Below are positions 1 through 64,000 of a stretch of 64,000 bases of DNA, in pieces. The DNA is from Hyaloraphidium curvatum SAG 235-1 (lineage: Eukaryota > Fungi > Monoblepharomycota). Location of the stretch: positions 186,001 through 250,000 of the forward strand of contig JAIVFI010000038.1 of assembly GCA_025558095.1 (NCBI GenBank). Direction: 5' to 3'. The notes beneath the pieces are model-generated. The model searched no databases, had not been told where the DNA came from, and saw only the letters and a program-made list of their open reading frames with translations. Position numbers and translations under genes: made by a program. Position 1 is the stretch's first letter; every line of letters starts with the position of its first letter.

Positions 1-1356
1 GGTGTCAACGTTCATCTGCGCAGGGGGGGAAACAAGGGTTGATCCCAAGATGGGTGGGAGTGACAAACGCCTCACCTTCACAACGCCGTTCTTCAGCGCT
101 TCCTGGATCTCGGCGGGCAGCGAACCGGAACCTCCGTGGAAAACGAACTTGACGGGGTGCTTGTCCTTGAGGCCCTTCTTTTCCGCGACAAATGCCTGGT
201 GCTTGCCGAGCAGCTCGGGGTGCAGCTTGACGTTGCCGGCCTTGTAAACGCCGTGCACGTTGCCGAAAGCGGCAGCGATGGTGAAGAGGTCCGTAACCTG
301 AATTGCAAGCCGGTAAGCACGATGGAGCGTTCCTCCGGCACCTCGCCCACCGGAGTAAAGGCATCGTAAATGTCAAGGATGTCCTGCGGCTGCGTGTACA
401 GGGCAGCGTTGTCGACGTCCTCGTTGTTGACACCGTCCTCCTCGCCGCCAGTGATGCCGATCTCCATCTCCAGGAGGCAATCCATGGGCGCCATGCGCTT
501 CAGGTACTTGAGGCAGATCTCGATGTTCTCCGCCTTGGGCTCCTCGGACAAGTCGAGCATGTGCGAGCTGAACAGAGGCTCGCCGTGCGCCTTGAAGTAC
601 TCCTCGTCGGCGGCCAGCATGCCGTCGAACCACGGAAGGAGCTTCTTGGCGCAGTGGTCCGAGTGGACTGGGACGGATGTAAGGCCAACGCAAGGCCAAG
701 CAGCGAGCCGAACCAACCAAAGACCGGGATGCCGTAGGCCGGCGCGACCGCGCGCACCAAATGAGCACCAGCAACGGCGCCGAGAATGGAGGCCTGCTGC
801 TTGCTGTTGTCCAGACCCTTTCCGGCCATGAACTGCGCGCCACCGTTAGAGAACTGAATCATCACGGGGGAGTTGAGGTCCCGGGCGGCTTCCAACACGG
901 CGTTGATGGTCGAGCTCGAGGTGCAGTTGAACGCCGGGATGGCGTATCCGTTCTGCCGAAGGGCGGTCAGTTCGGCCACGTCCAATCAGCCATCCCGGCC
1001 GCTCGGTGTTCCTCACGTCCTGCGCATGCTTGAGAACCGTCCTGGATGGGGTCGCAGACGGGATGTGAGGCGCGGTCGACCCCGAGCCTCCGCGACCCTT
1101 ACCGGACGTTCTTGCCCGTGATGACGCCGGCGGGGACGCCGAGCTCGGCGAGCTTGGAAGCAGCTCCAGCAGACGACCTGTATGGAAAGGCGGGCGCGTC
1201 AGCGCCGAATACAGGTCGCGGTGTTGAGCTCCGAAGATGCGGCGCCACTGGAGAGGCATGTCCCCCAGGCCGCCAACGGCCGGCGAGACGCGCCGGACGA
1301 TGCGCCGGCCGTGGCGGCGCAGCTCAGAAGGCCACCTGAGTAGGATTCACGCACAT
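1..1356 (-). CDS. FBA1: Class II fructose-1,6-bisphosphate aldolase (3' end runs off the window)
   Basis: Spliced translation MSSAGAASKLAELGVPAGVITGKNVRTVLKHAQDNGYAIPAFNCTSSSTINAVLEAA...HSDHCAKKLLPWFDGM...FSSHMLDLSEE...EMEIGITGGEEDGV...FGNVHGVYK...VFHGGSG. Start codon appears split AT|G by intron 1354-1178. Confidence 0.95.
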
Positions 1357-1498
1357 TGTTTGGCCGCGCGGTCGGTTCGTGAGCGAAGATCGGGGTCCAC
1401 GCAGACGTGGCGTCCGTCACTCGTCAAGGGCCCCCGCACTCTTCAGGACCCAAGTCTGTACCTTCCCCAGGGGCCCGAAAAACAATCTAAGTTAAAGG
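1357..1498. promoter_or_regulatory. Putative bidirectional promoter FBA1/LDH
   Basis: Only 142 bp separate the two divergent start codons. Confidence 0.6.
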
Positions 1499-2902
1499 AT
1501 GCCGACCTCTGTTGCTGTCATCGGCGCCGGGAGCGTTGGAGCCACAGCAGCCTGGTGAGCAGCGCGACCTGCTTCCGTCGAGTCAGGGCCTCACCGAATC
1601 CCCGGCCGCAGTGCGTGTTACAGCTCGGGCGGCCATGTCTTGGCCGCCTCCGATTCATGCATGTACGATTGGCTGATTCCGTGCCCTCCGACGCGTCTGC
1701 AGATGCCTGCGTGCTCGGGGGAGTTGGTGCCGAGGTCATCATGGTCGATGTCATGCCCGAGGTCGCCAAGGGCCAAGTTCTGGATCTCTCCGACGCCTCG
1801 TTCGTGAAGGGGGTCGACGTCAAGTTCGGCACCCTGCAGGATGCCGGTCAGGCATCGATCATTGTGGTGCGTAGCTTGACCCCTCGATTCAACCCCTTGA
1901 CCCCTGGTTACTGCTCCGCAGGTCACCGCAGGGGCTCGGCAAAAGGAAGGCGAAACTCGCATCGACGTAAAGTGGCCCGTAGCCCGTGCCATCCGTGGTG
2001 CTCACCCCCTGTCGTGGCAGCTGATCGGCCGCAACAAGGCCATCCTCAAGAGCGTCTTCGAGGGAATGCAGCCCATCAATCCGAACGCAATCGTTATCCT
2101 TGTGGCCAACCCCGTCGACATCTTGACCTCGATCGCCCAGAACCTGTCCGGCCTGCCCCGGAACCAGGTCTTCGGATCGGGCACCTTCCTCGACACGGAA
2201 CGCCTCCGCGTGGCGCTCTCGGACGCCCTCGATGTAAGGCAAGCACTTCCGCGTCGATTCCTTCACTAATTGGCCGTGGCTTTGCCAAGGTTTCGGAATC
2301 GTCGGTTCACGCCTTTGTTCTCGGGGAGCACGGTGACTCCCAGATCGTCGCCTGGAGCTCGGGCACGATCGGCGGCACGCCGCTCCTTGAAATCCCCGAG
2401 GTTCAGAAGATGGACAGGGATGCGGTGGCCAAGGCCGTGGCGAACAAGGCGTACGACATCATCAAGGCCAAGGGGGTGAGTCACGGCGGCGGAAGTCTCT
2501 GGACGAGTGCTGAGCCGTTCTTGCTGCGTATCGACCACAGGCTACCTACTTTGGCATCGCAAGTTCCTCTGCTCCGCCGGTGGTCGGCGCGATCTGACCC
2601 GACAGCTCACATGCAGGGCGCTTGTGTTGCGCAACTGTGCCAAGCAATCATCCAGAACCACAAGAGCGTGAAGCCTCTCAGCGTCTACGTCGAGAAGTAC
2701 GGCACTTGTATCTCGGTTCCCTGCGGTGCGTTGCTGGTGCCCCGATCTGTCGCGGCTCTTTGTTGATCTAACACGCTCGACTACAGTGTTGGGCGCCAAG
2801 GGCATCGAGCGCATTCTCGAAGTGCCTCTGAGCAAGGAGGAAGAGGCTGGCCTCCTCAAGTCTGTCGCCACGCTCAAGGAAGTCCTGAGCAAGTTCTCGT
2901 AG
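1499..2902 (+). CDS. LDH: L-lactate dehydrogenase
   Basis: [15 protein letters not shown] Rossmann motif; [13 protein letters not shown] (Gln in the substrate loop, i.e. LDH rather than MDH); [34 protein letters not shown]. Multiple short introns including a stwintron and a GC-AG intron; stop TAG at 2900-2902. Confidence 0.93.
1554..1702 (+). other. Putative [D1,2] stwintron: internal intron 1555-1611 nested between G and T of the external 5' donor
   Basis: G1554 + [GTGAGC...CTCAC...CCGCAG 1555-1611] + TGCGT reconstitutes donor GTGCGT. External branch GCTGAT (~1672), acceptor CTGCAG at 1702. Two-step removal gives T+AT = Tyr and restores the LDH frame. Confidence 0.75.
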
Positions 2903-3093
2903 GCGGCAGACGGAGGGAAAAGACATGATCGGCCTCGGGCCGCCTCGCGGCACGGCAGGAATAGAGGTCCGCCTGTCTTTACTGTCAAAGGGAAGCCGCC
3001 GGAGCAAGCTTTCGTGGCGCGTTTCCCTCCTGCCCAGCGTCCAGGATCGCGTGAGTATCCAGCCAGATTCGTTCCACAAAACTGTTCCCAAAA

Positions 3094-3495
3094 ATGTCCA
3101 AGGGGACGCGCTTCCTGTCCCGGGCTGCCTTTGCCCTGCTCCTGTGGCTCTTGGCTCTGTTCCATCCCGGCTTCGACGTGCCGAAGGAGTGGGACCTCGT
3201 CGTTGCAGTCGTCAGTGCAGACACGTCGGGGCCAGCACCGCGGCGCTCAGGCCTTACGCCGCGCTCCCCCAGCTGCCCCTGTACGCGATTGTCACATTCG
3301 GCGCGTACTCTCTTGCATCAATCGGATACAGCCTCTACACGTTCCGCGATTGCCCGGAAGCTTACGACAGCCTCATGAAGGTGGGTTGTCGCTGACCGTC
3401 CACCATTGGTCTCTATGCTTACATCATGGCTGCCTCAGGAAGTCACGCAGGCGAAAGCTGCGTTACGAGAGAAGGGGCTGGTGGTCGCGGGATGA
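3094..3495 (+). CDS. DPM3: Dolichol-phosphate mannosyltransferase subunit 3
   Basis: MSKGTRFL...2 TM segments...LPLYAIVTFGAYSLASIGYSLYTFRDCPEAYDSLMKEVTQAKAALREKG; two GT-AG introns. Confidence 0.9.
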
Positions 3496-3912
3496 CTTTT
3501 TGACCTCGTTGTCGTCGACATACCCCGCGGACTCGCCACCCTGCCCCAGCAGGATGCTGATAGTTTCCATGAGCTTGTGCATGGTCCGATCCCTATACCT
3601 TTGTCTCTTTCGAGCGGCTTGCCCGATTCATAGATGCTCTTGATCCACCCCCCCACCCAATCCCGACAGTAGCGATGTTTCCAAGGAGCTCTTCAATCGA
3701 TTTTAGCCAATACCACTGTCGTAGTGCAGTTTCACACCAAGGCATTCTGGAGCAGTCCAGGGGATCGTGGTTTGCTAATGACGCGAGTTGGGTGGCGAGC
3801 GGCCCGCGGCCGCCCGCCGGAGCGGGTGCAAGAAAACTAGCGCTTCGCCGGTGCCCTAGGACGCGGGAAATCGGCAGCTCGCGGCCGGCCGGCGCCGCCT
3901 CGGCGCGGCAAG

Positions 3913-6590
3913 ATGGGCCTTTTGTCTCTCGGGACCCCCCTGTCCTGGGACGAGGCCAAGAAGTACGCGGACTATGTCCGGTACCACGGCATCTCGCAGT
4001 TCATTGCCATCTGGAACCGGGTCAAGGCCCGGAAGAACGACCGGCTACTTTGGGGCGACGAGGTGGATCCGTGCGTGTCGGATTTCGCGGCTCGTGCTGA
4101 CCGTGGCCGCGATGCGTGCCGGACAGATTGAAGGATCGGTGGTTCACCTGGACCACGATGCCCAAGTTGCTCGTGTCACCCTTCGGGCGAACGAGGTCCT
4201 AGCCATGTTTGAGCATGACACGGAGAAGGATCCCGACATGACGTGGGATGGCTGCTGAGGTTCTCGACGCTGTGGCCAACCTTCCCATCTACAGCAACTC
4301 GACCTGGCACCCCGAGTACGGGCGGTATATGGTTGAAGGGACACCGGGACGTCCATACGGCTCCACGGTACTGGATCTTCTGACCGTTGAGGAGAACATG
4401 AGGCGGAGGTTGGCACACCGCGATTCGCCTCGTTGGGCGACATCTGACTCTGGCGGCAGACGCCTGCGGGTTTCCAAGTTCCTGAAGCCGGACGAGGCGA
4501 TGGCGCTCGTCACCGCTTTTCCTCGTCTTGGTTGCCCGGACTTTTTGTTTCCCCCGCATCTGCTTCCCAACCCGCGTCACGGGGCAACGAGGAGCATTTT
4601 TGTTCCGGATCAAATCATAAACCCGCACGCCAGATTTCCGTGAGTCTTCTTGCAGACACATGGCGAAGCAGCTGCCTCACTCACAAGCCGATCTGCAGAA
4701 CGCTCACGGCGAACATTCGCCGCCGTCGCGGGGCAAAGGTACAGATCAACGTGCCCGTGTTCCACGACGTCAACACTCCCGTGCCCTACCGCGAACCGGC
4801 ACCGGAGAGCCTTCTATCTTTCCTTGGCGTGGCTGGCGGGACTCTGCCCGAGCTGCTTCCTGACATCGCCCTTGAAGACCACGTCTACATGGACGCCATG
4901 GCTTTCGGGATGGGCAACTCGTGCCTTCAGGTCACGTTTCAGGCGTGCACCGTTCAGGAAGCAAGGCGCCTTTATGATCAGCTGACGCCCGTCACGCCCA
5001 TCATGGTATGTTCGTCGCGGTGCCGTGCCTCACCTCCCCATTTTACGCAACCGACACCTCTCCAGCTGGCGCTCAGCGCTGCTACCCCTATCCTCCGCGG
5101 TCATCTCGTCGACACTGATGTTAGATGGAACGTGATATCAGCATCGGTCGACGATCGTACGGACGAGGAACGTGGCCTGAAGGTAGGCACCAGAAGAAGT
5201 GGCTCCATTCTGGAACTGAACCTCGCTGGTCAGCCTCTCGAGCACAATCGCTTCCGGATACCGAAGTCACGCTATTCGTCGACGAATATGTACCTTTCGA
5301 CTGGGCCCGGCTATGCCGAAGCCGGCGAACTCGCCGTCCCCGGGACCCAGACTCTGGCGGCCAAGAACGTTGACTCCAATGGAGACGTGGAAGGCACGGA
5401 CTCGTTCAAGCCTAAGTACAACGATCTGGATTTCCCGTACGACAAGGAGATCTATCGGCGGCTGCTGGACAATGGTTTGGCTCTCGTTGCCCAGGTCTTG
5501 TCCGCTGCTTACTCCCGGCAAACCCCAGGCGTTGACGACCTGATGGCGCGCCACATCGCAACCATATTCATCCGGGATCCGCTCGTTGTGTACGAGGAGA
5601 AGCTGGAGCAGGACGATTCCCGGGATTCCGACCATTTCGAGGTCGGTGTCTTGGGAGATTTCATCTGGCCCGTCTGACTCTCTTCCGACAGAATCTGCAG
5701 TCAACCAATTGGCAGACCATGCGCTTCAAACCCCCGCCTCCCAGCAATCCGAGCATCGGCTGGCGGGTGGAGTTCCGGCCCATGGAAATCCAGCTGACGG
5801 ATTTCGAGAATGCCGCGTACTCAATCTTTATCGTCCTCCTCACCCGTGCGATTCTCAGCTACAACCTCAACCTATACATTCCAATCTCCAAGGTCCGCTT
5901 TGGTTGCCCGCGCCCCGTTCGCTTCGATCTCACACCCCGTCGCAGGTTGACGCAAACATGGAAGCCGCCCACGCCCGTAGCGCCGCATCCGAGGGCCGTT
6001 TCTGGTTCCGCCGCAACATCTTTGGGCAGCCGCCCCAGCGGAAAGAGTCGGCGACGCCTTACGTGTCTCCTTCCCTGCTTCCTTCGATCGCGCCGGGGAT
6101 TCCCGATCCGGAGGGCTACACGACGCTCCCTGCGCCGGACGACGAAGACAGGTACACGTCCATGACCATCGACGACATTCTCAACGGGAATGCGGAGCTC
6201 GGCTTCCCGGGCCTCGTGCCCTTGGTTCGGGGCTACGTGAATGGCAGGGCGGACATTGATGCCGACACGCGGAAAGCCTTGTTCCGCTACGTGGACTACA
6301 TTTCCGCCAAGGCATCCGGGAAGCTCGTGACTACCGCGACGTGGATACGGCAGTTCGTGGCCGCGCATCCGGACTACAAGCGGGACTCGCTCGTTTCGCA
6401 GAAAGTCAATTATGACCTGATGTGCTTTGTGAAGAGGGTAGGCGAGGAGGACGAGGATGCGCTTCGGGATTTGGCCGGTTGCGTCGGCCATTTCTGGAAG
6501 GACAGCCCGTGGAGAGGCCGTCCGAGTCCTTGGGCCAACGGCCACGTGCGGCCAAACGGGGATCTCTCGAACTGTGCGGATGGGTGCTGA
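3913..6590 (+). CDS. GSH1: Glutamate-cysteine ligase catalytic subunit
   Basis: [76 protein letters not shown]; canonical introns restore the frame throughout. Confidence 0.96.
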
Positions 6591-6718
6591 AAGTGGCAGA
6601 GAGAGAGAGCTAGGTAAGGGCCGGTGGAAGGGTATCTTGCTCTCTTGTTCGAGAATTGCCCGGCATCGGCGCGACAAAGGTGGAATCTGATATTCGACGG
6701 AACCTCCCTTTCAACTTC

Positions 6719-8493
6719 TCAATCCTTGAAGCTGACCAGCAGGCGCAAGCTTGTTGCTGGCAGCGATTCGTCCGTCACCGTCACTTCCGTCCCGTCCGAA
6801 ATCAAGTCTCCGAGGGTCTGGTGAAGGTTTTCCCGGGTTTGCTCCTCGAGGCTTGGCGGGGCTCTCATGTAGAGTGCCTTGCCTGGCGCCATCAAGCTCG
6901 GCTTCTTCAGTTGGCTGCAGCGGGTGACCATGAGCCACGCCTGATGTCTCGACCTCCAGAGGACCCACATTTCCTTGTACTCCAGAAGAAGATCCGTAAA
7001 GTCCTGCAGCGTGATGTTCCTGCTCACGGCCATCTTCTGCGGCTCGGATCCGCATACGGGACACTCGGGTTTCCTCTGGTGCTGGAACGTGTACGTGTAC
7101 ACCCCATCGTCTCCGACGTACATCCTGCACACGGCGTCAGCCGCTGCCGTTCGGTGTCAGCAAAACTCACATGTAGTTGTCGAGGTATCCGACGCACGAG
7201 GTGGCCAGCTTGAACGCCTCGTTGGCGCATGACGCTTCCAAGCAATATGTTTCAGTTTCCAAGCACCGGAATGCTGCCTGTCCACCCCACCGGCAACGAT
7301 CGCGTTGGTCGACGCGATGGCGGGGATGATGTTCTTGACGACGCCCTGGGTCAGAGAGTACGTGACGCCCTGGATGTTGAACTCGCGGGCCCTCGCGGTC
7401 GCCGCGTTCAAGAGCCAGGTGATGTGCTCCGGATCGTCGCCGTCGAGCTTGGTATCTGCGGCCGCGACAAACACGTCATGGGCCGCGCCGCCACGACGTC
7501 GCGCTGCAAGTACCGGGGAACTCCTTCGGCCACTGAATCACAGAAGCCCACTCGATGCAGTGTTCCGGCAGCCGAGGCGTGTTCGCAATGGTGCAAATTG
7601 GAAAGGCGTTCCGTTGAGCGTGCATGTCAAGGGAACACTCGTAGCAGGACGTGATTCGGGGGAAGATGATGCGCGACTGGCCCTTGAATCCTTGAATGAC
7701 AGTTACTCACGGCGACAGACAGCCAAGATCGGCGAATCCAACCTTCCGTTCCGCCGTCGATCATGGGCTTCAAGGTCTCCGGCTGCTCCGGGTCGTACAT
7801 GTTGACGATCGTCGCATTCATCCACCTCCTGGCCTCCACCGAATCCAATCCGCATATGATTATTTGGAACTGGGAGTAGAAATCGTCGTCCTTGTCTTGA
7901 ATGCGTCCGAAAAAGCTGGAACAGAGTCAGCCGCCTGGCGATGCGGAATCGTCGCGCCAAAACAGACGGTGTGACCACGACGCCCGGTATCCTCTTCATG
8001 ATAAAGTCCGCTGCAACCTCTGCTTTTGGTCTGCCGACGTCCGCCGGACTGAAAAGCCGCAGGCGATCAGCGGAACGGGCATGGCAGTTTGCAAGGCCGC
8101 GCCGAACCGGAACAGGAACTGGCGGTTGAGGTTGGAGATATCAATGGTGTCCATGTCGATGACATGGATGTCACGGAAGCCGGACAGGGCAAGATCCTTG
8201 AGCAGTTCGCAACCCAGACCCCCCGCGCCGATGACCAGGATCTTGCTCTCGTGGAGGTACTCCTTCCGCTGCGTTTGCCGGGCGTAAGAAGACACGTATG
8301 CGCGCCAAAATCGCAGACGTAGCACCTCGTCACCAGGCTCAAAGTCGGGGTGTGCAAGCGGTCCGGCGCGTTCGAGGTACTTGTAGATGTGCTGGTACCG
8401 CGCTCCGGGATCCTGGGAGGATTGGAATGGCTTCGGTCATGTCCAGTTCGTCACGATGGCCGACAAGGATCGTACATCGCCGTTCGAGTCCAT
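6719..8493 (-). CDS. UBA3: NEDD8-activating enzyme E1 catalytic subunit
   Basis: [77 protein letters not shown]-terminal E2-binding domain. Confidence 0.93.
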
Positions 8494-8618
8494 CGTGACG
8501 GCCGGAGGAAGTTGGCGGGACGTGCGCCCCGCAACGGAGGCCAGGCGCGCGCCCAAACCCCGGTCGGTAAACAACACCTCGAATCTCCACGGAGCCCGCA
8601 TCCGTCGCGTGCGACGCG

Positions 8619-11600
8619 ATGGATCCCGCCGCTCAATCCCCAGAAAATGCAGCGGTCGCTGCAGATCCCCGCACGGAGGCCTTGCGAGAGCGGGTCTTTG
8701 CCCTACTCGGGCTCGGCCCGTCCGACAAGGACAAGTGGGAACGCATGCTTGCCAACCCTACAATCAGGTTTGCACGCTGCACACACTTGTTTTCGTCGCC
8801 TTACGCGCTGCGGCTTCCAGATCCGACTTGGCGTCGTTCCTGGACAGTCCCGACGAGCGCGCCGTGCTGTTTTGGGAAGCCAACGGGGCAGACATCGCCA
8901 GCGGCTTGCTCCGCAACATGCCGAAGCAGACGAAACAGCCCGTCCTCTACTTCTTCAAGCCAGGCAGGGGGGTCGTTGATGGCCCGGCTGACGTTCTTGC
9001 CCTCTCTTTCGGCCGTTTGAACCTACACTCCGTGGACGCCTTCTACCAGTTGCTGCAGGAGATCTGCCAGCCCGTGTTCTTCGACGCCGGCAAGGCTAGC
9101 AATCTTCCTATGAATGTCGCCCATGATTTGCGCCGGAACATGCACTCGACGATGATTGCATCGCAGTACTTGCTGGCCGAGAGCAAGGTGAGCATGTCTG
9201 ATTGAGCCTCCTGCCGCAGAAAGCGACTCAAACGTGCCTGCCGTTGCCAGGGCAGAACGCAATTGCACCTGCCTTCACGGGTAGAAGACCTTGCGGCGGC
9301 AGCATCTTCGGGCTCCGATCCCGGGGAAGTGCTCGTGCTGGAGAGCACTGTGGCACAGTGGATCAAGGAAATCAAGGCCGTTTTTGCCCGCACCCCGGAA
9401 GACATCCAGACCGAATGGACTGCCATTGTGATGGACGATGCATCACCCAAATGGGAACTGCACTTTTGGGAGCCGTTCATGCAAAATCTCATGGCATTGA
9501 AATCGCAACTACAACAGCCACAGGTTATGACTTGCATCAGAGCCCTGGATCAAATTCAGCATCCAACAGCAAAGCATATCCTTGCCCTGGCCGCGGAAGT
9601 GGACTCGAGTGCGTGGAGCCTGCCTGTGTCCACAACATTGAAAACTCTGACTCCCATACGCAGTGGCTGAGGGATCCATGGACGTTTATCTCCACCTCAA
9701 GCCACTTGAAGACCTAATGAGCCAGCTCATGAGCCCGTTGGAGTTCGAATCCTTGGCGTCTTTGTGGCAACGTCTGCTGCCAATGGCTATGGTGGCACTA
9801 GGCGGCTGCGGGTACTATGCATCTTTCTCGCACGTTCTGCGCTTTTTGCGGCAGATTGTGGGGCTCTATCTCGTTCAGGCACATAGCTTCATTCAGGCCG
9901 ATGGCATTGTTGCTGAAGAGCCGTCTGAAGCCACCAAGCGGTTGTCGATTGCGGCGCATGTTACAGAGACTCTGCAAAGCGCGCTCCTTGCGGCAACATC
10001 AGCATCTTCGCCTTCATGGGGTCTGGATGCATCTACGCTTTTGGCACCACTTGCGCATTTTGGCGCTCAACTGCATGACTTGGAGATTCTCCTTCACTCT
10101 GCAGTTGATTACCTCAAGCTGGACAAGCTGGATCTCGGCGGAGTCTGGGTGAGTTTATGTTAGTGGAGTGTTTTGTCATTGCAAGCTGATTTCTGGCTCC
10201 AGGGGCATGCAATCCAGGCCGAGCTTCAAGAGATTGGTCAAGAATTCGAGGCAGCCCTGGGTGCCCTGTCTCAAGAGCCCAAAGACGTCATCAAGGACTC
10301 ATCCTTCATTCTGGAGATGTCAATGTTCAAGCACGTCATTGGCGGGTTGGATCACAGGCTGGGGTGAGTTCACAGGGGTGCTCCGTCACAGCATGCTAAT
10401 GTACTGACCCTGGAATGCAAACCAGCGTTCTTGCTTCGCATGCTCTGGCTCAAGCCCCAGATGTGCTCACCAAGGCCCGCATCCTCCATGTGCTGGGAAC
10501 TTTTGCAAGCCGCACCAGTGTCTACAAGGAACTGGAACCGGAAGTGGACTTGATGATGCAGCAGTGGATCCTGGAATGGAAACAGGCCCTTTCTGTCGTG
10601 CAGAATGCTGCCGCTTGCTCGTCAATGGGATCACATTGGAACGTTCCAGCCATCTCTGGCCAGTTCCAGCTAATGGTCTCACTCCAACAGTGTTTGGAGG
10701 CATCATGGGATCAAATTCATGCGGTTGGTGGCCCAACGGCTCGGCACTTCCTTGTCTTACGCACAAGCAGCTATCCACCTCATCCTTCACCGGTGGCCGC
10801 TTCTCCCAGCTGGTGAAGGATGCATCACAGCTCAGGGCCTCCTTTGCTCAGCATCTCCAGCAACAGCTTGATGCATTGGAAAACCATTGGAGTCGAACCT
10901 CGGTGGAGAAGGCAACCCAGAACTTGAAGATTCCCTACCTCATCCGTCTGGGGGAGCAGGAATTGGCTGTCAACTTTGATAGCAATGTCCAAGAATTGCT
11001 CCAGGATGTCAAGCACCTGGAGATGTGGGGATTGCCCATTCCACCGAAGGCCCAAGCAATATATTCCAAGATGGGCATGCTTCTCAATCGTGTGCACTCA
11101 CTCCAGGAGACTGTCCTTCTCTACAACACAACTCTGCAGAGCTTGAAGGCAATTGAGCAAGCTCTATTGGGGCCTTGGATCAGGGCAGTCGACAGCTTGG
11201 TCAATACCAGCATCAGGGCCCAGACATGGGAGTCACAAGATGCTGATGACAAAATACAGAACATTGCAAAGGCTCTTGAGGCACTTGACACACATGCTTC
11301 AACTACCAAGTCGAAGTGGGCGGAGCTGGAGCGCATAACATCCTCTTGGAATGCGCAACCATGGGTCAACAGGCCTTCTAAGGGGCAAGCCCTAGACTGG
11401 GTTCAGTCCGCAGATGGCTTGACACGCCTTGCAAGTCAGATACGTGCCGATGGGAAGTCAACTCATAGACTCCTTGAGAGCATCCGGACCCTCCTAGCTG
11501 TGGATTCACTCACAGAGAAATGGCACAACTACCGGAAGGCAGTTGATGCATTGGTCTCCAAATCTCTTCAATTGGGTATCAAGCAGACCCTGCATATCTT

Positions 11601-14600
11601 CCTTGATGCGATGAAGGACCAAGGGCAGTCAGAGCAGGGCTCAGCATTGGTGAAGGTTACCTTGGATCTGCAAAGTGTAGACGATGGTTCTGTTCTAGAC
11701 TTCTCCCCTGCACTCAGCGAAGGTACGTCTTCTGATGCTCCATTCTTCAATGAACCTAAGCTGTTCCTGAGCAGAAGAACCAGAGAATTTGAGCAGCTTG
11801 ATTTCTCAGCTTCTTGATGACATTTTCAACATTCCCTCTGAAATTGAACGGATTGCACCGTCAACTTGTACTCCTGGGTCACACACAGTGCAGCTGACTT
11901 CTGCAGGTGGTGAGAGAATGCAGCTGAACGCTCTTTTTCTCATGCATGAGCAGACAAATCAGAATCAGTGCAAGTGGACGTCTCTGAGATGGACGTGCAA
12001 AGCTACAGAGGAGACATGATTTTGAACCAGGAGCTACAGGCTGCAAAAGAAGAGATACTGCATGGATTCAAGGCAGTCATTACTGCATCCCAATCTTGTC
12101 GCAACGAATTTGAACCTTTCGACTTCCTCTGGGTAAGTTGAATGCTGGCACAAGCAGTTTTCGAAAGTGACCAATCTTTCCTCCATCAAGGCTGAATCAC
12201 AAGAAGAATCGAAACAAACAGAGGAACACGTTGGGAGTGATCCATCTGCGACCAATGGAAGCCTCAACATCTGCTACACATGGCCTGATACATCAGTTCC
12301 AGCAGCAAACACGGAAGTTCATTTGGAAGAACTGAATGCAGTTGTCTCGATGGTGGATTCCTTGGAGGGTGAACGGTTGATGGGCAGTTGGTTTCTCGTT
12401 GACTGCAAACCAGTCAAAGAGGCAAGTTCATTCAATTTCCACCAGACGCCGTGCTGCGTGATTCTGATGCGCCCATAATGCTCCTGACAGAAACTGCACC
12501 TTTTGGTTCAGCTACGAAAAAAGCAGTTTTCCGAAAACATTTGCAAACAAATCCTGGGAACTGTTGTTGTGCTTTCTAACTTCATCCACCACGCTGAGAA
12601 CCAGCTGAAGATGGAGGTTGTGGATGGTGAGTCTCAACAGGTTGCGCAAATATCATCTTTTCAAAGTTGCTTCCCTATTCAGACAAGGCCCGTCTGGTGG
12701 ATAGCAAGGCTCTCCTTCAGAACATATGGTCCCATCAGAATTCATTCCAGCAAGCTTTGGGCGCGTGCAACAGGGTTCTTGAAGTTCTAGAGAAGACAGG
12801 CTTTCCAGTGCCGGCTGACTTGAGCCAGAATGTTGTGAATATGGGAGCCAATTGGGCCGAACTTGGAGATCTGGCAGAAGCTACCAAAACTCGGATTGGG
12901 TCCCTTGAAGTGGCAATGGCAGAAGAACTCCGTGGGACATGCTCAGAGCTTGAAGCTCGGGTTAGAGACGAGCGTTCTGCTTTCCGGGAAACAGCTCCTT
13001 ACAGCTACAGTGTCGGATTTGTCAAGGCCTTGGAGTACGTGCAGACAATGGAGGACAAGCTTAGCGAGATGGAGGGCCATGCACGCACAACAATCAAAAC
13101 AGCAACACTATTTGGCGTGCAATGCACAGTGCTCAAGCAAATTGATGAGCTTCTGAGAGAGTGCAGGCTCCTAAAGGGCATTTGGAGTTTTGACAGCATG
13201 GTCCGCTCCAAACTGGAAGAATGGCTCGAGTGCAAGTGGAGTGAAGTCCAGACAGATGTGTTAGAGAGCACATGCCAGGACTTCATCAAAGAGATGAGGA
13301 AGATGGATCGTGAGGTCAAGGGCTGGAACGTGTTCACAGGGCTAGACAAGGAGGTCAAGCAGATGGTCACGCAGCTGCAAGTTGCTGTTGAGCTCCGTAG
13401 CCCAACAGTCCGTGAAAGGCATTGGATCCAACTGCTGGAGAATGTTGGCTCGAAGTTTGACCGCAGCAACTCAACTTTGAAGGACATTGTTTCCCTCAAT
13501 TTGGACCTTGAGACAGTGAGAGCCATGGCGGATCGGGCAGCAAAGGAGCTCCAAATGGAGAAGCATCTGGACAGCATCAAGAACACTTGGGAGGATGCAA
13601 AGTTTGTGGTGAAGCCTTCACCGCACGGTCATGACACTCTCATGCTTGTGGGATCTGAAGCACTACTGGAAACCTTGGAAGACAATCAGGTCTTGCTGCA
13701 GAACATGATGGCCAACAGGAACGTCCAGTTCTTCCAGCCACAGATTCTGCGGTGGCAGGAAATTCTCGGAAATCTGGACTTGATGCTCCACCTCCTGCTT
13801 GACGTGCAGCAGTCCTGGTCGCACCTCGTTTCCATTTTTGTTGGCTCTGAAGACATCAAAGCACAGCTTCCAGACGATGCTGCGAAGTTTGCTGCAGTTG
13901 ATGCAATGTTCCTGGATATCATGAAGGAAATTCAAGTGACTCCGGGCTGTTTGAATTTCTGCAGCACTTTGGCAAACAATAAACGCTTGGAGGATGCCTT
14001 GATGGTGTTGAGCCTGTGTGAGCGTTCCTTGAGCCAGTACTTGGACAAGAAACGCCAAGTGTTTCCTCGTTTCTACTTTGTTTCGAGGATGGACCTGCTG
14101 GACATTCTCTCAAAGGGAGCAATACCTTCGGCCGTATGTGCACACTTGCCAAAGCTCTTTGATAGCATTGCCAGGCTCAAGTTTGCTGCTGATGAGGCAG
14201 GAAACGAGACAAAAACAGCAATTGGCATGATCTCAAAAGAAGGAGAGTATGTGCCTTTCTCAGAGCCTTTGGAGTGTATTGGTCAGGTTGAAACATGGCT
14301 CAACAAACTAGTGGAGTGCATGAGGACCACTTTGAGGCACATGCTCAGTGATGCAGTCACTACATACCAGGAAAAGCCTCGGGAGCAGTGGCTGTTTGAC
14401 TACCCGGCTCAGATTGTGCTTGCTGCAACACAAATCTGGTGGAACACAGAGGTCAACGTCTCATTCAGCCGCCTTGAAGAGGGGTACGAGAATGCCATGA
14501 AAGAGTACCACAGGAAGCAGTGCAATCAGATCACGGGTCTCATCCAGCTGATTCAGGGAGATCTCAGCCCTTTGGATCGCACCAAGATCATGACAGTCTG

Positions 14601-17600
14601 CACTTTGGATGTTCATGCTCGTGATGTGGTCACCAAGCTCCTTGCAGAAAAGGCAGACAGTAGCCAATGCTTCAGTTGGCTGTCACAGCTCCGGCTGATG
14701 TGGGATGATGAGAAATCAGATTGCTTTGCAAACATTGCGGATGCAGCTTTCAAGTACAGCTACGAGTACCTCGGTTGCACACCTCGGCTTGTAGTCACAC
14801 CTCTGACAGACAGGTGCTACATTACTTTGACGCAGGCTCTGCATTTGAACATGGGTGGAGCACCTGCAGGCCCTGCTGGCACAGGCAAAACGGAGACAAC
14901 AAAGGACTTGGGCCGGGCACTCGGATGCATGGTCTATGTTTTCAACTGCTCGGAACAGATGGACTACAAGTCGATTGGAAACATCTATCGGGGCCTGGCG
15001 CAGGAAGGTGCATGGGGCTGCTTTGATGAGTTCAACCGGATTCCAGTGGATGTGTTGTCTGTCATTGGCACTCAGGTCAAATCAATTCAGGATGCTCTTC
15101 GTGCAAAGAAGACCACCTTTGTTCTGGAGGGTGAGATGACACGTCTTCACCCCAACGTGGGCATCTTCATCACAATGAACCCTGGTTATGCTGGGAGAAC
15201 GGAGCTTCCAGAAAACATCAAAGCCCTCTTCCGCCCCTGCTCCATGGTCATACCAGACCTGCAGCTGATTTGCGAAATCATGCTGATGGCAGAAGGTTTC
15301 GTGGAAGCATCTGTCCTGGCCCAGAAGTTCACCACACTCTACAAGCTTTGCAAGGAACTTCTTTCGCAGCAGGACCACTATGACTGGGGACTCCGTGCAA
15401 TCAAGTCCGTGCTTGTGGTTGCTGGCAGCTTGAAAAGAGCAGACCCGGAGATGCCGGAGTCACATATCCTCATGAGATCCTTGCGTGATTTCAATGTTCC
15501 AAAGATTGTGACTGGAGATCTGCCCATTTTCCTTGGACTGGTGCATGATCTGTTTCCTGGTGTAGAAGTCGCCCGAAAGAAGACTGCAGTCTTGGAAGAT
15601 GCAATACGGAAGGCAGCCATCGAGTCTGGCTTGCAGGCTGATGACAACTTTGTTCTCAAAGTTGTGCAGCTGGAGGAGCTTCTGGCTGTCAGGCATTCTG
15701 TCTTCATAATTGGACCACCAGGTTCTGGCAAATCTCAAGTCTGGAAAACTCTAAGCAAGGCGAAATCCATCATGGGAAAACGTTGCCTCACCACGGATTT
15801 GGATCCTAAAGCTGTCACAACTGATGAGCTCTATGGATGTGTCCATCCGACGACTCGGGAATGGAAGGATGGTCTCTTTTCCTCCCTTTTGCGGGACATG
15901 GCTTCTGCTAATGCGGACGTGAAATGGATCGTCCTAGATGGCGACATTGATCCCAACTGGATAGAATCCTTGAATACTGTCATGGACGACAACAAGGTGC
16001 TCACATTGGCCAGCAACGAGCGCATTCCGCTGCAGCCAAACATGCGGTTGCTTTTTGAGATTTCTGACCTCAGAAACGCAACCCCAGCAACCGTTTCCCG
16101 TGCTGGAATCTTGTACCTAAATGCATCTGACATTGGATATGGCCCCCTTTTGCAAACGTGGCTCGACAAATGTGAAGATGTTCACGTTCGAACCATCCTC
16201 AGCAACTGCTTTGACAAGTACCTTGCACCTTGCATTGATTACGTGCAAGGATCCAAAGCACGGATTGTTGCCGTCGAAACCATCAACCTGGTTGGGACCA
16301 TGTGTGATCTGTTGGGAAGCCTGCTGAAGTCTGCCAAGATCCCTAAAGGTTCCGACAAGGAAGTGTATGAGATGTACTTCTGCTTTTCAGCCATTTGGGC
16401 TTTTGGAGGCGTCATGGCAAGCAACGGAGATCTTGATGGACGAGCAGACTTCAATGGATGGTGGCACAACTCCGAACTGAAGCAGATCAGCACTGTGCCA
16501 TCTTCCACTGGCACTGTCTTTGACTTCTGTGTTGACAACTCCTCAAGGAGCTGGAAAACATGGAGTGAAGTGATTGCAAAGAATGGGGATCAGACAGGTG
16601 TTGATGAGCCCGAGGTGCCATTCTCTGCTCTCTTTGTTCCCACACCAGAAACTGCGGCACTCAGCTACATCATGGACGCGCTGATTGATGCTGGACGGCA
16701 CATCCTCCTGGTGGGAAATGCAGGTTGCGGGAAAACGTTGATGGCAAAGGCCAAAATGCAAGACTGCATCGATTCTGCAAAGTACGAGGGCCTCAAGATA
16801 AACCTGACGTACTACACAAATGGAGTTGGCCTCCAGCACCTTCTTGAGAAGCCTCTGGAAAAGAAAGCTGGGCGGAGCTTCGCTCCAAAAGGAAATGGAA
16901 AGCTAGTCTACCTTTTGGATGATCTCAACATGCCAGAAGTGGACAAGTACGGCACTGTTGAATGTCATGCGCTGCTCCGCCAACATGTTGACCACTCACA
17001 CTGGTACGATCGTAACAAGCTCACCCTAAAAGAAATCAGCAACTGCCAGTACCTAGCATGCATGAATCCAAAAGTAGGAAGCTTCACAATCAGCCAAAGA
17101 TTGCAGCGGCATTTTGCAACACTTGCGGTTCCCAAACCAAGCTCTGATCGACTACTAGGCATCTACTCTTCTTCTCTGCAGGCTAGGCTCCCAGGCCTTG
17201 GCCCAAGCATCCGCAGCAGTCTTCCCCACTTCATATGTGCTACAATGCTCATCCATGCTAAAGCACAGAAGGTCTTCCAGGCAACAGCAAACAAACCTCA
17301 CTACCACTTTAGCCTGCACGATCTTGCTTTGGTATTTGAGGGCATGTGTATGGTGGGAAGCAAGGATCTTAGCTTGGAAGGACTGGCAAAGCTCTGGGTG
17401 CACGAGCTCCGAAGAGCATACAGTGACAAACTCACATCACGGGAAGACATGGAGGTCCTTGGCAAAATCATTGAGGACTCAGCAAAATCCATTCTCCCTG
17501 AAATCGATATCCCAGCCGTGGCTTCAAGCCTCCTCCTTTTCGGATCTGGCCTCAAGGGCGTTGATGCAACCTATCAGAACGCAACTTCTTGGGAGCAGCT

Positions 17601-20600
17601 GAATGGGACCTTGAGCGAAAATCAAGAGCAGTACAACGAGACCCACGCTGCACTAAACTTGATTCTGTTTGATGATGCGGTCTCTCATGCATTCCGCATT
17701 GCTCGGCTCTTGAAGATGCCAGGCAAACACGGGCTCCTTGTGGGTGTCGGAGGAAGTGGAAAGCAGAGCCTTGCCAAGCTGGGAGCGTACATAGCCGGCA
17801 TGGAGACATTCCAGATCACACCAAGCCCAACTTACAATGTCACGGAGATGCGGAATGACCTGGCAAACTTGTTTATCAAGACGGGACAGAAGAAGCAGCC
17901 TGTCGTGCTTCTCCTGCCTGATGGACACATCAGCGATGAGAGGCTGCTCATTCCCATCAATGAGTATCTTTGCACAGGCGACATCTCAGGCCTGTTTGCT
18001 GAGGACGCTTTGGACACAATCATGTCCGCAATGCGGACCGAGGCAAAGGCACTTGGACTTGGAGACTCAAGGAAGGTCTGCTGGGAGCTCTTTCTGCGCA
18101 ATGTTGCAGCCAACTTCAAGATCATCATGTGCTGTTCTCCAATTGGTGCTAGCCTGAAGCTGAAGCTGCAAAGGTTCCCTGGTCTCTTGAGCCAAATGCA
18201 GATCGATTGGTTCCATGAGTGGCCCCAGGAGGCTTTGGGCGCTGTTGCCACCGGATTGTTGGAGTCATGCAACAATGTCCCGGCTAAGCTTGTGGCCAAA
18301 GTTGCAACCTTCATGGGATCAGTTCACTTGGGGATTTCTTCGAATAGCAAGGAGCTCTATGCACAGGAAAAACGAAGGGTGTACACCACACCAAAGAGCT
18401 TCCTATCCTACGTTGAGCTTTATAAGAAGATGCTCGATAGCCGGCGGACAATGGTTGTCAACAACATGGACCGTCTGGCCAAAGGACTGCAGAAACTTCA
18501 AACAACCGCAGAACAAGTGGATGAGCTAAAAATCAAACTGGCAGCCCAGGACATTGAACTTGCAGCCAAGAATGACGTTGCAGAGAAGCTCATCCAAAAG
18601 GTGGCACAAGACACTGAAAAGGTGAACAGCCAGAAATCAATTGCGGATGAGGAGGAGAAACGTGTCAACCAAATCACGCAAGAAGTCTCTGAGCGTCAAG
18701 CACAATGTGAGAACGATTTGCAGGCTGCAGAGCCTGCACTTGCAGCGGCTGCAAAGGCTCTCAATACGCTGAACAAAGCGAACCTCACGGAGTTGAAGTC
18801 CTTTGGCTCGCCTACAGCAGACATTGTCAATGTTGTGGCGGCAGTCATGGTGTTGCTCTCTCCACCGGGAAAGATCGCAAAGAACAGGACTTGGAAGGCT
18901 GGAAAAAACATGATGGCAAAAGTGGACCAATTCTTGGACTCACTTATTCACTTCAAGAAGGAAGCAATCGATCAGAGCAACCTGGATGCTGTGCAAGCCT
19001 ACCTCTCGGACCCAAACTTCAACGAGGAGTACATTGGCACAAAGTCGGTTGCTGCAGCAGGGCTTTGCTCATGGGTTGTCAATATCGTGAAGTACTACAA
19101 GGTCTTCAAGGAAGTTGAGCCCAAGAGGTTGGCCCTTGAGGCTGCTAATGAGGAGCTGAAGGAGTCCCAGGCCAAGCTTGCAGCGGTGCAAGCACACGTG
19201 GCGGAGCTCGATGCAAATCTGATGCTGTTGAAAGAACAGTTTGAGAAGGCCACTCAAGAGAAATTGGAGTGCACCCGGGCAGCAAAGGAGACTTCAGATA
19301 CCATTGCCCTTGCAAACCGACTCGTGTTGGGTCTATCTTCAGAAAAGACACGATGGGGAACCGAGTATGCAAGGAACGAAGAGGAACTGAAAACATTGCC
19401 TGCAGACTCCCTGGTTGCAGCTTCTTTTATGGCCTATGCTGGTCCGTTCCCCAAGAGACACCGAGAGCACCTCGTCACTGAATGGGTAAAGGCATTGCGG
19501 GGTACTGTTGCATCAGGAGAATCTGAAGAAGCGGAACTGAGGATTTCAAGCACTTTCACTCTTGGCAGCTCGTTGATGACCTCAATGGAACAGGCCAAAT
19601 GGGTGAATGAGGGGCTTCCCACGGATCAAACATCCCTTGAAAATGCTGCCATCATCACAAAAGCATCGCGGTGGCCCCTTGTGGTTGACCCGCAGCTTCA
19701 AGCTATCAGCTGGCTATGCCAACGGGATTCAAAGCTACAGGTTACCCAGCTTTCCAGCCCGAGCTTCTTCAACATTCTGAGCACAGCCATGGCATCAGGC
19801 ACGACACTGTTGATTGAAGATGTTGGGGAAAGCATTGACCCTTCATTGGAACCATTGCTGAGTCAGAGTACCATCCGAGGAGGCAGATTCATCAAGCTTG
19901 GGGACAAGGAGATTGAGTACCACCAGGACTTCCGTCTGATCTTGCAGACCCGGCTTTCAAATCCCAACTACCCTCCCGAGATACAGGCACAGACAGCCAT
20001 TGTGAACTTTAGTGTCACCATTGATGGACTGGAGGACCAACTCCTTGCTGATGTCGTGAAGAATGAGCGGCCTGATCTTGAAGAAGGTAAACGGCAGCTG
20101 ACCAAGAACCAGAACGAGTTCAAAGTGCGGCTGCTGGAGCTGGAGAACTCTCTGCTGGAGAAACTCTCCGCAGCCCAAGGGGATTTCTTGAAGGACACCA
20201 GCCTCGTTGAGTCCTTGGAGAACACGAAATTCACTGCCTCAGCCATCGAAGCTCAAGTGAAGGAGGCACTTGTCACGGAAAAGACAATCAATGTTGCACG
20301 GGAATGCTACAGACCAGTGGCAAAGAGAGCAGCCCAGATCTACTTCCTTCTGAATGACCTTTGGAAAATCAACCCGGTGTACCAGTACTCCCTGTTCTCT
20401 GTCAAGGCCGTTTTCCTGCGGGCATTGGCAATGGCAGCACCCGCAGCTGAGGCAGAAGAGAGGATAGCAAGATTGAAGGATACCATAACCGAGATGGTCT
20501 TCCTGTTCACGAATCGGGGCCTCTTCGAAAAGGACAAGCTGACCTTCATCACCCAGCTCACCTTCCTTGTGAGTGCTTCATCTGGTGAAGGATCAGCACC

Positions 20601-23072
20601 CGAGTCGGAGAGCAAGAGCCTACCGGAAGATGAAGTGGATTTTGTGCTTCGGGGACCAGCATTTGACACTCAGCAAACTTCAAAGAGCCCTCCGGGGCTG
20701 GAATGGCTTCCAGAGACGGGATACTCTGCAATCAAGCAGCTCTCAACAAAGGAGGGCTTCAAAACGCTGAGCGTGGACATTGAAAACTCCGCAAAACAGT
20801 GGAAGAAGTACTGTGAGCTGGAGGCCCCTGAACTTGAGAAGATGCCACAGGACTGGAAGAACAAAACGCCTTTGCAGAAGCTCTGTGTGCTGCGATGCCT
20901 AAGGCCAGACAGGATGATAAATACCATCCGCCAGTTTGTACGCCAGCAGATGGGGGCAGGCTTCCTGGATGTGCCCAACCAGCCCCTCCTCAGCCTGCTC
21001 CAGACTGAAATCGACCAGAAAACGCCCGTGTTCTTCATCCTTTCCCCAGGAGTCGATCCACTGAAGGATGTGGAGGCTGCTGGCAGGCAGCTTGGATTCT
21101 CACAGGAAGCTGGCACCCTGAGTGTTGTTTCCCTAGGTCAGGGACAAGAAGCACGGGCGGAGCAGTGCCTTCTTGAGGGCAGCAGGAACGGCACTTGGGT
21201 CATGCTACAAAACATCCACTTGGTTTCCAAATGGCTTCCAAAACTGGCATCCAGCTTGGAAAAGCTCTCATCTGAGGCACACTCCAGCTTCAGGCTGTTT
21301 GTCTCGGCAGAACCTGCAGCGGATCCCGAATTCCACATCATTCCCAGCTCCATCTTGCAGCGTTCAATCAAAATCACAAATGAACCGCCAACAGGCATGA
21401 AGGCGAACTTGCACCGGGCAATCGACTCCTTCGAACCGGGAACCATGGAGAAATCTTCCAAGGACACAGAGTACCGTGCTTTGATGTTTGCCCTCTTTTT
21501 CTTCCACAGTGTGGTGTTGGAACGCAGGAAGTTTGGGGTCCAGGGCTGGAACAAGCCCTACCCTTTCACGACTGGAGACCTTCTCATCAGTGGAGAAGTG
21601 CTCTACAATTACCTAGAGAACTACAGCCGTATCCCCTGGGTGGATCTTCGGTACATCATTGGGGAAATCATGGTGAGTCTGTGTGATATTCAATGCATTT
21701 GTGCATAGCTAAATGCGTGTTTGTTCGCAGTATGGTGGCCACATCAGTGACGTAAGAATACTCGGACAGCTTACAGACAATTCTGTGCTAACCCATGAAT
21801 CTGTAGTACTGGGACAGGAGGCTGTGCACAACTTACCTCGAGGCGTACATGCCCGATGAGCAAATGTTCGAACGATCATTTGAGCTCACCAACGGGTTTG
21901 TGCTGCCAGCAGGGCAGCTTGATCTGAAGGGTATGGATTTTAACGGAGGTGCTGTGCACAACTGATCTGACTCCACGTTCTCAGACTACCATGCCTATGT
22001 GGACGCAAACCTCCCTGCAGAGGCTCCTGGACTCTACCGCATGCATGCCAACGCTGAAATCGAAGTGCTCTCAAAGATGTCGGACTACCTCTTCAAGTGC
22101 CTGTTGGCTGGACAGCAAGGACCCCAACGCAGCAGCCTGATGAGTGGTCAAACAGAGGAAGACAAGCTCCTTGGCCTTGTGGAAGACATGATGGAGCGGC
22201 TCCCGGAGGCTTTCAACTTGGCCGATCTTTACCAAAGGGCAGAAGACCGGACCCCATACACCAACGTCGTCCTTCAGGAATGTGAGCTCATGAATAGGCT
22301 GGTGCTGGAAATTGCGAAGCTCCTCAGGGAGTTGTCCCAAGGTAAGATTCAGAAGGAGCATCCCAACTCTTTGAATGACTCTGTTCTTGTCCAGCTTTGA
22401 AAGGCACTTTGACCTTCACCCCTGCAATGGAGACAAACCTGAAAGCAATTGCCAGCAACGAGGTGCCCAAAGTGTGGATGAAATTCTCCTATCCGTCGCA
22501 GCACAGCCTGCAGGTGTGGTACGCGGATCTTCTTCAACGCGTCAAACAGCTCGAGTCCTGGGTTGCGGATTTCCAAGTCCCGCACTCCGTCTGGCTCGGC
22601 GGCCTCTTTTCACCCCAGTCGTTCCTCACGGCCATCATGCAAACGACGGCCAGGCGGATGGACATGCCCATCGACAAGCTGGCATTGGCGGTGGAGGTCA
22701 CGAAGAAAAGCCGGGAAGAAATCTCGAGCGGGCCCAGGGACGGCGCGTACATCCACGGCTTGCGCATCGAAGGAGCACGCTGGGACACTGCAAGCGGCTC
22801 GCTCCAGGATGCAGCGCTCAAGGACCTCAGACCGGCGATGCCGGTGATGCACATCAAAGCCGTTTCCGTGGAGAGGAAGGACGTCCGAGGTGAGGGCCTG
22901 CAGGCGGCCTCGATCCCCTTCCGTCGCTTACCGCACGCCTCCAGGGACGTACGAGTGCCCGCTCTACCGCACAAAGATCCGCGGTCCCACGTTCGTCTGT
23001 CCCATTCTCCTCAAGACGAAGGAGAAAGCGTCCAAGTGGACGTTGACGGGAGCCGCTCTCTTCTTGGAGTAG
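8619..23072 (+). CDS. Axonemal dynein heavy chain, outer-arm beta type (DNAH9/11/17-like)
   Basis: AAA1 GPAGTGKTET and CFDEFNRI, AAA2 GPPGSGKS, AAA3 GNAGCGKT, AAA4 GVGGSGKQS, stalk coiled coil and MTBD, KIMTVCTLDVHARDVV, C-terminal YECPLYRTKIRGPTFV. Every exon junction could be joined in frame. One 8990-nt exon (12683-21672). Confidence 0.95.
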
Positions 23073-23397
23073 CAAGCGAATGGTCAACCGCGCATGCACT
23101 GCAGCTTGCCGAAATTCATCTGCCTCCTGCTGCGATTCCGTGATTCCGACGGTGCAGGCGGGCTCGCCAACGCGGCCGGACCCGCGGCATTGCCCACGCG
23201 CCGCATTCGAGCCGCGCTTCCTTCCGAGGTAGAAAAGAGCAATGTATTCTGCTTCGCATCATTGCGAAAGGGGCGGGACCGCGTGTGATTCGGTCTCCTG
23301 ATCGGAGACGTCCAGGCCGCCGCGGACACTTCCAAAACCTCGAATTCCCCTCGCTCCCGAAGGGAAGAGAGGCCTGTCGGGGAACGCCCGCGGGATA

Positions 23398-25948
23398 ATG
23401 AGCCAGCGGCGCACGACACTAGGCGTGATCCAGGAACCGCAGCTCGGGAATCCCGCTCGGAGCGGAGGGGCAGCTGGGCAAATGGCGGCGGCAAAGGCGG
23501 TCGCCCAGACGACGGGCAGGCCGTCCTTCGCTCCTTCTCGGACCTCCAACGTGCGGCCCGGAATGGGAATGATCATGGACGGCATGGCAGGATTGTCTGT
23601 GGCCGGCCCACCGGCCCTTTTGGGTGGGAGGCAAACATCGAGCTTGGCCGGCGGGAACCGGTGGGCACCAGTCGGGAGCGCGTCGGCGCCGAGCCCTGAC
23701 CCTTCGATCAAGGCGGTCGAGCTCGTTTGCGCCGCGCCCGTCGTCGGCCTCGTTCGCGCAGCCGGTCATTACGAAGGAGCCGCGCCCGATACGAGACAAG
23801 GCATGGCAGGCCAACGCCATCCGCACGCTCATCAACTTCTTGCTCGGGGCCGGGTATCCACATCCTGTTTCGGCGAAAACGCTCCAGGCGCCCAGCCAGA
23901 AGGACTTTCAGTCCATTTTCAAGTTCCTGTACGCGCAGCTGGATCCCAAGTACGACTACCAGAAGAAGTTCGAGGAGGAAGTGCCGGGCATCATGAAGGG
24001 CCTGCGGTTCGTCATTGGCCCGGGGCCGTCGTGCGTAAGGTCAGGCTGACGTCCGGGGCTATAGCTACCCTTTTGCGGACCAGATCAGCAAGTCCCAGCT
24101 CGTATCGGTCGGATCAATGCACGCTTGGCCGTCGCTCCTGGCAGCGCTGACTTGGATGGTGGAGCTCATTGTGGTATTGTCCTGGCGGGATTCCATCCGG
24201 CCCTTTGCTGAGCTCGGTCGCCGCGCCAGGCATGTGACCAGATGGACGGAGACTCGGAGCTCGACGAGTTTGGAGGCAAGGTGGACGGCGTCAACGATCC
24301 TGCGCATGCGGAAAAGATCTTCTTCGAGTATTTGAGCAAAGCGTACGCCATCTTCCTGGCCGGTGACGACAACTACGACGCCATGGACTCGGAGTTGATC
24401 GCCAGCTTTGGTCGGTCTTCCGCTCTGCGCCTTTCTTCTGCCGAGCTCATAGTGTCTTGTTGCTGCCAGATCGAAAGAACGAACTGGTTATTCGCCAGAT
24501 CGAGCGCCTGAAGGCTGATAACGATGCCTTTGCTGCGGAGCTCCGGAACCTGAACGAAGGAGAGGTTGGATACGGCAATCCGGAGCACTGTTCGGCCTGA
24601 CCCCTGACGGGAATTCGTGCTCCAGGATCCTCTGCTCACGCTCGGCAAAGAACGGGATGGTCTGCAGCACGACAAGGAGAATTTCCAGAACTACCAGTCT
24701 CACCTCGAGAACAAGAAATCCAAGTCCTTGGAAGCGGCCCGCAAGGCAAGGGAGGATGCCGCACACGCGGGTGAGTTTGTCGTCCGCACGTCGGAATACG
24801 TCATTCAATGCATCCATCAGAATCGGAGCTGCAACAGCTCCACGGCGAACGGGACGCATTGCAGTCTGCGGTCGACTCGCAGGAGATCAGGCCGGAGGAT
24901 GTGGACCGCATGAACGCGGAGAAGGACCAGCTAGCCCAGCAGATCACAGGAGCGCAGGCGAAGGCGGAGGATGTGTCCAAGTCGGTTTGGGAGCGGGAGA
25001 TTGCCGTCCAGAAGCGGATGGATCAGGTGAGTTCCGCTGCAGTGCTACCCCGGGACCCACGGTTCATTCTCCCACACGCACAACCAGCTCGAGAAGCTGG
25101 TACAGGACTACAACGGCCTGTACTACCGCCTCAGTGCCATGGACACGTCCTTGGCGGGTTCAGACGTGAAGTTCGAGCTCGAAGTCAACGTTCACGCATC
25201 GAAGGCCGAGCTTGCCACGAACGTGGACTTGCGGGGAAAGATACGGGTGAGCCTTACTTGCATCTCGCGTAGGCCGCACAGCTGACGTGCTGTTTGGAAG
25301 CCATCTCTCCTCCGGCTCCAGGCGAAGCACAATGCCAACGCACATCGCTATGCCGACGAAAGCATAGCCTTGCAGGAAAAGCTGGATAGCCTAGCGGAGC
25401 AGATTAGCGACAAGATGGAGGAGCTCAAGGGTATCGAGGCCCGCATCAAGCGATTCAATGACCAGTACCTCGAGGAGAAAGAGGTCAGTTGAAGGCGCTC
25501 GCAATTGTTTTGCGCACGCAGCTGAAGAAAGCCCACCGAAGGCAATGGTCTCGGAGAACTCCGCCAACAGTGCCGAGGTCGAGCACATGGAGAACGAAAT
25601 CCAACGGATACGGATGGAAGCAACCAACGGCCTCTTGCAGAGCCAGCAAAGGGCGCAGAAGGTTACCATGGAGTACGTACCGTCCGGCTTGTACGCCACG
25701 GCATCTAACCCTCGCCGTTCAGGTACGACCAAAACCTGCGCAAATCCAACGAGCTGAAGGAGGAGGTCGCGAAGGAGATGTTCCGGGTCCTGGAAGATCT
25801 GATCTCCTTCAAGACCCACGTCGACACCTCCCTCGAGCGATTGCTCGCGGAGACCCAACTGGACTTCCAACCTTCTTTGACCGGCCCGGGACCGCGCACG
25901 CCGAGCAGACGAAGCAGCCGATCTTCATCCTTGAGCCGAGTACAATAG
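23398..25948 (+). CDS. NDC80: Kinetochore protein Ndc80/Hec1
   Basis: Disordered N-tail, KEPRPIRDKAWQ, CH domain (PSQKDFQSIFKFLY, YPFADQISKS, HAWPSLLAALTWMV), long coiled coil. Confidence 0.92.
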
Positions 25949-25987
25949 TCGATACAATGTAGTCAGATCTTATCACACCATTCCACG

Positions 25988-27745
25988 TCAAGAGCTCTTG
26001 GTCAAGAGGTCCGCAGGCTTCTTGAGCCGCGTGTCCGCCGTCCATATCAGGCTGTCAACAAGCCCGGCCACGGTAAAGATACCGCCAACAACCGCACAAA
26101 CCCCCGTAAGGAACGATCCAAACGACTTGCGCGACTCTGCGTAGATCACGGTCATCGGAGAGATTTCAAAGTTGAAAAAGACACCTGGTTCGCAGGAATG
26201 AGAAACGGCACACCAGGGCCCGGGCTTCGACACGCTACCAGGTAGTCCGACGTGACCCCGGCCATCCGCGGACAGCGTCGACTTCTCATGCTCGGTCACG
26301 CTGTACTGATTCGTCGAAACGATGCTCCCGTTCATGTACTGGAACCTCGTGCCCACGACCTTGATGAAGTACTGATACATGTGCGAGGCTGGAGTGCGGG
26401 GTCAGAACTCAGCCAAAGGCGGAAGCGGAGCTGCACAAACAATCCGGCGAGGTCTTCACGATGCCATCCAAAGGATTGGCAAACGCAGCCACCTTGCCGA
26501 AATTGAGGTAGTGGATCACGTGTGACCAATCGTTCTTCGTTCCCTCCCCTCCTTGCTGCTGAACAAAGGAATGGATGTCGTGGACGTGCATATGCGCTTG
26601 TTGGAACGATTTTCCCCTGCGCGGGTTCAGAGCCAGGAAGTTGGGAGGCGGGAGACGTTGCTCACGGCGCAAAATGCATGTTGCCCGCGACACGATTGAC
26701 TTCGACGTGTCCGTTTATGTTGCAGCCCTCGCCGGCCTGCTGCTTGACCTTGTCGACGTAGCCTTCCCGCAGGCACTACGAGACGGTGCGGAGCGTGACG
26801 AAAGCGCGATTATACTTGCGGCTAAATCCCATACCTGCTCGACTTCCTCGGGCCTGTTGAAGCTCCACCCTTTCCTCTGGTAGGCCTCGCGAACCTCGTC
26901 GCACGTGTTGCAGCACCCCTTTGGGTTCTCCTCCGTAGGTTTGGGGACCCCTCCATAGCAATCACCGCAATAGGAGGCGTCCAATGCTTTGGAGGTCAAG
27001 TTGGGCGTCGCCGCGTGCCCAATCTCTACGTTACCGCGCTTGTCAATGGCCGTCACCTTCGCAAGGACTTGCGTCCCACCTCCTTTTGTCTCGGCGATCT
27101 TGGCCCCACTGCGATCCAGCCGAACCTTGAATATAGAGTGCGAGATGTCGTTTTGCTGCTCGGACGTTAGACGCGACGACCGACGACGAGGATCGCCACA
27201 AAGTACCTGCTCTCCAGCAACGTCCATTACATCCACGCCCACCACTGCCCTCGAATCGGTGAGACAAGCTCCCGACGGTCCTGTGTGACTGGTACCCACA
27301 AACGCACGGAACGTGGGGAAAGGTGATGTTCATCTCGATCCACAGCTTGTCCTTCCGGTTCTTCTCCACCACCATCGACGCCACCAATGTGGTCGATCTG
27401 TACTCCAGAAACTCGGATATGATCAAAATGGCGATGAAGAACGCGCTCGCAAGCGTGACTGGAGTTGACAGGAGTCGCTTAGGTCCGAAGCCCGTAGCCA
27501 GCACGCGCAGCGGCCCCAAGGAAGAGGTAGTCGTACGTACGGAACGCTCCAGAAGTCGTTTGAACCCGAAAGTCCTGCGTGCACGCGGACATTGGTTCTC
27601 AGGAGTGCGTCCCAGGTCCCGCCCGCGAAAGCTTCACCTCCATCGGCTTCGAGTAAGCGTCAAACTTCTTCACAGCCTCCATAATGGAGGATTGCGATAT
27701 AGAATCGCTGCTCTGGCCGACATTGCGGTGTCGGAGGCCAGACAT
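25988..27745 (-). CDS. ERV46: ER-Golgi COPII vesicle protein Erv46/ERGIC3
   Basis: KKFDAYSKPMEDFRVQT, NITFPHVPC, YCGDCYG..CCNTCDEVREAY, MYQYFIKVV, GVFFNFEISPM, FLTGVCAVVGGIFTV. Confidence 0.92.
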
Positions 27746-27849
27746 AGAGGGGGGACGTCGCGGACTGTCGCGATGACGATCAACGCCGGCGCTGTGACGA
27801 CGCCGGGGAGACGACGAGCGCGTCAACACCTGAGGGGCGCCCCGCAACG

Positions 27850-28731
27850 ATGTTCCGCAAGTGAGAACGTGATGAGGGGCCGTGCTGCGCGTAATTGAAT
27901 TTGCTTTGCAGATTCAGCTACAAGGACGATGTGACTGGACAGAGCCAGGTCCGGAGAGACCGTGCACCTGTCGACTCCCCTCAAATGCCGCCTCCTAGGT
28001 CAAATCTTCCGTGCAGCGGGGCATTCGGGCCAAGATATTGGACCTTTATCCTGCTCTCACCCCCTTCATTGACGATTTGCTGCCGAAGAAGTCTCCGCTG
28101 GTGGTTGCCAAGTGGTGGGTGCTCTCGAACTCTCTTGAACGGCACATGAACGTCTCTTCCAGCCCCGACCACATTAATCTGGTGACCGTGGACCAGCAAA
28201 TCCATTTCTTCAACGTCTACGATGGCCCCTATCTCCCGCTTCTCCGTCTCCTGCACGAATGTGGGCCGAACGTGCCGCTGTTCGAAGCCGGGAGTGCTTA
28301 CACGTGTGCTACACCATTCTACAAAGACCCCGATATCATGGTTCGGGTGCAGGTCGATCGCGGAGCCGTCAAGTTCCTTCTCGGCGGCGCCAACATCATG
28401 TGCCCCGGCCTGACGTCCAAAGGAGCCAGGCTGCCGGACGAGGATTACCCAGTTGGCACACCCGTTGCGGTGTACGTCGAGGGCAAGGAACATGCCCTTG
28501 CCGTCGGCGTGACCAAGATGACGATCTCCGACATGTGAGCGCGGCCAGGCCGAGGGCAAAGTCCACTCTGACGCCGCCCTCCACAGAAAATCCATCAACA
28601 AGGGTGTCGGGGTCGAGGTCTACCATTGCCTGGCTGATGGTCTCTGGGTATGGGCTACCACGCAACTGATCAATGTCGGAACCTGACGCCCAACCCCGAC
28701 CCAGGCCAACGGAAAGGGGACTGGCACGTAG
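27850..28731 (+). CDS. TMA20: PUA-domain translation factor Tma20/MCTS1
   Basis: MFRKF...VKSSVQRGIR, YLPLLRLLH, VQVDRGAVKFLLGGANIMCPGLTS, GKEHALAVG, DGLW; five GT-AG introns. Confidence 0.92.
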
Positions 28732-28733
28732 GG

Positions 28734-29163
28734 TCACTCCGGCGCATCGGCTCGCTTCGCCTCCTTGAGCGCCGCAGTGAGAAAGCGCTTTGCTGCGTCC
28801 TTGTCGATCTTCATCGTCGGTTTGTGCGACCCCTCCGCGGTAGCAACCTTGATGAAGTAGGACTTGATCCGGTCGAGCTCGCCCTTCACCTGATGTTCCT
28901 TTGGGTTGAGGCCGTTGGTCTTCAAATACACTGCGAGACCGAGGTCATGCTAGCTCGGCACAACCGTACGACGTCGACGAACCGTAGAAGAGCGTCGCGA
29001 TGGAGAACGCGAGGGTGGAGGTCAGTTTGGCGGATTCGAGGGGCTGCAGGTCCGCCAAATGGTCCGCCAGGTCGCTTTCGAGGAGAGACTCCAGATGCTG
29101 CTCAATCTCGGAGACCGCAGTCTCCAGGCCTTCCAGGTGCTCGACGAGCTCCTCGTCCGACAT
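28734..29163 (-). CDS. LRP1: Exosome cofactor C1D/Rrp47 (Sas10/C1D domain)
   Basis: LQPLESAKL..TLAFSIATLFYVYLKTNGLNPKEHQVKGELDRIKSYFIK, IDKDAAKRF. Confidence 0.85.
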
Positions 29164-29257
29164 CGAAAGCAAGGCACCCAATGTTTACAGCGGCGCCGCG
29201 CGGCGTCGATTGACTCGTCGTCATCCCGATCAAACGCACATACTCTGCAAACTCATA

Positions 29258-29940
29258 ATGAAGCGGAAACCGGAAGCGACGGACAGCGCGGGAACACCGT
29301 CTTCCGCCGAGCCGGTGCGCCTGCCGAACATTCTGATCACGGGGACGCCCGGGACGGGCAAGACGACGACGAGCGAGATGCTGCAGATCGCCGTGCCCGG
29401 CATGCGCCATGTGAACGTGGGGGCGCTTGTGAAGGACAAGGGCCTGCACTATGGATGGGACGACGAGTGGGAGAGCTGGATCCTGGACGAGGACAAGCTG
29501 GTGGACGAGCTGGAGCCGATCTTGCAACGAGGGGGCCAGATTGTCGACCACCACGGGTGCGATTTCTTACCGGAGGAACTCATTGAGCTCGTTGTGGTTC
29601 TGCGCACGGATAACTCGATTCTGGGCAAGCGGCTGGATGACAGGTGGCATCTCTGGGCGGGTTTGGGCCCACGGTCCGCTCACGGTCGTCTTGCAGGGGC
29701 TATTCCGAGCGCAAAGTCACCGAGAACATTGAGGCCGAGATCATGCAGGTCGTTCTCGAGGAGGCGCGGGAAGCATTTCCGGTCGAGAAGATACTGGAGC
29801 TCGAATCCAACTCTCTCCACGACATGGAGGAGAACGTCGCCCGTCTTCGCAGCTGGATTGGGTCGTGGCGGACGCCAAAACGGACTAAAGCCGCAGAAAG
29901 GGACAGCAGCGGCGACGATGGCGGCGATGATGACGTGTAA
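29258..29940 (+). CDS. FAP7: Adenylate kinase 6 / Fap7
   Basis: PNILITGTPGTGKTT, DEDKLVDELE, IVDHHGCDFLPE, RGYSERKVTENIEAEIM; one intron. Confidence 0.93.
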
Positions 29941-29988
29941 AGCCGTCTTTATATCTGGTAGCACACGAGGGACCGATGAAATCCACCT

Positions 29989-31194
29989 TCAAGCCATGCA
30001 GATCAGAGGGAATACCCCTTCGACCCCAGCCTGTCCGTTGCGAGGCAAGTGCCTGCCAAGCGCCCACCTGGAGAGCTGCATGTCAACCCAAAGACAGGCG
30101 CAGAGCCCGCAAGCGACGCACCCATCAAGATACTCCGTGATCACCATAACTTTGTCTCCAACAGTGAGCGTCAGCTCGTCCTGGAAAGCCGTCAGCATCG
30201 GATCCAATCGGTTCACGGCCGGTCTTGCCTTTTCCACCGCCCTGTAGTTCCGCACGCACGTCATGGTCCGAACCCCCGGCGTTGGCGTCGCGGCCGGCGC
30301 CTGCGGCGGAGCGGCTGCGACAGCGCCGGTACTAGGCGTTCCCGAGGCAGCCGCAAGACTGGCCGCGGCGGGCAGGGGCTGTGCGATCGCGGTGGTGGGC
30401 GGCAGGGTCGCAGGAGCCATCTGCGCCGTCGCAGCCATCACGTAGTCATCCGGCCTGCCTGCCATCTGGGGCTGCGTACGCGCAACTGGGGAGGGTTGCG
30501 AAGCCTTGCCCTTCTTTCCCCTCCCCCCGGCATCCTCGCGCATTGCGTCCCTGGCCCCCGCAGCAAAGAACCACACCGCGAGCGCGAGGACCGTGCCCCC
30601 GGCGATGCCCACGACGATCCACTGCACAAGGCCCGCCAATTTCTTCAACGGATCGCTAGCAGGAAGCTTCTGGAACTCGAGCAGCACGTCGGCAAACATG
30701 GCAGCGCCCAGCCCGCACAGCACCAAGGCGCATGCGACCGCGAGCGCCCCGGACAGGGAGCATACGTTGGTGTCGTGGGCATCGCGCCTTTGGCTGGTGG
30801 AGCTCGCAACCTTTGCAGCGCGATTCCGGCGCCAGTCGTCGACAACGATGGCGAGGAGGCCGAGCACGAGGGCGGTCGAAACCACGGCAACGGTCAGGGC
30901 AAACGTCCAATCGATGGCGAAGAGACCAAACTCCCAGACGTAGATGACTCCTGCCGCACCGATGGCAAAGCTGGTGAACCAGGCGGCCCAGGGCCACACC
31001 CGGCGGCGGGGGACTGCTAGGGCCGCAAGGGCTCCCAGGAGCACGGCGGCCCCCGACACCCCGAGGAGGACCCAGAGGATCAGGAAAGCCTGCCTCGAGT
31101 TGACCCTTTGCGTCCACAAGTAGCCAGTTGCGTTCACAAGGGCCGACGCGGCGAAGCCCGCCAGGAGCCAGGACGCCTGGAATGTGGTCAACAT
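29989..31194 (-). CDS. Multi-pass membrane protein with C-terminal SH3 domain
   Basis: About six hydrophobic segments, an Ala/Pro linker, then VRNYRAVEK|DELTLTVGDKVMVITEYLDG|WALG...EGVFPLIC (SH3 signature after removing two in-frame introns). Confidence 0.75.
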   Translation of the reverse strand: MLTTFQASWLLAGFAASALVNATGYLWTQRVNSRQAFLILWVLLGVSGAAVLLGALAALAVPRRRVWPWAAWFTSFAIGAAGVIYVWEFGLFAIDWTFALTVAVVSTALVLGLLAIVVDDWRRNRAAKVASSTSQRRDAHDTNVCSLSGALAVACALVLCGLGAAMFADVLLEFQKLPASDPLKKLAGLVQWIVVGIAGGTVLALAVWFFAAGARDAMREDAGGRGKKGKASQPSPVARTQPQMAGRPDDYVMAATAQMAPATLPPTTAIAQPLPAAASLAAASGTPSTGAVAAAPPQAPAATPTPGVRTMTCVRNYRAVEKARPAVNRLDPMLTAFQDELTLTVGDKVMVITEYLDGCVACGLCACLWVDMQLSRWALGRHLPRNGQAGVEGVFPLICMA

Positions 31195-31416
31195 GGTTCC
31201 TAACCGGGGGTCCGTTCAGCCGCGTGGGCGCTGCGTCCGGCCAGGCAACGCGGCGCCGGCTCCGCCTTCCTCAGACTTTTCAATCCGAAGCGGAGGATGC
31301 GGCGGACGCAGCCTCGATCGGCTTGTCGAGCCTCTGTTTGTGGACCCAGCACAACAGTGCACCGCCGGCAGTCACCAGCCACCTGGAGCCGCACTTCAAC
31401 CGCTTGGGTGCGCGTC

Positions 31417-34053
31417 ATGGAATCATGGGACCTCGAGCACGAGCTCGAGGCGTATTTCATGACCCAGGCAGACGCTGCGCTCCTGAGGCAATGTCGGGAT
31501 GCGTATCAGGGCCGCTTTGAGCCGGGGACTGGAGGATCCGGATTCGACGCGCTCGAGGAACGCGCGGCCGTCTTGGCGGAAGACTTGGAGACCACCGCAG
31601 ATAGAGCGATCCCTGCTGCAAAAGGTCTCCTTTATGTCGCGCTAGGTACGCGGGCAATGCGGTTCGGTGGAGGCCGTACAAAGTACCCGCACGCAGGTAC
31701 CTACGGCGCCGGGATCGAACGAGAGGAATGGATCCAACGCGTGCGCACCGGGACCGCACTGCTGGAAGCTCTCGGAGTCTTCAGCTTTCACATGGACTAC
31801 GTGTGCGGCTTTGCAAAGTCGCCGAACCCGGCGCTAGATTTCCTTGACGTCGACCCCATGGAAAAGCCGGAGTCGACGTCATCGCGCTCCTTCAGCCTTT
31901 CGCTGGCCTTTCTTTTCGTTTTCCTCGCCGTCGACGTGGATCGCAGAGAGGCCACGCGCGACCCTAGCCTAGGTTCGGCACCCTCGAACCCATCTCGTGT
32001 GTGGCCACCGACGCTATGCTCTCCAGATCCGGGCTATGTCTCTGTCCTGGTTTCTATTGCGTCGTCTGTGTGCCGTCTGTTGCTGCTTTTGGCGGAAAAG
32101 AGCAAGGACGATCCCAGAATACGAAAGGTACGTCGATTCTTTGGTTCGAGCCTGCGCTGCTGACACGCAGAATGGAAAGGCTCTGATGGTGCTGAAAAGC
32201 GTGCTGCGCATTGTCGTTTCTTCGAAGGAGGTTCGAGAAGCCCTGAAACCGGTGCGCTTCGCCCTGGAGGGCCTTTCTACCGTAGAAGCGGAGACCGAAT
32301 CCTCGCAGTATGTGTCGCCGGCGGACTACTCTCGCTTCGTAGCTGCCACGCGGGTCAGGTACCCTAGCGTGGTTTTGCCCGAGCTGAAGGAGCTGTTCAG
32401 TCTCGATCTTCCCTGGCACTTTCTCCCCGGTGTCAATGAAGACGATCGGCTCGAAGCGCCACCAGACGAACAGGAATCGCTTCAAAACGAGCTGCTCAGT
32501 CCCACCATGGCGGTCGCGGAAGCGGCACGGGCTTTTGCGTCTCGTACGGGCCTGCGCGTGGACGACGTCCAGGTTGCCAGGGAAAGGCTCGGGCAGCTGC
32601 GCGCCGGTTATGGACTCATGGATTCTGCGGCGGGGTCCGAGTTGCCTGCCTTTCGTGGCCTTGGATTGGCACACGGATCTTACCTGCAGGCAGGAGATGA
32701 ACTTTACGTGTGTTGCGATTGCGCCGCGATTTTCCGCACTCCGTTATTTAAACGTGCCGTTCGCAGGAGACCCTGCTTCCTGATCTTCCAGCACTGTTGG
32801 GTGTTCTAATCCGGATTCTCTACTACACGAATCTGGGACAGCAGCAAGAACTAGCGTCCGCGGCGTCGCTTGAGCTGTCTTCCGCGGCTGGTGCCGAGCC
32901 AGTCCAAGATGATCTTCAATCCGGGGCCGCCAAACGACAAGCTGCGTCCGTGTTCGAAGCCATGTCTGCACGAGAAGCTGTTAGCAACGCTGTCGCTTCG
33001 ATTGTTCTCGACCTCATGAGAGTGTCGAAACGAACGCGTAAGGCGCTCTCGTTGTTCCTCGGTCGCCTCTAACTGGTTGCCTGTGCAGATTTTCTGCGCT
33101 TGGAACATGTGTGTCAAATCCTGCACGACAACAATGGCCCCATCCTTATTCTCAAGCTGCTGAGCACTTGGTTTCAGCCTAGGACGGACGCGGCGCAAGC
33201 ATACCCAGGTCCGCAGACCGTTACGGATGCTCCCGCGGACGTCGATGCCGCCGCCGGATCCGGGCTTGCAGGATTGCCAAAATGGTTGCAGCGGCGAGTC
33301 ACGCCGGAGGATCTCTGGTAAGAAACGTGCCTTTGGCATCAGCAGCAGTCTGCTTAGCGCGCACGTGCAGCACCTTCCCGGTAGGAGCTGCTCCAGAAGA
33401 CGAACTGGTGCCACATCGGCGGAACTTGTCCACGTCGTGCTTGTTGCTTGGCGCACTTCATCATCTGACGAAAAGGCGGCCCACCCGAATCGCGGCGCTG
33501 GTGCAGTGGAAGGCTTCGGCGGTACTAAAGCGCATCCTGCGCGTGGAGCATGACGAGCTGCGTGTTCGGGCGCTCAAGATATTGAAGAGCCAGCTTCCGT
33601 ATCTGGGAAAGAAGTGGCGAAATGGTGTGTGCTTTCTCCCTCTTGCCGACGTTCTTCGTTGCCTGACATCATTTAGCAAACATGAGAGTCATTACTGCCA
33701 TCTACTTGCATTTGGGCTTGGATTTTGCCGAGTTGACCGACCGGGACGAACCGAGCGGGACTGACGGCGAGCCGGTGTCCGCAGACGACGAAGTCCTGCG
33801 CAGCGTCGTCTCGTTCTACCATTCACGACGCTTTCCGTACATCACGGGGGCGCAAAAGGATGCGGCGGCTCCGTACCTCCCAGACGTGAACCTCGCGTGG
33901 AACTTAAACGGGCCGCAAGTGGCCTTCCACGACGACATCGAGCTCCCCGACCCTGCCGTGCTCGACCGCCCACTACCGTGGTGGCCTCCTGTTGACTGCA
34001 ACGACTTCGCAGACTCCCGGCATGAGGTCACGAGGCCTCCAGCAACTGGCTGA
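31417..34053 (+). CDS. FAR11: STRIPAK component Far11/STRIP1-like (start uncertain)
   Basis: N-terminal LLYVALGTYG; C-terminal LHDNNGPILILKLL and LTKRRPTRIAALVQWKASAVLKRIL...ALKILKSQLPYLGKKWR.ANMRVITAIYLH, typical of the STRIP/Far11 C domain. Confidence 0.8.
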
Positions 34054-37000
34054 ACATGTCTCGCGAATCGCGTTGCAGCCCGGCAAACACGAATTCGCGA
34101 TCGTGCGACCCGCTGTATCGCAGAACGTTTCGCATGAACGGTTTCCACGCGGATTGGAGATCAGCAGACGCCCGCGCCGAAGTCCTGGCGAGATCACAAA
34201 GCTCCGCCACGACTGGAAGCAGGTACTTGGCGATGACCTTCAGGGGCACAGCACGCAGCCTATGCCTCGTTTCAGTCCTGCGTTCAAACAGTGTGCGGCC
34301 AACGGCCACCATATCATCAAGCGACATGAACGGTGATGCAGGCCGATCGTCGCCTTCTTGATCCTCCAAAGTGCCGTATCTCTGACGACACGCACTGGCG
34401 AGGATCCCCGCCAGCAAAGGAAGTATCGGGAGGACACCGTCGCGGCGTGCCGATGCGATTGACAGCACAACCGAGGTAATGGAGCAGTGGAATCTTGCGC
34501 CCACTTCCTCGGCAATAGACAGCACTGAAGCCAGTTCGGCGGGCCGCATCCGTGCGCGCTGACGTTGCAACATCAGTGTGGTTCCAGACCTCGTCGCGTA
34601 ATGCAATCCTCACCCTTGCCCGTACAACGCAGTCTAAAAGGCTCACGAGGAGTGGGGCCGTGCGGGGTCCTGTTTTCGAGGAAACGCCGATGCCTTGCAC
34701 GATGTCCAGCGTCCGAGCCGCCCTCTGGTACGCACGCAGAGATTTGCGCCCGGCAGGGCTCTTGCTTCCCAGACCGAAAAGGCCGACCAAAGTCGCAAGC
34801 GCGGGGGCCCGACCATCGGGCCGCGTTGAGCGGCGCTCGAGGATGTCCACGACGCCGTCGAAGACACGATCCATGCCGTACGAATCAAGCAGAGCCCCAA
34901 GAGCGGGGACCATCCGCGAGCTCCAGCTTTCACCGTCGGATTCGCAACACAACTCTGCGTTGAACATCAGGTCCAAGGTATCTTCAACGGAGAGATTGTG
35001 ACCCAGAATCCCCGCGTGACTCAGCCACTGTTGCAGGACGAGCGAGATTTCACCGATGCTCTTAGCGGCAGATACGCCATTTATCACGGTTGTCGCGCCG
35101 AGCTGACGCTGGCAACATGATTCCAGATAGCCGAACGTGAGACGCACGCATTGCAACACTTTGGACGGTTCCATCACAGCGAACGAATAATCCAACAGAG
35201 TCAGCTGCCAAAGGAGTTTGATGACGGCGTAGTAGTTGTCCCGAATGATCTCTGGTTTCCGCAAAGTTGCACGATGCAGGCGTTGCAGAGCATCGCGAAG
35301 CGCGCGGAGGTCCAAGACTTCTGGCGAGTGCCTGGGTGGTTCGTGAGAACCTGACACCATGTTCGGAACTCGAACGCTCACTTGGCAATCCAGGTGGCAA
35401 TAATGTGGCACACCGCAGCTAATGCTGACGTCCCGACAGGACTCCGCAACAGGTCGTCGGGTTTATCCGCCAAACTGGTGAGGGCACCGAAAAGAGGCGA
35501 TTCTAGCTCGTCGGTGCCTCCCGAACTATCCAAAGCAACTCGCGCCAGCCAGGACGCGAGTTGCGTCCACATTTCGATGAGGTCCGTTTGCTCAGCGTCC
35601 GAGAGCAAACCGAAGCCGGATAGGCCGCCGGCGAAAGAGAAGCACGCCTGATCAAGGCAAACATGAACGAGAAATCAACCGAAACCAACGAGTCAACCGA
35701 CCGTAAACGCAATCTGCCAATCCTCCGCTTCCAGTTGGCCCGACGATCGGATAAGGCGCAAGAGGAGCTTTCCAAGGCCAAAACAGACTCTAAATGACGT
35801 GGAACTTTGCAGCTGGCGAGCAATTGACGAAATGATGGATCGCATGAAAGGGACAGAAAGAGCGGGGGGCGGAGTTTGGAGGAGAATAGAGATAGAGAAC
35901 GGAGCTCGACGCGAAACCTCTTGCAGAAGCCGGTGCAACTCTGTATCGGCCGAGTTAGATGGGATTTGGTGGATGACAGCATTGCCCCACCTCGGCGTTC
36001 CCACAAATCGGCCGAGGTCCATGGCGCGGTTGGTACAACCGGAAGAGTGTAACCTTGGCGATTAAATGCATCCGCGAAAGACAACTCATCGCGAAACAGT
36101 TGGTCATACAACTGCGAGCTGCGACGAAAGGTCAACGACCCGGCAAGCACTGGCACGACAGGAACTGACGCAGATGCATCGGTCCACAGGGCCGTTTCCG
36201 AGGCAAATGGTAGACAGATGGTCTCATCAGTTGCATCGAGCTCGTCGCAATTGAACTGCGTGGCGTGGGCCTGTGCTGCAGACTTCACGGCACGTTCAAT
36301 CTTGCCGGCGTTAGTGTTCGCCGGTATCGGCACGCCGCCGTGCGAAGCGCGGTCGTGCACACGTAGCACACTTAAAAGCCGGAAACACCTCATCTGCGCC
36401 ACCTTGAAAGTCAGGGCACCGATGGAGAACAGCGACGAATTGCCCCTGCCTCGTAATATGCTTCGCCAAGAGACTCGGCAGGCTTGTCCAATCCCGCCCA
36501 ATGGAGCATGCCAGAAGCGAGTCCTGCATCTCCAGAGACTCTTATACCCTGCAGCGCAGCTGATGCCAACCGAAGGCAGGAGGCGGCATTCTGCCCCCGA
36601 CTTGCACCGACGGCATCCAGAGCTCTCCTGACTATCTGCTCATGCAGAGGACCCACTGCAATGGGCTCGGCATCGACGAGAAGTCGCACGAGGTAGTCGA
36701 CGAGGATCTTGCCCCCGAGGCTGCGTCGCAGCCTCTTTGCTGAACACTGTGCCGACCCTTCGCTCATCCTCGCAAAATAAAGGTCGCCCAGAGCTTGTAG
36801 AAGCTTGCTCCGTTCAAGGAAGGACATGTTTTCCAAGCTCCGAGAGAACCTGCATACGGGTACGTCTTAGCCTGCAATCGCTGTGGAATCGCGCAACACT
36901 CGCTCCAAGCGGCACGTGGAGTCTGCCAGCAAGCATCCACGTGCTATAACTTCCGCGGGTTGCGACAGGAGCGCATCGAAAAGGCCGAAGAGGAAGCCGC

Positions 37001-38738
37001 AAAAGTGATCCGTGCTCGAATAATCCCAGAAAAGGGTCGCTAGAAACTGAGATCCCTGTGCGTGTCCGAGTGGGAGCTATTCGCACAAACCAGGTTCAAG
37101 ATCATAGAAGGCGTGCTTGGGCTTCGGCTCACCGAAAGAATCAGCGAACGAACCCGCGCCGAGACCGTGTCGATGATTGAAAAGTCAACTTTCAACAGCG
37201 CGCTGATTGCAACGAGCGGGGCCGTGCAATCGCCTACAACGAAGCGAAGCGATGTCAGAGAGGAACACCTCCCAGCCGGCGCCGTGCCCTACCTTGCACA
37301 TCGACTGCGTCTAGGAGCTGCTGCATCAGTTGCTCGAGATCTGCTTGTGTGCTCTCGCCAGCACGATGCCACCGTCTAGCGCCCGCATAGGAAATGAGCT
37401 CCGAGACGCTGTCCATGGCTACACGGAGCGCTGTCCCGTCCGAAGAGGAAGAAGACGGGCACGACCCCAAGGCCAAATGGACCATCCAAACGAGCATTCG
37501 CATTGCAAGCAGTCGTTCCGGTGCTTTCATCAGCTCCGATGGACGATCTCGGAAGATCGTTTGGAGAAGAAAAGGTAAAGAAGCTGTCGCAAGCATCGGG
37601 GCGGACCAGCTGATGGTCGAGGAGCCGGGATCAACGGGGCGATCCTTGCCCTCGGAGCCGACGATGGCCTCCCTCAGCAGGCAGCAGAGTTCGAATGCCG
37701 CATTCGAACGGAAGGTTGAGCCCTCCGACGTCCCATTGTTGGACTGCAGTTCAGTAAGATGCCCTCCGTCGAGGTTTCCGATAATGTCCTCCACGAGGCT
37801 CAAGAGATGTCGCAGAATGTGCATCACTTCTTCGCTGCAGAGCGCGAGCACGGTGGGGGCGACGCAAAGACGCAGAGCGTCCGTCCTGGCAATTACGGAA
37901 TGTAGCACGAGTAGCGGCACAAAGAGGTGCTTGGTTCCCCATGCGTAGACCTGCGGGGGTGGGAGTTTGAGCCTGAAAGGGGCCAGGCAGCTCCCGATCT
38001 TGCTCTCTAGCCGTACCTTCTTGCTGTTGGATTCTCGATTGATCCGGCGATGCAGCTTCCGAACAAGGAAAGTGATCGCCAAGAGGACGTCTTCGACATC
38101 AGCAGCTGACTCTTGGGCGGATTCCACGCGGATCGAAACCAATAAGGATCCCGCGCGGCGGAGGAGCTCCGCTGCCATCGGCCCAAGCTGCTCGACGGAA
38201 TCAAAGGCCCGCGGTCCCCATATGAGATCGACTGTCCGCAGGCAACGACAGCACGCGGCGAGGACGCGGCATGCGTGCTCGACGGAACCTTGCGCGGGGG
38301 TAGCTCCGAATGCCCTCTGGAACAGCTGGACAAACGGAACCTTCGACAGGTCCACGGTGAGAGGTCCCGTCAGGGCACGAGGATCCGTCCCGCTGCGGAT
38401 GGATTGCAATACGCTCAGGAGAAAGCTCCAGCAGTCGAGCTCGGCGATCCTGTCGAGAACCAGGAGAATGAACAGCGTCCCAACAAAGACAGCAACCAGT
38501 CACCCCACGGCGTCGGAAGATCGAGGCCGTGAGAGCCGCTAGCATGACGCTGCGCCTCTCCGTAGCCGACGCGGACCATGGTTCCCACGGTCCATTCCAG
38601 CAAGAAGGCTGTCTTGCCGGGAAAGGCAGGTTCCGGGGACGGCAGAAGCTTCTTCGCGAGCTCGAACTTTGCCTGCCATTTCAGGCTCGTTCCTTTGAGG
38701 AGCTTTACCGCCTCCGCGGCCGTCGGCGGCGTCCTCAT
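34028..38738 (-). CDS. Large helical-repeat protein, Urb2/Npa2-like ribosome biogenesis factor
   Basis: N-terminal AVKLLKG...FPGKTAFLLEW and C-terminal KYLLPVVAE...FVFAGLQRDSRDMFSQL resemble Urb2 termini; chain of Leu-rich minus-strand exons. Family call is from recall and the 3' end is uncertain. Confidence 0.55.
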
Positions 38739-38853
38739 GGAGCGGCGCCGGCAATGTTGACGGGGCGTCGATCGATCGACGCGCGGCGTCCTCGCCTCCG
38801 GCGGCTTGCCCCTAGAGACGGGGGATTGCCCCCGCAGCCACCTTGTGCCCGCG

Positions 38854-40203
38854 ATGCATCCGTCTCCGTGGACTCCGGATTCCTGGCGGACGAAGCCCAT
38901 CAAACAGGACGTGCAGTTTCCTAACGAGGCGGAGCTCGCTCGGGTGCTCAACAAGATCGCATCCCTGCCGCCCCTCGTTGCGCGCAACGAGGTCGACCTG
39001 TTGCGCGAGCGGCTGGCCGAAGTCGCCGCCGGACGCCGCTTCCTGCTCCACGGGGGCGATTGCGCGGAGCGGTTCGACGACTGCACGCCGCAGAACCTCG
39101 AATCGCTCATGAAGGTCGTTCTCCAAATGAGCTTGGTCATCATCCACGGCGCCCGGATTCCCGTGGTCAGGATCGGGCGCGTCGCAGGCCAGTACGCGAA
39201 GCCGCGGTCCAGCCCGTTCGAGCCGAATCCGGCAGGCGGCGAACCCGTGCTGAGCTACCGAGGCGACAACGTCAACGGACAGGCGATCCACGAACGCGTG
39301 CCCGACCCTCAGAGGCTGCTCCAGGGCCATCTGACGTCGGCTGCGACGTTGAACTACATCCGAATACTTCAAACCAGTGGTTTTGCGGACCTGCACAATG
39401 CGCAGTGGGACATTTCGCACGTCGTCGACTCGAATCTGAAGGCCGACTACCAGGACATCGTGAGCCGCCTTCTCGACGCCTTCGACTTCATGCGTGTGAT
39501 AGGGGCCGAAGATAGCAAGAGCGTATCGAGCGTGGAATGGTTCACGAGCCACGAAGGGCTCATGCTCGAGCTCGAGCAGTGCCTCACGGGTGCCGACGGT
39601 TACAATCTGGGAGCCCACTATTTGTGGTGTGGTGACCGGACGCGCCAGCTGGACGGGGCGCACGTGGAGTTCTTTCGGGGCTTGAGGAATCCGATTGGTG
39701 TCAAGGCCGGGCCCGGCATGGATCCCCAGGAGCTCGTGCGCCTTCTGTCCGTGCTCGATCCGGAAGACGAGCCGGGGAAGGTCTCCATCATCACCCGCTT
39801 CGGCCACGCCAAGGTCCGCGAGCTGTTGCCGCCCATAATCGAGGCGGTGCAGCGCAGCGGTCGGAAAGGGGTGGTGTGGGTGTGCGATCCGATGCACGGC
39901 AACACGACCACGCACGATTCGACGCCGCCCCGGAAGACTCGCAATTTCGCGCACATCGTGAGCGAGTTCCAAGCGACTTTCGAGGTGCACCGCGAAATGG
40001 GGACGTTCTGCGGAGGCGTTCATTTGGAGATGACCGGCCTTCCGGTGACGGAGTGCGTCGGCGGCTCCATGGAGCTGCGCGAGCTGGACTCCAACTACAC
40101 GACGGCATGCGATCCGCGCTTGAACGGCACCCAGGCATTGGACATGGCGTTTATGATCGCCAAGCTTCACAAGCAGCGGGAGGCCGGGCTCCCTAGAGGT
40201 TGA
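38854..40203 (+). CDS. Class II DAHP synthase (AroA II), intronless
   Basis: WTPDSWRTKPIKQ, GGDCAERF, RIGRVAGQYAKPRS, SYRGDNVNG, TSHEGL, LWCGDRTRQLDGAHVEF, CDPMHGNT, GGVHLEMTG, CDPRLN. Confidence 0.96.
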   Translation: MHPSPWTPDSWRTKPIKQDVQFPNEAELARVLNKIASLPPLVARNEVDLLRERLAEVAAGRRFLLHGGDCAERFDDCTPQNLESLMKVVLQMSLVIIHGARIPVVRIGRVAGQYAKPRSSPFEPNPAGGEPVLSYRGDNVNGQAIHERVPDPQRLLQGHLTSAATLNYIRILQTSGFADLHNAQWDISHVVDSNLKADYQDIVSRLLDAFDFMRVIGAEDSKSVSSVEWFTSHEGLMLELEQCLTGADGYNLGAHYLWCGDRTRQLDGAHVEFFRGLRNPIGVKAGPGMDPQELVRLLSVLDPEDEPGKVSIITRFGHAKVRELLPPIIEAVQRSGRKGVVWVCDPMHGNTTTHDSTPPRKTRNFAHIVSEFQATFEVHREMGTFCGGVHLEMTGLPVTECVGGSMELRELDSNYTTACDPRLNGTQALDMAFMIAKLHKQREAGLPRG

Positions 40204-40237
40204 TTGTACGCGACAGTTCAATCAATTTGCTCCACGG

Positions 40238-41619
40238 TCATCCCATCATGATTTCGTCCGACGTGACCGTCTCTTCCGCTTCGGCTACGGCAAAGGCCCG
40301 ATCAGCGCGGCGCATGGGTTCCACAGTGGAGTGCAAGTACGGGCAGTTCGGCTTCGTGCAGAAAGGCTCGAACTGAATGAAGATGCGAAAATCAGCTGGG
40401 CCCAAGACGCGGGGGCGCACATGCAATCACCTTGCACGGAATTTCCGCGACAGACGTGGGGGAGCCCGTGGCGGAGCTCAAGACAAGCGACTTGTTTGCA
40501 AAGCCCTGCGGGGCTCCTCGTGCACCGGCGTGCAAATAGGGACACCGCGGGTTCAGGCACGGCGAAAACTTGCACGGAATGTTCCGCCGATTCGCGGCAG
40601 ATCCCTGCTGTTTTCCAAGCGCCGGCGAGGGGTGGGAGAACGTGCACCGAGGGTTCGTGCACCCGGCACCGAACTTGCAAGGTGCGGCCGCCTTCGGGTG
40701 AATGAACAGGCAGCGATCACCTTCTCGGCACCCGGGGAGGTTCGGGCAGAGCTTCGACACGATCAGAAACGTCAAGGGAGAGCGCCACAAGATTCCGTAC
40801 CTCTGTGGGATGGTGGAAGGGACATTCCGCGCCCTTGGAGCAATCGGGCCAGAACTTGCAACGCACGGGCCGCTCGTCCAGTCTCTCCAACGAGGACGAC
40901 TCGCCCGCGAGCGTCACCGTGAAGGTGGTCGTTGTCGCCGTCGGAGCCGTCGGCGTCTTCGCGCGTCCAGGGACCGAGTAGGGTTGCGGCCTGCGGGATT
41001 TGACCGTCTCGGCCGCGGCGCTGGTCGCGGGTCCGCCAGATGTCGCCTCCCGTAAGGCTTTGTCCAAAAGGCGAAACGGGGTCTTTTGGTTCCCCGCGGA
41101 AGCCGCACCGCCGTTCGTAGCCGCGCCGTCCGATTCGCCGGGCGTGAACTCGGGGGCGGCGGGGTCCAACCCAGAGGCGGGAGCGTCCGCGGGCGGCACG
41201 TCCCCAGAAACGTCCATTTCCGCGCCCGCCGAGGCACCGACGTTGCCCTGCGACTCCTCCCGCAACATCTCTTCCAAGCTCGAGAACAGGAAATCGACGA
41301 AGCTCAGCGGGAGATCATCGCCGATGACTTGAGGGGATTCGTTCGACAGATCAGGGCTTCGCAAGGCTCCCGCCGGTCACCTTGACCCACTCGATTGCAG
41401 TTCCGTGGCCACCTGGTCGCGGTCCTTCCGGTTGGCTATGAGGAGCATGGTGTAGTCTGGAGACCAGTAAAGGTTGACAAGTTGCCCTCCTCCGATACCA
41501 GGAGGCGACTTGCCAACGAGGGTTTCGTTCTCGAGCCCGTGAGCCGCAAGTTCGGCCACCAGGGCCGCCTTCAGCCTCGTCGCCTGCGGCGAGTTGAGCT
41601 GGAAAAGCGGCGCGCTCAT
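40238..41619 (-). CDS. NAB2: Nab2/ZC3H14-like poly(A)-binding CCCH zinc-finger protein
   Basis: N-terminal PWI-like domain (LVDYTMLLIANRKDRDQVATEL) and tandem CX5CX4-6CX3H fingers (CKFWPDCSKGAECPFHH, CKFGAGCTNPRCTFSH, CKFSPCLNPRCPYLH, CKFEPFCTKPNCPYLH). Confidence 0.82.
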
Positions 41620-41733
41620 CGTGAGACGCTACGGCGGAGGACAGGGTGGGAGCCTGTGTGATTGATTGTTGCGCTGTCTGTAGACCCGCGACTGCGAACA
41701 CGCGTCCCACTCCCGTGTAGCCGCAGTTCAAAG

Positions 41734-42770
41734 ATGGCACCGGAGTTCACCGTCATATTGCCCACGTACAACGAGGCCCAAAACCTCCCGGTCCTGGTCT
41801 GGTTGTTGGACAAGGCCCTGACCGAGAGGTCCGACGTCTCCCGACGCCTTGCTGCGCGCGAAATTGAGCACTGGTCTGCAGCAATCTGTCATACGAGGTC
41901 ATCATTGTGGACGACAACTCACCGGACGGCACTCTGGATGTTGCCAAGAAGCTCCAGGACATCTACGGCTCGGACAAGATCGTGGGTCCGCGTGTCACGC
42001 CAACTCCGCCGGCACACCGTGACCCGCTGATTGCCGCCTCGCGTCGAAAGGTGTTGAAACCACGGTCAGGGAAACTGGGACTAGGGACTGCGTACGTTCA
42101 TGGGCTGCAGTTTGCCCGGGGGCAGTTCGTCGTCATTATGGATTCGGACTTTTCCCACCACGTTGGTGCCCGCAGCGGCGGTCCTTTGCTCGGGCAATCT
42201 GACCGTTTCCGTACTGTTTTGGGGCTCCCGATGGTTCAGCCCAAATTCATCCCCGAGTTCGTCGCGTGAGTCGAGGAAGCCCTTTGCGAGTTACGTGAGC
42301 TGATTCCCGAAATCGCAGCCTGCAAAAGGCACATAACCTGGACATCGTGACCGGGACGCGATATGCCGGCGACGGCGGCGTGCATGGCTGGTCGTTCTAC
42401 CGCAAGTTGACGAGGTTTGGGGTGGTGCGGGGTGGCTCGAGCGTCCGCTCACCGTTCCTCCCGCTCTCCCTCTTCCAGCCGCGTTGCCAACTACATTGCG
42501 GACGTTTTGGTATCCCCTGGGGTGACGGATCTCACGGGGTCGTTCAGATTGTATCGGAAGGATGTCCTGTCGCACCTCATCGGCGAGGTCAAGTCGAAGG
42601 GCTACTTCTTCCAGCCGGAGATGATCATTCGGGCACGGACGTTGGGCTACAAAGTGGGCGAGGTGCCCATTACTTTCGTCGACCGCGTCTTTGGTGCCAG
42701 CAAGTACGGGGCCGGGATGATCGTGGAATGGTTGACCGTGCTGGTGCAGCTCTGGTGGGAGCTCGAATGA
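41734..42770 (+). CDS. DPM1: Dolichol-phosphate mannosyltransferase catalytic subunit
   Basis: VILPTYNEAQNLP, IVDDNSPDGT, RSGKLGLGTAYVHG, IMDSDFSHHPKFIP, DLTGSFRLY, SKGYFFQPEM, GEVPITFVDRVFG; no C-terminal TM (human/S. pombe type). Confidence 0.94.
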
Positions 42771-43099
42771 GGTTTAGACAGCAGCAGAGTTTTGTAGCTT
42801 CTTTTTGACACATCAAGATACCCCATGGTTGAGGGGGGAGCGGAGTTCACCGGGCACGCCTGGTTCGTGCCGTCTCACGCAAACAACTGCCGCCCTTCAC
42901 GCACTTCGGCCGCCCGCGATCTCCGGGTGCCGCCGGTCGGCAGCCGGGCGAGTGCGGAGCGCGGTTACGCTCGGCGCCGCTTCCCTCGATTGCGTGGCTC
43001 ACGGCAACCGGCGTGCAATTCGAGAGTCCGCAGCTCGGAATCCCGCCGTGCGCGGACCCTGCCGCGAAACTGCTGGCTTTGAGCTCGGAAGACGCCCTC

Positions 43100-44437
43100 A
43101 TGGCGGCGGTGCTCCGAATCCCCTCGGCCTCTGAGGCGGCTTCGCCGCACTCCCTGTCGCCGGACTCGGGCTCCGCACCGGGCTCGCCGATGAAGATGCG
43201 GAGCGTCAGCTGTCCCGACCCCCATACGAACGATCCGATAATCCAAGAAATGCTGGCGAACAGGTGGGACGCTGCGCGGTGTTTCTGTGCTGCTCCGGAT
43301 GACGCTGCCCCTCCCCTAGGTCTGTCGACGATGTGCCGCCCGAGTTCGAGGCCGAGCGTCGGCGACGCATGTACAACATGTTGCGACACTCTAAACACTA
43401 CAAAAAGCTGCAGGTAAGCCCACCTTCCGGGGCTGTGGCAGCCTCTCACGGCCTTTCTGCGAGCAAAGGTGGCCAGAGCGAATGACACATGGGACAAATC
43501 GCTTCAGCCGTCTCCGATATCGCCCATATCCGTGCAATCATCTCTGCAAGCTGCCGAGGGCGGCATTTTGGATGCCTCGGAACTCGATGCCGCTTTGAGC
43601 GGGCTGGACGGGACCCCCTCTGCGGTTTCTGCGTCTCACAGCAGTCTTCACGACGCGAACGATACCGGGCGAAACAGCAGCGTCCCTATCAATCTGGAGA
43701 CTGCGGGAGAGCATGATGGACGCCAGGTCGCTTCCACCGAAGCGTCGGCCCATTGCTCCCGGCGCAGCTCGGAGGAGTTTGGCGGTGCGGATGAAATGCT
43801 TTCTGTGGACACTGGCCTGGGTCGGGGAATACGGCCAGTCGTGCGCAGTCATTCCACACTGGACGCAAACGGCAGCGACATGGCCCGATCTCCTTCAACG
43901 GTCGCCATGGCCAGAGCAGGTCGCGCTCGGCGACGCCGCGGCGTCTCGTTTGACGAGCACGTTTTCGTGATGGAAGAGCCAGGGGTTATGTTCTCGCTGA
44001 AGAACAGCGGCAACTGCTTGACACCGTTCACGCCGTCGCCTTCGAGCACAACGGGCGCGGGCTCGCACGACTCGGTGACGCCGCCCGGAAATGGCTTGAT
44101 GGAAGATTCCGACACCGAGTACTCTCTGTTGGAGGACTTCTCGATGCCTGATGGCGGTCGGTCGTCCCCGATCCTCGTCTCACCGACGGGGGGCCGGAGT
44201 GCACAACCGCGGGGCGATGAAGCCCATTACCCACGACGGACTACAGAGCACGTGCATTGGGCCGACGTTGGCATGCGTGTGGACCCGGTCGACGAAACGA
44301 ACGCAGAGGACGCTCACGGAGAGAACGACGGCTACCCCGGGTCTGGTGGTTCGCCAGTCCTAGGCTCGGACGCTTCCCCGAGGAAAGCACGGAGCTTGCG
44401 CTCAATGTTCCGCAAAGCCATCGGTATTGGAGACTAA
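43100..44437 (+). CDS. Uncharacterized Ser/Pro-rich disordered protein with RVxF-like motifs
   Basis: Two exons joined by GTAAGC...AAAG intron (~43413-43468); RRRRGVSFDEHVFV and HVHWAD motifs; short Cys-rich stretch. Start uncertain. Confidence 0.55.
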
Positions 44438-44504
44438 CACAATCATCAATCTAGCAGCATGGCGATTTGTCTGACAGAGTTTTGCATGTAGCGTCCGTCA
44501 TTCA

Positions 44505-46256
44505 TTACGATGCGATGATCGGTGCCCCCGCATCGGGACGGTGGTTCACAGAGATCCAGCCGTGGCGTCGCGCATTCGGGCGGGCCCATCTGGCACCAGG
44601 CATTAGCTTTGGCGAAGTTCGCAGGCCACGCACGCACGCACAATTCGAGGAGTCTGAATCGCCTGTGAGCAGGCTCGGCAGTTTCGATTGCCTGGGGCAG
44701 GAGAGTCTCGATCACCTCGTATAGGAACACTGGCTTCTCGTCCGTCAGGGCTCCTGTGACCAGGTCGGTGAGATCCACGACAGCGCCGAGGCGTCGCTAC
44801 CCACGCGCGTGCCTCGGTTTGAGGAAGTCGAACTCGCAATCGGCGCTCCGCTGATGGCGCATCTCGATTTCACCGGCCTGCAGGTGAACACGTCGGATCG
44901 GTCCTCAGTACGCTACAGAGGAGACACACCTTCCGCATGATCAAGCACGTCAACTTGCTCCGACGAAAATAGGTCGACTCTTCCGTCACGATGCGATTGT
45001 TGAGATGCTTCTTGACCCATGCAAAGTTTTCAACGTAGCGGCAATCCCATTTCTTTTCCGCCATCCGGATGACGTGGGGAATCATTTCCTTCTCAACCCA
45101 GATGAAGATGAAACCTGATCTCATGAGAGGCGACAGATCCAAAGCACCCTGCAAGCCGCATCATCGGCTGTCCGGTCTCGGAGTTCGGATCATGGAGCAC
45201 ATACCAACTCCTCCACCGAGATACACGAGTCGCCATCCGACCGGGAGTTTGAAACGGCCTTCAATGGTGGATCGAGAAGGATGCACTGGAAGTCCGTGCC
45301 CAGTTGTCGAAAATCAAACTTCCGCACATCTGCCTCGATGTATCTGAATGAAAGCACCGTTGGTTGGATTGATAGCGGCTCCCAATCAGCTCTTCGCACC
45401 TGCACCAATCCCCGCCATCGCATTCGTCCAGGCGCTGAATGTGGCGAGCCCATGTGCGTGGCACGGGGCACGGCGGAATGCGCACATAGGTCGGAAGGCT
45501 GGGGTCGGGAGGCGGTCTGCAAAGAAGGTGAGCGCAGAGTTGGTAACGGGCGCCGAGCGCTCCCCACCCAGCAGGCCTTCGTGTCAATACCAGCGGAGCA
45601 GGCACCCGAGTCGGTGCTTGAGCATGAAAGGCCTTGTACCGGCTAATTATGGCATCCTTGTCTGGTGCCCTCGACCTGCTTTTCCTTTCGCTGGCGTCCG
45701 ACACGTTGGAACGCCTGACCTTACGGGAGACACCATTGACTTCCGCTTCCCAGTCGTTGTCATCGAGGATCATGTAATCGCTGTGGCCGCTCCCGTGAGA
45801 GAAGGTCGAAAGATGGTCTCCGCCGCGCGTTCCCACTCTTCCTCGGCCGCGTCCTCCCAACCATGGTCCTGGTTTCCCTCCCACTCGCCGAGCTCCATCT
45901 GCAGCAGATCCAGCTCATCCAAAGCCGAGTTGTGGAGGCCCATGACGGCGCTCTTGACGGTAAAGTTGCTCGTCCTCGTAAAGAGCTCCTCGAGCTGGTT
46001 GTCGGTGAGGGCGGGGGGCTTCGCGGCCCCCGGGGCTCCCGCTCCGCCGTCCGCGGACGATGCGAGCTCCTTCTCGAACTTTTCCAGCTCCTCGAACTTC
46101 TTCATTATCACATCGATGGGTTCCTCGTCCAGGACATAGCCGACGAAATGGGCCGAGCTGACCCGCCGCGAAGTTGAGCGAGGGAGGCGGAGGGCGGACA
46201 CCAGTCGCGCACCTGATCTCGGTGCGTTTCCTCTTGCGCGTCCGTCGTTCGGACAT
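44505..46256 (-). CDS. MT-A70 family protein, probably non-catalytic MTA9/AMT6-7-like subunit of the DNA 6mA methyltransferase complex
   Basis: [90 protein letters not shown]...HGW; N-terminal [22 protein letters not shown]. Confidence 0.8.
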
Positions 46257-46537
46257 GGCTCAATCGCGCAGAATCGGGAGGTTTGCCCCGTGGGATTCGG
46301 ACGGCGGGCAGGCGGGCAAGCGCGCGCGCTGGCCTCACCGGATTTCGCGGATGGCGCCGCCGCACCCCTGGTGACGAGGAGGCGATATCCCGGGTCTTCC
46401 CGACGAGGTGCGTGCAGCCGCGCCACGGAATACTCGCGGGACGCGCCGGGGACGCGCGGCGGCCGCGATGCGGACGGAGCGCGGGCGCCCTGACCCCGGC
46501 CAGGCTGACGCCGCCGCAGCCTCCGGCAGGTCTCCCG

Positions 46538-48263
46538 ATGCTCAAGCGACTCAAGGAGGGCTTCAAGGAAGCGCTAGGCCCGAAGCCGGGCGCGTCAAAG
46601 CCTCCGCCGGTCGAGGCCCGGCCGGGGCCCGCGGCGCCGTCGCCCGCCTCGCCGACAGCGGTCGCCGCGTCGACCTCGCCGCAGGGCGCCGCGTCGCCCG
46701 CGCGATCGTCTCCCGTCTCGCCCCCCGGGCAGCCGCAGCAGGTGGCTCCCCAGCAGGCGCCGCAGCAGCAGGCCCCCCAGGCGCAGGCGGCGCCGGAGCA
46801 GCCCGCCTCCCCTGCGGTTGCCGTGCAGGCCGCACCGGCCTCCTCTCCCCTGACCACCGTCACGACGATGCAGCACGTGGAGGCGGCGCACCAGCAGCCC
46901 GCCGTGCACGTCGCTTCGCCCGCCGGCCCGGACCCAATGGTCGTGGACTCGTCGCCGAAGCAGCCGACGCCGCACGCCGAGGACGCGCAGATGGCGGACG
47001 ACTTTTCCAAACCGACGCCGGTGCCGGTGTCGCAACGGGTCAAAATCAAGTCCTCCCTCAAGGACTATGAGATCCTGAAGACCCTGGGCACGGGCAGCTT
47101 CGGGCGCGTGCACCTCGTGCGGATGCGCGGCGAGCACGAGAAATACCTCGCGATGAAGGTGCTCAAAAAGACGGAGATCGTCAAGCTGAAGCAGGTCGAA
47201 CACACGATCAACGAAAAGAACATCCTGGACGAGCTGGACCACCCCTTCCTGGTCAACATGATCTCGCACTTCCAGGATTCGGTCAACCTGTACATGATCA
47301 TGGAGTACGTGCCGGGCGGAGAGCTCTTTTCTTACCTGCGGAGAAGCGGGGTAGGTTCGGAGTCGTGTCCCCGAATGCTATCGGGCCTGACCGGTTTATC
47401 CTCAGCGTTTCCCCAACCACGTGGCACGTTTCTATGCCGCGGAGGTCGTCCTGGCCTTTGAGTATCTCCATGCACGAGATGTGGTCTACCGGGACCTGAA
47501 GCCTGAGGTACGTCGTGCGTCGCGGGGCCTTCGGCATCCAACTCACACCATTCCTAGAACATCCTCCTCGACTCGACAGGACACATCAAAATCACCGATT
47601 TTGGCTTTGCCAAACGCGTCGAGGACATCACCTGGACGGTGAGATTGCGGGCGGGCGCCCGGCAGCGTCGTGCTAACCCTATTCCCAGCTCTGCGGAACC
47701 CCCGACTACCTCGCCCCCGAAATCATCCAAGCCAAGGGCTACGGCCGCGCCGTGGACTGGTACGCCCTCGGCATCCTCATCTTCGAAATGCTCGCCGGGT
47801 ACCCGCCGTTCTACGACGAGGACCACTACCGGCTGTACGAGAAGATCCTGGCGAGCAAGATCAAGTGGCCGAGCCACTTTGACCCCAACGCCAAGGACCT
47901 CCTCAAGCGGCTCCTTTCCCCGGACCTGACGAAGCGGTACGGCAACCTGAAGGGCGGTTCCAGCGACATCAAGGTGGGCGGTTCTGCGTCCCCTCGTCCG
48001 CGCGGCAGCTGACCCTGCGGCGCAGCGGCACAAGTGGTTCGCCGGGGTGGACTGGACCATGGTCGTGCAGCGCAAGGTCACGCCGCCGTACGTGCCGCCC
48101 GTCAAGAACCCCGGCGACTCGAGCAACTTCGATTCGTACCCGGAGGACTTTGAGCCGTACGGCCGGGAGGGGCCGGATCCGTACAGGGAGAAGGTAGGCT
48201 TCCGGTGGCCGTCATAGCGCGCCCTGGTGCTGACTTCAATCCGCTCAGTTCAAAGACTTTTGA
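46538..48263 (+). CDS. cAMP-dependent protein kinase catalytic subunit
   Basis: [57 protein letters not shown]-terminal FKDF (FxxF); Pro/Gln/Ala-rich N-terminus. Confidence 0.95.
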
Positions 48264-48387
48264 GTGTCGGGTGTTGGGCAGCTGACTGGTCTGGATTCTT
48301 GGGTACTGATGCTACGCCACATTGAATGTAACGCTGCTGCGAAAAAGATGGGTTTCACCAAACTCGAACGACTCGAATGACAGAGAA

Positions 48388-49926
48388 TCACATGATAGTG
48401 CTATCGATCGAACGAACCATGTACCGAGGAGGCAGCTTCTCCGACCGCGACACCCTGAAAGCAAACGTGTCCCCTCCATCCGCCCCCTGGTTCCCGCCGT
48501 GCGCCAAGGACGACGGCCCCGACGACCGCACCCGCCCGTGGATGGTTGTCGGCGCCGCCACCATCTCCTCCAGCGTCCCCTGCGGCCTGCCCTGCCCCCT
48601 CTCCAGCGAGATCGTGTGGTTCACGAGCGCCCCCAGGCCCCTGGCCTTGCCTCCGCGCTGCGACCAGCTCGGGAGCACCAGCGAGGCTGCAAAGACAAAT
48701 ACGGGGTGGCGTTCGAGGACCCGGCGGAGCTCGCCGGCCAGCTGCCGCGGAAAGTCGCCGCGGGGTTGCGGCCGCCTCCCCGCCCCGGGCCCGGAGCCGC
48801 CCCCCGACCCCGGGGCGCGCGGCTCCGTGTCGGCTTCCAGGAAGGCGAACGAGGTCACGGCGTCCAGCACGATGCAGCCGACGTTGGGGTGCGCCTCGAG
48901 GAAGCTGTCCAGCGACATGACCGTGCACAGAGCCGAGAGCGGCGAGGGGGGCTGGAAGAGCAGGATCCGGTCCAGGCATTCGAAGTAGACCTTGCGCACG
49001 GCGTCCTCGGCGGACTGGCCCTCGGCGACCGGCGGGAGTTCCTCGGCCGGCGGCCCGGCGTCCGCGTCCTGCCCCCGGTCCTCGGTCCGCGCGAGCGACT
49101 CCATGACCGCCTTGGGGTCGGGATCGCTGGTTCCGCGGCCATCTGCGGCGGCCTTGGCGCGCTCCTGCTCCATCTGCCGCATGAACTTTGCGAAGCTCGG
49201 CGCCTGCTTGGCCATCTTGGGCGTCGTAGCGGGCCTGGAGGGCCTCCCCGGCGGCCGCTGCGTCGCCTTCCTGTCCGGACTGCCCGCCACCGTTTCCCCC
49301 GCTGCGTCGGGCCCGCCGTCGCCAAAGCGCTGGTGCCACGCGTACGCGACGCGCTCGCGCAGCAGGCATCCGACGCGGTGCATATCGAACCTGTTCTCGC
49401 AGTCGAGCACGACGGCGCACTCGCCGCGGCCGCCCAGGTAGCGCGGCACGGCGAACTCGACGGCGATCCTGCGCAGCAGCTCCGTCTTGCCGGCGCCGGG
49501 GCCACCGAGCAGCTCGCACACGTGGCCCCTGAACAGCCGCGTCGCCATGAACGGGTGCGGCAGCGGCAGCAGCGGCAGCACGCCCAGCGGCGCGAGGTGT
49601 GCGGAGCGGTCGGCTGCGGGCGGCGGGCGCGGTGCGCGGGCGGGCGTGTGCGGCGGGCGCGGCGCGGGCGGCGGCGGCGGCGCGCGCTCGATGTGCCGCG
49701 CGATCTGCGAGAGCGACGAGCGCGGCGCCGCGGGCGACGGGAAGGCGGGCGGCGGCGGCGGTCTTCGGTACGCGGAGCCGAGCGACGACAGCCCGACGCG
49801 GCCCTCGGACGGCGTGGGCGCCGGCGTCGCCTCGCGGGCCTCGCGGGGGACGAGGGAACTCAGCGGCCGCGCGGGCGACGCCGCCTCCTCGGGCGGCCGA
49901 GGCGCGATGAACTTCGGGGCAAACAT
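48388..49926 (-). CDS. RAD51 paralog, XRCC2-like, intronless
   Basis: GHVCELLGGPGAGKTELL Walker A, VPRYLGGRGECAVVLDCENRFDMHR, CLDRILLFQP, CIVLDAVTSF Walker B; Pro-rich N-terminus. Confidence 0.72.
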   Translation of the reverse strand: MFAPKFIAPRPPEEAASPARPLSSLVPREAREATPAPTPSEGRVGLSSLGSAYRRPPPPPAFPSPAAPRSSLSQIARHIERAPPPPPAPRPPHTPARAPRPPPAADRSAHLAPLGVLPLLPLPHPFMATRLFRGHVCELLGGPGAGKTELLRRIAVEFAVPRYLGGRGECAVVLDCENRFDMHRVGCLLRERVAYAWHQRFGDGGPDAAGETVAGSPDRKATQRPPGRPSRPATTPKMAKQAPSFAKFMRQMEQERAKAAADGRGTSDPDPKAVMESLARTEDRGQDADAGPPAEELPPVAEGQSAEDAVRKVYFECLDRILLFQPPSPLSALCTVMSLDSFLEAHPNVGCIVLDAVTSFAFLEADTEPRAPGSGGGSGPGAGRRPQPRGDFPRQLAGELRRVLERHPVFVFAASLVLPSWSQRGGKARGLGALVNHTISLERGQGRPQGTLEEMVAAPTTIHGRVRSSGPSSLAHGGNQGADGGDTFAFRVSRSEKLPPRYMVRSIDSTIM

Positions 49927-50460
49927 CGCTGCGTCCGCAGACCCGCGGCCCGGAGAGCCGCTGCCGCGCGGGGTTCGCACTCCGATTCGGAGGCGAAGGG
50001 ACGACGGTCACTGACTTGACGAGTTCGGACGGGCCGGCCGAATCAAGCACCGCACGGGATAACATCGCCCGACCTACCAATCGAGGTCGCAGATTCCACG
50101 AAAACAACCTCTATGCACGTCACTCGCAGCGCTGACCTTCCTTCTGATGAGAGTGAGGCACGTTCGAGGAGGCAAGACGAGCATCTGTCAAAACACGCTC
50201 ACCCGCTGGCAACGTGCAAAGGGGACATCAACGCGGTGCCACCGAAGCCAAATTCGGCCATTGGACCATCTTCGGCCATCCATTCAGTTTTTTTTTATCA
50301 GGGAGACGCGGAGCTCTGACGTCACAGTGAGTTGCGATACCCAGCCAGGAACATTCCAGGAAGCGCTCCCAGCTCCTAAACCCTCGTCGGTTATCCGGGC
50401 CACCGTTCGCGCGCGCAAGCGACAGTCGATAGTCGGCTGCGTACTCGTGGGCCTCGCAAG

Positions 50461-51736
50461 ATGTCCGTCGGCGCCGAGAAGCAGGTGGCGCCGGCGCCCG
50501 CGCGGGCACCGGCGGCCGGGTTCGTTGGCTCGCCCTTGGAGGGCATCCTTTTCCGCGCCATCTCGTGCGGCGGCGCCGCCGTCGTCCTGTTCGGCCTTCC
50601 GGCGTACTTCCGCAAGAACATCGACGGGCTCGTGGCCGAGTACGGCGAGCGCAACATGTACAGGGTGCTCGGCGTTGGCGCCTTCACCATTCCACGCTTG
50701 GTTTACGAGACGTTCTGTCTCCCGCTGTGCGTAAATCGCCGGGGCGATTGCGCCGTGTGCTCACCCTCTTTAACAGTTACTACTACAACCTCCCCTACTT
50801 CGAGCGCTTCCGGGTCGCCGCCAAGGACTTCCCCTGGCGGTCCTTGAATCCCGAGGAACGGGCGTCCTTCTGGAAGCTGCTCCGGCGATCGGCCGCCGTC
50901 AATCTCGCTCTGTACGCGGGCTACTGGCTCATACCGGACATCCCCATGTGGTTCCCCAAGACTCTGCTCCCTGCCGGTTCGCTCCCGATCGCCGCGGCCG
51001 AGATGCCGTCCATGTCCAAGTTCTTTGCCCAGCTGATGTTCTGCTCTGTTGTCGAGGACACCTGGTTCTATTGGTGCGACGTTCTCGTTACCGCACATGG
51101 ATCACAGATGTGCTGACTGGCTATTCCTCTTCACCACAGGTACCACCGTGCTTTCCACCACCCATCCATTTACCCTTACGTTCACAAGGTACGGAGCAGC
51201 GTTTGCGTTGCTCTTATCGCCTAATCTCCATCCGATCTCCAGTTCCACCACCAATACAACATGCCGATCGCCATGGCCTCCCTGCACTTCCACCCCGTCG
51301 AGCTCGCGACCATCAGCGTCGGCCTGAACCTCCCCGCGGCCATCCTCTCCTTCCTCGGATCCAAGGTCAACCCGGGCTTCCACATCCACGCCACCACGTT
51401 CGCCATATGGCTGCTGATCCGCGCCATCGTCAACGTCGACGAACATTGCGGATACGACTTCCCGTGGTCCCCCTTGCGCGTGCTCGAGCCGTACCCGCTC
51501 CGTGTCGAGCCAAGCCACCACTTTCACCACATCGTCAACAAGGTGTGTCTACGGGAACGCCGGAAACGGGACGGAATTCGTCCGTGGGTCGACGGTCAGC
51601 TGACGCGGCCCGTGGTCGTCCGCAGGGAATGTACGCCGGTCATTTTTCGTTCTGGGACTGGATCTGCGGGACAGACCAGGATTTCAAGGCATACCTCGCC
51701 AAGCGTGCCGAGAGCGGAACGGAGAATGCCAACTAA
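50461..51736 (+). CDS. Sterol desaturase / C-4 methylsterol oxidase-like (fatty acid hydroxylase superfamily)
   Basis: EDTWFYWYHRAFH, VHKFHHQY, HPVE, DEHCGYDFPW, HHFHH, FWDWICGTD histidine boxes; resembles ERG25/MSMO1. Confidence 0.85.
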
Positions 51737-51965
51737 GGTGCCAAGACGAACGATCTGTGTCTGGTGCGGTGATGCTTACATAACCGCTGCGATCGGATAC
51801 GGTCATTGCGCTTACGGGTATGTCGATCTTTAGGCCATAGAAATGGTTACTATTGCAGCACGCTTCCGTATCCGCACCCGAGAGCGCTGGTGTGATTCGA
51901 GGAGGTGAGGCGTAGCCACACGAACGAGATTGATCCGAAACGATCATCCCAAACAATCGCGTCCG

Positions 51966-54950
<2,985 letters not shown>

Positions 54951-55028
54951 GAGAGAGCTCGAAGAGAATTAGCCTGTTTGAGGTCGGACTCGCGATCGGC
55001 CGGTCGCCGCCAAGAATCGTAGAGCAGG

Positions 55029-55991
55029 ATGGAGAGCCTGGCCCGATTCTTCTTTCCTTCGCCTCCGGGGCTCGGCAGCTATCACGGGAAGCGCATCCTC
55101 TTCACGGGTTGCGCCACTGGTCTCGGAAAGGCGGCCGTCCTGCGTCTCGCGTCCGAGGGCGCCGCTATTGTGCTGGTGGACCTCAACGAGGCCGCCCTCT
55201 CGGCGACGGCGGAAGAATGTCGACGTCTTCTCCCCGAAGGCATGGAAGGGACCCAGATTGTGGTTCACGTCGCCGACCTGAGCGAGTTTGGGACCGGACG
55301 GCTAGCGGTGAAGAAGGCCGCCCAAGTCCTGGGAGGCATCGACTTCCTCTTCCTCAATCATCTTGGTGGCCGTGGAGGGACCGGATCACTCAGCGGAGCG
55401 GCGTTTCTGCCGTCGATGCCACTCACGGACGACGCTCTGCTCGGTCTGGTGTCGTGCAACATATCGACTTCCGTGGCCATGGTCAGGGACGCGCTCCCGT
55501 TCCTCCTTGAATCGGGCGGAACGATTTGCTTCACTGGCAGCACCGGTGCCACGCTGCGGATCCCCTTCCTCGCCATGTACTCGCTGATCAAGCAGGGTCT
55601 GATAGCATTTCTCGAGTCCCTGCGGCAGGAACTCAAGTTGCTCCCCGGAAACAGGCACGTCGCGGTGACGATCTGCTACCTGAATGCCGTGGGCACGGAA
55701 ACGTTCTACAGCCAAGTCGGGCGGGACAAGCCGGTGGCCATCGAAGCTCCGCCGGAGCAGATATCGCCCCCCGCGGAAGCTGCGTTCTTCCTCCTGGAGT
55801 CCGCCGCCGACCCACTAGTTGAAGATGCATACGGACCTCTACCGGGTCTTCGGATGGCCAGATTGGTGGCACAGTTGTTCCCGCGCTTCATTGATTCGTT
55901 GACTCGGCGCATTCCAACGGCATCGGAGGCTGCGAAAGACAAGGCTGTGCTGGACTTCGGTCGACTACGAATCGATGTCTTGGAAGGATAA
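55029..55991 (+). CDS. Short-chain dehydrogenase/reductase (11-beta-HSD-like), intronless
   Basis: TGCATGLG cofactor motif, LGGIDFLFLNH, catalytic S and YSLIK (YxxxK). Confidence 0.85.
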   Translation: MESLARFFFPSPPGLGSYHGKRILFTGCATGLGKAAVLRLASEGAAIVLVDLNEAALSATAEECRRLLPEGMEGTQIVVHVADLSEFGTGRLAVKKAAQVLGGIDFLFLNHLGGRGGTGSLSGAAFLPSMPLTDDALLGLVSCNISTSVAMVRDALPFLLESGGTICFTGSTGATLRIPFLAMYSLIKQGLIAFLESLRQELKLLPGNRHVAVTICYLNAVGTETFYSQVGRDKPVAIEAPPEQISPPAEAAFFLLESAADPLVEDAYGPLPGLRMARLVAQLFPRFIDSLTRRIPTASEAAKDKAVLDFGRLRIDVLEG

Positions 55992-56069
55992 GGCCGCCAC
56001 TCTCGGGCAAAGAAATCTACTCCGGCCCATGCTCACAGAACAGATAGTGATGCACTCTCTCTCGCGCGT

Positions 56070-57252
56070 TCAGACCGCAGATGCCAACAGGCGGATGATG
56101 TGATCATAGACCAGATCCCCCAGCTTGACGTAGCCCATTTTCGTGAGGTGGAGTTTGTCGTCAAAGTAAAGGTACTTGTCCCAGTCGCTCAGTGATTCGT
56201 AGGGCATAAGCGTCTCGAGGTCCAGCAACGAAACCCTGGGGACGGCTCGTTCGCCAAATTCCTCCCTGTTGGAGATGGCTTAGCGGCGCAAAGGACATCG
56301 TTCCGCAGCCCAACCCACCTCAAACGCTTGTTCACCTCCTTCCGCGTCGCGTCCCGCGCGGCGTAGTCGGCCTTCTTCGCCTGGAACTCGTTCTCTAGGA
56401 TCGTGCATGCGATGACTTGCGTGTTGCGGTGTCTTTGCAGGGTGATATTGTACAGGTTTTGCAGCCCGCTGAAAACGTGCTCCGCGCTCGAGTGGTTGAG
56501 GTTGATGTCGTTGACACCTAATGGGACCGAATCAGCTGCTAAGCAGTGCGGTTGAGCCGCCGCAACCTACCACCTAGAACGACAACGTGCGTGTAGTACG
56601 CGCCATTGCGTTCCTCCTGGTCCAACCGTCCAATGAGTCGTGACGGGAAACCCCCGTTGACCATGTCTCCCGGAACACCTTCCACGTCCACCTGAACCGG
56701 TACGGCCGTTTGTCGGTCAAAGCTACCCATGAACATCAGCACAATACATACCGTGATGTTGATTCCGGCCAGCCGGGTATCATTTCGGAGCTCCTCTCGC
56801 AAGGTGTCGCCGTAGGGCGTGTACTCCACGGGCTGGCTGTGCTGACCCGCTGTGAGCGAATCTCCCAAAGCCAGAATGCTGAGCGATGTTAGGAGAGGGA
56901 ATGTGACCCCGGGCAGTCCAAGGGGAGCCGCCGTTGTCGGCGATGGCGTCGGCGTCGCCTCGACGGACCGATCGGATGCCGTTGGCGTGGTCGACTCGAG
57001 CGGCGCCGTGGTGGGAGTGGGCTGCACCCATGGCAGGGCCCGTCCCATCATGAGTCCGATGGTCGCCCCGACGCCGACCGCGATGCCGGCCAATGTGGCG
57101 CATGCGATGGCAATCCAGAAAACCACGGTCCTCCTCTGCACGTGCCTCCTGTCATCTTCGTATGCCTTGTGCTCGGCATACTCGATGTAGCCATGGCTTG
57201 TCTTGCCCGGTAAAGGCGCGGGCACGACGACGTTCGGCCTCGGCATTGCCAT
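56070..57252 (-). CDS. Membrane-anchored SGNH/GDSL hydrolase
   Basis: Single TM, Thr/Pro linker, ILALGDSLTAG (block I), GVPG (II), LGGVNDI (III), FDDKLHL (DxxH, V) after splicing. Confidence 0.82.
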
Positions 57253-57608
57253 GGCTCGGGGTGGGATGGTGTTTGAAGGAGTCGCTCGACACGCGAGGCC
57301 CGGGGCCACCACCAACGCCCGATCGGAGAAGAGCCGCGCCGGGCCGAATGCACAACAGATTTTTAGTTCGTCGGCTTATCGCATGAGCACGATGCGCTGG
57401 AACGACCGAGGTTGCGGGGCCACAATTGGAAAGACGCCAAAGTCCAAACAGACCGATCGTCGTTTGCCGACCGCACGCACGCGCCTCCTCAGCTAAACCG
57501 ATCAGGACGATGCTCTCTCAGGCGCATCCAATGAACACAGTGCATTGCAGCAAACGGCAGAAGCGATCAACAAGAAGTTTCATCTACAGGCCGTTGTCGA
57601 CGCGCGCC

Positions 57609-58979
57609 CTACGCATCCGGCTTCGGAGCCAAGTCCTGGGCCAGCCACAGCGCAAGCTCGCGCAGCTCCGTCGTAGCTTCAGGGGGAGCCACCAGCTGCG
57701 GATCATGCTTGCTCAGAGGACGCGTGAGCCTGCTGATGTGTGCGTGCCTCATCTGCCGCGCATGGATCTGGTCCCCGACATTCGACGTCTTCGTCGCGCC
57801 CGAGGGCCGGGAAGACGAGCTTTGATCGTCCCAGGTTTGCGACTTCGTAGGCGTCGGGGCCGAGGTCGACGAGACAGCGGAGAATGATTGCGTTCCAAGG
57901 TCCGCGGGCGAGACAGGAGACCGAGGAGAGGATGGGCTCATCGGCTCGCCACCATCGGGGCCACCGCGCAGAGATTCCGCGTCGCTCTCTTCGTCGTAGA
58001 AGGATTCGGCCCCGGTCATCCGTGATGGGGTCGCGCTGTACTGCGAGGCGCCGTCGTAGAAGTCATCCGGGGATCCGGGAGTCTGGGCAGGGTACCCGTA
58101 GCTGTCAAAGTGCGGGGGCTCGAACTTCATGTCGATCTCCATCTGCTTCTTGCGCCGTTTCATGAAGTAGTACGCCAATCCGGACGTCGTGAGGACCTGC
58201 AGTTCGGTTCGGGGTCAGCAACGACGGCAGGGAATGTCGGCACAGCAACACCAACCGCAGCAATGAGCAGCGTGACGAGAGTGATGAGGGTGATTCTGTC
58301 GCTGGTCATGAAGGCATCGCTCTGACCGGGTGCGGAGAGGACCCTCGTGGGGCTGTAGGTGGCGTAGTAGATTCCGTACGGGTAGCGAGTGGTCGTGGTC
58401 GCGGTGCTCGTCGCATTGACCCCGTGCGGCTCGATGATGTAGATGCCCGAATCCTGGGTCTCCGCCGGCCCAGTCGGCGTCTCGCTCGAAGGCGTCGTGG
58501 CATCGGGCGGTGGAGCAGCTGCTTTAGCACCTGGGAAGAACACCGATCAGTCACCATGCATCCAAACGGGAGGCGACACGAAATGGCCTACCTCCGTTCC
58601 ACGAGGTGTCCAGCGGGACCCCAGCACGGGAATCCGTGGCCGTCAGGCACCATCCCTGGGTGTACGACCGGCAGGCCTGGCCCGAGAACCCGTTGAAGGT
58701 GCTCGGCGCCTCGGACCACGACACCACGATGGTGCACGAAGAGTCCGCATAGAACGAGCACCGCAGCCGGTCCGGCCCGGCACACTGGTATCCGCCTCCG
58801 AGTGCTCGGACGGCGACGTACATCATGTTGTCGGCATCGATGCACCGCCATACCGAGGGGCGGGCCGCGGCCGTTGTGGCCGCGGCGGCCGGAGCATTGC
58901 TCGTGGCCGGGGCATTGCCCGTCGCCAATGCAGGGGCCGTCGCCAGGGCAGTGCCCGTCGCGGTCGGCCTCAGTGCCAT
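57609..58979 (-). CDS. Single-pass membrane protein with Cys-rich extracellular-like module (start uncertain)
   Basis: WRCIDADNMMYVAVR...YQCAGPDRLRCSFYADSSC...C...WC, Thr/Pro stalk, TM (LITLVTLLIAAVGVVLTTSGLAYYF), KRRKK stop-transfer, Ser-rich tail. Confidence 0.6.
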
Positions 58980-59297
58980 GGCGGGAAGCTGCCGCCGCTG
59001 GCGAAACCGCGGGCCGCCGGGCCCGGCCGACGCCGGCGGACGGGGATTCGTCCCACGGCCAACCGAGGCGACGAGAGCCCCGCGACCGCCCGGGCAAGCT
59101 GCACGGTCTTCTTGGCCGGCAGTGCAGGAGGTGTGCGGGGCGAAGCGATGCCAGAATTGCCGAATGCGGCTCCCCCGTCCCCCGCAAACCATCAAAGGTC
59201 CCCCGCGCACTAAGGCACTAAGCGCACGGTGATAGGCGAAACCGCGGATACCAACGCTAAGCCCATCGTTCACACACAAACCCGACACCGGACCACG

Positions 59298-59652
59298 ATG
59301 GCGACGTTCTGGCGCGCAGCGGGCCTGAGGTGATTACAGCAGATTGCGCCGGGAGCGCCGCGGGCGCCCGGCCCCGCCGCCGCGCCTCGAGCACCGGAGC
59401 CAACGCCACGCCGTCCGCGCCACGCAGCTACATCCAATACGTGACCATCGCCGCCCGTTGCGTGCGCCTCTCGCTCAAGGAGGAGTTCCGGGTGGTCGCC
59501 ATGAGGCGGCAGGAGACCGTCGCCAAGGCGGCGGTGTGGGCCGACGGGAAGATGGGCGAAAACGTGGGTCCGCGGCTCGCGCTGCCATGCGCCGCTGACA
59601 TCCGGCCGCCATCCAGAAATTCATCAGCTCCGAGGCGGAAGCGTCGTCTTAG
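59298..59652 (+). CDS. ATP15: Mitochondrial F1 ATP synthase epsilon subunit
   Basis: MATFWRAAGLSYIQYVTIAARCVRLSLKEE...WADGK; two introns. Confidence 0.9.
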
Positions 59653-60010
59653 GGACCCGTGTTTGCCGGCGGGGCCGGGATGGGCGCCCGGCCGTGAATA
59701 CAGGCCGGACTCGCCGTTCGCCGGCTCCGCGCCTCGCTCTGCACGCGGCCTTTTCTATTCTTGTCCAGAGCTTGACGGTGGAGAAGGTGCGCCAGGCGAT
59801 CTCTAGCTTAAAGACGCTGGAGCCTCGTGGAGCTGGGGTGCACGGAGAGGAGGTCTGCCTCGTCCTCGTCGTCTGTCCGGTCCCTCTTGGACCTAGCCAT
59901 GACGAGCCCGCCGGTCCTTCGCCCGATTTAGTAGGTTGGCAATATCGCCGGCAGGATACAGAAGCGCTTCGGGTGCAGCAAAAGAGCCATATCTTCCAGA
60001 CTGTACATGC

Positions 60011-60770
60011 TCAGTATCCGAAGTCGGCGAGCTTCTGCTTCACGACCTGCATGCCCTCGCCGGCCGCGTCCTCCGCCTTCTTTGCTGCCCGGAGCGACGC
60101 CTTCTTCTGCTTGTAGAACTCTGCGCTGCGCACCTTGCGCTTCTCCTCCAGCTTGGCCACCACGCCCTCGTACTTCCAGCCCATCTCGGTGCTCAGCCTC
60201 TTGAGCGTGCAGAACTTCCGGCCGGGCTTCAGACGCAGGACGCGCAGGGCCTCGGGCACGACCATGCGGTGCTCCTTGTCGTACGGCGGCGGCACGCCCT
60301 CAAAGACCTTCAGCCTCTCCATGGCAGCCTCCCCGCGCGGCGTCTTGTGGGGCAGCATGCCGCGGACGGTGCGGGCAAAGATCCTCGACGGTGCGCGGAA
60401 GTGGTACGGGCCGCGGCTGGGGTTGTGGATCATGCGCTTGCGCAGGAAGTTGAGGTACTTGACTGTTGGAGGGCGGCGCGGCGTCAGCCCGGCCCGGCGT
60501 GCCCGCGGGTGCCGCGCGACTACTCACGCTTGGCACGGTAGAAGCTGCCGCTCATGTTTATCTCCTCCGCCCTCACGACGACGACGCTCTTCCCCTTGAG
60601 GAGCTGCTTGGCGACGATGGACGCCAGCCGGCCCAGGAGGTGGCCCTTGCCATCGACGACGACGTACTGCACAGTCCGATGCGGGAACAAGGAACCGTCA
60701 GCCTCCAGCTTCCAGCACGGCCCCCGGGGAGGCCGGACGAGGGGACACCAACGCGTCTCTTGTACGGCAT
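60011..60770 (-). CDS. RPL16: 60S ribosomal protein uL13 (L16/L13a)
   Basis: [58 protein letters not shown]. Confidence 0.97.
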
Positions 60771-61116
60771 TTTGGTTCCGCCGGCTGATAGAGAGAGGAG
60801 AAAATGGCACAGCAGGGCAGTCCGATGATCCAGAGAGAGTGGTGGGAGCCGTCAACGGGAGCAGAGAAGCGGCGGGGAGAGATGGCGGGCCAGCAGCAGG
60901 TTGGTCCGCGCAGAGCGTCGCCGGGTCCGCCGCACGAAGGGGACAGCGGGCACGGGCAGGGCACCGGGACTCGTCAGACCGTTCGCCGAGCAGCCCGCAG
61001 CGCCGCAGCCCACCGATGCAGCCGAGCAGAGGGAGGGAGTGGCGAGTGGGATGCGCAGCGGGTTTGTCGATTCGCCGCGATGACCCTGGGTTGGGGAAAG
61101 GGGTTGCTCGGGAACG

Positions 61117-61668
61117 ATGCAGCGGGCCCCGCACCCCGCGTGGCTCCGTTCGGAGCGTGTCGAGCGGGCGGCGCTGGAAAAGGCGTTTGCGCCTGTGGAG
61201 CTCGCGGAGCGGACGCGGCTGGACCGCATCCTGGAGGCGCGGCTGCGCGTGCGCGGCGCCCCACCCGACGCCGCATCCGACCCCGCCCTCCAGCCTGCCG
61301 CGGACGGCTCCCGCCGGTCGAGTTTCCCTCTTTTCCACGGTCTCGGCCCCATCGATGTCAGCGCCGCGGATCCGGAGCTGGGCCGCGACGGGAGGCAGGG
61401 CCGCCGGGACGAGGCCTGGGAGGTGGACGAGGCTACAGAGGCCCGGCGCAAGCTCGAGTTCGAGAGCATCGCCGTGACCGGCTGGGACATCGTGGCCGCG
61501 TCGTCGGACCCCTGGGCCGGAAGCTACCGCGCGCGCGTGGTCGTCGTGCCGGCCAAGGCACCGCGCGCCAAGCGTCGCCAGCGTCCCCGGCAAAGGACCA
61601 GGCGCGCTGCCAAGCTGCAGCGCGCTAGAGGGACCTCGTTGCAGTTCAAGCGGGGCCGCGGGCGTTGA
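61117..61668 (+). CDS. Small basic-tailed protein, possibly DUF2011-like
   Basis: Coding-like ORF with FPLF and [16 protein letters not shown] motifs and an Arg/Lys-rich C-terminus; start could lie upstream (ATG 60882 plus intron). Confidence 0.5.
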
Positions 61669-61733
61669 GGCTCTCAATGGCTTGACGCACACGACGTACA
61701 ACTCTGTCAACGCGCCTCGCAACAGCAGTCAGT

Positions 61734-63002
61734 TCACGCCGACGCAGGCTGACGTCCAGGCGTCGCCGGCTGCGTTGCGCTCCGCGACGACGATCCCCTC
61801 GACAGCGCGAGCATGAGCGACTGTATCAGGGACCTCCTCCTCAGCGAAACGACGTTGCTGACGGGCGACATCGCCAGCGAGCGCGTGCCGTGGCTCCCCG
61901 TGGACGGCTCGGAACCCTCGGAGAAGCAATCGGCGTCCTGCTGCACCGCTTCGTCCAGGAACGATGCGCCCGAGGTGGCGGTCGCCACGTCGACAGGGGG
62001 TCCGGGATCGATCGCCAGGTGGTCCTGCTGGAACCTGCTTTCGGGATCCACGGTCGTCTGCGTTTGCGTGGTCGAAGAGAGCCAGCTGTGCGGTCTCTCG
62101 GCCTCGGGCGGCACGGAGCGCGACCTGTACCTCCCGACGGCGGGCTCGCGCGGGGTGGGCGGGCCGCCGCGGTCCGAAGACTGCTGGCGCTGTCGCGAAC
62201 CCGGCATGGAAGGTGGCCTCGTCATGTCCGCTCCGTTGGCCGTATGGGATGTTCGGCGAGCGCATCCCGCAGGTTCATGTGCTTGCGGCGGGCGCCGGGG
62301 AGCGGCGTGGCTGGTCGACGGTCTCTTCGGAGGCCGCGGACGTTTCCGTGCGGAAACGGACAGTCTGGCGAGCATGTCTCCGAGATACGTCTCCGCATAG
62401 AGCGGTCGCTGGGGCAGATGGCGGAATCATGATCCTGCTCGAGTTTTCCGCGAGAAAGGTCAGAACCGACCGACCTTGCTGTTCGTGGGAAGCTTGCCGA
62501 TCTTCCGAGATGCCCTTGCTCGTCTTTCTTGCTCCTCCGTTATCTGCCGCCGGAGTTTGGCACCGTCCCGCATGCCGGAGGGGCGTAGCCTCACCTCGCG
62601 AACGAGCGCCGCGCTCTCCACCTCGGTCCGCTTCCGCGCCGCCTCATCCTTCCGATCCAGCGCCAGCTCCCGCTCGAGGTAGTCCCGCGAGCTCACGACG
62701 TTGTCCGCCGAGTCGATCTGCCCGGAATTGCACTCAGAATTGCGAGACGCAACCGGGAAAGGCCCGACCCACGAAGCCCTGCCGCCTCAGGTGCCTCCTC
62801 GTGACCGGCGAGCTGAAAAAGTCCTGCAAGATGATGATGCTTTACATCCACGCTCGTGGCCCTTCTCCTTGCGTGCAGCTACCGTGAGGCCAGCATCCGC
62901 GAGCGCATCGTAGCTGTCGGCTGAGCGGCTGCGGGCCAGTCTCTTCAGGTTCCCGTCGTAGATGAGCTCCCTGCGGCGGATGTCCCGATCTCGGGCATCC
63001 AT
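61734..63002 (-). CDS. Protein with ERICH3/FSIP2-like N-terminal motif and coiled coil
   Basis: Spliced YDALADAGLT|DFFSSPVTRRHLRRQGF|IDSADNVVSSRDY resembles the ERICH3-type motif YNSLxDxHLxxYFxxxxIRRHLxxxGLITxxGxIxSxxEY (from recall). Confidence 0.5.
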
Positions 63003-63190
63003 GAGGCCGTTGCCGGGGTCTTCCAAGGCGGAGGCGTTTGGCTCGATGGACCTCAGTTTCACCGCCCGAGTTGGGCTGGCGGCGTCGGCCCACTCCCGAC
63101 CGCCACCCACCTCGTTCCCGTCCCCTGGCCAGGCTCTGCAGAGCCTTTCAAGGACATTAGGACCTTCGCCGCCTGCTGCAGCTCGCCGCG

Positions 63191-64000
63191 ATGGCCAGCA
63201 CGCTCGTGGACTCGCTGCTGCACCCCGTCGAGCTCGTCTCGCTCGTGCGCTTCCTGCTCTCGCCCGACCCCGCGGCCGGGTACAGCAAGGAGCCCAAGGA
63301 CGAGGCCGACACCTACGCCTGGTGCTACTATTTCCTGAACATGACCTCGCGCTCGTTCGCGCGGGTGATCCAGACCCTGAACGAGGAGCTGCGGCACCCG
63401 GTCTGCATCTTCTACCTCGTCCTGCGCGGGCTCGACACCGTCGAGGACGACATGACGCTGGACCTGCCCCGGAAAGTGGAGATTCTGGGCTCCTTCCACA
63501 AGCTCATCTACCAGAAGGGATGGACGTTCGATGAGAACGGGCCGAACGAGAAGGACCGCATGCTCCTCGTCCGCTTCGACACCGTCATTACCGAGTTCCT
63601 GAAGCTCGATGCAAAGTGAGCTTCGGGCGCTGTAGCTGCGCCTGGCAGGAGCATCCGTGCTAACGCAACTGCTTCCAGATACCAGACCGTCATTGCCGAC
63701 ATCTGCCAGCGGATGGCCAAGGGGATGATCGACTTTGTCAGCGGCAAGACGGTCGAGACTCTGGACGACTACAACCTCTACACGCACTACGTAGCGGGGC
63801 TGGTCGGGCTCGGCCTGACGGACCTCTTTCTCGCCAGCAATCTGGAGCCGGACCTCGCGGCCCTCAGCGAGGTTGGTTCGCGCCTCTGGGCTGTCAGAAG
63901 TGCTCGCTAACTTGCTCTGAAGGAACATCGGTACCGGCTGGCAAACTCGATGGGCCTGTTCCTGCAAAAGGTCAACATCACGCGCGACTTCACGGAGGAC
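63191..64000 (+). CDS. ERG9: Squalene synthase (3' end runs off the window)
   Basis: [61 protein letters not shown]. Confidence 0.96.

Follow-up and report, generated by a model that had tools for sequence, protein, structure and literature searches.

The 149-nt interval between the first two exons of the L-lactate dehydrogenase (LDH) gene of Hyaloraphidium curvatum is best explained, with a probability of roughly three in four, as a [D1,2] spliceosomal twin intron (stwintron). The interval occupies positions 1554-1702 of the window, by which is meant the whole 64-kb stretch of DNA that was analyzed. The mature mRNA joins T1553 to A1703. Under the proposed arrangement, an ordinary 57-nt U2-type intron (1555-1611) would split the donor site of a second intron after the first nucleotide, such that the outer intron could be recognized only after the inner one had been removed. 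The separate excision of 1555-1611, the intermediate that it would yield and the order of the two reactions are what we infer from the splicing signals in the sequence.

The host gene (1499-2902, plus strand) is present as the single LDH copy in a 31.9-Mb assembly of 55 contigs. The corresponding GenBank protein, annotated as "lactate dehydrogenase A [Hyaloraphidium curvatum]" and referred to here as P0001, showed 100% identity over the exon used for the search (residues 351-413 of a read-through ORF). It contains the domains PF00056 and PF02866 (Ldh_1_N and Ldh_1_C), has full-length homology to fungal L-LDH and shares 52-59% identity with the LDHs of Gonapodya, Chytriomyces, Umbelopsis, Rhizopus and others. 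The domain content and the fungal LDH alignment thus bear out the name that the initial annotation gave to the gene from sequence alone. Its label for the host, a zoosporic fungus, holds roughly as a statement of lineage, H. curvatum being a member of the Monoblepharomycota, class Hyaloraphidiomycetes. Exon 1 (1499-1553) opens with the ATG at 1499, directly upstream of which lies an in-frame TAA, and continues for 18 codons to GCC (1550-1552), followed by T1553 as the first base of a Tyr codon. This codon (TAT) is finished by the first two bases of exon 2 (1703-1866), AT at 1703-1704.

Evidence for the mature junction came from assembled contigs, which drop rare forms, of a public run from 2018 that carries the same organism label (X1). 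One contig of 1,923 nt, assembled at a depth of 4300.6, lies on 1353-1553, 1703-1865, 2021-2233 and 2290-2476 of the window. It joins T1553 directly to A1703, skipping 149 nt with the ends GG..AG, with an alignment ambiguity of 0 and a shorter side of 163 nt. The junction GCAGCCT|ATGCC, which had been predicted to appear as a GG-AG intron, is therefore present in the dominant transcript. The same contig omits three further intervals of the LDH gene, each bounded by GT..AG; a fourth, 2726-2786, is missing from another X1 contig of 289 nt and depth 917.4. Given that GT..AG intervals are skipped in them, these contigs represent copies of spliced mRNA. The later LDH introns confirmed by contig joints in this way are 1867-1921, 1967-2020, 2234-2289 and 2726-2786 (all plus strand). 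Introns 2 and 3 of the gene were also seen independently, and with identical sequence, in a freshwater polyA metatranscriptome (X5). The spliced LDH piece in that run covers 1831-2139 and is identical to the window, which implies that H. curvatum or a near-identical strain is active in fresh water.

No contig from any run fell inside 1554-1702, and the depth recorded in the flanking bins is accounted for by the contribution of the exon bases alone. The joint expected for the intermediate, 1554 to 1612, is likewise absent from the contig joints, in contigs that drop rare forms. Since rare forms are lost at this stage, an interval devoid of contigs constitutes missing data rather than counter-evidence.

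The protein sequence encoded across the T1553|A1703 joint agrees with its being the productive one. The joint restores the conserved GATAAYA motif (...GATAA-Y-ACVL...) and gives a protein equal in length, in this region, to nine aligned fungal LDHs. By alignment, Tyr occupies the junction codon in 8/9 other fungal LDHs; Gigaspora has Phe and Basidiobolus Ser. No joint other than that of T1553 with AT yields this Tyr.

Inspection of the interval revealed two complete sets of splicing signals, and all of the donor, branch and acceptor positions given in the initial annotation between 1553 and 1704 proved to be as claimed. The proposed internal intron (1555-1611, 57 nt) has the donor GTGAGC at 1555-1560, the branch site CTCAC at 1590-1594, with the branch base A1593 lying 18 nt before the 3' end, and the acceptor CAG at 1609-1611. 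G1554, the proposed first base of the external donor, would be parted from its T by this internal intron and is excluded from the mature mRNA. The rest of the proposed external intron (1612-1702, 92 nt with G1554) begins with TGCGT at 1612-1616 and contains the branch site CTGAT at 1673-1677 (branch base A1676, 26 nt before the 3' end) and the acceptor CAG at 1700-1702. The interval accordingly has every element of a [D1,2] layout: a GGT start, a full internal U2-type intron, TNNGT after the internal acceptor, and an external intron with its own branch site and acceptor, the removal of which restores the frame. AG followed by T occurs at only two places in the interval, 1581-1583 and 1610-1612, and use of the first would require an intron of 28 nt, which is too short. 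With 1610-1612 as the sole workable internal acceptor, the nested solution is unique.

These signals can be explained by the following two-step scheme. The internal intron would probably be removed first, as it is transcribed first and as short fungal introns pair their splice sites across the intron. Its removal would bring G1554 onto TGCGT and so create a new donor, GTGCGT, which together with CTGAT and the CAG ending at 1702 would define the 92-nt external intron. Removal of the external intron would then allow T1553 to meet A1703, giving back the Tyr codon of GATAAYA. The predicted hybrid donor is the same as that of the confirmed introns beginning at 1867 and 2726, in agreement with the earlier remark that GTGCGT is reused as a donor. 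More generally, the RNA-confirmed LDH introns are 54-61 nt long, have the donors GTGCGT (twice), GTAAAG and GTAAGG and use CTCAC as a branch site; the internal intron is indistinguishable from them in size and signals. In a filtered heuristic set of introns from across the window, to be taken as a rough guide, the median length is 58 nt, and GTGCGT, GTGAGC and CTCAC are found again in other introns.

The extent to which such a layout might arise by chance was estimated from 20,000 dinucleotide-preserving shuffles of the interior of the interval. A [D1,2]-compatible interior was found in 0.5% (strict definition) to 1.2% (loose definition) of the shuffles, and the exact donor GTGCGT was regenerated in 0.04%. 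On these figures, the nested reading is ~100-fold ahead of an assembly error or one-step GG-AG splicing, in neither of which the interior would have a role. When both strands of the 64-kb window were scanned for a [D1,2] layout bridging open GC3-rich frames, this site alone was returned. Other classes of element were also considered. The internal site reads CAG|TGCGT and not AG|GT, and it is therefore not a ratchet (recursive splice) site. The donors GTGAGC and GTGCGT and the branch sites CTCAC and CTGAT do not correspond to the RTATCCTT or TCCTTAAC consensus of U12-type introns. The predicted fold of the interval was not significant (z of -1.5), nor was any internal symmetry, and an Rfam search of the interval gave no match.

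Several other explanations of the apparent GG-AG junction have to be weighed against the stwintron. It might be an artefact of the assembly, with one G too many at 1554/1555; the true sequence of 1553-1556 would then be CCTGTGAGC, and a plain 148-nt intron of the form GTGAGC...CAG would be removed in one step. The mature mRNA fits this explanation equally well, and the DNA-like contigs of runs X2 and X3 cover 1857-2083 and 2269-2485 only. The size of the assembly relative to its 55 contigs suggests that it was built from long reads, in which single-base indels can survive. P0001 implies the same GG, but it derives from the same assembly and so is not an independent witness for G1554. Exact-pattern scans of JGI metagenome contigs for the boundary of exon 1 with the intron, with 0 or 1 extra base, and for the start of exon 2 found nothing, and look-ups of P0001 and of the 509-amino acid read-through ORF brought up no other contig. 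Against an artefact stands the absence of any letter or indel difference between the window and the RNA and DNA contigs of four runs across the covered parts of the LDH gene. A GG dinucleotide is, moreover, not a typical site of homopolymer error. If the extra base were spurious, the full nested intron would have to be a chance mimic at the 0.5-1.2% level (0.04% for the exact donor), and we consider an assembly error improbable. It is about as improbable that the interval is a true non-canonical intron, cut directly between T1553 and G1554, possibly with U1 paired to the neighboring GTGAGC as a guide. The ends of the mature junction are indeed GG..AG, and the stwintron intermediate is absent from contigs in which rare forms are dropped. 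The U at intron position +2 is, by contrast, nearly invariant for the major spliceosome, an efficient GG donor (contig depth of 4300.6) would be unprecedented, and coincidence would have to account for a full internal intron and for the precise placement of TGCGT. Apparent GG-AG introns do make up ~0.02% of a long-read annotation of Ganoderma lingzhi (PMC11590231, table 1), a point in favor of the direct cut.

The deposited model offers a third solution, namely two ordinary introns, 1555-1611 and 1617-1702, on either side of a 5-nt microexon, TGCGT. This microexon is in frame, both introns have GT-AG ends and the annotation is that of the public record. The dominant RNA contig nevertheless joins 1553 to 1703, and the joints that the microexon demands are found in no contig. 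The two residues that it adds occur in none of the nine aligned fungal LDHs, and the second donor that it needs, GTTACA, is poor. The initial annotation had set a mature cDNA that keeps TGCGT against its own reading; the dominant X1 transcript does not contain it. The microexon is thus refuted as the main product, and the chance that this model is the right account of the interval is very slight.

A different question is whether the proposed two-step removal is put to regulatory use. On paper, two dead-end routes compete with productive inside-out splicing. Splicing from the donor at 1555 to the acceptor at 1702 (joint 1554|1703) gives GCC TG|A, an in-frame TGA that can be read directly from the sequence as the initial annotation had stated. 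Furthermore, G1611 and TGCGT form a native GTGCGT (1611-1616), and early removal of 1611-1702 from this donor would ruin the internal acceptor and leave a stop-containing insert of 56 nt. A regulated contest between these routes could gate LDH output through nonsense-mediated decay (NMD), and in a single-copy gene such a gate would control all LDH. By contrast, no contig contains an unproductive isoform, the productive one is very abundant, and papers on ascomycete stwintrons deal with them as complex introns that are spliced constitutively. We therefore hold a regulated contest to be improbable, and a shade more improbable still the specific form in which the productive share shifts with oxygen or growth state and so sets the output of the sole LDH gene via NMD. 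Efficient one-step GG-AG splicing is nonetheless ranked as less likely than this kinetic gate. The on/off switch for lactate fermentation that had been put forward is unsupported, as no isoform but the productive one was seen across the junction, its contig depth being very high. Given that the productive mRNA is abundant and that there is no sign of switching, splicing of the stwintron appears to be constitutive.

The GenBank model of the LDH gene is wrong in two places. At the proposed stwintron, P0001 reads ...GATAACAYACVL..., a two-residue insertion that is unique with respect to the nine fungal LDHs; the TGCGT microexon was invented because the gene predictor kept to canonical GT-AG ends. 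Further downstream, the model is without six residues, ATYFGI, that are present in all of the aligned LDHs but one, the Geranomyces model, which is also gapped. Translation and alignment place these residues in a putative 18-nt microexon at 2541-2558, flanked by a predicted intron at 2476-2540 (donor GTGAGT) and a predicted GC-AG intron at 2559-2616 (donor GCAAGT), all on the plus strand. Similar errors of annotation are likely elsewhere in the genomes of early-diverging fungi. Unspliced X1 contigs of low depth lie over this region (2469-2579, depth 22.9; 2550-2646, depth 69.5), overlapping both predicted introns, and imply that there is some retention between 2476 and 2616.

The X1 contigs also bear on the transcription of the surrounding DNA. 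The LDH contig runs leftwards without a break to 1353 and then jumps to ~1175, into a class II aldolase gene on the minus strand. The jump supports a 5' intron in the aldolase gene (~1178-1354, with the minus-strand donor GTGCGT) that splits the ATG as AT|G, and it suggests that the divergent LDH and aldolase transcripts overlap head to head. A further X1 joint, at 2498-2550 with a depth of 13, has the ends CT..AC, that is GT..AG on the minus strand, and hints at a spliced antisense transcript within the LDH gene.

Comparison of the LDH gene with orthologues from Gonapodya, Chytriomyces, Gigaspora, Spizellomyces and Phlyctochytrium revealed none with an intron at the Hyaloraphidium position, which is thus lineage-specific. 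In Gonapodya prolifera, the nearest of the sequenced relatives with 59% identity, the first intron lies in a Gly codon ~10 codons upstream (L002:1534-1678). Spizellomyces punctatus (L005:553-618) and Phlyctochytrium arcticum (L006:553-703) have in common an ordinary intron that follows Thr17 in phase 0 and lies 7 nt upstream of the Hyaloraphidium position. Three distinct intron positions are therefore found within ~30 nt of the sequence for the N terminus of the Rossmann fold across chytrid lineages. A search of the H. curvatum genome with the 149 nt returned the self-match only, and no second [D1,2] case was found in this genome. One candidate, an intron of SRRM1 (L010:1651-1952, minus strand), proved to be a plain GT-AG phase-0 intron of ~300 nt between ...FSQK and VKMSKVQLKV..., in which the frame is kept without any nesting. 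Genome-wide counts of the pattern are uninformative, as they would be dominated by ordinary introns that precede exons starting with TRNGY.

The closest counterparts of the proposed LDH stwintron are the [D1,2] stwintrons of Pezizomycotina, described in Aspergillus, Fusarium, Helminthosporium and the Hypoxylaceae/Xylariaceae (PMC5639578, PMC5587772, PMC9024468, PMC12403724). The [D1,2] architecture has been verified in ascomycetes by experiment, through both the mature mRNA and the intermediate. The layout is the same, 5'-G|GT...YAG|TNNGT...YAG, in which the internal intron splits the external donor after its first nucleotide. As in Pezizomycotina, both introns are short, of U2 type and equipped with a branch site each, a GG-AG intron seems to have been removed from the mature mRNA, and the frame is lost if splicing occurs in one step. 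Unlike those examples, the LDH case resides in a member of the Monoblepharomycota and is known from the mature junction together with sequence signals. It also differs from the propagating stwintron families of the Hypoxylaceae in having no sequence-similar sister copies. The alternative [A2,3] route, open to some ascomycete stwintrons, is closed in the LDH gene because the base that follows the external acceptor is A and not G. In Lipomyces, a [D4,5] stwintron occurs together with other complex introns; its intermediate has been sequenced, and the 2020 paper claims it as the first outside Pezizomycotina (PMC7138796). In Lipomyces, as would be the case in H. curvatum, a donor is interrupted by a nested intron, outside Pezizomycotina and at an intron position specific to the lineage. 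The point at which the donor is split differs, however, and Lipomyces still belongs to the Ascomycota.

The literature searchable outside subscription journals describes no stwintron beyond the Ascomycota, in agreement with the earlier statement that these introns are described in ascomycetes, with no reports known from chytrid-like fungi. The LDH interval is thus a probable stwintron in a new fungal phylum. If confirmed, it would be the first outside Ascomycota in that literature, in a host lineage that split from Dikarya very early. Confirmation would also indicate that nested introns, and the splicing by intron definition on which they depend, belong to short-intron fungi in general and are not peculiar to filamentous ascomycetes.

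Recursive splicing at the ratchet points of Drosophila and vertebrates provides a more distant parallel. Such points have the sequence AG|GT, and the donor is regenerated downstream of an exon end that remains unchanged. The proposed LDH pathway would share with ratchet splicing the stepwise removal of the intron and a first splice that leaves a re-formed 5' splice site where the ends are joined. By contrast, the LDH site is AG|TG, the regenerated donor would borrow G1554, which is later removed, and the intron is 149 nt long rather than tens of kilobases.

Finally, the LDH interval shares with the GG-AG introns of splice-site surveys the same apparent terminal dinucleotides when mRNA is aligned to the genome (for example, PMC11590231). 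No mechanism is given for the surveyed introns, whereas the LDH interval contains a nested solution with canonical splice sites throughout. This comparison suggests that, if the LDH stwintron is confirmed, some of the surveyed "GG-AG" introns may likewise be removed in two steps.
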